From NCBI GenBank assembly GCA_013239625.1, contig MU057352.1, positions 31,565,277-31,629,276 of the forward strand: a stretch of DNA of 64,000 nucleotides, written 5' to 3'. The notes beneath the pieces were generated by a model. That model was not told the DNA's origin, did no database searches, and saw only the letters and a program-made list of their open reading frames with translations. Numbering within the stretch: the stretch's first letter is position 1; each line of letters opens with the position of its first letter. Both the position numbers and the translations under genes were made by a program. Origin of the DNA: Lama guanicoe. Taxonomy: Eukaryota. Positions 1 through 64,000 of this stretch are shown in pieces.

Positions 1-136
1 TAATGATGTTTTAGATGTACTGGATTAAATTTTTAAAAAACTATTAAAATTGACTGCACCTGCCTTTTGTTTGTCAGCCATGGCTACTGGAAGTGTAGAC
101 CTGCCTAGGCGGCTTGCACTTTGACGGGACAGTGTT
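1..136. mobile_element. MER3/MER33-like hAT-Charlie DNA transposon remnant
   Basis: gatgtactggattaaat...aaaattgactgcacctg...tggctactggaag...ggacagtgttg resembles the MER3 terminal portion. Confidence 0.55.
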
Positions 137-532
137 GGTCCACAGCTTCCCCTCCCTCGGGGGCCTGTGAGGGGACCGCGAGGGCCAGGCAGCCTCCCCA
201 AATCACAGCCCTGTGAGGTGCGCCTGAAGCCTCCAGGCAGGTGCCAGTGGCCCAGGGGAGCCAGCAGCTTAAGGAGCAGACCCTCCCGGCCAGGGATCCC
301 GCGCCTTGGACAGGCTCCTCAGGGGCCGTTTCAGAACTGCAGACCCAGGGGACCGTCTGTGTCTCGAATGTCCCCCAGAAGGTATAGAGCTCTGTCTAGG
401 GCTGTGTGGAGAACAGCCTGAGCTGTGGAGCCAGACAGATCTAACGACCGGTATGGAGGTATGATCTGGCCTCTGGCCTCGTGCCCCACTGCCTCGCCCA
501 GTGCCTCGCCCGCCACCCCACCGGCCACATAC

Positions 533-744
533 CTCCTTGATGTCATGGTACTGCCCGAGCAGGGCGTAGGGGCAGTAGGAGATGCTCATGGAGACAATGC
601 CCATGGTGCTGATCATGATCATGGCCACGTAGACATTGGCAAACATGGCCATCACAGCCGTGCCCACGGAGAAGCCCAGTGTCCCCAGCACGTAGATGAC
701 CCTGATACTCAGGTCGTAGTTGTCCAGGTACTTCTGGAGCAGGG
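533..744 (-). CDS. SLC45A4: SLC45A4 sixth coding exon (212 nt)
   Basis: CTGCAG|CC CTG CTC...ATC AAG GAG|GTATGT; encodes LLQKYLDNYDLSIRVIYVLGTLGFSVGTAVMAMFANVYVAMIMISTMGIVSMSISYCPYALLGQYHDIKE; phase 1/0. Confidence 0.96.
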
Positions 745-1194
745 CTGCAGAGACAGCGCAGCCACAGGACAGTGATGGATGTGCTCCCCTCCCTCCCCCC
801 ACCCCGCCCAGCCCATTTCCGTGGTGCTCAGCCTGGCTAGGGAACAGGCAACGCCCCTCTTCCCCACCCAGACCACGCACTGCCCACGCTGCAACGATGG
901 CCCCCACCCCCCAACATGCCTGCACTCCGCTTCCAGGGGCTCCAGCACCTCAGAGAGAAGGCAGCCCCCTTGGTCCCAGACCATAGTCTGGTCCTGTCCC
1001 ACAGCTCCCCGGGGCCTCCCTTGGATAACGGTGGCTTATCCTCAAGATGAGGATGGACGGTTCTCAAAGCTGCTGTACCTGCAGTACGGCCCCAACCAAT
1101 CCCAGCCCGCTGTCCACAGACCAGGATGCCCATCAGTCCTTCTAGTCACCAATCATGTTCAGGTGCGCCACTCACCTGACTGGGGGCCACTCAC

Positions 1195-1294
1195 CTGAGC
1201 AAATTGCACCAGTGGCCGCATAGATGACCAGGCCCCAGCAGCCCATCTTCACGCCTGCATTGTAGGCCTGCCAAGCCGTCGAGTTGGATGGGGC
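1195..1294 (-). CDS. SLC45A4: SLC45A4 fifth coding exon (100 nt)
   Basis: GAACAG|GCC CCA TCC AAC...TGC TCA G|GTGAGT; encodes APSNSTAWQAYNAGVKMGCWGLVIYAATGAICS; phase 0/1; not in the ORF track, read by hand. Confidence 0.95.
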
Positions 1295-2141
1295 CTGTTC
1301 CAGAAATGAGACTGGGGTTAGGGGGCAGAGACACCAGACTGAACCCTCTGGGCAAGGGAGGTTATTTTAACCTCGACCGCAGGCCAGCTGGTGACTCTAA
1401 GAGGTGGTGACACCATGTGGAGGAGACGCAGCCACGGTCCAGGTCAGTATCTGTGGCAGACTGTCTGCCACCTCCTCCCCCAGCTTCACTCCTTCCCCGT
1501 ATCTGGGTGGATCCGACTTGCAGCTCCTGCCTCTGCTCTCTCAGAGCCCAGCGGCCACATGGAGCAGCTTAGACGGGCCAGGAAGGTAGGAACACATGGA
1601 GTGGGGAGGCCTGAGCCTATGCCGCGGCCATCTCGGCCTTCCTGGACCGACCCCAGGCGATATGGCCATGGGTGTGAACCAGTGGACGCCACAGGTGCAC
1701 CCAGATGACCCGGCCCCAAGTAACGACAGATGGAGGCTTGGGTCGGGGGCAGCGTCAACAGGGTGAGAGCTGGCGTGGTGCCTCCCTGGCTCCTCCGTGG
1801 CCTGTGCTTGCGAGAGCCCAGGGGTTTCCTGCTGCTCTCATGCACTCCAGGTGTGTACCCACCCTCGGGCTCACACAGTGATGCCTAACCACATTGGCAG
1901 GGGTGCACACTGGCTGGCTGCCCGCCACGCGCCCCAGCCCGACATGCAAGGCCCGTGATCACCAACTCAGGTGCTGGGCTGGGGGAGGTGAGGGTGGCCA
2001 GGCCACCGTGGGGGAGGCCTTGGGCCACCATGCTGCCACCACTGCCCGGCTCCCCCAGGTCTCCTCTGGTCTGGACCTCACCACCGGTCGTGAATGCCAC
2101 CCGCCCCTCCCAGTGGCTGAACTAGGGGCCCTGGTGCTGAC

Positions 2142-3175
2142 CTTGGGGTCCCCCTCGAAGATGACCTGGCCCATGAAGTCGGTGTAGAACACTGCCTCCG
2201 CGATGACGGAGAACCAGGTGAGCAGGTGGCAAAGGCAGAGCCGCACCAACTCCTTGGGCATCTTCAGCATGGACAACCAGAGCAGCCGCACGGTGGTCTC
2301 CCCCTCGCCCTCCTCGCTCTCCGTGTCCCCGCTGGACGTGGTGGCCCCGCTCTGGTTGCGGCGCCGGCAGCGCTGCCGCTGCCGCTTCTGCAGGTCGTAG
2401 AGGTCGCTCATGCTGCGGGAGGGCTTGATCAGGACCACCGCGTTGGCCCGCCGGTAGCGGTAGCGGTGGGACCCGATCTTGCCGTAGTAGGAGAAGGTGC
2501 AGGAGGCCTGCCGGCGGAACATGTGTCTTCGCCGCCTGGCGCAGCTGGACGTGGCCGAGGGCTTCATGCCCACCCTGCCATAGCTGCCGAGGCCGTCGCA
2601 TGCGGGGGAGTGGCCCCCGTTGGGGAGCCCGCTCACACTGAGGTGGTTCTCGAGCAGGGTCTCGTCTTCCCTGGCGGGCTCCCTGAGCAGTGGCGGCAGG
2701 CCGGCTGGCCTGGCCCTGGCGAGCTCCTGGCTGGTGCTGCGGGGGGTGCTGGGGTAGGAGGCATCGTGGAAGATGGAAGGCTCGATGTCCTGCAGGAAGA
2801 GCAGCCCAGGCTCCAGGTCCAGGGCGGCGTCGGGCACGTGCAGCACCGAGTCGCTCTTGCTCCGTGCCATGCCCACGTCCAGGTAGTCCAGGGCCAGCTC
2901 GTGCTCCGACTGCACCTCATCTGGGAATAGGGCGCTGCCGTCCAGGATGCTGGCACGGGGGCCGGGGGCCGTGGCGTCGGCCACCTCCACGCCACGCTCC
3001 TGCTGGGGGCTGTGCTGCTCCTCCTCAATGCTGAACAGGTGCAGGGCCACCGATACCGTGAAGATGACGGCCGCGAAGAAGAAGAGCACCTGGTTCTGTG
3101 TCCGGAACCAGGTGCCCAGGAAGGTCTGGGTCCAGTCCAGCCCCCCCAGCACGTAGCCGATGGCCCCGCCAAGGC
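2142..3175 (-). CDS. SLC45A4: SLC45A4 fourth coding exon (1034 nt; TM5-6, large cytoplasmic loop, TM7)
   Basis: CCCACAG|GC CTT GGC...GAC CCC AAG|GTCAGC; frame of ORF 1959..3152; LGGAIGYVLGGLDWTQTFLG...FYTDFMGQVIFEGDPK; phase 1/0. Confidence 0.97.
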
Positions 3176-3683
3176 CTGTGGGACGGGAGGGGAAAAGCAG
3201 TCATGACCGATGCAGGTGCCTCCGCCCCGACAAGGGAGACTGGCCCGGAGGGGCGGCCAACCCTCCCTCGGGGGCCGGGGCCACCACTCAGAGTGAGAAA
3301 ACCGCAGGACAACAGAGGAACTGCAGCTGCCCCGAGGCTCTGCGTTCTCTGACCCCACGGACTCTCACCTAATAAGCCAGAGGCAGAGGACGGCAGCTGC
3401 TCCGTGTCTGCTCTCGGCATCAACTGCCACTGCAAGCTCGGAGTCCGTATTCCTCAAGGAGGTGTAAGCTGCTCGGCTAGGGCCCTGGGCTGTGGCCACT
3501 GGCTAGCATGTCCCCCCCACCCCAGACCACAGTCACTTGGGCCTGCTTGGGTCCCCGCTCACAGCCTCGCCCACCGAGGTCTGAGATGCAGCCACAGGCA
3601 GGGGTCACGGAAGCCACCCTGACCCTTGGGAGCAGCCTCCCCAACCCCGCCACCCTCCGACGGCCAGGCGAGGGCACACTTAC

Positions 3684-3863
3684 CGGCAGAGAAGGCGTGG
3701 ATGTTAAGGGCCATGTCCTGTTCCTCGCTGTCCACCACGTCCAGCAGGTAGGCGCGGATGGGCCCCTCGGTGGCGTCGGCGCTGAAATCCAGGACCACCA
3801 CTCCCAGCACCGTGAGGATGATGCCAATGGGCTGCCGGCTGGGGACATCGCCGAGGGACAGAC
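3684..3863 (-). CDS. SLC45A4: SLC45A4 third coding exon (180 nt)
   Basis: CTGTCAG|GT CTG TCC...TCT GCC G|GTAAGT; encodes LSLGDVPSRQPIGIILTVLGVVVLDFSADATEGPIRAYLLDVVDSEEQDMALNIHAFSA; phase 1/1. Confidence 0.97.
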
Positions 3864-5849
3864 CTGACAGGGCACAGAGGAGCAGTCCCATCTCAGCGCC
3901 CAAGTGCCACGGCGACCTCCCGGGAAGATGGCGACCCTCCGCCCAGCCAGCAGGGTGTGCTCCTCGGCACAGACGCTCCAGACAGAAGCTGACCTTTGTC
4001 GTTTCCAGGGTAACTTTTTCTCCCCCTTCACTTTAGCTGCTCGGTGAACCTCAAAGACCTTACTCACCATTACATTTTGTAACTGAAAATGGGGAAATGA
4101 TCCTTCCTGTCCAACCTTCACCAGGGGCCGTGCTGGGAGCGCTGACTCAGTGTCAGTGAGGAGGGGGCCTGAGACACACCTGGTCACTCGCGACACCTCT
4201 ATGCACACGGCATTAGAGGTCAAAGTCAGCTCCTCTGGGCGGGGGCCTCCACAGGGAGCCTGGGTGCGGGCTGGCCCAGGGTCTGCAAGTCGTTCGGCTG
4301 GTGCTTCCTGAACATGATGGGTTTTCCTGATTATCTGAGAGACACTTCCTTATCCGTACACTGTGGTTTCAGAGGAAGACTCTGCTTGAACGTGACTTCC
4401 TGAGCTACACAGGGAGCATGTGTCCATTTTCCAACTTGCTTTACAAAGAATTAAGCTTCCAGGACTACCACTGACCCAGGCCTCATGGCCAGACAGCATC
4501 CAAGGCACCGGGCTGGGCCAACGGCCACTGCGTCACACGCCGGTAGAGCCTCGAGCAGAAGCGAAATGACACCGAAACGACACCCATGCCTGCCCCTGGG
4601 AGTCTGTCAAGCTAGTTCACTGCACGGCCTGCCCTCCAGCAGGGTGCGGCTCTGAAGAGAGGTCAAAGGTCTTGCTTTTAGCACGAGTCCTCCCAAGGGG
4701 GTCGTAAGCACACAAGAGCAGCGATAATTACGCACCTGCTGCAGGTGAGTCTGCTCCTGAACCCAGAGACCAACCTGCTCCCCTGACAGCTGAGCTAAGG
4801 CTGGTTTACTGGACTCATTGCTGTGAACCGAGGACACTCTGCACAGAGGAGCTGAGGAGGCAGCTGGCTCGTTATTTGGGACCTAGGCTCTGCAGACAAG
4901 GCTGGTCACAGACAGACTGGCCCCACGTGAAAGAAGGAAAGGCATTCTGACCCGGGGCTCCCTGCTGGCTACCTCGACCCCACCGTGCCCAGGAGAAACA
5001 CAGGTAAAGGAAGAGACAGGCACCAGAGTGCAGGCTGGAGCTCCAAGCTGATGCCTCTGGGCCACAGTGGCTGGGGCCACCCTACAGGTACGTCCCTGAG
5101 AAAGCCATGGCGTTCCCTCTGAACTGAGCATGCAGGTGCCAGAAGGGCACCACCCCCTGGACTTCTGATCCAGAGATATCCAGCTGGGGAGGGGGCACAG
5201 CTCCTTGGCCGCCCCCACCACGCCTGGGAGCAAGCTCGCCCAGCTGGCCCCACACAGGCCTCGGAGGGGCCGAGAGGCTCCCACTGCACAGAAAGGTTTC
5301 CTCTGCGGCCCCTTCCCGAGCCTCCCAGCATCAGTGACCCCCACCTGAACTGACACAGACGTGGGACTTGCTCACATATGTCAGAACTCAGATTAAGCCT
5401 CCATCTTAAAAAGTTGTTGCCAGAAAACAGGATTCTGTTTTGAGCAGTTTTGATGGGTGCCCTCAAGACAAAAGCTCTTTCCCACATACAGTTGCTCTAA
5501 TTGAAAACAATACAAAACAAAACAAAACAAACCACGAGGACGTGAAACCAAAAACAAGATCAAATTAGGTCTGCACATTTTCAATACCAAGTCTAAGAAA
5601 AGGAGAAAAAAAAAGAAAAGATAATTTCTGAAATAATGCTGGAAACAGGACGTGGTGTCAGATACGCATTAAAAACAAACGGATCACAACAGGAAGCGCT
5701 CGCTGAGAACAGGTCCCCACGGCTTTCCCACGCGGGGCCCCGCTCGGCGCGGCCAGGCGTGCCCCGTCCAGGACCAGCCCGTCCAAAGGATGCAAGCCTG
5801 CACAACTCACGGAGGGAGAGCTGTCCCAGGCGGGGTGCAGGACACTCAC

Positions 5850-6038
5850 CTATGGCCGAGCCGTTAAGGAAAAGGGCCACTCCGAAGAGCACGCCCACGC
5901 AGAGCGCGAGGATGAAGGGCCGCCGGCGGCCCCAGCTCAGGGTGCACCGGTCACTCGCAGAGCCGATGAGAGGGGTGAAGATGAGGCCCAGGATGGGGCT
6001 CAGGAACCAGGTGAGGCTGTAGTACTGCTCCGGAAGGC
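5850..6038 (-). CDS. SLC45A4: SLC45A4 second coding exon (189 nt)
   Basis: TTGCAG|GC CTT CCG GAG...GCC ATA G|GTGAGT; encodes [62 protein letters not shown], with the SUT/SLC45 SDR...GRRRPF motif; phase 1/1. Confidence 0.97.
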
Positions 6039-6734
6039 CTGCAACATACACGCGGGCCATTACACACACGGTGCGCGTGCTGCAGACCCACCCACCCTGC
6101 TCGTGTGGTTCAAAACTCCTTGGGGGACACGTTCTCCCTGCAAGGCTGAGTGTTTGAAATCAACCAAAGTCCCCTGGGAAGCGTCAGGTGGCCCAAGGCC
6201 AGCACCTGGGCCTTAGAGCGAGGGGCCCGGGAACTGCCCGCGGTGCCCATGGCAGCTGGGCACAGAACGTACAGAACAGCACACGCCGGAACCAGCGGGG
6301 ATCAGGCTGGCCATGCACACGTGGGGAGCACCGTGCCAGGCCTGCACGCAGCAGGTGCCGCAGGGGCAGCGGCACGAGGCCAAGACCCTCTCATTCTACT
6401 GGCGCTGACCAGGGCCTCAGGGACTGCTTCATGGCACAAGGCACTGTGCCCCCTTCAGCCCAGAACAAGACGGGTCAGGGGGTGCAGCTTCAGAGAGCAG
6501 TGAGGACCCATGCTGCTGGCATCCTGGCCTCACTGGCCGAAATCCATCACAAGGGTGCTGCCGAGGGGTCTTAAAACCAATGACAGGCTCAGTGACCCCG
6601 GCAGCAGGCTTATGAGCAGCCACCAAGAAGCGGCAAGAGGGGAAGAAGCATCAGTGTGCGGCCAGCTGGCGCCTGGGGTGTGTCTGGTGCTTATGCTCAC
6701 TCACTTGTCCTCTGAGCCACCAAGGGAGGTAGAG

Positions 6735-6860
6735 ACGATTGTGCCCATTTTACAGACGGGGAATCTGAGGCTCAGAGAGGCTAGGCAACCTGCCTGGAGT
6801 CACAGAGCAAGAAAGTGGAAGCCCCAGGATTTAAACCCAGGGCTGCCTGATTTCAAAGTT
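6735..6860 (-). mobile_element. MIR SINE
   Basis: cccattttacagacggggaatctgaggctcagagagg...ggatttaaacccagg, the MIR core in reverse. Confidence 0.75.
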
Positions 6861-8399
6861 TCTGTCCCCCCGGCCTCCACCCAAACTCTACATGGTGCTC
6901 ACACAAACCCAATGCCCATCAGAAACAGGGCTGGCACATTCTTACTCGGGAGCGCCAGGCAGCACCTGGCGTGAACAAGCAGCAACGCACAACATGGCCA
7001 AATCCACACACATTTGGTGCAGAAGAGCACACGCTGGGGGTGCTGTTTACATGAAGTCCAAAAGGGCTAACGGCATCTCTGCGGCAGAAGGCAGGGTGGT
7101 GGGCACCCTTGGGAGGGGCATGGGCTGCAGGTTGGTTAAGTTCTGATTCTGATTTGGAAGGGGGTCCCCGGTGACGACTCGCCCAGCTGGACACTTGGAT
7201 CGTTCACCTCTCTGTATGTCATACTTCAGTGACGCGTTTACTTAAAAAATAAAAGGGGCTTTGGCACGCCAGCAATTCATCTAGCTGATGCTTTACACCG
7301 CCAAAGGCGCTGAGCTACCAAGAAAAACAGACTATGCAGGAGGAAATCATTTTCAAAGGAGGCGGGAGGCTCCTTTCAAAACCACTGCTAACCCGCCCAC
7401 TAAAACACTCGCACATCCAGCCTAGGTTTCAAGGTGCCGCCTCGACCTTTGCCTCCCGTAGAGCCTCAGGAGGGGTGGATTTTGTTCCTGTTTCAAGTCA
7501 GCAGAATGTACTGATGGTTCAGGACCCGTGGGGCTTGCTGAGTGTGCTCTGCTGACACACTGTGGCTTACACAGCAGGCTGGGTCCCCGTGCGCCGTCAA
7601 AGTCAGGCAGTGGGGAAAGCGACAGCTGGGCAGCCACAGCGGCCACACTCGGTAAGGCGCACGGCTGAGCAGCGGGCTTCTCGGAGACGACTGCCCCGCA
7701 CAACCGTTAAGCAAATGCGACGCAGTCAGTTTCAGAAAGAACGGAAAACATTCTCAAGGTGCATGGACTCCGACTTTGACTTTCGCTGGGAATTTCAAAC
7801 ATCACAACTTTACTAATAAATGCTGTCTAGCCTGGTGACGGGGCTCCACGCAGAGCTGCAGCACATGCACGCACACACACACACAGAGGCATGCGCGTGC
7901 ACACACAGCGACACCCTGCCGCTCCCTGTCTCTCCTTGGGGTCTGGCCTTCCTGCTCTGGGCACAAGGACGTGCTCAGCTCCCTGCCTGCTTCCTGTCAG
8001 AACTCAGAGGGGTCACCCCCCAGGCCTTCCCACGCGCCTGCAGCTCCCACTGACCCGGGCTCACCACCGCTGCTGTATTTCCACACTCTCCTCCCTCTCG
8101 AGGTCAAGGCTCCAGACCAGGGCTGACCAGCTCTGTGGCCTGTTTTTGTGCAGCCCCCAAGTTAGGAATGTTGCTACATTTTTAAATGGTTGAAAAAGAT
8201 CAAAATAGGAACGTGGAAAAGGTTTACACGACATTCCCACTTCAGCGCCTGTACGGCTGTGTTGGAGCGCGGCCACACGGGCCCGCTGGTGAGCGTGTGC
8301 GGTGGGGCTTAGGGCCGGGACTCACACGCGGCCGGGGAGCCGGGAGCACTTCCTCCGCCGGACGCGGCTCCGTGTTGCGCCGTCTTCTGCGCTGTGCTC

Positions 8400-10400
8400 A
8401 GGCTCCCTGTCACCGCTGAACGAGGGGTGTTACAACCGCCAACAATGATGGCGGAAGTGTTCAATTTTGGCCATCTCTGCTTAACGCGTCTCACAGCTCG
8501 TCTCAGGCACGCACCCCCCATTCCTGAGCTGCCCCTCCATCCTGAGCAGCCCCTCTTTACTGCCAGCAATACTCCGTCTTTACCTGAAGTCCACTTGGCC
8601 TGGGATGCATACGTCCTGTGTCCTTCCCTTACTTCCCACTGCTCTGCGACGCAGCGTTTTAGCGTCTCTCTTCAACAGCAGGTGGATGGTTCCTGCTGTT
8701 TCATCCATTCTGACCTCTCCCCTCGCTGGTGTGGTCGGTCACATACAGAGTAACACTGACCATGGTCAACGTGAGGGCCCCCATTTTACTGCTTGCTTTC
8801 TGTCTGCCCCCTCCTTGTGTCTCTGTTCCTCTTTTCCTGCCTTCTTTTGGGTTAAATGAATTCTTTTCTCACATTCCATTTCAATGTATGTATCAGCCTT
8901 TTAGCGTTATTTTGCAGTGGTTGCTCTAGAGATTGCATTCTATGTCAACTTCTCAGTCTGTCAGCGTCTGTTATACGTGTCACATAAGAGCTTTGCAGCT
9001 AAAAAAGCGGGGGTTTGGAGGAGGGGATAGCTCAGTGGTGGACCGTGTGCTTCACATGCACGAGGTCCTAGGTTCAATCCCCAGTACCTCCACTGAAAAA
9101 AAAAAGCTTCGCGGCTCTCTCTGCCTGTTTACCTCTCGACCCTTCCTGCTGTAGTATTAAACAATCATTTATTTTAAAAGAATTGAGAGGAAACTTGTCT
9201 TTTATTTTTACCCACCCATCTCACCATGTCCATACCCTCCCCTGCGTCCTGAAGCTCCCAGGCCCCCTGGGGCATCACTTCCCTTTGGCCAGAAGAACTG
9301 TCTTTAGTTTCTTCAGCATTTCTGAGAGCTCTGCTGCACTTACATTTTATCTGAAATCTCATTAGTTCGCTTTTTTTCTTAAAGGACATGTCTGCTGGAT
9401 CCAGAACTCCGGGTTAACTCCTCTCCTCCCAGGGCCCTGGGGACTGTCCTCTGCGGAGAGAGCTGTGAGGGTGCACGTGACTGCAAACCTCAAGTGTGTC
9501 TTCTTCCCCCGGGGTGCCTTCAAGACTTCCCCTTCGCTGATGGCTTTCAGCTGGACGGTGAGGAGCCTGAGCGGGGTTTGGTTTTCTTCACAGTCCCCTT
9601 GCTCGGGGCTCACCGTGCTTCACGAATCTGCGGTTTAAGCTTCCACCGAAGTTAGGAAATTTCTGGCGGTTGTTCACTTCACCTTTTTATGCCGCGCTCG
9701 CTCTCCTCTCTTCTGGGACTCTGGTGACACGTAGCTCAGGCCTTCCTCCTGACACTGTCCCACTGTTTCCAGGGGCTGGTTTTCCCCCAGTCTCTGTTCT
9801 GTTCTTCACAGTATCATTTCTACTGACCAACTTCTTAGCCCACAGAATTTTCTCTCGTCCCCCAAGTGGCCCTTAACCCCATCTGATGAATTTTTATTTC
9901 AGATACTGCATTTTTCAATTCCAGAACTTTCATCTTTTTTTTTTAATAGCTTACCTTCCTCTGTCAGGACTTCCTACTTTCCATCACGAGCTGTTTTCCC
10001 TTATGCCCTGGAGCAGAGCAGGCCTGTCTGATCATCCCCGCTCAGGCAGGCAGTCGTCCTGGAGTCCCACGCCCTGCGGCCTTCTCTCCTGATGAGGGCT
10101 GTGCTCTCGGCCCCGAGGACTCGTGCTACTGAGCCATGCTGCAGACACTGCGTTGCAGAAACTCTGTATTCTGCTATATTCCTTGTAAGAGTATTGATAT
10201 TTTTGTTTTAATAAACAATGAACTCAGCTGGACTCAGACTCAAAACTGTCTCTCCTGCAATGGGAGGTAGAAGAAATCTCTGTTCTGTTCTTTTAGTTCA
10301 GCTGAGTTGCTTGAAATCTGTCTCACAAATGTACATTTCAGGAATCAGCAAGAGAGATGAGCAGAGATGACACACAGGATTTAGGGTTCCCTGGCTCCAG
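8400..10400 (-). mobile_element. Old, degraded L1 (L1M-type) fragments, interrupted by a SINE
   Basis: T/C-rich plus strand with L1-antisense-like tracts (tttagtttcttcagcatttctgag..., gaatttttatttcagatactgcatttttcaattccagaa); boundaries approximate. Confidence 0.5.
9009..9105 (+). mobile_element. tRNA-derived SINE (camelid Vic-1-like)
   Basis: A box TAGCTCAGTGG, B box GGTTCAATCC, poly(A) tail, possible AAAAAAGC target-site duplication. Confidence 0.85.
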
Positions 10401-13400
10401 CTATGCCCTCAACTCTGTCCTTGGGTCCTCAAGGCAGTAATAGGGCAGGTACCCAGTGATGTTCCAATCCCACTGTGTTGCATCACATGAAGCCAATTCA
10501 AGCAAAAAGCCACAAAACAGTGAGAAACTCACCTGGTGCCACACCATTGTATCTGGGAAGTTCTCCAGTGCTAACGGGGAGAAAGGAAATTGCACGGATA
10601 AAATTGTTCCTTGAAGATTCAGCCTCTTTGACTGGCGAGGCACAAACAGTGGCCAAGCACTTCCTTCTGGCCACGAGTGGTCTCATTCCCACTGTTGTGA
10701 CCAAGAGCTGAGAGGCTACAGAGCCTGGTCACAAGACAGCTGTTTGTCCTCACTCCCCAACTCACGAAAACATCCTGCAAACGTCTCGGAGCTGCAGGGC
10801 TCTGTGGCAGACGGAAGTATCTGAAGACTGACTGCAGAGGGCACAGCGAGTGCCTGTGAGACAGGCCCACAGTCCCCCCTAGTCGACAGGGGCCGGCAAG
10901 CGCGGGACACGTGGGGTCTGGCCGATGCGGGGCCTGCGCTCTTCCCAGGGACACGCTACAACACGGACACGCATGGAAAGGAGGCTGTGTGAGGCGACAG
11001 AGAAAGCCACCTCTGTCGTCGGTACCCCCTGGAAACTGAGGCTTCTCACCAGGGAGGGTGCACAGTGTGAGCAGAAGTCTGCACAGCCTTGGGACCACTC
11101 CCGGGACCATCAGGAACCCAGAAAACTGCGGCGGACCCAAAGGTGCCCTCCCATCACAGCTCACACTGCGGCAGCACTACCCCTGCGGGCACCTGGCAGG
11201 TGGTGGGCGCCAGGTCCTACTGGCAGGTGTGTGTGTGCTTCACCCCAGGAGCTGCAATGCTCGGGTCAGAGTGCGGCTCACCCCTGTGCCCGGTTCCTGA
11301 GTTCAAGTGCATGCCCCAGAGCCAGCTACCACTCTGCTTGTCCCCCAAAGGCTCCTTTCCGGTGAGCTGTGAGCTGTGCCGTGTGTTTGCTAAAGACGGC
11401 CTTTCGGAGCAGGGCTGTGGGGCTCTGTGGGCCGGTCCCCTGACACAGAGATGACCCCTGGCTGGTATGACAGGACGAGGGTGTGGCTTTCAGGTACGGG
11501 GCTCACAGGTGCGAACTGGGAAGTTCTGTCACCCCTTTCTGAAAACACTTGGGTAACTAGAATTAAAACAGTTACCAGTTTAAACCAAATCTTAGGAACT
11601 CATTAGGAAATCTGTCAAGCTGGGTGCTGGTCAGCAATTCACCCCAAGTCCGGGTCCCACCCAGCATCATGGGCCTCGGGCTGTCTGAGCACTGGCCGGC
11701 CTCAGGGGCGGAGGGGCCGCAGGTGCACGCGGAGCCCCGCTCACCTTCCCCAGCTCACAGCGATGCTCTAATCCCTGAGGGACCGAGGAGATGGCGGAGG
11801 TGTTGGGGAGAACCCGGCCCAGGAGTCGGCACCCTAGCGCACATGCCCTTTCGCCCTTGCCCCTGCCCATGTAAACTACTCCCTCCTCATGCCCCCTTTG
11901 CTCCACCTGCTAACACCCACAGCCCCCCGAAACTGCCCTCCTGGTCACCAGGCTGCCCGCCTGCCTACCCAGCCCATCCTCATCCACTGACTTGGCCAAG
12001 AGCCCAGAGGGCCCTACGTTGGCACAAGTGCTGGCCCATCTGGCAGAGTGCCCAGTGTGCAGCGGGCTCCAAAACCACGTGCCAGGTAACAGCGTCACTG
12101 GGCAGTGGTGCCAGCTCCCTCCCCTCCCTCAGCGGGGCCGCTCTCCCTCCTCCTGCCCACTCCACATGTGACACCACAATCCAGGGAAGGCCCTCTGGGG
12201 CGGGTGGCAGGGACCACAAGCTGGTCAAGCTGAGGAAGGCAGGAGAGCCCAGGAGGAGCAGATGGGACCGACCGTAGCTTCTGTCCCATTACTTTCTCCC
12301 CAGCCCTCCTGGAAGGGATCCAGGCTGCAGAGAGTGTGCAAGCCCACCAGGCAGGGTCTGTGCCGGGCTGAGTGGCCAGGGCCATGGGAACACACCCTGC
12401 ACTGGGTGCCACGGGGACACCCGGCCACGGCTCTCATCTCAGCACGTTGCAGAGAAAAATAAACATTTCCCATCACGTCCCCAGAGCAGCCCCTGGCAGA
12501 GCGAGCGAGCCCGGCTCCAGAGGCCCAGCCCTGAGAACACAGCCCCGTCCCCGACCCCGTCCCCGGTGAGGCAGCCGCTGGGACGCCCTGGACGTGGCAT
12601 TTCCCAGCAAAGCTCTAAACACACGCAGTGCCGGTGCGTAGTAAATAATTTTTGTTTTCTTCCAGGCAAAAGCGAACAACAATGGTGAGACCAGGAAGGC
12701 TCCCCGTTCACAGGAAACACTGAGTGTGTCACCGCTCGTCGGGCTGAGTGAGGTCACGGGCGACGCCACCACGCTCGGTCACGCGCGGCGCCCCCATTCA
12801 ACACAGCGTCTCTTTTGATAAACTGGTGCTCCTGGGGGAGGGGCGGGGGCGGGAACATTGCCTGTAAATGTTTAACAAAAGATCTGAAATGGGAATGGGA
12901 ACTACATTCTTTCTCTCAATAGACAAAGCCTTCCCCATCAAGATATGCTTGTGCTGCAGACAAAAACTGCATGATAACATTAAGCCCATGAGAACCGGGT
13001 CCCTGGGAAACGCTCAGCAGCCTGGAGTGACCTCTGATGAATGTAACCAACCCTGTGGGGGACCATCACCAAGGGGGCTACAGACATGGCAAAGCAAGGG
13101 TCCTGCCCTCCAGAAGCACACACCAGGCCCTGGGGCAGAGGCTCAAGTGTGAAGTCCAGGAAAGGGGCCCCCTGAGCAGGAGGGTCTGCCCTGGGCAGAG
13201 GGCAACACCTCCTCCAGCTGGAGAGAGGGCTGCAGAGTTGCAAGGAACCTTCCAGAATCCCAGGAAGGTAGGGAGGAGGAGGTAAAGAGAAAGAAAGGGG
13301 AATCAGCTCAGATGCCTCGTCTGGGGCCTCCCCTGGCACAGCACCTCCTGGCGTTTCCAGGTGCAACAGAAAGGGCCCTGCGGGTGTGTGCCCGGCCCAG

Positions 13401-16293
13401 GCCTGGTCGTGCCTGGGAGCACAGAGACAGCGCGGACATTAAAGAGCAGGGGCGGGAACCTGGGCCACGTGGGGCCGGACCCAGTGACGCCAGGGACAGC
13501 AGTGCCATGGAGAGCCACGAGGCGCAGCCAAGTTCGTTCAGTTTATTCACTACGTGCTCCCTGCGAGCAGACTCCGGTGAAGACAGCCGAGAGGCTCCCT
13601 GTGGTTCAAGGCACCATCTGAGAACAGTCACTTAGGATGGGGCAACAGTTTAGAAATGGCACCATCCAAACTTACTCAAGGATTCATTAATTAAGTTCCA
13701 GCAGGTTCTGAATGGTCTTTCTTCCACTAAAATTAACATTCTCCAGCCCCTTGTGTTGGCCCTGAGGCCTGGCTTAGTTTCAAGGGAATAAACGTGTGCG
13801 GCCACCACCAGCCCTGCATGGGGGCTTCCCGACAACTTGGGGTGAGGGCACGGGTCCTATGTCTGGACAAGGAGCAGCCTCAGCAGCCCAGTAGGATGCC
13901 CCCGGCCACACGCAGGCAGGCACTGAGCCTCTGGGAAGCCAGTGGGCACACCTCCTGCTCCCTGGGGCCCAGCTGCAGGGGTCTCTCCTCCCAGCAGCTC
14001 CCCAGGATGCAGCCCACCGCAGGCCCGGGCATCAGCCGCTCTCTGCCGGTGCAAAGGTTGGGGAGACAGTGCCACCTCCAGAGCTGCGTCAGGATTGGGT
14101 CATGGGGACCAGCTGGCTGCAGGCGCACATCGTGAACACGTAACATGGTCATGGGGTCCGCACACCTCGCTTACGAGAGTGGGGAAGTTCCTCCAGCAGC
14201 TCTGCTCCCTCCTGAACCGCACACCAGCATCACTGCAGCCTCCGGCCTGGCCTGGTCCAGGGCAGGCGGAAGTGGCCTGGTTTGTAGAAGCGGAGAGGCT
14301 TGAATTCTGATTCTATGCTTTCTGGCCACCTCTGGGCAAGTCACCTCCCTTCCTGACCCTGACACCCTTAGCACAGGTCTTGTCTAGGACCCTCGGGAGC
14401 ACTGAAAGGTGACAGGTGAAGTCCCTGGGCCAGCGTGAGACAGGCTCTTGTGTCTGTTCCCTCCCCACAGCTCAATCCTTGTACGTTATTCATTATCCCA
14501 CTTTGACATTTTTTAAAAATCACAAATCACTTTTGTTACCGCTCTTAGGATCTCTCCATCCAAATGGGGATCCCAGGTGGCCTGGCCTCCCCACCAGCAC
14601 CTCGTGTCCACCACACAAGGGATCCAGAGGTGGTCGGGGGATGGGCCAGCTCTAGGCGGTCCTGGTCCTTACCCGATTCCTGGTCTCTACAATGTCTCCT
14701 CAGCCCTGCCCCGGCCAGGGCCCCCACCATACTCTGCCTGCAGTGCAGCAGGGCCCCAGACCTGGTGACGGGAAAGCCAGCACACCTGGCCTGGCTCCCC
14801 ACGCTGGGCTCAGCCCTGGCCCTTCCTCCAGCAGCCAGGCTCTCAGGGCCTGTGCCCTGGCCTGCAATGGCTGTCACGTGGTGACCTTGGGACGAGCTGT
14901 TGAAGAGAGTGACCTCCCCTTTATTGCTGGCCTCCTCTCCCCACGCGTGTGGGCTCACCTCCAGTGACAGCAAAACCCTTGGGCTGGGATGCAGGTAACC
15001 TGCACACTCAGGGCTCTGCTCACCAGAGCTGCAAAGGCGAGGGCTGGGCCTGCCCCGCTGTCACACCGGGAAGCCGCGACCACGGCAGCACCTCTGAGCA
15101 CCAACCAACACAAAATCAACATGGAGAGACGCGTACTCTGCTCTCCACTTAGGTTAATGATTCAGGTGCACGAGATGCAGGTGAGGCACCCTTTACGAGC
15201 CGTGTTGGACCACAGGGTGCTGGCGCAAGCAACGAGGAGCACTCGAACCCAGGTCAAGATGGGTCCGCAGACTGTATTTCCGGTTTGGCCACAGGGGAGC
15301 TGAGCTTTGCTGTCAGTCTAGTAAAGAGGAAGGTGAAGAACACAGGCCACACTTCTACTGCAGAGAACACGGGGAGAAATGGGCCGAAGGCCTCCAGTCA
15401 GCCCTGCGATCACAGAGCACAGAGCTGTGCGCCAGGGCGAGCAGATCGGGGAAGTGCTCAGAGCCAGGCTCCCGGAAGAGGAAGTGCGGGGGCCCCTCAT
15501 GGACCCAAAACTTACCATCAAGATAGCAAGTGCTGCCCGCCAATCATGCTTTAAAGTAACAGCAAAACGTGAGCATGTGTAGGGCTAAAAGGAACTTAAG
15601 CAAAACATGATTTGGTTGAAATTGATGAAACCTTACAACCTCTGGCCAGACTCGGCACCTTCCCGCCACCCCATGCTGAGCCTGGGACCCACCCTTGACT
15701 GTGGGCACTTTCTGCCACCGATCCTCCGGCTGGGAAATCCAGGCCCAGGCGCAGGCTCTCCCGCGCCACAGTCAACAGCCCAGTGCACGGGCGGCCCGCC
15801 CTGACCGCCTCAAGCTGAAACTCACACTTTCAGTTTCCACCCAGTTTTGCATTTTGTGATACACCTTCACCGAGATTTGCAGATACAGTACTTCTAACAA
15901 GTTACTTCCAATTCAGCAGGTCGGTGGAGGTTCCCTCAGTTTGTGATGTTCCTACAGCAGTTTGTAAGCTGTAAGATACACCCATGTCCTCCCTTCATTT
16001 AACTGGGTGGGGGCAACGACCCATCTTGCACCAAAGACAACTCCTACTCCCACATGATTGCATGTGACATGTGCACATGTTTTGCTGAAGATTTATTTAA
16101 ATTGTTGATTTTTTAATGACAAAATTACCATCATCTCAGAAATAACTGAAATATTTTCCTGCTGGACACATTCTATACTGATTATTTTTAAGAGCAAAGT
16201 TAAGAGACCATTTGTTCATTATAAAGTCAAATGATCATTTTCTGCAGGAATAACTGATAAAATTTTTTTCTGTCTTCTTTAACCTGAGTGTTA

Positions 16294-16651
16294 CAGTAGT
16301 CCTTTGGTATCCGCAGAAGATGGGTTCCGGGATCCCCCCCGAGATTTCCATAGTTGCTCAAGTCCTTTATATAAAATGCTGTATAGTATTTGCATATAAC
16401 CTACGCACATCCTCCCATATACTTAATTTATTTTTAATTGTACAGTCGGTTACAATGTGTCAATTTCTGGTGCACTCCCATGTATTTTAAAGCAATTTTA
16501 TATTACTTAGAACACCTAATACAATGTAAATGCTATATAAATAGTTGCTGGCACAGCAAGTTCAAATCTTGCTTTTGGGAAGCTTCTGGAATTTTTTTGG
16601 AGTATTTTACATCTGCAGTTGGTGGAACCCACAGGCACGGAGGGCTGACTG
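16294..16651 (+). mobile_element. MER2-like TcMar-Tigger element with TA target-site duplication
   Basis: TA|CAGTAGTCCTTTGGTATCCG...CGGAGGGCTGACTG|TA terminal inverted repeats; internal gtatttgcatataacctacgcacatcctccc. Confidence 0.8.
16425..16474 (-). mobile_element. 50-bp L1 3'-end insertion nested in MER2
   Basis: Reverse complement tgcaccagaaattgacacattgtaaccgactgtacaattaaaaataaa matches the L1 tail at ~28890-28940; flanked by ctcccatatactt / ctcccatgtattt. Confidence 0.7.
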
Positions 16652-17939
16652 TACGTGACTCCTGTCCTGTTACTGTAATTTTGAAGACTACAAAGATCTA
16701 GCACATTTGGATATGGCTACAATATAATAACACAGTGCTTACTATTAAGACTTCTAAAAAGCATTCCTGCTTTACCTGTGCTCCTGTGAGCACTACTGGA
16801 AAAAGGCAGACTCGCTCAGGTTTCTCTGGAGATCACCTCCTTGCAGTGGCACATAAGGCCTCCTATGATCTGATTCTGGCCCACCAGGGACCAGATCTCC
16901 CCTCACACCACTCTGCACCAGGCTCACACACCCTTAAGTTGCCACGCAGACTTAGTCACAGTCTCCCTAACACACCCAACTCTCTTCCCTGCCTCTCCTG
17001 CCGTGCCACAACCCGGAATGTGCCAACGCGCCTTTACTCGCAGACCCCTGCTTACTCTTCACAACTAGGAGGCCTGGCACCTCCGCTACACAGCTCCCCC
17101 ACCCCTCGCCCCGTCTTTCTGTGCCCAGCCGGGGAGCCTCCTGTCTTGTTCTGCTGTCGACAGAGCAGGCAATGGCCAGTACTCTGTCCTTTCTCACTTT
17201 GCTTTTTGGGACCATAAATCACAACCTGCACCCCAGGCCCTGGCAGCACACGGCGCAGGGCACAGGCTCAGTGCCTGGATGACCTCCCTGCCGCCTCCCC
17301 AGATCTGGAATCTTTTGGCCCTTTTGGCTGGAATGAGGGTGCCAGCTTTCCCACATGTACTCCAAGCCTCTCACCCCCCTCCCCATAAACCGTCCGTGAC
17401 GTGCCCCGTCTCCCTGCGAGGCAGCGACCGCAGGCTGCTCCAGTGCGTCTCCGGCCCCTGGCCCCGTGCCCGGCACCTGGCAGGTAGGCACTCAGCAAGC
17501 GTTTGATGCGAGAACAACAGGCGTGTAATTCCTTGGGAAAAATGACTGCAGCTGACATTTCATTGTTTCTAAAATACAATGATCTGAAACATGAGGAAAT
17601 CTAGACTTCCCAATCCAAACAGAAGAGCTCTGCACAACAGTTTCTTAATTATTTTAGGCAAAATTCAGGAGATCTCTGACAAACTTCTGCCAGTTTACGT
17701 GTCTGACCTCTGGCACACTGCTTGTGAGCCTTGGAGGCCGAGTGAGGGTCCCCCAGCCCGGGTGGATGCTCACGCCATGACTCCCAGGCACGGACACCAT
17801 GTGCAGGTGTCGGGAGCTGTCTCCCACCCGACCCCCAGCCCGGGCCATGTGTCACCCTTCAAGCTTCCTCAGTCTCAGTCAGCAGGAAGTCCAGTCTTCA
17901 GCTGGATATTCTGTAAGGCCCAGCTGATGTTCTTTCACA

Positions 17940-18250
17940 TTTGAAAAACTGGGATAAAACATACGCCGTGTAAAAGTCCTCATTCTAACCATCTCTAAGT
18001 GCTCAGGTCAGTGACACCAGGAGCACCCACACCACTGTGCGGCCACCACCACCATCCTCATGGGACTATCATCTCACAAAACTGAAACTGTGCCCTTTAA
18101 GCATTCACACACACACACCCCCGCCCCACATTCTACTCCCATCGCCATGGATCTGACTCCTCCAGGTCCCTCGTGTAAGTGGATCATCATATAGCATTTG
18201 TCCTGCAACTGGATTTAATGTCCCCGAGGGCCCAATCAGTCTCGGCCATT
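17940..18250 (-). mobile_element. L1 (L1MB-like) 3' UTR fragment
   Basis: cattctaaccatctctaagtg...aaaactgaaactgtgccc...gtaagtggatcatcatatagcatttgtcc. Confidence 0.6.
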
Positions 18251-21200
18251 TACCACCCCCTCCTTCTCGGCACCTCCAGCCCTGTGGGCCCAACTGCCCC
18301 GCTCACTGGATGGTACTCCGGGGGAAGGGGAGGACACTGAGCCCAGTGCTCTCTGCACAGGACAGTTGCCCCCTGTAGCCTGAACACCCCTTCCCCAACA
18401 CCAGGGGACACTGCAGGGGCAGAGCAGAGCCCTGCCCTCGGGGGCTGCACCTGATTCTTTGAAACAGCCCTTAAATGACGCAGGGTCGTGAATGAAGGAG
18501 TGGCAGGTGATCCTCATGAACCCGAAAGGTACGCCTTAGGAATTCTTCTGGCACAGAGGAAACTGAGGGCAGCAAGGTGCTGGGTCTGCTTCTACAGAAC
18601 AGGAGCACCAATCTGGAGCCTTACCCACAGGAGGCCCCGGGGTGTCCCACCCGAGCAGGGGATCCTTAGGAAGGTGGCAAGCGAGCCTGAGCCACAGAGG
18701 TGCTTCCGTGCATTCACACACCTGCTGGAAGCCCACGTTAGCTGCATTGCGCAAAATGTAGCTCAACTTCACGACAGGTCACCTGCTGGCAACATCTGTG
18801 CCCACTCGGGGAGGGTGCAGGGGACCCAACCGTGCTCAAAGTCATGACTCCGCGAGAGCCCACCTGGGCAAGCGACGCCTGCGCGGGCGCACACACGGGA
18901 TAACGAGGCGCTTTTCACTTCGGACGCAGCGTGACCCTGCGCCTCTCAGTTCTCCCCACGGACTGGTGCGGGGCGCTGCCCCGTGGGGTTCGACCGCGAA
19001 CTGCAGCCAGTGGCACGGGAAGGCACACAGCTTTAGAGCCGGGGCGCTGAGTCCCTGGAGGGCTGGGCTGTAACCTCTCACTCCCTGGGGGGGAAAGGCC
19101 GCACCCGGATTTCAGAAAGGTGTTGATTGTGCGATGAGTCAGCGAGGCCGCTGGCGGGCTCCCGCTCCGCTGCTGCCCTCCCGGCCTTGACAATCAGGGA
19201 GTGGAGGGAAATGACCAGCACCTCAGGCACTTAAGCTGTGCTGCTTTCTTTAAGACAGGCTTTTAAAAGGGTAGGCTTTTCCCACAGGAAGAAAACGGGG
19301 GCTCCAAGTTCTGACAAATCACATCCTAGGGATTCTGACTCACATTAAGCCATGACAGAAAGTGGAAAAACTCTGCTTTGGAAAATTAAAAAACAAACGG
19401 GCATAAACAAAATGAACAGTTTCACCAAGTTTCACCCTCCCTGAATGAGACAGCCAAGACCTGACCTTCCCCGTAAATAAACCTGCAGGCCCCCCCCCCT
19501 TGCTCCCGGGGGCCGCGGCACCCCCGCCTTCGGCCAGCAGGAGATAAGTCCAAGTCTCTCGCCGTGGGCTGAGGGGCCACAGGGCACTCTTCCTCCTCTG
19601 ACTTTCCTTTTCCCTCGAGGACACTTCTTGAACCAAGAGGGAAACAATGGGGGTGAGTGGGGGGGTCTCTCTCCCAAGGGACAAGGCTGTCTGGGAACAG
19701 ACTGTGCCAGCGGGAGCCACCTGCCCAGGAGGGTGCCTGCCCTTTAGGGAGGTCTGCTCAGGGCTCTGGGCAGGCTGTTCCCAGCCTCTCCTTCACGAGG
19801 GACCTCACATTCCCCCTTGATCCTAACTCTGAGAGGCCAGGTTCATCAGCTGTGCGTGAGTGCACACACGCATATAACACATGCACACAGACACGTGTGC
19901 AGCATGCAAACAATGGGCACCTACCTCCGGTGCGAGCCACGTGGCAGGAGTTGGTCTGCAGAAGCTTCCCGGCAGCCCCTCCTCTGCCCTCAGACCACCG
20001 GCCCTGCAGGAAGTAGGCACGGATGCTGCTACGCCTCAGCATGGCCTCAGGCTACCAGCCCCTGCACGTCACACCCCACCCTCTTCCTTGTGCCCAAGTT
20101 TGAGGCTCTTACCAGAACACCCCCTTGGCACTAACAAAACAGCAATTTTTAGGAGCTACTCTGATCTTCCTCATTTGAATCTTTCACCCTGAAGCCTAAG
20201 AATGCACATAGTTTTAAAAGTCCCCACTAGAAGCAGAAATGTTTGATGGTGTGGAAATCTAGAATACAGCAAATGTGGCCTCTGGACAGGTGAGGAAGAG
20301 ACGATGGTGATGCTTGAAGACACATGGGACCAGCCCCAAGTCGGCCAGGAACCTCCTGCAAAGTCAGAGCCAAGGGGGGCGCCCACCAGGGTGATGCAGT
20401 GACGCCTGGAGAGAAACCCACAGGCTTTCCGCTTTGACCTGGAGCTGGGCTCTTTCTCTGCTCTGTGCTCTCTGCTGCTCCTGGGGACAGGGACAGGGAC
20501 AAGGCACAGGGCCACCAGTCTCGTGTGTCACATGTGTGGGAAAACCCTGGGAGCTGGGCGGGCACCGAGGTGAGCATGTCTGAATCTGCCCTGAAGGTAC
20601 TTGAAATCTGGCGGGAAGCAGGGGGGACAACCCACAGGAACAGCTGACACGAATACGGCTCTCGGAGCCTCCGAAGTGTAGGGGACACGCACACACTGAC
20701 CGCAGCAAGCCCGGCCTGGGGACAGGCTGCGGGTCATCGCATCGGAACTATCGCCACTGCCGAAGTGACAAGCGTTAACAGGTCGCCCAGAGGACAGGGC
20801 TGGATGTTGAAGGGGCTCGGGGCGGGAGCGCAGGCCACGCGCAGGCGGGTCTGAGCTCTTCCAAAGCACGAGCTCTGCGAGCCTTTGCAGGAAAAAAAGA
20901 GATGCTGGTACCCACAGAGATACAAGGCCGGCCGCAAAGATGGATTCTCCAAGAGCCAACATCTGGTTAAGAGGCGGCCCCCTCCCAATTTCACCATGGG
21001 GTGGGGGCCCAGGCAGGGCAGGGCAGCTCTGTGCCACCCAATAATGCAAAAGAGAAACCAGAACCACACCCTGCGTCATCACCACAAAGACGAGCGCTAC
21101 GGTTCACAGTGCGCTCCAGAGCCAGGCTCAGCAGAGTCCTGGGGCCCAGGGCGCAGAGGACGCTGAGCCTTGGGGGCCAAATGGCAGCCCACAGCCTCCT

Positions 21201-21929
21201 CTCTTCCAAACGGGTATGTTGCGGAGACACTGCACAGCCAGAGCACCTTGCAAGGAGCCCCAGGGAGGCCAGCCCGGAGGAAGGGCAGCAGACACAGAGG
21301 GACCCTGCAGACCAGCTGGAGGCCAAGGGGCCCAGCTCTGTTGGAGACTACAGACAGCCTGCAGGGGGCCCTTCTTGGCGGGGGAGCTCGGTCTGAGTGC
21401 TTGCTGTCAACAGCCACTGAACCCCAGCACAGCCCAAGATGGGGGGCTGGGAGCTCAGGGGCTTCTTCACTCACACGTTCATGTCTTGACTGGCGCGCGC
21501 GCACACACGGCAGGATGGTCCCGGTTTAACAACGCCGGAAAATTGTCAAAGATGAACTGTCACACGCATGTTCTCAACTGGCTAGCTACTCCTGGGTGGA
21601 AAAACTTTTCTAGTAATTTTTATGATGGCAGAGTTTGAACTGACTTACTTCTCAGTTTTCCATTTGCTGATTTTCCATGGGAACCTTTTCACTGGAGAAT
21701 CAGTCTAATGAACAAGAAAGGGCAGACTTGCTATTGTTTGATATTTCAAAACACAACCACTTTCTAATGTAAAGATGTGCTGAGATATTTACCAATACAA
21801 ATGTGTTCCATCTAAAGCACTTCTACGCCTTTTTCTAACATGAATACTTAGGTAATGGGGAAAACACAGACTACATTCCTAACTACGAAGGGGGAACGGT
21901 GCAGTCAAAACCAGTAACAGAGCACGTGT

Positions 21930-22450
21930 CATCAGCTACCCACTGCTGCCCAACAAGCCGTGCACCTCAGAGCGGCTCAGAACATCTATCACCTGGCAGT
22001 TGCTATGGCCGGGAACCCAGGCCCGGCTCGGCAGGGTGGTCCCGCGTGGGGTCTCTCCCAGGGCTGTGGTCATCTCGAGGCTCCGCACGGGGAAGGCAAG
22101 GCTCACCTGGCTGGTTGATGGGAGGATCTAGTTTCCCGCAGGCTCCCAGACTGAGAGCCTCAGGTCCCCACCGGCCAGGAGGGGAGGCCTCTCTCAGTTT
22201 CTGGCCATGCTGAGTCTCTCCAAGAAGGCAGCTTGACTCATCAAAGTGTACAAGCCAAGAAGGCAAGAGAGAGCGCCTTCTGACCAGATGGAAGCCACAA
22301 CTGTTTGTGACCTAGTCACAGAAGTGACATCCCTCTCTGTTGTCATAGTCTGTTGGTCACAAGAAACAACTGTAAGAGGAAGGGGTTATACGAGGCCAAG
22401 AAAACAAGGTGGAGGGCACCACGGGGGCATCTCAGAGGCTGCTGATCACA
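21930..22450. mobile_element. MLT1-type (ERVL-MaLR) LTR remnant
   Basis: ggaagccacaactgtttgtgacctagtcacagaagtgacatc...ggggcatctcagaggctgctgatcaca. Confidence 0.55.
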
Positions 22451-22529
22451 GCACACACTGCAGGGGTCTCTGGGGTCCCATCTATACTCACTCCTGACCC
22501 CTCTGTGTAATGGTGGTTTTATTTATTAG

Positions 22530-24480
22530 AAATAAAAATTCTAATAAATGATTTCATTAGGAAGGAAATATCTAAAAACCAATGCTCTAAGCTTGACATT
22601 AAGTAATAAGAAAAAGAGCAAATTTAAACCAAAGTATGCGGAAGAGAAAAATGAAGAGCATAAATCATGGAAAAAGAAACAGACAAGCAATAGAGAAATC
22701 AATGAAATAAAAAGCCACGTCTTTGAGATCAATACAATCGATAGATCTTTAACCAGACTGATGAGGAAATAAAGAGATGATACAAATCAGCCATACCAGG
22801 ACAGAAGGAGCACCACTCCAGGTCTCCCAGACATCACAAGCTACCAGGCTAAGTGAGCTTGGCAGGACTGAAGGCTACGAGGTCAATTCACAGCAAAGAT
22901 TTTTATATTTCTATATATAGTGATTTACAATCAGAAGTTGAAGTGAAAACAGTACAATAGCTTAACAGAGTTGAACACTTGGGGATAAACTTAAAATACA
23001 TGTGAGACCCATATGCTAAAAATTTCAAAAAGCACCTAGGAGAAACTAAAGACCTAGATGTACACAGAAGGGGTACCATGTCCATGGATTGGAGATCCCA
23101 ACATCAAGATGTCAATTCTCTCCCAATTCACCTGCAGATTCGGTACAATACCAGTAAACACCCAGCAGGCTTTTTTGATAGAACATGGTTAAGCTAATTC
23201 TAAAATTTATATGGAAATGTGAAAAGCCTAAAGCAGCCAAAACAAGTTTTTAAAGGTAGAATAAAGTTAGAGAACCTATATTTGCTAATTTCAAGATGTA
23301 CTGTAAAGCACCGTAATGAAGGCATTGTGGTACTGCGGATAAACACATCAATGGGACAGAATAAAGAGTCTAGAAATAGACCTGCATATATGTGGCCAGT
23401 TGACTGTCAACAAAGGTGCCATGGAATTCAATGGAAAGGACAGCCTTTTTACAAAGGGTGCTGGGAAAACTGGATCTCCACATGCCAAAGGGTGGAGGGA
23501 CCCTCCAACTCGTACTGTACACAAAAATTAATAAAAAATGGATCACAGATCTAAATGTGAGAGTTGAAACTATAAAACACCTAGAAGAAAACATAAGAAA
23601 ATCATTATGTCCTTGGGTCAGGCAAAGATTTTCTCAGTTAAAACAAAAAGAATAAAATAAATTGATATACCAAATTTCATGTAAATGAAACATTTTTGCT
23701 TTTAAGGTACCGTTAAGAAAGGAAAACCACAGACTGGGGTAAAATGTTTGCAAACATATCTGAAAAAAAAAAAGTTTGTATAAAGAACTCTTGCAGTTCA
23801 TATGACAAACAACCCGTTTAAAGTATCAGCAAAAAATCTGAACACACTCTTCATCTAAGAAGATATACAAATGACCAATAAGCACATGAAAAGATACTCT
23901 GTGCTACTACTCATCAGGGAAACGCACATGTTGTCAAGGATGTGGGGAAACTGGCACTCACACAACAGTGGGGGGAAGGGTCTGCTCTTCTAAGCATGAA
24001 CCTGCACTTACCACGTGACCCAGCGTCCCACTCCTGGGTCTCTACCCATGAGAAATGAGACACACATCCACACAGAGACTTGCAGGTGAATGCTCAGAGC
24101 AGCTTTATTTAAAACAGCCCCCAGATGGAAACAGCCCAGATGTCCACCAGCTGATGAGTGAATCGAAAACAGGGGGTGTGTCGGTTCAGCGGACCCCTAG
24201 TCAGCACAGCAGGATGGATGAATCGGCCACAGAGGCATCACGCCAGGTAGGAACCAGACCACACACCGTGCGATTCTGCTCATACGAACTTCGGAAAGGG
24301 CTAAACTGTGACAGAGGCAGGCTGGCGGTGACCGAGGGCCGGCGTGGACTGACGTGAGGGGACACGGGGGGCCTCGTAGGAAGGATGATGACAGTGTTCC
24401 TGGTCTTAACTGTGGAGGTGGCTGCACAACTGTAGGCGTCTATCAAGCGATCTAACTGCCCCCTCGAGAGGGAGCACACT
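22530..24480 (+). mobile_element. Degraded L1 ORF2 and 3' UTR
   Basis: ORF fragments EINEIKSHVFEINTIDRSLTRL and YTKINKKWITDLNVRVETIKHLEENI are L1 ORF2-like; A-rich; many stops and frameshifts. Confidence 0.85.
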
Positions 24481-26070
24481 GCCTCTGCACCAGCTTCGAC
24501 AGTCGTCAGTACCCCAGACCCAGCGATGAGGACAGCGCCCTGGGCGTGGCCGACAAGGCCCTCCGGCAAGGCCGGGCGCTCCATCGCCCTGCGGCCCCTG
24601 AGAGGGCAACTACAGCACAGCCCCTCTCGGCATCTGGACAAATCTAAACCCCGTCTGATGACTCCCGTTGCGTGCCGTTCTTCTCACCCACAGAAGCACC
24701 CCGTGCCCATGAGCCCTCTCCTCCTGCGGACCAGGAGCTGTGTGTGCGGTCCTTAGGGTCAGTGGCAGGGACACTTTCATCCCCTCTGGGGCAGTCTGCC
24801 ACAGCCACCTACTGGGACAGCTCTCCTGTTCGCCATCATCGTTTTCAGAAGTGTATCTGGAACAGACGTACCTGTAACTTTCAAAAGCTACATTTAATGT
24901 ACGGCCTGTGTATTATACTGTAAGGTAAGCAATACATGTTATACTGGATCATCTGAAATCGATACAAGTCTCATGTGATACATGAAATACTTACAACCAA
25001 ACAGTGAAATGTAAGTTGTGTGGAAACGAGATGCACAACCTATAAAAGTGTGAAAACTCCCAGGAACCAGTACGAGGGTCTGAGCCGCAACACACAGACC
25101 CGACCACAAAGGAACACGGGAACAGCAGCTCCCAGAGCTCTGCTTGTGCCGTCAGTGTGCCTCTCAGTCACCAGAGGTTGTGAACTCTGCGCGTGTCACC
25201 ACAGCCGTGAGAGGTGGTCGAGAAGTTACGTAGCGGTACCCGAGTCTAACCCTCACCTGGGCTTCGCCACAGCTGCCTCTGTAATGACCTCAACCCACAC
25301 ACCCACGTCTTGCACAACCCAGGGACAAAATGACTGTCTGCTGAAATTCAAGGCCGCTGGACTTTGCCCACCCCGGGGTCTGGCCTCAGAGGTGGTCTCG
25401 GCTCCTGAGCTCACCAGGCCTCTCCACGCTGGCGCCCTGAGAGGCCTTCCCAGCCCGCATCCCCGGAGGAAGCCGCGTGGGAGGGATGTGGCCTGGCACG
25501 GGTGGGCGCTTGGGGAAGGTGAGATGGTGAAATACAGAGATGAAAGGAAGGAACTCTCCAGAAGGTCCCGCACCTCACCTGGGCTGCTGGCCCTCTGGGA
25601 CCTTGGGAAGCCTTCTCAGGCCTCACATGGTTTTAAAGATGAATGAAACACGCGGATGCCAACAGAACACATGTGGAGACACAGCAACCTAAACACGGGG
25701 AGGGACACGCAAGCTCCTTTGTGATGCGCTGGGCGACGAGGGGCGGGGCGGGCACAGGACCCCCTGTGACGGGAGACGGTCCGAGAATGAGTGGTGTGTC
25801 CGGACAGCTGCACAGCGTGACTTGGGCCCCAGGCCGCTGCCCCCACCAAAACCAGTGGGTCCCCACGCCCTCAACTGCTCGGCACCACAGTGGGCCTTGG
25901 TGCGCACTCTCGGAACAACAAGTATTTTATTATGTTTGGAGAAACAAACACTCCTACAACCGCCAAAACAAAGAGATTCTAAAAACACCCTGTTCTGCGC
26001 ACGCGGGCTTCTGAAACGCGCCGTGCTTTCCAGCAGCTGGGCCCCGACCCAGACCTTCCTTCTGGGGGCT

Positions 26071-26187
26071 GGGGTGGGGGGGTGACTAGTTTGGATTGTT
26101 TATTTTTTAATGGCGGGGCTGCGGATTGAAGCCAGGACCTTGCGCATGCTAAGCATGGGCTCCCCCACTGAGCTGTACCCTCCCCCC
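26071..26187 (-). mobile_element. tRNA-derived SINE (camelid Vic-1-like)
   Basis: Reverse complement GGGAGGGTACAGCTCAGTGG...GGTCCTGGCTTCAATCC...CCATTAAAAAA; 61/80 identical to the copy at 9009-9105. Confidence 0.8.
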
Positions 26188-26854
26188 ACCAGATCTCTCG
26201 TAAGTTGGAAAATCACAGATTTTAAAACCTTACACATTGGGGAAAATTAAACACCACGACCACATCCCAAGTGGTAATTTGGAAGGGGTGCCCGTGTTTT
26301 CACATGCCAGGCTTGGTCTGCTGGCCTGAGCGTGTCTCTGAGAATCCCAGTATTTCTGGGAATACCCATCATTCAGCCACCTGAAGTCCACAGTGGACTC
26401 AGATTTAAGTCAGCAATGAGAAGGAAAGAAAACAGCATTCTTCAGGGTTTTCTAATAGCCGGGCATTGTCCTCATAAGCATGGCCTCATACCTGACCGGG
26501 GGCTGGTCTGCGAGTGAGTGAGGGGCAGGGAGGTTCCCAGGATGACACAGCTGGTGACCCCACGGCGGGCTGGGGCCCAGCAGACGGCACCTGGGGGGAG
26601 GTGGGCGCAGGTGGGTTAGAGCTTATCAATGCCGAACGCACTTGCCCGGACGCCCAACCGCTGCCTGGCCAAAACCTCTCAGTCCCTGTGAACATCCCAG
26701 GACCAGTTCCCGCCCTGTACCCAGTGAAAACAGGAGGAAATGGATCGGAAGAGGCTGAAGGGAGAGAAGATGGGGACACCTGTCCCCAGGGCCCTGGAGG
26801 ATGCCCAGCCCGGCTGCCGCCGTCCCCGCGGGGGACTCCCTGGGCAGCACTTAC

Positions 26855-27098
26855 CAATCTGCAGCAGGATGGGCGTGACCAGCGCCGTCTCCATGGCATA
26901 GCAGAACTCCCGGCCAAACATCACCGCCCCGTGCATCACCCACAGGCGCACAGGGATGCGGTCTATGGACCCCTCGCTGACGGTCTCATCCCGCGTCTCG
27001 GCCTCCGTGCCTCTGGGTTTCTGCTGGTCTGGCAGGGGCACCGGTAACTCCTGAACTTGCATAGACTCTGAGTCGGCGTTCTGCGGGGCCATTTTCAT
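26855..27098 (-). CDS. SLC45A4: SLC45A4 first coding exon, CDS part (81 codons + 1 nt; N-terminus and TM1)
   Basis: ATG at 27098 (GTG GTG ATG AAA ATG GCC) with an in-frame TAG upstream at 27131-27129; encodes MKMAPQNAD...[26 protein letters not shown]; donor G|GTAAGT after 26855. Confidence 0.96.
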
Positions 27099-27132
27099 CA
27101 CCACCGAAAAAATATATATATATTTACTCTAG

Positions 27133-27153
27133 CTATATAAATAATACTATCAT
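27133..27153 (-). promoter_or_regulatory. uORF4, hexapeptide MIVLFI*, ending 34 nt before the main ATG
   Basis: ATG ATA GTA TTA TTT ATA TAG; same frame as uORF1 and uORF3. Confidence 0.55.
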
Positions 27154-27159
27154 ATATCT

Positions 27160-27312
27160 TTAAGGATAAATTAAGACGTCTTCTCTTTCTGCTTCAGCTG
27201 TGTTCCTCTGGCAAGTAACACTTGTGTTCCTCCTTGTACAAACGGGGTCTTGAAACCTCTCACAATCAGACGAGACACGCAGCAAAGCGACGACTTTTGC
27301 TTGACGGCACAT
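27160..27312 (-). promoter_or_regulatory. uORF3, 50 aa (MCRQAKVVALLRVSSDCERFQDPVCTRRNTSVTCQRNTAEAEREDVLIYP*)
   Basis: ATG 27312 (context AGCCACATGT), TAA 27162-27160; same frame as uORF1. Confidence 0.6.
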
Positions 27313-27327
27313 GTGGCTTTTGCTGGT

Positions 27328-27474
27328 TTACTGTGAGTTAGAGTTAAAAATCCATAATTGCCATTCAGTTAATACCAGTTTCATCATCATTGCTGAAGAG
27401 GTGCTGACGCGCCTTTCCTTGCTACAGAGGGGTGGGAAGGTGACACACACAGGCGGTCCGCCGTCGCTCCCCAT
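27328..27474 (-). promoter_or_regulatory. uORF1, 48 aa (MGSDGGPPVCVTFPPLCSKERRVSTSSAMMMKLVLTEWQLWIFNSNSQ*), with internal ATGs at 27390/27387/27384
   Basis: Translated by hand from the reverse complement; ATG 27474, TAA 27330-27328. Translation in vivo is not shown. Confidence 0.6.
27344..27364 (-). promoter_or_regulatory. uORF2, hexapeptide MAIMDF* nested in uORF1 (different frame)
   Basis: ATG GCA ATT ATG GAT TTT TAA on the minus strand. Confidence 0.55.
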
Positions 27475-28433
27475 CGAGTGACCGGTGGGTCTGCAAGAGA
27501 GGAGAAGCCCCGCCCATCAGACGGCGCCTGCTGGCCTCCAGCCCCCACCTGCGGGCGCCCGTGCGGCTGACCCCTGGCCACTCAGGAAACCACGGACCTC
27601 TGTTCTCTGGTGCTCACCCGGGGTTGTCTGTGGCGAAAACAAAACTCAGCGTCTGGAGAGAGCATGTTCTCGTGTGTGGAACCAGTCCGGGGGCTAGGGG
27701 GGACAGACAGAGATGGGGCAGCAAAGGGAAGCTGGATGAGGGAAGAGGACACAGAAGGAGCTCAAAGCTTCTGCTCCGGGCCCTGGGGACCCCGCACAGG
27801 AAAGGTGTTAGCAGGGAGGGGGTGGAGGAGGAGGGGAAAGGGCAGGATGTGCACCTGCCCAGGGGAAGCTCAGAGTCCACCCTGGATTCCTGCTGTGGGC
27901 TGTCTACAGCCATGGTCCTTGACCTTCCTGCTAGGAGACCTTTTGATAATCAAATGAAAGTCATAACCCCTCTCCAGAAAAAAAAAAGTACCTGCACACC
28001 GAACACTAAACACCACGTCCAGGGGCTTGCAGACCCCAACCCCAATGCACACAGCATTCCAGGGGCTCTGGAACCTGTTCCCTAATCTTGTTTCCAGCAT
28101 CCTAGTACCTTGGACCCAGCTTCGTGCCCCATTCTCTGCCTGGATGAACACAGCACGTACGGCGTCGGCTGCCAAGACTCTAACTACAGCGTCCTTTAGG
28201 GAGGTTTCAGGAAAGCGATCATCGTCCCCGTGCGAGGCAAGACCAAGGATGCGGTTTTTCCCTCCCTCTTCTGCACGTGCACCTCCAGACAATGGGCTTC
28301 TGTTCAGTCTGAACTGTGTTAAAACAGGTAACCTTGAAATCGCACACAATGTGTTACATTTTTATATTAAGGTAGGTCTGTGGGTTGATAGCTTACCAAA
28401 AATTTTCAACAACTGGTTTAAATAAAAATACTT

Positions 28434-28945
28434 CTAAGCAACCTAAATGTCCATCAACAGATGACTGGATAAAGAAATTGTCACGTACACACACACACAC
28501 ACTGGAATACTAGTCAGCCATAAAAAAGAACGCAATAATGCCATTTGCAGCCACATGGACAAACCTGGAGACTGTCATACTAAGTGAAGTCAGACAGAGA
28601 AAGAAAAATACATGATATCACTCACATAAGGAATCTAAAAATTGAGACAAATGAACTTATTACAAAACAGAGACAAACTCAAACTCACAAACATAGGAAA
28701 CACTTGTGATTGCCAAGGGAGAAGGAGGGAGGGTGAACAGTTCAAGATTAGCAGATACCAACTACTGTATATAAAATAGATAAACAACAAGGTCCTACTG
28801 TATAGCACAGGGAACTATATTCAATACCTTGTAATAGCTTACAATGAGAAAGAATATGAAAAGTCATCTATATATAACGGAATCACTATGCTGTACACGA
28901 GAAATCAATACATTGTAACTGAATGTACTTTAGTAAAAATTTTTT
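28434..28945 (+). mobile_element. 5'-truncated L1 (ORF2 end + 3' UTR)
   Basis: aagcaacctaaatgtccatcaacagatgactggataaag...gcacagggaactatattcaatacc...cattgtaactgaatgtactttagtaaaaa. Confidence 0.9.
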
Positions 28946-29787
28946 TAAATTTCTAGGTAATATTGATTTAACCAAGGATGATCTTAACTAGCTTCTCCTT
29001 TCCTCCCTAGAAAGTACCAGAGATGGAAGGGTGTTCTTCACTGAGTCTCCTCCTTGGGGAAGCCTGGAGGTGATGGTGGCTCCCTGGCTTGGCTGCTGGC
29101 AAAGCTGAGCTGCTTGCCCCCGAGGTTCTGAGCCCCCACCTCACTCTTCCATCAGGCTGGGGCTTCCATGCTTCAACCAAAACCTCCTGGGGGGTCCCAG
29201 GTCCCAGTGGTCCCACCGACACACTTGCTTCTGATGCCCCCGAATTTCACTGCAGCCCCTACCCGAGATTTCTCAAGTTTATCAACATCTTCTACCAAAT
29301 AATCAATATCTCAATAACAGCCGGCGTTTCCCCACGGTCACTCTCCTACAATCTTCTCTGCAAACGTATTAGCATGAAACTTTCTCATATACACAAAGTA
29401 AACAAACCAGTATTTTTTAAATAACCATCCAGCGTTAACAGTTACCAACATCCATCCTTGTCACTCCATGCCTGTCTTTCGAGCGATTCCCACCCCGAGA
29501 CAAAGTCTCATGACTTTTCTCTGGGTTCAACCTGCCACTCTTAGACCAAAATGAGATCAATAATTTTAAATGCCTTTTCCCACCAGTAAGACGGGTCATT
29601 TTTATGTGAAGAAAGTGTATCAGGACGTGTCTTTAAAGCTCTTATTGATCAGTTGGGCCTTCGGCAGGAACACCCTTGTCCCACTGTGTCTCTACCTTGA
29701 GACTCCCGTCTGAAATAAAGCATCATTTCAGCAACAGCTATAAATTAGGCAATAAAGCTCCATAGCAAGTGTACCTGAATTATTTCA

Positions 29788-29920
29788 AGGCTGTAGTTCT
29801 TACCCAGGGACACCTGTACCCCTGGGGATCCTGGGTGATGCCTGGAGTTCTTTAGAAGCCAGGGCTGGGGCTCAGCACCCTGCAGTGGCCAGGACGCCCC
29901 CACAGCAGAGAATGATTATT
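29788..29920. mobile_element. MER20-like hAT remnant
   Basis: tagaagccagggctgggg...caccctgcagtggccaggacgcccccacagcagagaatgatt. Confidence 0.55.
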
Positions 29921-32900
29921 AAACAGGAAAACGTTTCTTTAAAAATGCTGAAACCCTTGATTATCACACTCTGAATCAATCAACTGGACCAGAAGCTGCA
30001 ACCTCAATGTCACTACCGCTGTGTTTTCCTACATCAGCCTTTGCTTGCAGAACCGGAAAACGCAGGTGAGCTCAGGCCACTCACGCCCTGAGGAGGCAGG
30101 GTGTCTAGGGTCAGGTTTACAAGAGGGAAGGGGTGCAAGCCATCCCCTTCCCGTCAACTCACCCACACCACAGGTAGTGGCACCCCCGACGTGTTTTCAA
30201 AGAAAAGGCAGCTGAGCACCGCCAGTGGGCCTGCGGGGTCTGCTCAGGCCTTGGGCTCCAACCCCAGGCCCGGGCGCGCCTGCTCAAAGGCCTGCGGAGT
30301 CGGCTACGGGTTTCTCAGCAAGAGGTCTCGATTTTGCCTGGAAGGCCGAGGAGCTGTGGACTGAACACTTCAGGGGCAGAGGGCCCGACATCCAAGGACA
30401 GCCGCACGTTGGCAGAGCCAGCCGGTCAGTCAAGTGTCCCCTCAACAATGCGAGTCACCACACCCCACTTCCTCCTTGTGTCCGGGGTTCCCACCAGACT
30501 TCTACAAACGGTCCCACAGCGGCCTCTGGAAAGAAGTGGGGCGGGGGGGGGGGGCAGCTGGCGGACGGTCTGCGCTCCCCGGGCTCCTCTAGGGCGGGGT
30601 CCGACCACTGGCCCGTCTCCCGCTGCTCACGGCCGCCTGACAGGCAGCAGTCTGCGTTATGCTGAGGGCGCTGCGGGCTGGTCTCAGGGCCCAGGGACCC
30701 TGCATTTCCAGACGCACACACGGTGCCCCTCCAACCCCAGCCACACGCGCAGCCTTCTGCAGCTGGGCACTTGCCGGGGGCGGGGCTTGCATCTCCAAGG
30801 CCCCCCGGTGCTCCATCGGGGGAGCCCATCCACAGTCCAGGCCCAACCCGACGCCTGTTTCTAGGATCAGAGGGCAGGGATCAGCTTTCAGGGCAGGATG
30901 CCTGCCGCCCCCTCGCCCTGTTCTCCACTCTTCCCTGAGCTCTCAGCACGAAGCCCACCTGCCCGTGGCTCAGCACCCTTTAACCTGGGCCCACCGGGTC
31001 TCCCACCTTCAGCTCAACTCCCTCTGAGTCCCTGAAGGCTCTTCTCAAGGCCCAGAGCCCCACCCCAACCCCGCGAAGGGCTCCCAGGCCTACCGTACTC
31101 GGGGGCCACCAGAGACGCTGTCACCCAGCTTCTGTCCCTCTCATGTCACCCCCTGTGCCTGGCCAGGCAGGAGCCCAGAGGGCTGACTGAGAGAATGACA
31201 GACCAGTGCTTGCTGGGGGCTGTCTGCCCCGGTGACGTGGGTGCCCAGCTGACAAGGTCCAGCCTCGTGGGACGGCGAGAGCGTGGTGGGCTCCCCTGTA
31301 ACCCGGGGAGTCCAGGCAGTACCACAGCCGCCGCCCTCCCTCAAGCAACAAACGCTGCGGTGCCGTGGAGAGACTTCACACAGTCCACTCTGCTGCCGTC
31401 CGCAAGGGTGGGAACCGCACGTGTGGTGAGCATCTTCGGTGGGCCCAGCGTCAAAGCCGCAGCTGGTAAGCACAGTCCCAGAGCTCTGCGCACCCGTCCG
31501 AGCAGCATTTACCCTCTAGCTGGGCTGGGAGCACCCGCACCGGTGAGCACCGTCTCCTAGAGCAGGCCTCACTTTTTAAAAACATGGAGGTGGCTTTCCA
31601 AACAGCAGTTTTACAAAAGGCTGACGTGACTAATGAAACCGACGTGCCAGAGAACACTGGCCTTCCTCACAGACCTGACCACCCCGGTTCACAGTCTGGC
31701 CCCTTGAAGACAACGCCCGGCTGTTCAACAGCAGGACATCACTGGGTGCAACCACTGCGTCCAAACACTCCTTTCCTGCAAAGCCCTGGGGACTTGATAA
31801 CATTGCAGGGGATGCTATGAAACCACTTCGAAATAAAGTTAAGTTTATACTCTCAGAAATAAGGGTCCTATCACCTTGTCAAGGAACATGGGCACCTAAA
31901 GACCTAAGTGGTGGGGCTGGGGAGGGGGCGGGAGCACAGAGGACCACGGCCACCCAGCCCGGGGACCAGCCATCCTGAAGTTGGCTGTGCCAGAAGCCCA
32001 GAGGTTAGTGTCGGAAGACCCAGGGTGAGCACTTCTGTTGAAGAGCCACGGCTGAAGGATGGGTTCCTGGGTCCACAGGACATGGGAAACGCACCTGCGA
32101 ACGCTGGCCTGTCTGTGAGGACTCCACAGGCCAAGCACGTGGGTGGGAGGGTGTTCGAGCCCACCACCGGTTCCCCCACAGAAAGCCAGCGGGGACATTT
32201 CCGACCGTGTGTGTGGTGTGAGGAGCAGTGTGCGAGGTACGGAGCCCCTGCCAACTTTTCCCGGGGCCAGCCGGCTGTCTCGGTGCGATTTACTCACAAG
32301 CTCGTTCCCAACCCTTGGAGACGCTCCCCCTTACGTGTCGCAGTGGCCAGGCCCGCACTGAGCCGCATCTCAGTTTCCTGCTCTCCCCGCCAGCGTGCCT
32401 GTCTGCCCACTTCCCGGGGCCCTCGCTGAGAACTACGCACTCAGCAGGTCCGCATCTCTGTGGGGGCCGACCCCTCGGGCAGCTGCTTTTCCCAGAGTGA
32501 TCCCATTCATTCCTGCATGTTTATTTGCAAGCACTTTAGGAGGATAAGTCCTTCAAGAGCTTGACCAGCCCTGGGGGCTTGGGGGTGGGGCTTTGTTGCT
32601 ATTTTTACTGAGACTCCATTGATTTTATAAATTAGCTTGGGGAGGACTGCCACCCTCAGGCTGCCATGTCACCCTGGCCGAGAAGCAGGGCCGTCTCACC
32701 GTTTGTCCAGGCCCACCCCAGTGCCTTTCTAGAGAATTTCAAAGTACGCCTTCTACAGCTCTGCACACTGCTTAAGTTTCTTCCTACTCACTCTGCCTTT
32801 TCTGCGGCCACTGCAGATGGGGTTTTCCCTTCCCCTGCACCTGCCAGCGGGTCGGTCTGCACACGCGAAGGGAAGCAGTGCTTGCTGATCTCCTCAGCAA

Positions 32901-34769
32901 TGGGTTACACGCAGTGACAAGTGTACCATTCAATCAGTCGTGACTCATTTATGTCAAGAAACAGAACGTTTCCAACACCCGAAGTCCATGTGTGTCCCTT
33001 CCCATCCAGTTAAGGCTAACGATTTTTTATATTTTAATTGGATAACCTCGTTCTTTGAGAATGGGCAAAAAGAAGACAATGACCACAACCAACAACAAAT
33101 CCAACCGTCACCCAAGTACGCACGCTCCTCTTGGTTGTGGTGGTCTCGCTGGTGCGCACATCTGCCAAAACGTATCAGGCTGCACCTCTGAAACACGTGT
33201 AGCTTACTGCCGGGAATTACACCATAATAAAGGTGTCCCAACTCAGCTCAAGGGAGGACTGTGTTCACCTCGTCAGAGACTAAACTCGGGTTCCCCTCAG
33301 TCTGAACTAAAAATTGGCTCTGAGACGTGGAACAAGTGCCCACGTGGCACACGTGCACCGTCCTGGGCACAGAGACCCTGCAAAGAGTTTGAGCTGCTTC
33401 CCCACAGCCTCCCCCACCTACTCCGATCTGAGGGCCCCTTAGAAAGGGAAGGAGAGCAGCTCAGAGAGGGAAAGGCGGCGTGAGGGCGGGGCCGCCTGCG
33501 AGCCCGGTGTGTCGTCCCCTTTAGGGCCGGACCCGCCAGGTTCCCTGCCCACAACGCAGTATCCACGAAGCAATCAGATCATTTTCTTTAAGGAAGCTAT
33601 TTTATACAAACGCCAGAGCTATTAGGTGTAATATCGGAAACCATGAAAATGCTTTCCTCTGAAGCACCTAACTCAGGAGGCCCAGGCTGAAGCCTGACAA
33701 CGCACTGAAGCAATTTAAGAAAGATCAGGTGGCTCCTCCCCGAGAGCACAGGCAGGCCTGTGCTCCCAAGGGCCTCCTCCGGGGCTATTGGAAAGTGCGG
33801 AGTTCACGCTGAGACCTATCCCAGTATCTCCTCTTCAAAAAGCCAGAAAAACTCCAAAGACAGGTTTTCCAGAGCTCAGAAAACACGCTCCCCCTGGGGC
33901 CGCTCCGGGCACCCCACGGAGCCTGCGCCAGGGACAGCAGTTTGGTCGTGGTCTGCAGACGCACTTAGACATGGGAAACTACAATTGTTCCAATCAACAA
34001 CTTCCTCTATTGTCCTGTTTCTAATTTAAGGGTAACTGATGCCAAAACACATGACTTCCTACAATTTGCTGTGTGGACCAGCTGGCTGTAAACTTAATGT
34101 TATCAAAAAGTTAACTGCGGAGGAAGTTTTGACAGGCAACCCAAGCTTTGGTGACAGTTTAAGATTCTACGTAATGGTCACAATATTCCAGAGTAGTATG
34201 ACGACAAACTTCAGTGACTCACACGTCCTGGAGGACGGCTGGGGCGGTTAACGCACGTTTGCAGTGCAGCTGACGCACGCCGGCTCCGGGCGCGGCACCC
34301 CCACCCCTGCGCGTGCAAGAGCGCAGGGCTGGGGCCCTGGAGACGTGCAGCAGCAGCTTTACGGTGCCCGGTTTCATGCACCCACCGTTTAAACACAGAC
34401 ATTTCTACCCTCGAAAAGCCACCACAACTACCAGTGTTTTCATAAAACATAGTCAACTATTACCTGCGGATGACCTTGTCCAACACTGACTAGAACATCC
34501 TCTCCATCGCCACCAGCACACCTCTCCCCACTCCCAGTGACCACGGCAGAGAACCTAATGACACAGAACAGATGACACAGAAGCCAGGGAAGCCAGACAA
34601 ACAGCAACATATTATAAAGATCAGCTTTTGGACCAAGAGTGAAAAAGGTATAAAATCGAATTGAACAAGGTCAAAGTATCTGTGATAGAATAGGGGGGGA
34701 AAAAGCTTTCTGGTAAAGTTACTTCCTTAAAAGCATTTAAGAAATCCCATTGGTTTCCAATATAAAATC

Positions 34770-35860
34770 AATGTGTCCAGAGAAGGCAAAGACAAGGCAC
34801 AGATGGGAGAAAGTACTTGTAAAAGATGCAGCTCATAGAGGAGTGTTACACAAAATATACAAAAACCCACAAAACTCAACAGTAAGAAAAGGAACAACTC
34901 AATTTAAAAAATGGGCTGAAGATGGGAAGACACCTCACCAAAGACTGAGAGATGGCAAGTAAGCACCTGGAAGGCTGCTCCACATCACCGGTCATCAGGG
35001 GATGCAAATGAAAGCAACGAGGTCCCGCTGCACACCTACTAGAATAGACAAAAGCCACCACACCGACAACACCCAGGGCTGGCGAGGATGTGGAGCAACA
35101 GGAGGGCAGGTGCTGCGGCCACTTTGGAAGACAGTTGGGCGGCTTCTTACGAAACTAAACACACTCCTACCGTACGATCCAGCAGTCGTGCTCCTTGGCA
35201 TTTACCCAAAGGAGCTGAACACTTACGTCCACACAAACACCTGCACGTGGATGTTTATGGTAGCTTTATTCATGATGGCCAAAACTTGGAAACGACCAAG
35301 TTGTCCTTCAGCAGGTGAATGATAACCTGTGGTGCATCAGTGAAATATTCTCTAGCATTAGAAAGAAGCGAGCTCTTGAGCCACGAAAAGACACGGAGAA
35401 CCTTAAATGCACAGCACTAAGCGAGAGGCCAGTGTGAGAAGGCTGCCCACTGTACGACTCCAACTCTGTGACATTCTGGGAAAGGCACAACTATGTAGAC
35501 AGTAGAAAAATCACCTACCGCCAGTGGTGCGTGTGGGATGGGGGTGGGGACGAGCAGGCAGAGCACAGAGTTTCAGGGCAGGGGCACTGCTCTGTATGAC
35601 ACTCCAGTGGTGAAGCCACGCATTACACATGTGCCCAAGCCCAAGGACGTGCACCACCAAGAGCAAATCCCAGCATAGTCTCTGGTCTCTCGGGATCAGG
35701 ACGTGGCCACGCAGGCTCGCCCGCTTACAAATGACCACACTGCGGGGGGATGCTGATAACCGGGGAGGCTACGCACGTCTGAGGACGGGGGTAATGCAGG
35801 CACTCGGTACCTGATGCTCAGTTTTGCTGCAGCCCTTAAACTGTTCTAAAAAATAAAGTT
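34770..35860 (+). mobile_element. Degraded L1 (ORF2 C-terminus + 3' UTR)
   Basis: ORF 35002..35322 PLWKTVGRLLTKLNTLLPYDPAVVLLGIYPKELNTYVHTNTCTWMFMVALFMMAKTWKRPSCPS is the L1 ORF2 C-terminal signature; ends in AATAAA. Confidence 0.88.
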
Positions 35861-36177
35861 TATTTTTCAAAAATGTTTTGTTCTCACATTAAAAAAATAG
35901 AAGACATAATCAAAAACATCTGAAAAGAAGGGCATTAAGAGGTGGTCACACTGGCTGCCACAACTTGGTGGCCCCTTTTCGCACCTGAAGTTATCCAGGA
36001 GGGAACTGACCCGCCTCAAGGTGTCATGTGCATCACCTGCAGAAGCCCAGGCTGTCTCCTGTGCTCAATGTGCCTCTGGTCTAGGATATGTGAGCTGAAG
36101 AATTACAAAATTAACACCATACATTTAAACCAGACAAGTGACGCTGTGGTATCCCCAGACCACACAGCTCAGCATCC

Positions 36178-36420
36178 CTGTGGATCAGTGCGTGTTCTGG
36201 TTCAAGTGTCTGTGTCCCCCGGATTCACATGCTGAATTCCTAGCCCCCAAGGTGATGCATGAGGTCATGGGGCAGGGGTCTATGGGATCAGTGCTTATGA
36301 GACCCCAGAGGCATCCACGAACCAGGAAGCAGGGCCCCGAAGACGGAACACTAGCGACTCCTGGACTTGGGCTTTGGGAGCGCTCCGTCACGGCTCCATC
36401 ATGGGACGGAGGGAGACACT
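36178..36420. mobile_element. MLT1A/MST-like LTR remnant
   Basis: tgtctgtgtcccccggattcacatgctgaattcctagcccccaaggtgatg...gggatcagtgcttatgagaccccagag. Confidence 0.5.
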
Positions 36421-36761
36421 GAAACCGCATGAACCAGGAAGGCCGAGGCAACGCACTTAAAAATGTAGATCCCTGGGCTCCACCTGGTCCACGGACCCGG
36501 AGCTCTGCGGACGGGCCCACAGTCTGCAGGGAAACCCGCTCCCACGCCCAACCGAGCGTGAGCCGCTGGCGCAGGTCTGACGCCCTGGTGCTCCGGTTCC
36601 ACTGCCAGCCACACCGGTCACTCTCAGGGGTCCCAGCTGGACAGCGTGAGGCCCCGCTAGGCAGAAATGATCCAAAGCTGAACTGGGACTTCACTCTTCA
36701 TAAGCCAGCCTTAGAGCATTTTGTGTCACGAGACCTCGTCAAGGACACTTCACAGACCAAA

Positions 36762-36763
<2 letters not shown>

Positions 36764-36795
<32 letters not shown>
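36764..36795. repeat. (GT)16 microsatellite
   Basis: Direct reading. Confidence 0.95.
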
Positions 36796-36796
<1 letters not shown>

Positions 36797-39700
36797 TTTC
36801 TCTCTCTCATATCCTCAGTATTAAGAGACTGAATCAAAGAACTCTGGAAAGGGGCCCCAGGGGGCGAGGGGATGAAAATACTGCTACACTGTTACCAGTC
36901 CGTCTGGTTCAAGTATTTCTCAGTGGATCAGTACCCCAGCAATGGGCAGCAGCAGCCCTCCGGGGCCTCCCGCTCCTTCTCCCAAAAGCCCTTCTGTTGC
37001 TCCTTATCCCGACTGCCCTTCTGTTGACCACACAGCCCAGCCCTGCTCCCTGGTCCCTCTCCCAGACAGTGCCCAGGGTCTCCCTGACCAGAGGGCACCT
37101 GGCCTGGGCCAGGCTGCCCACTCCTGCAGGAGGCCGGGTCATCACGCTCACTACAGGGCTCCTCTACACCCACCGTAAGCTCTCAGAGCAGCCCCTTGCG
37201 TGTGTACAGGACAGAGGACCTGAGGGCGTGGCACCTCAGAGGTGTCCCAGCCCCCACTTTTCCTTCAGGAGCCACCAGATCCGAGGGGGCACCCAACACC
37301 AGCGTCTCTACCGTCCCCCACCATGGCACTGCCGGAGGCCCACAGCCCCTCGACTCACAGCAGCCCACCTGGCTCTGTCCACTCACTGACCGCACAGCCA
37401 AGGGCAGGAGGGGCTCGGATCACGCAGGAAGTCCAGCCTCTGGCCAGCACAGGCCCCCAGATGGCTTTAAAATAATGAATTCTCGAGCTCGGGAGGCAGA
37501 GGACCAGGCTAACCGCAATTACTCCATTAAAAAGAAAAACCAACTTTTTAGAAATCCCTCCCTTTCAGAGAGAAGAGCAGGATAATCACAGAGACCAAAG
37601 AAGAGCCATTCCTCTTCTGAACAGGAAGCAGAGGCCAGCGCGTGAGTGCCAATGAGCAGCGGGCTCACTTTTTTAATGCCTTTAAACTGGCATACTGCAA
37701 ATGAAGTGAACTTTCAAAACACACTCTACTTGAAAACTATTTTTAAAGTCACCACACCCCGCAGCTCACAACGTCATGTCCACACAGAATTTTGCAGGAA
37801 TTACTAAACTTTAATGAGACAGGGCACAAGTCCAGCTGCTCTCAGGTGTGACCCAGGTCCTTGAAGCAGAAAATGGCGGTCAGGGTGGACATGCAGCACC
37901 CTCCAAACCAGCCCCCACCTGCCTGTCAGGGGTCCTGGTGCCCCGTGTGATGCCAACTCAGTCTAGTGGACTCATCCCAGACCAGCTGGGAGGCTTTTGG
38001 GGTGTCTGCTTTTGCAGCAGTAAATCGTAGACCCCAAAAGGTCTCCCGCTGGCCCAGGGACTTCCTGGTCCCCCGGAACAGGAGGAGCACCACCTCTGCC
38101 TCCCACCGCCCTGGCCAGACCTCCACTGTGGCTGGAATCGGCCACGTGTGCTTGTCTCCCCACCCAGTGCAAGACCTGTGACCTCAGGGGCGGCAGAGAG
38201 CACAAGGGGCCCCGGGGGCCCAGTGGACCTAGAGGACAGGGAACGTCATCGCTAAACCGGAGGCGAAGAGCTTAGCCAAGGCAGGCTGCGTGCCCGCGCA
38301 CCCCCCCCCCCCGAGCCAGCTGTGCAGCCACAGGGGACAGCGTGTCGGAGACAGAGCTCTCCTGGAAGGGCCCCGAGCAGCTCTGAGGACAAGGACCTTC
38401 CAGCCGGGAAGCAACTGGCCTAGTGCAGGAGGCTGACGGGTCTGCTGGGAGGACGGACTCCCTCCACTCCCGGGCCCAGGGTTTCCTCTGCCAGCACACC
38501 CAACTCCAGAAGCTACTTCCCATCCACGAAGCAAACATCAGAACTGCCAAAAGAGTCACAGGCTCCCAACAAGAATTTTGTAGGACCATCGGGGACAGGG
38601 CATGACTGCAGGTTCCTCGTGGTGGCAGGCCTGCCCAGACATGCGAGGACCGTGACTCCCCGGAAAAACGCCCAGCGGGCCGGTGGCAGGGAGTAGGAGT
38701 GAGCGGAATGGAATTCACGGTGAGCCCCAGGGAGCCCCCTTCCTGCCCCCACTCCGGAACGGGCCGGGGAAGGCTCAGGTCCCCTCCATGAGAGGGCCAC
38801 CAGGGGAGCCCCGGTCGGCTCCGAGGCGGGGTGTGCGCTCCACCCCGCACGGAGAGCACGCGGCATCACGCCCCGGCGGGACTCCGGGCCACCCCTGCCC
38901 TCGTTCCCCAGGGCAGCCGACGCTCTAGACCAGCTGAAAGCACGACACGGTTGTAGTAAGTAGAGAGGGTCATGGAAGCCGAACCAACAACCTCTAGGGA
39001 CAGCTTACAGGACAGCAAACATCTGTAACATGGCCCCCGCCAATGTGCTTCCCGTTCCACCTCCTAAAACTGCGGGGCAAGGACTAGGACTAAGGTCAAG
39101 CACCCTCTTAAACAGGTCCCATCTTCGCCCTCTGCTGAAGCAAACTTACCTACGTGTGAACGAGGGTAAGATCCAGCATCCAACACTCAGAAACTCGCTC
39201 AGGAGGAAACTACTCGGAAACAGGGACAAACCGCCCCCCAGAGTAAACCCTCTGCAACGTCTGCCTTCTGCTAAAACACAGAGGCCTGCTCACGTGACTC
39301 CTCACCTCCGCCCTTCACATGGTTTTCCTTCCACTGCACGATCAGGTGAGCAGCAGCTTGTATATTTTTAATTAAAAAGCTGTGAGGTTTGTCTTTCCCC
39401 TCCCCTTCTTGTAAAGGCTCCTCGCACCGATTTGCTAGATTAAGCTGCTCGGGTCAGAATGAAGCTTTGGCTGCCATGGAAACAGCAACAAGCCTCTGGC
39501 CGGTGCAGCTCCTAGAATCCCGGCTAGCCCAGGAAAACTGAGCTGCGGGATCACCTAAAACGCCAAGTGAGCAGCCGCTGCCCGCAGTTCTCGGACAGGC
39601 TGGTATTTCTCTGAACGTCTAATTAATTACTTCAGCTAAGGTGCAGGGCCAGGCAGCGGAGGACTCAACCTCTGTGTCCCGGACAGGGAGACGGAGGCAG

Positions 39701-42107
39701 GTCGCCAGCTGCCTGAGGACACTTGTAAAAACCAAATGGTATTAACAAATGAAAATAAAGATTCCTCGCATTACACACATATAATCAAGAACTGACCTCA
39801 AAGACAGGGGCATAATTAAGGGCTACCACTAAAGACTGCCGAGATGTAGTCTTCTGGCGGTACTTGCAGCATATGTAATGCCAAGTCAAAGCAGCTCCCA
39901 GAGTCCCAGTTTATCCTAAGGGAAGAAAGGACGCAATGCTACAAAAGTAAGATCTGGAAACAAATTAACTGTCTGACAATATGGAATTATTTGAATTATG
40001 GTCCATGTGTCAGGTAAACACAAAATGTCACTGTTTTTACAGAGAAGTATGAAATATACTTACGGAATGTTAAAATCAAAACTGGTTTTTAAAATAAACC
40101 TAACATTTTCGTGAATGAAGAGAACTTATACACGGCATTAGCCTGGGGTTGAATTCCTCTTTACGCTCTAGGACCATAACCCAGCATTCTGCATCCCTCC
40201 CCGATTGCACACCTGAGCCAGGCTGAGGCTCACTGACCTGCAGAGATGGATGAGTCAGGGCTGCGCCATTACAGGACAGTGTGGCCCGTTTGAGCTGCCA
40301 AGAATGTACTCAGAGCCACACTACAGACTTGTGAACTCCACACCCTTGTCAGCCCCCTACTGCCTCACGGCCCCTGTACATCATCTACAGGAGGAAGCCG
40401 TGGTCCAGGACAGTCCCCGCCGGGAGCCCCGTCCGCAGCCAGGCTGCAGGTGGGGGACGGACGAGGGGCAAGGCAGCCACTTCCTGTGTCCACTCCACCT
40501 CAGCTCAGGGCACCCACTGGAGCACCCAGGACAACTCCTGCCTGGTGGGCAGAGGGGCAAGAGGGAGTTTTCTCAATGGCATAAATCAGACTAGAAGCTC
40601 ACGGAATCTGTCCTCCCCCCTCTTCAGAGTAGCCCTTAACCTGGAGGTCTCCCAACATTCTGTGAAGAAACCCAATTCGGTACCTGAACGACTAATCCTC
40701 CTCCTACCTGGAAAAGTCCCCAACTCAGAACCAGCGCCCCGGCAGGTCTACTTGGAGCTGTGCAGACTCGATCACCAAGAACCGTCTCAGAAGCATTCCC
40801 CCATCTGACGTCAGCATTAAAGTGGCTCCAGACCTGCTCAGTTACCTACCCAGGAACGCAGCAGATCCTTCCCCAACGTTCTGGTACCTGGAGGCTACTC
40901 CTCCCTCCAGTGTCCCAGCGTGGACTGGACTCAGCGGTTACTCCGGTTTCTAATCACGATCACAGGGTGTTTCATTCAGCAGCACTTACGGCTCCTCCTG
41001 GAGCTCAGATTTCAGTCTGCTTTTCTAGCCTTCTCCTAGCTGGACCTCCGTTTGCTTTGTGTATCACAGATTCTCCCACAATGCACTGAACCCAGGGGTA
41101 CTCACCACCAGCCTCGACAAGCACGTCCACCAAGGAGAAAGAGGAGTCAACTCTTTCCTCTTCTCTGCAGGACAAAACAGAAAGGCCCCGCACCAAGGTC
41201 TGAAGCAGGTCCTCCTGGGACTGAGAAACTCTGCTTCTTGTTCGGGGGATGTACAGCAGCTTCCTCCGCCCGCAGCCAAGATGGTGCCCGACTTCCCAGG
41301 CCAAAGGCCTCATTTGGGTTTCTCAGCTGCAAACACCTAGGGGCACCTTTCCCATTCATTAATCTGTGGGTGCTGATGTCCCCCCGGCCTAAAGCACCGC
41401 CCTCCACAACCAGATTCCCGTGTGTGGGCCAGCGGAAATGCAGCCTCCAGCCAGCGCTGAGAACACAGCCAAAGACACAACCCTGTGAAACAGGGTCTGC
41501 GCCGGACAGGAGGCCAGAATTCCCAGGCACCTGCCATCCAGGTGAGTGCAGGTGTAAGGGCTAGACGGTTCCACCACGCCTGACACAAGGGTCAGAAGTA
41601 CCTAGGCCGCCTTCTGCAGGATGACACCCATATCACGCAGTGCGGGTCCACACAGGGCCTAACAAACGTGGCTACAGCTCTTTCCTTTCACCGTTCTGGG
41701 AGACCAGCCAGCTCCAGCCAGCTCCGCGCCTGGACGCCTCATGCTGATGCGAGTGAAATGGTGCCTAGGACGCAGAGACGATCGGGCCCCAGGTAAGATC
41801 ATGAACACAGAGTGATGACCACCGACCTCCACCAAAGAGCAGCGTCTCGCCACAAAGCCCGGCCACAGTTCAGGAGCGTGGAGCACAGGAGTCTTTAAAA
41901 CTGGGGAAGTAACTAAAATCAAGCTGCTCGGGCACAATGGAGCCCTCAGATACACACAGTACGTTTAACTAATGAAAACTCAAAGTGACAGAATGACCTG
42001 GACGTGTATCACAGACACCACGTGTGCCAAGATGGATGGGAGCAGAACACATCAGACCTCACCTCTACTGGAAGCAAACGACAACTCACTTAAAACTCAT
42101 TGCCTTT

Positions 42108-42250
42108 ACTTAATTATGTATTTATTTCATTTACTGAAACATAGTCGGTTTACCATGTGTCGCTTTCTGGTGGACAGCATGTTTCAGTCATACATATGTT
42201 CATTCTCGTATTCTTTTTCATTACAGGTTACTACAAGATACTGAATATAG
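42108..42250 (-). mobile_element. Short L1 3'-end fragment
   Basis: Reverse complement of the same L1 tail family as 28434-28945 (ctatattcagtatcttgtagtaacctgtaatgaaaaagaat...). Confidence 0.75.
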
Positions 42251-42471
42251 TAAGTCACTGCTTTTAAACTCTACACTTCCCATCCAAAAATCAGTCACAC
42301 ACCCCTCTGCGTCGCCCTCGGGTCAGCCCGGCCCGTGGCTGACATTCCGACAGTCCCAACACCAGAGAGGAGTGCTTTCCACCGCTCAGCAACAGGCACT
42401 AAGTTTGTGAACACACAGCATGACCACAGGAGCTTACTAACTACGATGAATTTTCAGGTGCATTGAAAATA

Positions 42472-42635
42472 TTTGTAACGGGTACAGAGCTTCCACTGGG
42501 GAAGACAGAAAAGCTCTGGAGATGGATGGTGGCTGCACAACACTGTGAATGTGCACTTAATGCCACTGAAATGCACCCTTATAAATGGCTGAAATGGTAA
42601 GTTTTATGTTAGGTATATTCTACCATGATAAAGAG
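42472..42635 (+). mobile_element. L1MB-like 3' end
   Basis: gggtacagagcttcc...ctctggagatggatggtgg...cttaatgccactgaa...aaatggtaagttttatgttagg. Confidence 0.75.
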
Positions 42636-45600
42636 TAATAAACGTAATATGCGAGATCTATCTGGAAAATGACCTGGGAAAGTTACGTTAGGCAAGAAAG
42701 TGAGCTTTCCCCCCTGGAGGAACTCAGTTCAGCCCCCCAGCAATTCAGCCAACCACCCATCTTTTAAACACAGATTTTGAGACCCATGAGGACACTGGGG
42801 CATAGACAGGGATGAACACCTGTGTGGCCGTGTGGGGACGGCAGGAAGACACTGCCTCCGGCCCCGCTCAGGCCACGTGCAGCTCAGGGGGCGAGTCAGG
42901 AGAGAGGGACAGAGACACGGAGAGACAGAGACAGACAGAGACAAAGGAGGAGCAGTGAGTCAGCAGGGCAGAGTCAACTGGCCCAGGAGGAAGAGCTAGT
43001 CCTGACTGAGGTCTCATCGGGCACAGACGCAACTCCACCAGCTTGGCGGGGGGGGGGGGGATCCCCCACCTCCAGCCCCCCGCCTGCTCTGCCCCCCGTG
43101 GGGCCCAGCCCCACACCCTCATGGGGGAGCCCAGCCCCTGGTGAACTTTAACTCACTTTCTGGACCTCCCGCTCCAGTTTTCACTGCCCCCCCCCATCAG
43201 CCGTGCCGAGTCCACAAGTCTGTCCTGGTGCACAAGCTGCGGGGATCTCCTCCCAGCCTCGACAGGCACTGTCCTCACCCCCACCTCCCACCCCCCAACA
43301 CTTGTTCCAGGGCTACCTCTTATCCACCCAGTCAAGAGTCAGGGGGCTGCCACACAGAGGAAATCGATTCTGGAGAGGCCCCAGGAAGCGGCTCCTTTTA
43401 CTGAACAGTAACATCCTCAAGAAAGGTCTCTATTGGAAAACTTTTTTAAGGACTGAGTTCCCCATCAGTGTATTTTCCTTTAGACCTGAAACCTCCCGAC
43501 CGCACATAAGTGATACCGTCTACCGCAGGTTGTTATTTGTATCGCTCTTCCTTTCTGACACGCTGTTAAGTCTTTGAAGACTGCGTGGTGAGGCCAGTTT
43601 TTCCCCTGGAAGGAAGCATCTCTACTTCCAAAGGGACAATTCATAAAAAGCCAGGGCTCCAAGCGCAGCAGTCCGGATTCCTGAAAAGCCTGCCAATCAC
43701 GGAATGAGTAACACCTGAATGTATTACAAATCCGCTCGGGGTGCCAAGTCTCCCCTCTCGAAGCACATGCCAGACGCCGGCCAGTAACAAACAAAACACG
43801 CATGGATAAAGACCTCTTCACGAGAGCAGCCAACACGATTCCATCTGTTAACAAAAACTAACTTGCATTAAAGGTTGCAAGTTCAGACACAATCTGGCTA
43901 TTGTAAGCACTGCCTCAGTTTATCAACGTAACAATGACTCTCTTTCAAAGACTGATAAAGCTCTCTAGGCAAGTAACCGCCCTCCAGCATTTTTAAGATA
44001 CTTCGCAGGATAAATATTAGCTCGGGACTTGCCTACAGGAGAAGTGAAAGCTGCCCAAGAAGCAGTTTTATGAAGAAGAAAAAAAGAAGGAACAGCAGCA
44101 GCGGGAAGGCAGCGAGCCTCCGGGCCTGGTCTCCCACGGCCCCTGCCTACCCGTCCCGGGCCGCCCCGCAGCGGGGCAGGGCACCAGCACTCAGCAAGTA
44201 CAACGGCCTGGCAAACAGAAAGCACTGGAAAGTGGAGTTAATTAAAAGGAGAGATTTTAAGATGACTGCTGGGATGAACGCAAACGAGGAGCGTTACAGC
44301 TGAAATCTGATTAAATGTGGTTTAACTTCAGCAGCCTGGGTGACCAAAGGCAGACGGCGAGGGGAGGGCGGGCTGGCGGGGTGTGCAGGGCGCTCCCATG
44401 ACCGGCTCCAGACGCTACTCACCCTGACTTCACCTGGGGGATCTTTTCAAGTTTAATGCATGAGCCTGCAACTCAGCAGGAACTGGACGCAAACTCACAA
44501 CCACAGGCACGGCACAGCGCCAAGGGGGCCAGAAAGGCTCCAGGACAAGCGGGCAGCCGGGGCGTGGCAGGAGAAAGAAGGCTCAGCTGGGGTCCTGCAG
44601 GCCTTGACCCTGCATCCTCCGTCTTCAGAGGCCAGGCTCCCTCCTCCTCCCCACATTCCTTCTGAGACAAAGCATGCAAGCTGAAGGGTGTCAGCACTCT
44701 GCCAGTGAACCTGCACCGTCCTGGAAACAGGCTGGGCTTCCCAGCCCGATGGTGGGAAACAGCGGGCGCCAAGCCTGAACCACGAGCGCATCTCTGTTAA
44801 CAGCTGGGACTCGGACACTCGGCCCTCTGCTTCCCCCCTGGAGACGAGGCAACACCCACACACGGTGGTCCTGGGGACGGAATGACGCGGATGACTGTGT
44901 GCAACAGGCTCAGGAGGTCCTGAGCTCGGGAGCAGAACGGGCAGCCTCTGGTCACGTTTGGGTAAGACAGTGCTGCAAACTCCCCGTGAATCGAACGCCC
45001 TGTTCAGCTCCAGCACAGAGCGCGCAGTGTTCAGGTGCTTGGTCCCAAGGAGACAGCCCACCGAAACAATGGGGAACTGTCAAACAGAATTTAAGTTACT
45101 GAACGTGGCCTCACTTTTGAATGGCCCAGAAGAATAAAGGAGTAGTCTAGTAATGACGGTATCATCAGTTTTATGAGGATTTTTACCCAGAGTGGTCACT
45201 AAAAAAGATAAATTTTCATTAGAAGAACAAAAATTGAGCTTAAGTGTTCTACTCAGTTATCTGAACGCAGTGCAGCCTGCTCTCTCTGTAACGAAGGCGC
45301 AGGGTCCCTGACCCACAACCTCACCTCCAACTTCTGCCCAGCACCTGGCCCACCACTAGGATGACCAGCAAGGACTAGGGTGTCAGCTAGGTGCACGGGA
45401 GCGCTGGTGAGCGGAAGCGCGGAGGGCAGGGGCCTGTCCAGCGGCCCGAGGGGCGTGTGGGCAATGCGACATCTCGGGGAGGGTTTCCCTCTGACCCTCC
45501 CACCCCGACTCCTAGGTGTCCTGAAAGGAAGGACCCTGGCCTAGACCCCAAAGTAGCACGTGTCCAGGCTGCCCACCCACCAGGAGCCACGCAGGGGACA

Positions 45601-48600
45601 GAGCTGGAGGTTTTCAGCAGGAGCAGGACGGTTCACTCATTCCATGAATAGTGCTGTGCGCTTGGACTTTCCAGTGATGGTGACCATGGGGCCCACCCTG
45701 CCCCTTCAGAGACACCCACGAGTGGACGGGCCAGTACAGCCCAGCAGACAAGCCCGGAAGGGCAGACCTGCTGATCAGTAGTCCCCAGGCAGACCTAAGG
45801 TGGAGGACAGGGAGGGGCTGGAACTTAAACTGACCCAGGTGGGTCGTGGGGCTTCCAGGAGCCTGGAGCAAGTGTGAACATGGACATGGAACTCCTGTGG
45901 GAACAGGCAAGCATTCACAAGGACCAGGCTCCAGGCCACAGGCCGGGGGGGGGCAGCCCCACCCCCCCGAAGAGGAATGGGGTGGGGAGGCCGGGGCGCC
46001 GGCAACGGCACTGACGTGGAGCAGAGCTGCCCTGACACCGGCTCCTCCGGGCCTCCCAGGTGCCCCTTGCAGGACTTCCTCAAAGTTCTGAACACTGGCT
46101 GTCTGTCCTGAGTGTGCATGAACAGAACAGACTCACAAGCAGTCTGTGCTGCATGTTTGCCTGTCTTGACGAGAAGAACCCACACATGTGCTCCACACCG
46201 CCACCGAGACCGCTGACAATCCCTTTAGCTGCTCAGGCCGCCCGGCCTCCACGCAGAGCCCTGCCCCCACTGGCGGCAGCTTCCCCAGCCAGCTCCTCCT
46301 CTCCCCCGCTGGTTCTAGAGGCCCCTTGCTACTTTGTCCCCAGCAGATGCAGGCCAGGACCCGAGGGCCACTGGGGACAGTCTGTCTCCAATCAGCCCAC
46401 CCCCAACACCGTCCCTCTGCTGCTCCTCTGCCTCCCTCCAAAGGAGACCACCTCAGTCTTCACCGCCCAAGGCCCAGGCTGCACGCAACAGACGACCTCT
46501 AGGAAGTGAACCACCTTCCCCGCGGAGGCAGCTATGCCTTTAAGATTTGGAACAATGTCACTGGAATCTTATCTGTCTCCTGAGTGCCTGAACAAGGGGC
46601 CGCAGGTCAAGGGGCCTGCACTGGTCCCCTTCCCTCCTACAACTCCAAGGCCACGTCTCATCGGGTGCCTAGCAGTGGGACAGGCTGTATAAGGCCAGAC
46701 GGAGAGGTGGCACATCTCAGCAGGGCCTCACACCCAGCACAGTGAGACAGGGCAGATCCTCAGCCAGCCTCCGTGAGAGCCTGGGGCCTGGTGGCCAGCA
46801 GGGACTTCTGGCTGGGCTGCAGGGACAGGAAAGCACTGGTGAGCCACTCTAGCACATTATTGTGCGGCTTGCCACATCTGACACCGAAAGCCTCTTCTAC
46901 TCCAAGCCCACACCCTCACCACCAAACGACCCCTACAATCTGAGTTGTATGCAGAGCCTTTCGGGGGGGAGGTCTGAGCCTAGGACCCCCAAGTACACCA
47001 AGAGCCTCCGTGCTGAGGAAGGCTGGGGTGGGGGCGCACATAGCACCCCTCTCCATGGGGAGCCAGCAGCAGCCCGCCTCCAAGTCGGCAGAAGTCTAAC
47101 GGCACAGGCAGCTTCCCTCCCAGCCACGAGGTTACAGGCCTCCCTGGGGCCTCTAGTCCAGAGCCCTGGGACGGACGGGAGAGGCAGGCAGAATGGAGGA
47201 CAAGCGAGGAAGTTCTTGACACTGTAGCCTAGAATGTCTCAACTTCTCCAGAAATTCCAGGCATCAGCATCAGCTCCCAACTCTGCCTACACTTTCAGGG
47301 CGATCCCAGGAGCCCACCAGACAGAGAGGACAGCAAAGGGGCTCCGGTCATCCAAGCACACAGCTTAAAGGCACAGAAGACAGGTGGCAATGCAGACTCA
47401 GGCTAGGACTCCAGTCTAGACCCAACGGCAGAGCGATTACCAACCCCGAAGGCGGCACGAGGGCACGGCTCCCAGAACTTCACAGGGTGTTTCAGCACCA
47501 CAGTCCCACAGCCCAAGCCCAGCACATGTGTGTCTAAGCAAGGGAGGACCTCACAAATGTGCTGCTTTGGACACATCCCAGTTAACAAAGTTAAGGAAGT
47601 GAGACAGGGGATGTCTCCGTGTGACCGTCATAGCACGGACCTGCCTTAATAACGGCTACAGTCACATTTCTTTTCACTGGCTTCTGCCTTTGCTTTGCCC
47701 TGAGATTCAGTGACCACAGTGACCTTCCACAGCTCAACAATGAAGACGCAGAGGTCTGTGGTCTACAAAGAAGAGTCCCAGAAGGGAGCTCGCAGGCACG
47801 GGGGAAGCTGGGTGGCATGGAGTGAGCACCCTGAGGCCGGCCAGCCGGCCAGCCGCAGGATGAGAGGGGCAGGTGCTTGGAAGCGGGTGGAGGGGCCCGG
47901 GCCTCCAGGGCCCAGCCCCGCCATCTCGGGATGGAAAGTTGGCCAGGGCTGGCGAGGACGTCTAGTGTCTATAAAAATGTTCCTCCCAGGGGAGCCTCTG
48001 GAAACAGAGACTCCAAGATACTTTCATTCTTTTCCTTATTTGCCACTCTGAAAAATAAGCCGTTCTTCCCATTCTGAAATGGAATACGAGTCAAAACCTT
48101 CTACAGTAAATGGTGACCCAGAGAGAAAGGGTGCTAGATCCAAAATATTTCTCGTTTGGCCAGTGGCCCAAAGTAGCTCTATTCTGTTTATTTGGTTCCT
48201 CCCCTGGGAGAGAAAAACCTAATCCAATAGCAAGTTGCCCATATTCACCCACGTCTCGTAAAGAGGCTGCGGGGCAGGCAGGTTCTCGCTCCCTCTGGCG
48301 GGTCCTCCTGGGTCCTGGCCACCCCCCGGCCTAGGGACTCTTCCCTGTCCCCACGTGGCCAAGCGTCGAAGAAACTAAGTGCCCACTTAGCTGCGCCTGT
48401 CCTGAGCGTCCACCCCACCCCAGCCCCCAGCAAGGCTGACTCCGGAGAATGGTGACGGGAAAGGCCTGAGCAGAACCAGACCCGGGGCTGAGAAGGGGGC
48501 TCGGGGTCGCCTGGCTCCACATGGGCTTTCTCCCCCTAACACCACGTCCAGAAGGAGAAGTCGGTCCCGCCTGCACCACGGGTCCTCGCCCTGTTGTTTT

Positions 48601-51600
48601 CTGCAACTTCAGCCGCTGGGATAAAGACCAACACCCAGCATCTCAACAGGCTTTCCTGGGTCCCAGCACCTCAAAGGCCTCTGCTTACTGCTCCAAGCTC
48701 TGAGCCAACGCCTCCTGCCCTGGCAGGACCTTGCCTGGGCTGCAATGTAGACAGTTCCCCACGTCTGCTCAACCTCCTCTAAAGCATCGCTGAATCCCCA
48801 CTTTGGGAAGACAGGCGCTTTTCTGCAGAAGGACCCACTTCAGAAGACTGGACACACTCCCAGTGTGTAAATCCCACCCAAGCAGCCTGCCTCAAACAGA
48901 CGGGTCTTCAAGACTCCTGGGAGGTCTGCACCCTCTCAGCGCACACCTGCTCCCGCCTTCATGGAAGACGTCTCCTGAGGAGGTGCACGCCCCGCTCAGG
49001 GAGACACCTCCCCAGAAACAAGACCAATGAGGTGAGAAGGGGAGGTGAAGCCCAGACGCCCTGTGGAGGCCCACGACAGAGGCTGGCACAAAGGCCTGAA
49101 GGCGCGGAGCAAGGAGAAGGAAAGTGCACGGGTTTGCACACACTTCCTGAGGCCTACTCCCAATGGGGAGGCTCTGCACGCCCTGGAGGTACGCAAACAC
49201 AAGATTTTAGTGTTTCCCCAGACAATCCCTGAAGATGAGAGAGCACGAGTTTTAGCAACAACTCCAGATGAAGCATCCGCGATGCTTCTAGGACCAGTGA
49301 GGGTGCTTTTTGCCCTCTGACATCAGTCTACCAGCTGAGTGTCCACAAGACACTGCTTCGCAGGACACACCCAAGGCCAGCAGCATGAAGGGGCAGGGCA
49401 GGGGGGCACGTGGAAGGAGGGCGATGGGCGGCGGGCTCTGGGCCCATGGAGTCCCTGGGGGCTCCCCCCTGACACTATGTACACGGCTCGGGGGTGACAA
49501 CATGCTGGCTTAGGTGAGCTAATACCCACTAGGGGGCCCCAATCGGGCCCACCCTCCTGGGCTTCTCCTGGGCAGGAGCTGCCTCAAAGGCACAGGGGAG
49601 GCAGGCCTGGCTGCAGCCCTTTGGGAGCCCCTGCACTGGGTCTCCAACATCTCCCCCGGGGGAGGCGGGGGCCTGAGCTCATGGGCCCTCTTGCTTCCAA
49701 TTCCGTGCTAGAAAGACGGGATCAGGACGAGGCGAGGAGGAACCACAGCGCCTGCGCAGTGGTGGTCTCCACGTGCACGCACTGGAAACAGGCCAAGGAG
49801 GGCGCAGTAAGCACTTACCTCACTGCGCCTTTAAATACATCCCCTACCTAAACCATCTTAAATCCTTTCCAGAAGAAGGTGAGTGTAAGCAGAGTTACGC
49901 CCAAAGCCCATCGAGGTACAAGGGACACAGTAACCTGCATCGTCTGCACTGTCCCCAGAAGCCTGACCACGACCCCTGACCCCAGGGAGCAGTCCGTCTC
50001 CCATCTTCCATCTCCGCAGTCTGCCAGGAGACCGTCCCGCGGCCCTCTTACCCACAGACCTCCCCACAACACCGCCGTCTTCTGTCTCAGGCACACCTTC
50101 CCCCAACAAAACAGAAGAATCCAACCCTCCCAAACCACCTACACCCGCGTGAAGGCAGCCAAAGTAATGCAACCATCCCGTCTGCTGCAGGGGGTGGGGT
50201 GTCCTTCACCATCTGCCGAGGGGCTCTGCCTTCAGTCTCTCTGTGGGCACTATGAATGTCAAAGGCACGGCAGACCAGGACCCGAGGCCGCTGACCCTAA
50301 GGAAGCTGTTGACCTCTCCAGGCCGGGAGCACAAGGCAGGGTGTGAGCACTGGCCCTCCTCTCCCACTTCCCCAAGCTCCGATCCGACCATTTAAGACCA
50401 CGCACCAAGGGCACCCTCATCACAGGAGACAGGCCTGCAGGGCGGCAGGAAGCCTGTAATAGACACATTATAAACTCAGCACACCTCACTCTCCCTTCAA
50501 GACTAATTTTAACAGGGAGAAGACATAACCGCAGCTACAAACCTTCCCTTGCGGATATAATTTACAGCATCATGACTCAGCGGCCCTGACGGCCTGACAG
50601 GTGAGATCACCTGGCTGCGTAATGGCATAGTCATGAGGGAGCCGCATCTGGCAGGGGAAGGAGAGCAGCTTTAGCACCCAATCCCCGCCCCAGGGACCAC
50701 CCTCCCGGGCTTCCCTCCCCCAACGCCCTCTGAGCCCCTCCACCTGCCTGGCCCCCCTGTTAACCCTTCACAGCACGCCCGCAGTTCCCGTTTCCTCCTG
50801 GGGAGCATTTCCACGGTCACGATGGCCCAGCTGGCTGAACCACCAATTAAACACAGTTGACTACAAATAGAAAAATTATGTATTCGGTTAAAGAGGTTAT
50901 TTCTTTGGGGCATCTGGTAAGTCTATCAAGAAAAAAATTCAGGCCATAAAAGGGTCACTGTACCACCTCTCACCACACCACCTCCTCCAGGGCTGCAGCC
51001 AGTGCAGCAGGCTCCTCGATGGGCCGAAGGCCACTGGGCTGGGGGCTCAGGCAGGCAGCCAGGGGGACCCTAAGCAGCCCCAGCACCTGCAGGCACCAGT
51101 GGACCACTGGCCCTAGGCCTTCCAGGGCACAGTCCCTGAGGGAGCCCCACGTGGGGACGAGCTGGGGGGCCCCCCGCTCTCACATTGCTCCCATCCACTC
51201 TGGGTCCCGCCGGGGCCCCTTCCAGGCTGCTTCCAGAATTCTAACCCTCCCAACTGGACCTCAGCCTCTGCTTCTAAGCAGGCCAGCCACTACCTTGCCC
51301 CAACTCTAAGCCAGTCTCCCAACCCCAGCACCAGGGACCCAGCCCCCACACACAAGGAACCCACAGGCAGTGAGGACGGCCACCAGAACCACCTGCTCTC
51401 GTGGCATCTCCTTCTGTTCACAACCCTCCCAGATTCCACGGCCCTTGCCAGACAGGCAGCCAAACGTGCTGCCCTGGCCCAGCGGTCAGCACCCCTGCCA
51501 GCCTCGCCCAGAGCTGCCTCCCTCTGCCCCAGCCCGGCCCAGCCCGAAACGCTTGCAGGTTGAGGTGCTGGCTCTACCCCACCACGAAGGCACGCACTCC

Positions 51601-51789
51601 AGCATCCAACACAGGATGCACTGCCCCCATCGGGGAGGTCCGATTTCCCCCACTGGAGCTCACCACTCCCTCTCGGGAACTGCAGCATCTCTGTGTAGTA
51701 CTGAATCTTTAGCTGCTCCATGTGGGTGTGTAATTGTAGCCGAAACTCTGAAAGTACTTCCTGTGAGCCAATGACTATTCTAGCTGCTG

Positions 51790-51900
51790 TGCATATATTA
51801 ACTCACTCACACCTTGTAACAGTCCACTACGGTGAATACTAGTTTTAGCCCCAATTTACAGATGAGAAAACTGAGGCCCTAGGCCACTTGCTCGGAAGAT
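51790..51900 (-). mobile_element. MIR SINE
   Basis: ccccaatttacagatgagaaaactgaggc core. Confidence 0.65.
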
Positions 51901-52979
51901 GCAGGATTAGAAGTGCTGGGCCCGCGGTGCTGCCTCCCTGCGCTGGCGAGAGACCGGGGAGAGGCAGGAGCCTGCAACCTCCTTGTCCAAAGAGGTCAGG
52001 CAGGCAGCTGGACACAAGCATCTAGAACTCTTGCTCACGAGGCAGACGGGCAGCAGGTGCACGCCCGCTGTGGAAATGTGGCCTGTGAAGGAGCAGAGCC
52101 CCAGGCGGCTGCGGGGGGGTGGGGGTGGGAGCAAGAGATGGCTGTGCTTGTTCCTTTCAAGGAAGAAATTAAAACCAGGTCTCATCAAAATTCTCAGGTA
52201 CCACAACCTTTACTTCACCCTTCACACACAACAGACAACCACTAGAGTGACACTTGCAATCCCAGGGATGTGACTGGACCCGTGGCTTCCTACTCAGGTC
52301 GGACTAATTGCTAGGGCTGCAGACGGGGTGACAGACGCTGAGAAGCACCACAGCTGGAGGGCTCTCTGCACCTGAAGAGCACGGCGACACCATTCTGTGA
52401 GTGGGTGGGACGCTGGGTTCTTCTCGGCTTAGAGGAGCGGGGCAGGAAAGGATCTCACATCCTGTCCAGAGAGGAACTCAGTGGCCCCCAACCAGACCCG
52501 TGGGGCCCCAGGGGCCGCTGCCTCTGCAGAGGGACCTGGAGGAAGTCCTTGGCCCTCCTGCTCGCCCAGGGAAACAGACTCGGGGCAAAGCAGGCCCTCT
52601 GCCGACCTCCCACTCCTGAGTCAGGAGTCAGCCAAGCACCCTTCTGCCCAGCCGGCCCAGGGGACGCCTGGCACTGCAGCTTCAGGCCCTCCACCACAGC
52701 CCTGCAAGACACGCTGTCCCTCACGTCATCAGTGGAAGTGAGCTGGTGAGGAACGGACAGCTAGACACGACATCCCCCCAAAGAACATTCAGTAAGTGAA
52801 ATACGCATCATGGTACAAGACTGCGTTAGCCGCCTTGCATGTGTGTAACTGCGAGTATCACATGTGGTATGTCACACTTTGTAGTCAAGTAGACATTATA
52901 TATGACTTACTATAACATAACACACATACATATGACAGACTCCATCACACTACAACACTATGCCATATATAAATGAATA

Positions 52980-53118
52980 CACTGGTCTCTCGGTATCTGT
53001 GAGGGACTGGTTCCGGCACTCCCCACGGGCACTCCGGTCCTTATTCTATAAAACTGCATTATATAGTCGGCTCTCTGTATCCCAGATGCAGAACCTGCAG
53101 ATGTGAAGGGCCGACTGT
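52980..53118. mobile_element. Short Tigger-family MITE (MER2-related)
   Basis: TA|CACTGGTCTCTCGGTATCTGTG...GCAGATGTGAAGGGCCGACTG|TA terminal inverted repeats. Confidence 0.65.
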
Positions 53119-56100
53119 ATATTTTAAAGCCAGGGCATCTACAGGCCGCGGTACACATCTGGCTCTGGGGTTAACTACACAGAGGCGCAGCGCAGACAGC
53201 GGCCTAATCCAGCGGCCCCTCCTCAGCACTTCTTGGCACTGACACCAAGGTGCCTTGAGCTGCAGCTGCAAGCCTGACCCTTCCACCTCTGCTCGGCTAG
53301 GGCCAGGAACTCTACCTGCCACCCCGAGTCTGACCTCAGTGTGACACTGCTCAATTCTTTTCGACAACCTTGACACTCCGAGGCTCTCACTGCTAATTTT
53401 AACTACCCCACATTCTCCACAAAGTAAACTGGAGCATCCCAAAGTCACCGTCACGACAGCATCCCACTGCCACCCTAGCCGGCACTCTGCCCTCGGCTTC
53501 TAGACTCTCCAGCCCTGAGACAGATGCCCCACCACGGTCACAACAGCCAGGAAGCACCACGGGTCACCGCCCTCCAGCCCAGCCCAGCCCCTCCCAGAGC
53601 TGCTGGATGACAGGCTTACGCAGGATTCCAGAGACAGACCAGGCGGTCCACCCTGCGGGGTTGCAGCCTGGCTCCAGACAGGGCTCCTCAGACAGGGACC
53701 CGAGGACTGTCCCCAGAGGTGTTAGGAGACCCACGAATACTTCCTAGAGGACACACAAAGTGGTGTCTCTGCATTTTTGTGAGAAAGAGGTCCAGAGTCT
53801 TCACCACATTTCCAAAGGAATACACGCCCCCCAGAAGGTGGAGAACCACTCGGGGAAACGGGCGGAGGGAAGTGCACACAGTCACACAAGTGGCCAAAGG
53901 GAGTCTTGCTGTGACACGGCTGTTACATCACCTTTTCATAATTTTTCAAAGTCAGTCCTTCCTTTTGTAATTTCCTGTAGAATTTTGTTGAGCAATTTAG
54001 GTTCAAACAAACAAAAAAGGCAGATAGGAACAAAGAAAAGCAGCAAGATGGATTCTAAATTTAGGAAAAACTCCAAGGGCCAGCCCAGAGCATTACAGAG
54101 CTGAGAATTTTCTGGACCTCAAACACACACACCTCGTGACATCAGACAGCAAAGATCAAACCACAGTTTCTAGAACTGACCCTAAAGGAAAGGACTCAAG
54201 CACACACCGCTACGAGTAAAGGCCTGCCACTCTGTCAGAGGAAGTGGAGCCAGCCAGCCAAGCCCTGGCGTCTGCAGCGGAGTCCCAGATGAACGTGACT
54301 TACTCGGCTTGCTGGGGTGACAATGGGCTTGTTTTGAACCTTCTGTGTATTGCATTAGTGCATTCATTTTGAAAAGTAACCCAGGACAAACCCAGCGGGG
54401 GAAAGACTGAGTGAGAGAAAACAGGTCAGCAAAACACTGGTCTCATGTTTCATAACCAAACACGAGCCGCCCTCCACATAATACCTTAATCTGATCCGCA
54501 CACAGAGTTCACATGAGGGGTTCAGGAATCAATCGCCTGTCTCCCTCAGACCACCTCGCCCGGCTCCGGAGCTGTCTGCCAGGTGCTGGGGCCACAGCTC
54601 AGACCCTGATCCAGCCAAGGCCTCATCCAAGCTCCCCCTGCACACCCGGCGCACGCGCACTGCGGCTCCCCAGGTAGCTCCAGGGCTGCCCTGCCGAAAA
54701 CGAAACCCACCTGCAGCCCCGGAAAATGAGAACGCGGCCGTCACCCGCGGGGCTCGAACACACACTGAGCAAGGTCACGCCTGGATCCTGGGCCCTGGCG
54801 CCTGCCCAGCCTGGGCTTCCCAGCTACACTGCCAAGACCCCAAGTTACCTTAACCCACAGCCGTCGGCTCCCACCAAACAGGGAGCCGCGCCAGGCAGCA
54901 GGAAGGCCAGGACCACGCGCAGGTGCACTGCGCCCAGGGGCCGAGCAGCAGAAGCGGGGGCTTTGGGCTCCTGAGCTCCCAACCTGACAGGTCACCATCA
55001 GTGGACCAGGCCCCTCCATGGAAGACCACCCTGTCTCCCGCAGACCCTCTCTTGAGTGGTTCTGGTCACTGTTCCTCCCTGTGCCCCTGGGGCCGGGCTC
55101 GGAAGGCTCCCAGCAGCAGGCGAGCCCTGCAGGGCGTTACCCCCACTGTTGGTGTCCCTTAGCCCCGCCCACCCCTCTGTATGGGCCTTTCTAAACCCCC
55201 TGGCTCTGCTGAGGATGCCATCTGCTTCCTGCCAACAACAAGACAGAACAGATACAACAGCACACCACCCCCACCCCACAACACTGACACACACGCAGTC
55301 ACCACGGGGCGTGGAAACCCGCAACCCCTACTGGAGGATGAGGGAGGGCTCAGATGTTCTCCATCAATGTGTTACCACATCAAGACAAAACCTGCCGCTC
55401 TGGAAACTGACCCCCAGCTGCAAGACAGTAAGTAGGCTGTGTAAGCAGATTCCAGACGAGAAGCCTGTGTGCCCTCAGGGCCCAAACTAACCGGGAATCA
55501 TCGGAAATGGGTATCAGACACCCACAAGCGTGGAGTCACTCAGGCCAGTGCAAGGAAAATGGAACCTAAAGGCAGCTCCGAACAAACTGGATGTGCAAGC
55601 CCCGTTCAGTGTAAATTAGCAATTCACCATGAAGACAGCAGTTTACTCACACCACACACACAGCGTGGGGAAAACGCATCGTGCTCCACAGAGTGCTCCC
55701 CCTGGGCTTGGCTCCCAGCATTGTGGGGAGGGGCGGTTGTGCTTAGAAATGAATGCAGCGTGTATAAAACGTCCTGCAGTGAGAACATAACGCAAATCTA
55801 GACAAGATCTTTCTGGGGTGAAATCTGCAAAAGAAAAAGTGAGAAAGAAAGATCTGAAACAAAGGCTGAGGATTCCTGGTTTAGGGCTCAAGACCAGCTC
55901 ACGGTAAAAATAAGAAGGGGCCAGGCCAGACTCTGACCAGGAGGGTCCTGGGCCCAGGGGCCAGGGTCTCGGGCGGCAACCCCTCCCCTGCACGCTGTGC
56001 TGGAAAGCTAGGACGGTGTTCCAGCAGGGCCAGAGGGCACGGGCCTGCCTCCACCCTTGAAAACAGGCAGTGAACAGAGGTCCGGGGTCGCTGGACACAG

Positions 56101-57729
56101 GTCTTGTCCGCCCACTGCAAGGGCATGGACCTGTCTGCCTTTGCCTGCTGTCAACTCCCGCATCGGCCCCGTGCCCGGGCCGCAGTAAGAGCTCATGGAT
56201 GCTGGCTGAGTAAGCGGGGGGAGAGGGCAGTGCAGGGAGTTGGGGGACAGCACCAATCAGAGCCTGTTCTGGAATGCCCGGGCCTGAGGGGCAGCAGAGG
56301 AAAGCGGGGCAGGGCTCAGCACAGGCAGGACACAAGGTCCCTGCTGGTCCAAGCCAGGACCCACGGAGCCCCAGGGGGCTTCTCTGGCCAAGGGCTCATT
56401 AGCACTGGTCCTCGCAGTGACCAGCCGTAACTCTAGAACTGCCGTTGTGGGGACAGTGGTGGCGTGACAGGTACCTACTGACCACAAGCCGGCATCAACT
56501 ATGATCCCAAGAGACACCACATGGCACACACAAGGTTAACAGGGACTGTCCCTCAGGCCCTGGCTCAGACAAGGGCAGGTTAGCCTGGGGAACAGAACCA
56601 CTCAAGGGCCCCACCTGGACCCGCTTCAGACTCTGAGGACAGGCAGGTGTCCAGGGGACACCAGGCACTCCCCCAGGCTGGGCAGCATGGACAAGAGTTG
56701 ACTCCCAGGTCAGCATTTACCGGGCACCTCCCGGGGGCTGGCCTGCACCTGGGCTACCTCACTTCATCCTCCAGGGCACCCCAGCAGCTGGGTTCACAGG
56801 TGAGGACCATGACCCGCGAGCAGCAGCGAGGACCCAGTCACCCCCCCCCACCCAGAGCAGGGCACAGACCTTCCAGGTGGGCTTCAGGAGGGCCCCAAGC
56901 CTAGAGGTCGGTCTTCTGCTCCAAGGCGCTGGCTCCCAGCAAGGGAGGCGGGCCGCGCCACACACAACAGGTGCAAGCGAGCCACAGAAGCCAGTGGGGA
57001 GGCAGCCCTCGGGCAGCGAGGCCCAGCGCGACCAGGGGGTGTGGATTGGCTGTGGAGGGCCCTCGGGAGCTCCCAGGGCTTCCAGACAGTTCCAAGTTCC
57101 CCGGTCCATGCCCCACACCTGTTTCCAGATGGAGCCCCTGAGGCTCACAGAGGTTAACTAGTGGGTCCCAAGTCACAGAGCCCTAGGGCAGGCAGCGGGT
57201 CCCAGCCTCTGCGGGACCTCCCTGCTCCCGGCCTGGGCTTCCTTACCTGCTATCAGCTGGCAGGTACGGCCCAGGCTGGTGCTCAGCCAGAATTCCCAGA
57301 GTCACCAACTTCCAGTTAGGTGAGCCGCGCCAGTCACTCAGTCTCGTTAATATAGATAAGGATATCTCACTTTAAAAATGAGAATAACCATTCATCAAGG
57401 GTTGTTTTAAGCTTAAATGTTATCAGAAGCTCGGTGTGCAGGGCACGGACCTCAACCACGGACAGGTCTGACGGGGTGGCTTCTCCAGCCCCCCCCCACC
57501 TGCTACTGTGCAATGGAAACCAAGGCAGGGAGCACCCAGCTTCCCTTGGGGACCCCCGGTGGGGGCAGGCTTCAATCACGCAGCTGCAACTTCCCGGTCT
57601 GAGCTCCTGAGCTGCCCCCAGGAGCCCCCGCCGCAGCGAGGGCTCGCAGGGACCCTGAGGAGAGGAGCTGTCAGGCCGCACGCAAATGCGCTCAAGCTGC
57701 ATCCACCCGGACGTGTCCGATGTACACAC

Positions 57730-57781
57730 TGCTGAAGGCAGCTCCTTCCCGCCAACACAGTGCTGAAGGCAGCTCCTTCCC
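57730..57781. repeat. Short direct repeat (21-bp identical core, period 31)
   Basis: tgctgaaggcagctccttccc at 57730 and 57761. Confidence 0.9.
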
Positions 57782-57826
57782 ACTGACCAGGCCGCAGCAG
57801 CAGGGCAGTCAGGACCCAGAAAAGCC

Positions 57827-58146
57827 ATGCGCAGCACAGTGTGTTTCTAAGCTGAAAGGATCTGAGAAGCTCGAGGGCACCACACCACCCAGCATGTGTC
57901 CAGCGCCCACCCCAGTCTGGCCTTGTCCCCCCCGCCCCGCTCTGGCACAGAGCCCCTGCCCCCCTCAGCTGTCCTGGCGGTTGTGAATGCGCAGCACAGT
58001 GTGTTTCTAAGCTGAAAGGATCTGAGAAGCTCGAGGGCACCACACCACCCAGCATGTGTCCAGCGCCCACCCCAGTCTGGCCTTGTCCCCCCCGCCCCTC
58101 CCTGGCACAGAGCCCCTGCCCCCCTCAGCTGTCCTGGCGGTTGTGA
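57827..58146. repeat. Tandem duplication, 2 x 160 bp, 2 mismatches
   Basis: Unit atgcgcagcacagt...ggcggttgtga starts at 57827 and 57987; copies differ only at ccccgctct vs cccctccct. Confidence 0.97.
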
Positions 58147-59804
58147 TCTGGCAAGGCCACTGCCCAAGTTCAGTGGTGTCTTGAACCTGGCAGCAACCCA
58201 GGCAGGGTCGTCATTCATCAAAATAAATGTGGTTGAAGGTGTGTCCCTCCTCCACCATCCAAAGCAGCAGCCACATCTTCAGACCTTGACAGTCAGGCTT
58301 TACTTCTGCCCAAGCCAGTGATAAAAGCCTCCACTGCCAAGAAGCCCTCCCTGAATACGCTCACCTGAATATGGTAATAATTCTTCTGTGTGTCCCACGA
58401 GCACTGCACCATCACCCTTGTTTGTGTCTTATTCTTCAGCTGGCACCTCTGCTTAGGCTAAAACTGCTTTTGCATCTCCCACTGTCCCTTATACATTTTC
58501 CAGCAGAGATATTCAACCAGGAGATAAAATTCCAGGCGGATTTCCTAAGGTCTCTGGGCCTCAGTTTTCTCAACTATAAAATGGGGATACCGCTCCTTCT
58601 GTGTAGACAGTTGGCAAATTCAGGCATGAACTCTGAATCTAGGTGGCCCTTCACAGAAAACCTGGCTCATGTACATACAGGTGCCTGATACAGGTCTGGG
58701 GGATTCCTGGGGGCTGTGAGGACCCTGTAAACACTCAGAGATGATGGATGTCACCTGGGCACACCAACGCTCACAGTGTCAGGACCCCTGGTCCTAACGG
58801 CCACTCCATTCATCAGAGCTACTGACGGAAGTCTCCACCCTGCTCACACAGGGGCCTCAGGAAGCTCAGAAACTGCTCCTTTCAGATCCTTCCTTGCACA
58901 ACCCATGCATTTTAGGAAGTATGAATCCCCAGCTGCCCCTGCCCCTGTTGTTAAAGTCAAGTGCACCCAGGACTCCCAGCCTGTAGAGCAGCAGGAACTC
59001 CCCTCCAGCCCCCACAGCGAGCCCCCTGGCAGGGGCCCTGGCAGGGCCGTGAAGAGGCGGCCTGGGACCCCAGGCCACGTCTGAAGTGCTCCGAGCCCAG
59101 CAGAACCATGCAGGCAGGGATAAATCCCCAGATGGACAAGGGTCTGAGCGGCCACAAGGAAACCCATATCATCATGGTTAAAACTATCTCCCCAAACCAT
59201 ACGGGAGCCAGGCAGAAACCACGGCCTGCGTTCACCTGGCTTCCAGACCCTCCCACAGACCCACGGAACTGAATCGAAAGCCTATCTGAACTTCACAACC
59301 ATGAACAGATGTCGTCCACAGGACTCTTATCAGCACACGGCCTCTCTGCAGAAGTCACTCCAACAGTCAGGGATAGACCAAGGACCGATAACAGGCGGCG
59401 ACACTGCCCGTCACCAAGAGCCTGGCCCGCGGTGCCCCGTCACCTGCATCGCCGTGACGCCCCATGACGCTTCTGTCCTTTCTCAGTTTTGAATCGTCAG
59501 TGTAATGGTCACCAGCCAGTTCACTTGTTGGAAAAACGGTCCCAGTTTTACTTTGCATTCAGCTAATGTGAAAAGCTGTTTCATTCTGTGAAAACTTACC
59601 AACATCATGACACAGTCACAGCACTGGAGAAAGTCATGATCCCCGAAGTTCAGAAACACATGTATTCTCGCCACACAGTGACCCCAGCTTTCCATCCAGA
59701 TGGAGGGAGGCGGCCCACAGCCCCAGGGCTGACGGCGGCCCACAGGAGACCCAAGGCCTCAGGCCCAGCACCCCCGCAGGCGAGCTCCAGGGCGAGCTCC
59801 CAGG

Positions 59805-59905
59805 CTCGGCCACTTACTGTGTGGCTCTGGCCAAGCTGTTTAACCTCTCTGTGCCTCTTTTTCCTCTCTGTAAAATGCAGCACAGCCTTCCCCGGGCTGT
59901 TAGAG
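59805..59905 (+). mobile_element. MIR SINE
   Basis: ccacttactgtgtggctctggccaagctgtttaacctctctgtgcctc...ctgtaaaatg. Confidence 0.7.
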
Positions 59906-61732
59906 AATGAGCCGACTGCTCTGCACAGCCCCAGCCCTCTATCAGTTATTTCTCAGGGCCTGCGAAGGGCCAGGAACAAATACTCATTATGTTCCCCAGG
60001 TTCTCACACAGACATTGAAGCTCGGAGCAGTGGGCGGCTTCTGGGCCAAGGTCACAAACCCCGGGATGGGCCAGCCTGGGAGCTGATGCTCCTGGCACAG
60101 CACTGGGCACAACGCTCCTGCTGCAAAATTAAAGGCACAGCCCCGCCCCCCATCCTCTTAAGAATTAAGAACACATCAGACATCTGAGTACTTCAGGGCT
60201 GTGCTGACAGCCATGTTTTAAACAGCCCTGAGCTTCCGTTCCGCTCCCGTCCCACTAGGCTTGTTGAGCCCAGGCCGGTAAATGGGAGAACAAGACAGCC
60301 TCAGCTCCACCTTCCCTCCCCAGCACCACATCACGGCTGCCTTCAAATGGGCACGCAGACCGGCAGAGGCAGCCCTGGCCGTCCCCTGGGAGGACGGGCT
60401 CCATCCAGCAGAGGGTAGTGGTGTGCAGGCCTTGGTGGGGAGGGCCTTCGTCGGCCAAGCTTTTTATGCAGCGGGTTTTACAAAAACAGGCATCAGAAAG
60501 CACTGACGGTTCCTGCAGTATTCCAGCAGGGGTGGCAGTGGCGCGAGCCCACTACTGCAGCCAAGCCCCAGGTGAGGCGGTCATTTCTGGTGACCCCACT
60601 GGGTAGGGTCACCGTGCGCCTCGGCTCCCTGTGAGCAGCCCCAGCCTGTCTCTAAGCCCTTGTTGTAAGAGTCTTAATCCTTGATTTTAGCATCAAGGCC
60701 TGAAATGCCAAGAAAGCACAAACAGGGATTTATGCTTCAAGGATCAACGGAGGTGCCCACTCCAGGGCGCCTCATCCCTCCTCGAGCTGGGGTGCGGTGG
60801 CGGTGGGGGGCAAGGCCATGCTGCCCGGCCACCTCCTCCCCAGTTAGATGCCCCACAGGGTTCCTAGAACGAGATCCTGGGACTAGCTCGCTTATCTCTA
60901 GAAACAAAGGCATTGCCTCACAATCTGGGGAAACACATGGTGTCCCGAGTATTTACAAGTCTGCCTTCAAAGTGAAGCTTTCATAAGTGGACTCTCAATG
61001 GCCAGACCTGGGGACAGAAGACAGGGAAAACTCCAAGAGGACCCATGTTACCAAAATCCAAAGAGCCGGGGGAGCAGCTTGCCTTCGCCCCGACAAAGCG
61101 GATTGAGCAGAGGCCCCTAGTCACCTGGAACCCCCACATGTCATAACTATCCCGTGACACGAAGCCCTAGAGCTCTCAATCCAGAGCACTTTCTGTTTCA
61201 GGGCATGAAGGTGGAACAACGTGTTGTTGTGTCTTAATTACTAAACTTACTTTCATATCAGATTTCAATTGGCTTTTAGGCTACAAATGGTCAATGTTCA
61301 TGCTTCAAGAGCATCTCCAGTTTACCCAAGAGCAGCGCAGCCCAGCACTGCCGAGCAGCTCTGAGCGAGTTCTTGGGAACTGACGCCAACCTCAGCCCAC
61401 CGCCCAGGGAGAGAGAGGCCCCACTCTCACCAACCCGGACCCGCCAGGCTCCTCTGCACCCCCAGGAGCCTCTCACAGCCCAGAGCGGCCCCCACCCCAG
61501 AGACAAGCAGACAACACTCCCCTCCCGGAACACACTCACTGTTGCCTGGAGAAGGGAGACAGGCAGAGCAGGCTTACTGGATTCCTGCGGGGCGGAAACC
61601 TCTTTGGAATCCAAAGCCCAGCCAAGCAGTCTTTTCCGCTTCTAACACCTCTTTCTGGAAAATTAAAATTTAACTCAAAGCACAATTTTACATGCTTACA
61701 TTTTAACCCAATCAAATAAAAATGCATTGCCA

Positions 61733-61916
61733 AAAACAGATAAACAATAAGGTCCAACTGTGTAGCCCAGGGAACTATATCCAATACACTGAAATAGCCT
61801 ATAATGAAATGGCATATGAAAAGGAATATACACATATTTACATGGACACCGGAATCACTGAGCTGTGCACTAGAAGCTAACACAACACTGTACATCAGCT
61901 ACACTTCAATTTAAAA
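61733..61916 (+). mobile_element. Short L1 3'-end insertion with degenerate target-site duplication
   Basis: aaacagataaacaataaggtcc...cagggaactatatccaat...ctacacttcaatttaaaa; flanks aaaaatgcattgcca / aaaacacgcgttgcca. Confidence 0.8.
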
Positions 61917-64000
61917 ACACGCGTTGCCACGAGCCGTAGCACGTGTACTTATGGGACGTGTCATCTCTTGCCCTTTGACACAGCCCATCTAGAAAACATG
62001 TAATTAAACGTTAAAGCACACATGGGCCAGCACTGATGTCATAATTTAATGAAGTGGCAAAGAGTTCTTTATCCCTCCGTCCACCAAGCACAGCAGTGTG
62101 ATACAGCAGAGGCACTTTCCAGCAGGTGTCCAACGCAAAGACGTCCCCGGGGTTCTCAGGCGTGGGTGACTTTGCGAAACACCATACAGACCTTCAGTGT
62201 TGAAGTGCCTGAGACCTAGGTTGCCTCCACACTCTCCCTTCCCCTGGGAGAAGGCACTCTCTCAGGGAATGTCCCTGAGAGCAAGTGCATACCTGGCGCC
62301 AAGGGCAGGCGGACAATGCCTCTCACTGAGGCACTTTAAACAGATCTCCAACCAGCTCTGTAAGACACACTCCTCCAATGTATTTTTATTTTGTGCATTC
62401 AGTAATTATTTATCAAGATCAATACATTTTTGCTTCCATGATCCATTTTGTACTGATGACATTTACAGTGACAAAAAATTCTTCTGGAATTAACAGAGCC
62501 TTATGATCATAGACATGCTTTAAATTGCAGTTTACGTATATTTTTGCAACAGAGAAGTCTGACGAATGATCAATAAAAGGCTTTCAAGTATAAAAGTGCA
62601 TGACACACGAATAAAACCCCACGAGGGGAGACGGAGCAAAGGTTCAGGTTCAGGAAGAGAAGATGCCTGGGTGACAACTGTTAAGAACAGTTTGCTCCTT
62701 TTTTAACGGGTGATGGCAGGCTATCAAATCGTTACGAGTGTTCAACATTAAAACTTAAAAAAATTTTTTTAACATTAGAAACTTTTAAGGGCAATATAAT
62801 AGTTATTTTAAATGGCTACGTATAATAAACTGGAAATTACATCTTTTACGCCAACATTAGCAAGAAAACGTTTAGATGTCAGCTTAAAAATACACCCGAA
62901 GTTCTTCAGTTATTTTACAGAACAGGAGCAAAAGTGTCTGAAGATCTCTTCTTTGAGGCAGCGTTAACTCTGTTGTCCTAAGGTAACCGGTCGCAGTGAT
63001 GAAAGCACCGCCTACTACTCACTCAGCTGGTGCTCCCCCACCCCCGCCCAGTGTCCATGACCACTGGACAGACAAGCTCATCCCTGCTGCAGAGATGTCA
63101 AAACCCCTCCACTCAAAATAACTGATGGAAAAAGGTCCCCTACCCCTTCCAAACCAAAAGTCGTACTCTTCTGGATAAATACATTTTCCCAAAACAGTGA
63201 CTGAAATGTTGGCAATGAGGAGCTTATTTACTGTTTTCTGGCCTTACAATGTCCAGGTGGCTGCTTACAATTGAGTAGCAAGATCTGTATGAAAAAGTAC
63301 AGCCACCACTACACCTGGACCAGATAATAAGGACCCGTTCCAATACTTCTTTACCTGTTTTAAGGGTTTGCTATGAATTTTGCACTCAAGATTTCCCTTT
63401 CTTTGAAACGGGAAGAACGTGGTCGCCAACCAATTTAACTGGCTCCAGGATTTAAAGGCAGAACCTAAGGAGAGGCCCCTCCAGCAAACTCCAGTAACTC
63501 AAAACCAGCTGCACCACAGAACCCCAGGCTGGAAGGTACTCCCCGAACGCAGCAAACAGGGCGCCTCTCGGGCACTGGTCCAGGAATGCTGTTCTCCTCT
63601 CACTGCCAGCAAAGCCCCTCAGCAGGTCTGGGAGGTTGCAGACACCAACAACCTAGGTGGAACAAAGCTTCCCGCCCCGGGCTTTGGGCCAAGCAGAGGT
63701 GGGAGGACAAGACAGCCATGCTTCGTAACTTGAAGTGGTTCCACAAATCCCTCCAGCTGCGAGGGGATCCTACCCTGGCGCAGCCAGCACCCCCACTCCT
63801 GCACTTGGGAGCCCCGACGGACTCTGCTATTTACTCTGATCACCTCTACCTCGCCTGGACTTCCACACCAGCCAGAACCCAGAGCCCTTCTCACCAACCT
63901 TGGGGATCTGTCTTCTTTCCCAAATCTCTCTCAAAAAGCTAAGCAGTGTGCTTAACTCAACATGAGCGTGCTCAACAAATGACCCAGGCAGGCCACCTGA

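What the first reader, a model, noticed from the sequence alone, without database searches (positions are those of the whole stretch)
27133..27474. Dense uORF array in the 5'UTR of a polyamine transporter: candidate polyamine-sensing translational switch
Seen: the 392-nt UTR part of the first coding exon has 8 upstream ATGs (27474, 27390, 27387, 27384, 27364, 27355, 27312, 27153). They form four uORFs of 48, 6, 50 and 6 aa. uORF1, 3 and 4 sit back-to-back in one frame, separated by 15 and 6 nt, and all stop before the main ATG. Established: SLC45A4 was recently reported to transport polyamines. Polyamine genes are often autoregulated in translation (AMD1 MAGDIS uORF, AZIN1 PPW/eIF5A uORF, OAZ1 frameshift, fungal transporter HOL1 MLLLPS* uORF). 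Inference: this array may be the mammalian equivalent, repressing transporter synthesis when polyamines are high. It could also explain the reported conservation of this exon's non-coding part. I know of no description of this for SLC45A4 but cannot search the literature.
Basis: partly seen in the sequence, partly recalled or inferred. Interest (0 to 1): 0.78.

Follow-up and report, generated by a model that had tools for sequence, protein, structure and literature searches.

The report
Upstream ORFs in SLC45A4 leader exon
The non-coding start of the first coding exon of the polyamine transporter gene SLC45A4 does hold four small upstream reading frames, but their number is what chance gives and nothing found here shows that they sense polyamines.

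Summary
On the minus strand, 392 nt of leader (27490-27099) hold 8 AUGs forming uORFs of 48, 6, 50 and 6 codons. All end before the start codon at 27098. The gene is SLC45A4.

The array is not denser than chance: 8 AUGs against 7.3 +/- 2.0 in shuffles, P = 0.45. Only the pair of uORFs of 48 codons or more is unusual (P about 0.005, post hoc).

Nothing points to a polyamine sensor. None of the motifs that define known polyamine-sensing uORFs (PPW, PS-stop, DIS-stop) is present. The uORFs lack the gene's coding signature. The leader shows no special fold and no Rfam match.

Conservation and ribosome data could not be reached.

Most likely this is an ordinary inhibitory multi-uORF leader. The exon (636 nt) also fits in size the published conserved single-exon circular RNA circSLC45A4 (641 nt in human), which is a rival reason for any conservation of its non-coding part.

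The only printed "SLC45A4 uORF" mentions are misprints for SLC35A4. The polyamine switch remains an untested idea, at about 8%.

The parts
26855..27490 (-). First coding exon of SLC45A4 (636 nt): 392 nt of leader plus 244 nt of coding sequence
   Evidence: Acceptor AG at 27492-27491 after a pyrimidine tract; donor G|GTAAGT after 26855. Its first 48 aa match residues 1-47 of PDB SLC45A4 chains, E 2.6e-15. RNA runs hold 0.26-0.29 of the words of a 2001-nt query, against 0.307 expected for the whole exon.
27099..27490 (-). Leader (5'UTR) part of the exon. GC is 0.44 overall and falls to 0.21 in the last 56 nt. uORFs cover 321 of the 392 nt.
27328..27474 (-). uORF1, 48 codons plus TAA. Its AUG has U at -3 and G at +4 (weak to moderate context). 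It holds Pro-Pro at 27456 and 27435.
27382..27390 (-). ATGATGATG run. These are three in-frame internal AUGs of uORF1 with a purine at -3. With the next base, the run reads as three TGA stops in the frame of the main ORF.
27344..27364 (-). uORF2, 6 codons (MAIMDF) plus TAA, in another frame and nested inside uORF1. Both of its AUGs (27364, 27355) have a purine at -3 and G at +4, which is strong context.
27160..27312 (-). uORF3, 50 codons plus TAA. Its AUG has C at -3 and U at +4 (weak context). It ends Ile-Tyr-Pro-stop.
27133..27153 (-). uORF4, 6 codons (MIVLFI) plus TAG. Its AUG is in weak context, in the AT-rich tail of the leader. It ends 34 nt before the main AUG.
27090..27098 (-). Main start ATGAAAATG (Met-Lys-Met). 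The first AUG has G at -3 and A at +4. The second has A at -3 and G at +4.

Best explanation
The stretch is the 5' leader part of the first coding exon of SLC45A4.

In the linear mRNA its four AUG-uORFs most likely act as an ordinary, constitutive brake on translation.
- Six AUGs lie in the first 136 nt, and four of them have a purine at -3. Together they should capture most scanning ribosomes.
- The main AUG would then be reached by leaky scanning. It could also be reached by reinitiation after the two six-codon uORFs. uORF2 ends 245 nt before the main AUG and uORF4 ends 34 nt before it.
- All uORF stops lie at least 278 nt before the next exon junction, so uORF translation could also feed nonsense-mediated decay.

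Shown here: the anatomy, the gene identity and the start-codon contexts. Inferred: that the uORFs are translated and repress.

No polyamine sensing is shown. The same exon fits in size the published conserved single-exon circular RNA of this gene. That would account for conservation of the non-coding part without any role for the uORFs.
For: - Anatomy and start contexts.
[quoted passage not shown] The N-terminus from ATG 27098 matches residues 1-47, E 2.6e-15.
- ATG count at chance.
- No coding signature: third-position GC is 0.58 (uORF1) and 0.42 (uORF3), against 0.94 in the large coding exon.
- No Pfam family for either long uORF peptide, 0 of 2.
- No known polyamine-sensor motif in any of the 3 frames.
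- No special fold: z = +0.72, and 74 of 100 shuffles fold at least as well. No Rfam match inside the leader.
- Circular RNA: hsa_circ_0001829 is a single-exon circle of 641 nt from SLC45A4 (passages of PMC12888668, and of the retracted PMC7731483). It is called highly conserved between human and mouse (passages of PMC11260338, and PMC10503630). Among the SLC45A4 exons seen in the window, only this one (636 nt) is near that size.
- Kozak context rules, the fall of reinitiation with uORF length, and the 50-55-nt decay rule are established knowledge, recalled.
Against: - No ribosome-footprint, transcript-end or conservation data could be obtained, so translation of the uORFs is inferred.
- Exon 1 was not located. 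The full leader and its distance from the cap are unknown.
- Two uORFs of at least 48 codons occur in only about 0.5% of shuffles. This could mean that the frames are kept open by selection.
- Weak-context starts on both long uORFs and a Pro-stop ending are also what a regulated stalling uORF would show.
- The papers seen call the circle's exon 'exon 1'. That it is this exon is my inference from size.
- No inverted repeats flank the exon within 14.5 kb on either side.
Confidence: 0.55

Rival explanations
1. This is the reader's hypothesis: a polyamine/eIF5A-sensing switch. When polyamines are high, ribosomes stall on a uORF, either at the Pro-stop end of uORF3 or at the Pro-Pro pairs of uORF1. 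Scanning ribosomes queue behind the stall, initiation at the weak uAUG rises, and less transporter is made.
For: - The host gene is a reported polyamine transporter (listing; passages of PMC12507699).
- HOL1 and AZIN1 work this way (passages of PMC11550727).
- uORF1 and uORF3 have weak-context AUGs.
- uORF3 ends in Pro-stop and is 150 nt long. uORF1 has two Pro-Pro pairs.
- Two long uORFs are rare in shuffles.
Against: - No PPW, PS-stop or DIS-stop in any frame.
- The starts are AUG, not near-cognate.
- ATG count at chance.
- Conservation is untested.
- No paper links SLC45A4 translation to polyamines or eIF5A. In one search, 15 papers hold both words and 12 are listed, and none is on this topic by title. 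In passages of the SLC45A4 papers, UTR and translational control are absent.
Confidence: 0.08
2. The non-coding part of the exon matters mainly as part of the circular RNA circSLC45A4. That RNA is made by back-splicing of this single exon and has no known mechanism. On this reading the uORFs are incidental to whatever keeps the sequence.
For: - Size match of 636 against 641 nt.
- The circle is described as highly conserved and functional in neural progenitors (passages; preprint of the Nat Commun paper).
- The flanking introns are long: intron 2 is 20.8 kb and intron 1 is over 36 kb.
Against: - The identity of the circle's exon is not stated in the passages seen.
- The primary paper (Suenkel 2020) is not held.
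- No flanking inverted repeats were found.
- The linear mRNA still carries the uORFs, so the two readings can both hold.
Confidence: 0.2
3. A stress-responsive leader of the ATF4/GCN4 kind. After the tiny uORF2, ribosomes reinitiate. When eIF2 is phosphorylated they skip uORF3 and uORF4 and reach the main AUG more often.
For: - A six-codon uORF in strong context is followed by a long uORF 31 nt later. The main AUG lies 245 nt later.
Against: - No uORF overlaps the main start.
- uORF3 starts only 31 nt after the uORF2 stop and in weak context, so it would be skipped in any state.
- The only printed claim of a stress shift for 'SLC45A4' is a misprint for SLC35A4.
Confidence: 0.07
4. uORF1 or uORF3 encodes a functional small protein.
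For: - Two ORFs of 48 and 50 codons are rare in shuffles.
Against: - Third-position GC is 0.58 and 0.42, against 0.94 in the gene's coding exon.
- 0 Pfam families for 2 peptides.
- Weak start contexts.
Confidence: 0.03

Closest known systems
HOL1 uORF of yeast (MLLLPS-stop), translational autoregulation of a polyamine transporter
   Same: A uORF in the leader of a polyamine transporter mRNA, with a leaky start. Here uORF3 has a proline next to the stop (passages of PMC11550727).
   Different: - HOL1 has one six-codon uORF with a conserved Pro-Ser-stop.
- Here no uORF ends in PS-stop, and the Pro-stop uORF is 50 codons long.
- The transporter families are unrelated.
- No polyamine response is shown here.
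AZIN1 (and ODC) upstream conserved coding region with PPW
   Same: A uORF of about 50 codons, inefficient initiation and proline pairs. The length of the AZIN1 element is recalled.
   Different: - AZIN1 starts at a near-cognate codon and stalls at a conserved PPW (passages).
- Here the starts are AUG and no PPW exists.
AMD1 (SAM decarboxylase) hexapeptide uORF MAGDIS (recalled; listing only)
   Same: Two of the four uORFs are hexapeptides.
   Different: Their sequences (MAIMDF, MIVLFI) lack the Asp-Ile-Ser end. They also do not lie next to the cap of this exon.
SLC35A4 leader with 11 uAUGs (Andreev 2015, PMC4383229, passages)
   Same: A transporter mRNA with a many-AUG leader. Most of those uAUGs are not conserved and the leader is strongly inhibitory.
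   Different: - In SLC35A4 one 102-codon uORF is conserved, matches a Pfam family and is translated.
- Here the long uORFs have no family and no data on translation.
- Two papers print SLC45A4 where SLC35A4 is meant.
circSLC45A4 / hsa_circ_0001829
   Same: A single-exon circle of 641 nt from SLC45A4, against the 636-nt exon here. It is described as conserved between human and mouse.
   Different: Not shown for this species. Which exon forms the circle was not seen in print. It is a separate RNA product, not a uORF mechanism.
hCMV UL4 uORF2 arrest peptide ending Pro-Pro-stop (recalled, no call)
   Same: A termination stall with peptidyl-tRNA-Pro. uORF3 ends Ile-Tyr-Pro-stop.
   Different: uORF3 has one proline, not two, and no evidence of a stall.

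Membership tests
SLC45A4 gene (host of the leader) | The encoded protein matches SLC45A4, and the start codon matches residue 1 | tested here: met
   E 2e-172 to PDB 9giu_A/9ghz_A, residues 212-549; the first 48 aa match residues 1-47, E 2.6e-15.
HOL1-type polyamine-sensing uORF | Short uORF with a conserved C-terminal Pro-Ser-stop | tested here: not met
   no PS-stop in any of 3 frames. The only Pro-stop is Tyr-Pro-stop of the 50-codon uORF3.
HOL1-type polyamine-sensing uORF | Inefficient (leaky) uORF start | tested here: met
   the uORF1 AUG has U at -3. The uORF3 AUG has C at -3 and U at +4. Weak context is common, so this alone says little.
HOL1-type polyamine-sensing uORF | Repression of the main ORF depends on polyamine level and eIF5A | not testable with these tools
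   This needs reporters or footprints under DFMO, spermidine or GC7.
AZIN1/ODC upstream conserved coding region | Near-cognate start codon and a conserved PPW stall motif | tested here: not met
   all uORFs considered start at AUG; no PPW in any frame. Uncounted near-cognate uORFs were not surveyed beyond the motif scan.
AZIN1/ODC upstream conserved coding region | Deep conservation of the uORF peptide | not testable with these tools
   No vertebrate genome collection is available. Supplements are closed.
AMD1 MAGDIS-type uORF | Hexapeptide ending Asp-Ile-Ser-stop (definition recalled) | tested here: not met
   the hexapeptides are MAIMDF and MIVLFI, and no DIS-stop exists.
ATF4/GCN4 delayed-reinitiation leader | A short permissive uORF followed by an inhibitory uORF. 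That second uORF overlaps the main start (ATF4) or blocks reinitiation. | tested here: inconclusive
   a six-codon uORF2 exists. No uORF overlaps the main AUG, and uORF3 starts only 31 nt after the uORF2 stop.
circSLC45A4 exon | Single SLC45A4 exon of about 641 nt | tested here: met
   636 nt; the other exons seen are about 200, 200, 1040 and 270 nt; 641 nt in human.
circSLC45A4 exon | Back-splice junction reads joining the exon end to the exon start | not testable with these tools

The most novel reading that the evidence does not exclude
uORF3 is an eIF5A/polyamine-sensitive termination-stall element. It has a weak-context AUG, 50 codons (150 nt, about five ribosome lengths) and a Tyr-Pro-UAA end. 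When polyamines are high, a ribosome held at its stop builds a queue back to the weak AUG. This shuts off reinitiation at the SLC45A4 start. It would be the first translational feedback loop found on an animal polyamine transporter, working like yeast HOL1 through an unrelated peptide. Back-splicing of the same exon into circSLC45A4 would be a second switch that removes the start codon from the mRNA pool.
Probability: 0.07. Interest if true: 0.8.

Novelty: new member of a known kind. Interest (0 to 1): 0.3.

Why it matters
How animal cells regulate polyamine uptake is still being worked out. A 2026 preprint, seen in passages, says the main transporter and its regulation were unknown. It proposes antizyme control of ATP13A3. 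A polyamine-sensing leader on SLC45A4 would add a second, translational loop of the yeast HOL1 kind.

On present evidence, though, this is one more multi-uORF leader. About half of human mRNAs have uORFs (abstract start of PMC9648851, listing).

There is a practical point for anyone testing it. The exon probably also makes an abundant circular RNA. Conservation scores, RNA-seq depth and knock-down reagents over this exon therefore cannot be read as evidence about the uORFs alone.

Tried and rejected
- Cross-species conservation: no tool holds vertebrate genomes. Such uORFs are not annotated as proteins, and a blank would mean nothing.
- Known RNA element or structure in the leader: none.
- Tandem repeat in the AT-rich tail: none at score 30 or more.
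- Leader derived from a repeat: no copy elsewhere in the window.
- Flanking inverted repeats that would drive circle formation: none at E <= 1e-5; the best match is 24 nt.
- Known peptide family: none.
- Prior print. 'SLC45A4'+'uORF' gives 2 papers and 'upstream open reading' gives 1. All cite Andreev 2015, whose text holds SLC45A4 0 times and SLC35A4 16 times. They were rejected as misprints.
- Further paper searches. 'SLC45A4'+'ribosome profiling' gives 3 papers: the same two plus one unrelated by title. 'SLC45A4'+'UTR' gives 47 papers, 25 listed, none on the 5' leader by title. 'SLC45A4'+'eIF5A' gives 15 papers, 12 listed, none on translation of SLC45A4 by title.
- Earlier notes of the scan: only this stretch read twice; the word searches added nothing.
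- Exon 1 was not sought, because without reads it would be a guess.

Full report
**What is there.**
- The gene lies on the minus strand.
- A pyrimidine tract and an AG at 27492-27491 open an exon at 27490.
- The reading frame Met-Lys-Met-Ala-Pro starts at 27098.
- The exon ends at 26855 before GTAAGT, in phase 1. The next exon starts at 6038 after ttgcag and completes the split glycine codon.
- The exon is therefore 636 nt: 392 nt of leader and 244 nt of coding sequence.

**Gene identity.**
- I searched exons apart and made no joined model, as the operators ask.
[quoted passage not shown] E is 2e-172 over chain residues 212-549.
- The first 48 residues from the ATG at 27098 match residues 1-47 of the same chains, E 2.6e-15. 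The start codon is therefore the one used in the solved protein.
- The Nature 2025 paper (PMC12507699; listing and passages) reports SLC45A4 as a neuronal polyamine transporter. It says that deleting exons 3-8 removes 89.64% of the mouse coding region. That fits a first coding exon carrying about a tenth of the protein.
- PMC12634670 (listing and passages) reports it as a putrescine transporter.
- In the passages returned for UTR, untranslated, translation and isoform, neither paper treats the leader.

**The observation.**
  - uORF1 has 48 codons (27474-27328).
  - uORF2 has 6 codons (27364-27344), in another frame and nested in uORF1.
  - uORF3 has 50 codons (27312-27160).
  - uORF4 has 6 codons (27153-27133).
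- uORF1, 3 and 4 share a frame, with gaps of 15 and 6 nt. uORF4 ends 34 nt before the main ATG.
- No upstream ATG lies in the main frame. That frame holds eight stops in the leader.
- uORFs cover 321 of the 392 nt.

**Is it more than chance?**
- Mostly not. 5000 dinucleotide-preserving shuffles of the leader give 7.27 +/- 1.97 ATGs, P(8 or more) = 0.45. All uORFs close before the main ATG in 41% of shuffles. A longest uORF of 50 codons or more appears in 13%.
- The leader runs from 0.68 GC at its 5' end to 0.21 at its 3' end. I therefore repeated the test with 20000 shuffles inside four blocks. These give 6.83 +/- 2.40 ATGs, P = 0.37, and a longest uORF of at least 50 codons in 12%.
- The one unusual measure is a second uORF of at least 48 codons, seen in about 0.5% of shuffles in both controls. 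I chose that statistic after seeing the data.
- So "dense" is true only against the usual depletion of AUGs in leaders (established knowledge), not against base composition.

**Properties of the uORFs.**
- Start contexts.
  - The uORF1 AUG has U at -3 and G at +4.
  - The three internal AUGs (ATGATGATG, 27390-27382) have a purine at -3.
  - Both uORF2 AUGs have a purine at -3 and G at +4.
  - uORF3 has C at -3 and U at +4. uORF4 has U at -3 and A at +4.
  - The main AUG has G at -3 and A at +4. A second AUG two codons on has A at -3 and G at +4.
- Codon-position GC is 0.42/0.50/0.58 for uORF1 and 0.50/0.48/0.42 for uORF3. The gene's large exon has 0.63/0.47/0.94, so the uORFs lack the gene's coding signature.
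- Neither long peptide matches a Pfam family, 0 of 2 at E up to 10.
- In all three frames of the leader there is no PPW, PS-stop, DIS-stop or IFI. uORF1 has two Pro-Pro pairs (27456, 27435). uORF3 ends Ile-Tyr-Pro-stop.
- The leader folds no better than shuffles: -94.3 against -98.5 +/- 5.8 kcal/mol, z = +0.72.
- Rfam gives four matches at E up to 1 in 27099-28100. All lie in the intron and all are below their gathering scores.
- There is no tandem repeat and no copy of the leader elsewhere in the window.

**RNA evidence.**
- For a 2001-nt query around the exon, four RNA runs of one study hold 0.26-0.29 of the sampled words. Four runs of a second study, guessed to be RNA, hold 0.23-0.28.
- The whole exon would give 0.307. 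An exon half as long would give about 0.14.
- This fits the full exon being present in RNA, but the tool does not say which words were held.
- So there is no read-level evidence on the splice joints, transcript starts, expression or a back-splice. I worked beside that stretch afterwards and sent none of its letters to any tool.

**How it most likely works.**
- By the established scanning model, a leader with six AUGs in its first 136 nt will stop most ribosomes before the main AUG. Four of those six have a purine at -3.
- Ribosomes that translate the 18- to 48-codon forms of uORF1 should rarely reinitiate.
- Those that translate the 3- or 6-codon uORF2 should resume scanning. They would pass the weak uORF3 AUG 31 nt later. 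They then have 245 nt to regain competence before the main AUG.
- All uORF stops lie at least 278 nt before the exon junction, so uORF translation may also expose the mRNA to nonsense-mediated decay (rule recalled).
- All of this is inference from anatomy. I give it 0.55 as the main role of the array: an ordinary constitutive brake.

**The polyamine switch.**
- Passages of the review PMC11550727 describe the known cases.
  - AZIN1 has a uORF with a conserved PPW. Polyamines stall the ribosome there, and queued ribosomes raise uORF initiation.
  - HOL1 has a uORF with a conserved PS-stop that works likewise.
  - Andreev 2015 (passages) notes the AUU start of the AZIN1 uORF.
  - AMD1's MAGDIS is recalled. 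I saw only a listing in which the word occurs.
- None of these defining motifs is present here, so the array is not a member of any of those families.
- It could still work like them. The starts of uORF1 and uORF3 are weak. uORF3 ends with proline at the stop, where peptide release is slow and helped by eIF5A (recalled). It is also about five ribosome lengths long.
I checked its sequence claim, not its mechanism.
- With no conservation or footprint data I put this at about 0.08.

**A rival for "conservation of the non-coding part".**
- The SLC45A4 locus makes a circular RNA, circSLC45A4 (hsa_circ_0001829).
- Passages of PMC12888668 and of the retracted PMC7731483 give it as a single-exon circle of 641 nt.
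- The primary paper (Suenkel 2020) is not held.
- Those papers say "exon 1". That the circle is the first coding exon is my inference. Among the exons I saw in the window, only this one is near 641 nt.
- If so, sequence constraint and RNA depth over this exon may owe more to the circle than to the uORFs.
- I found no inverted repeats between 14.5 kb of the upstream intron and 14.9 kb of the downstream intron (0 hits at E <= 1e-5; best 24 nt). The usual driver of back-splicing is therefore not evident here.
- In a circle, the main frame would leave the exon end in phase 1 and re-enter the exon start. It would run 33 more sense codons and stop at the TGA at 27389-27387. The ATGATGATGA run thus reads as three stops in that frame.

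**Literature on novelty.**
- 'SLC45A4' with 'uORF' gives 2 papers and with 'upstream open reading' gives 1.
- Both papers (PMC5758873 and bioRxiv 10.1101/106922; passages) say that SLC45A4 shifts between a uORF and the main ORF under arsenite, and both cite Andreev 2015.
- That paper's text holds SLC45A4 0 times and SLC35A4 16 times. These are misprints.
- Searches with 'eIF5A', 'UTR' and 'ribosome profiling' list nothing on the leader by title. I could not open more papers after the cap.
- Supplementary lists of translated or conserved uORFs are closed and may name the gene.

**Verdict.**
- The most likely reading is an ordinary inhibitory multi-uORF leader on an exon that probably also forms a known circular RNA.
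- It is a reasonable bench hypothesis, not a finding.

Noticed in passing
window 26855-27490 (-): If this exon circularises, the main frame re-enters the exon start. It runs 33 more sense codons and stops at the TGA at 27389-27387. That gives a circle-specific ORF of about 115 codons. The ATGATGATGA run supplies three stops in that frame.
   Followed up: partly
window 1-64000: The window is very poor in repeated DNA. Self-comparison with the exon left out found one interspersed pair (61733-61823 and 28773-28863; 83.5% over 91 nt). It also found one tandem duplication of 160 nt (57827-58146, 98.75%).
   Followed up: partly
window 27099-27155 (-): The last 56 nt of the leader have only 0.21 GC, in a gene whose coding third positions are 0.94 GC. 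This is an AT-rich island directly before the start codon, and uORF4 lies in it.
   Followed up: partly
window 27730-27914 (+): Sub-threshold Rfam match to the n-myc IRES model (25.7 bits against a gathering score of 40, E 2.6e-06). It lies in the intron upstream of the exon, on the strand opposite to the gene, and is probably due to composition.
   Followed up: no
window 27508-27515 (-): A GGGCGGGG box lies 16 nt before the acceptor, inside a stretch with CpG observed/expected of about 0.67-0.69. An internal transcription start close to the exon cannot be excluded, and it would change the leader.
   Followed up: no
window 500-6038 (-): Further SLC45A4 exons are visible as ORF pieces. Exon 3 runs from 6038. 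The others lie near 3680-3880, 2110-3152 and 500-770. Intron 2 is about 20.8 kb.
   Followed up: partly
literature (PMC5758873; bioRxiv 10.1101/106922): Both papers print SLC45A4 where the cited source (Andreev 2015) has SLC35A4. A text search for 'SLC45A4 uORF' therefore gives false prior art.
   Followed up: yes
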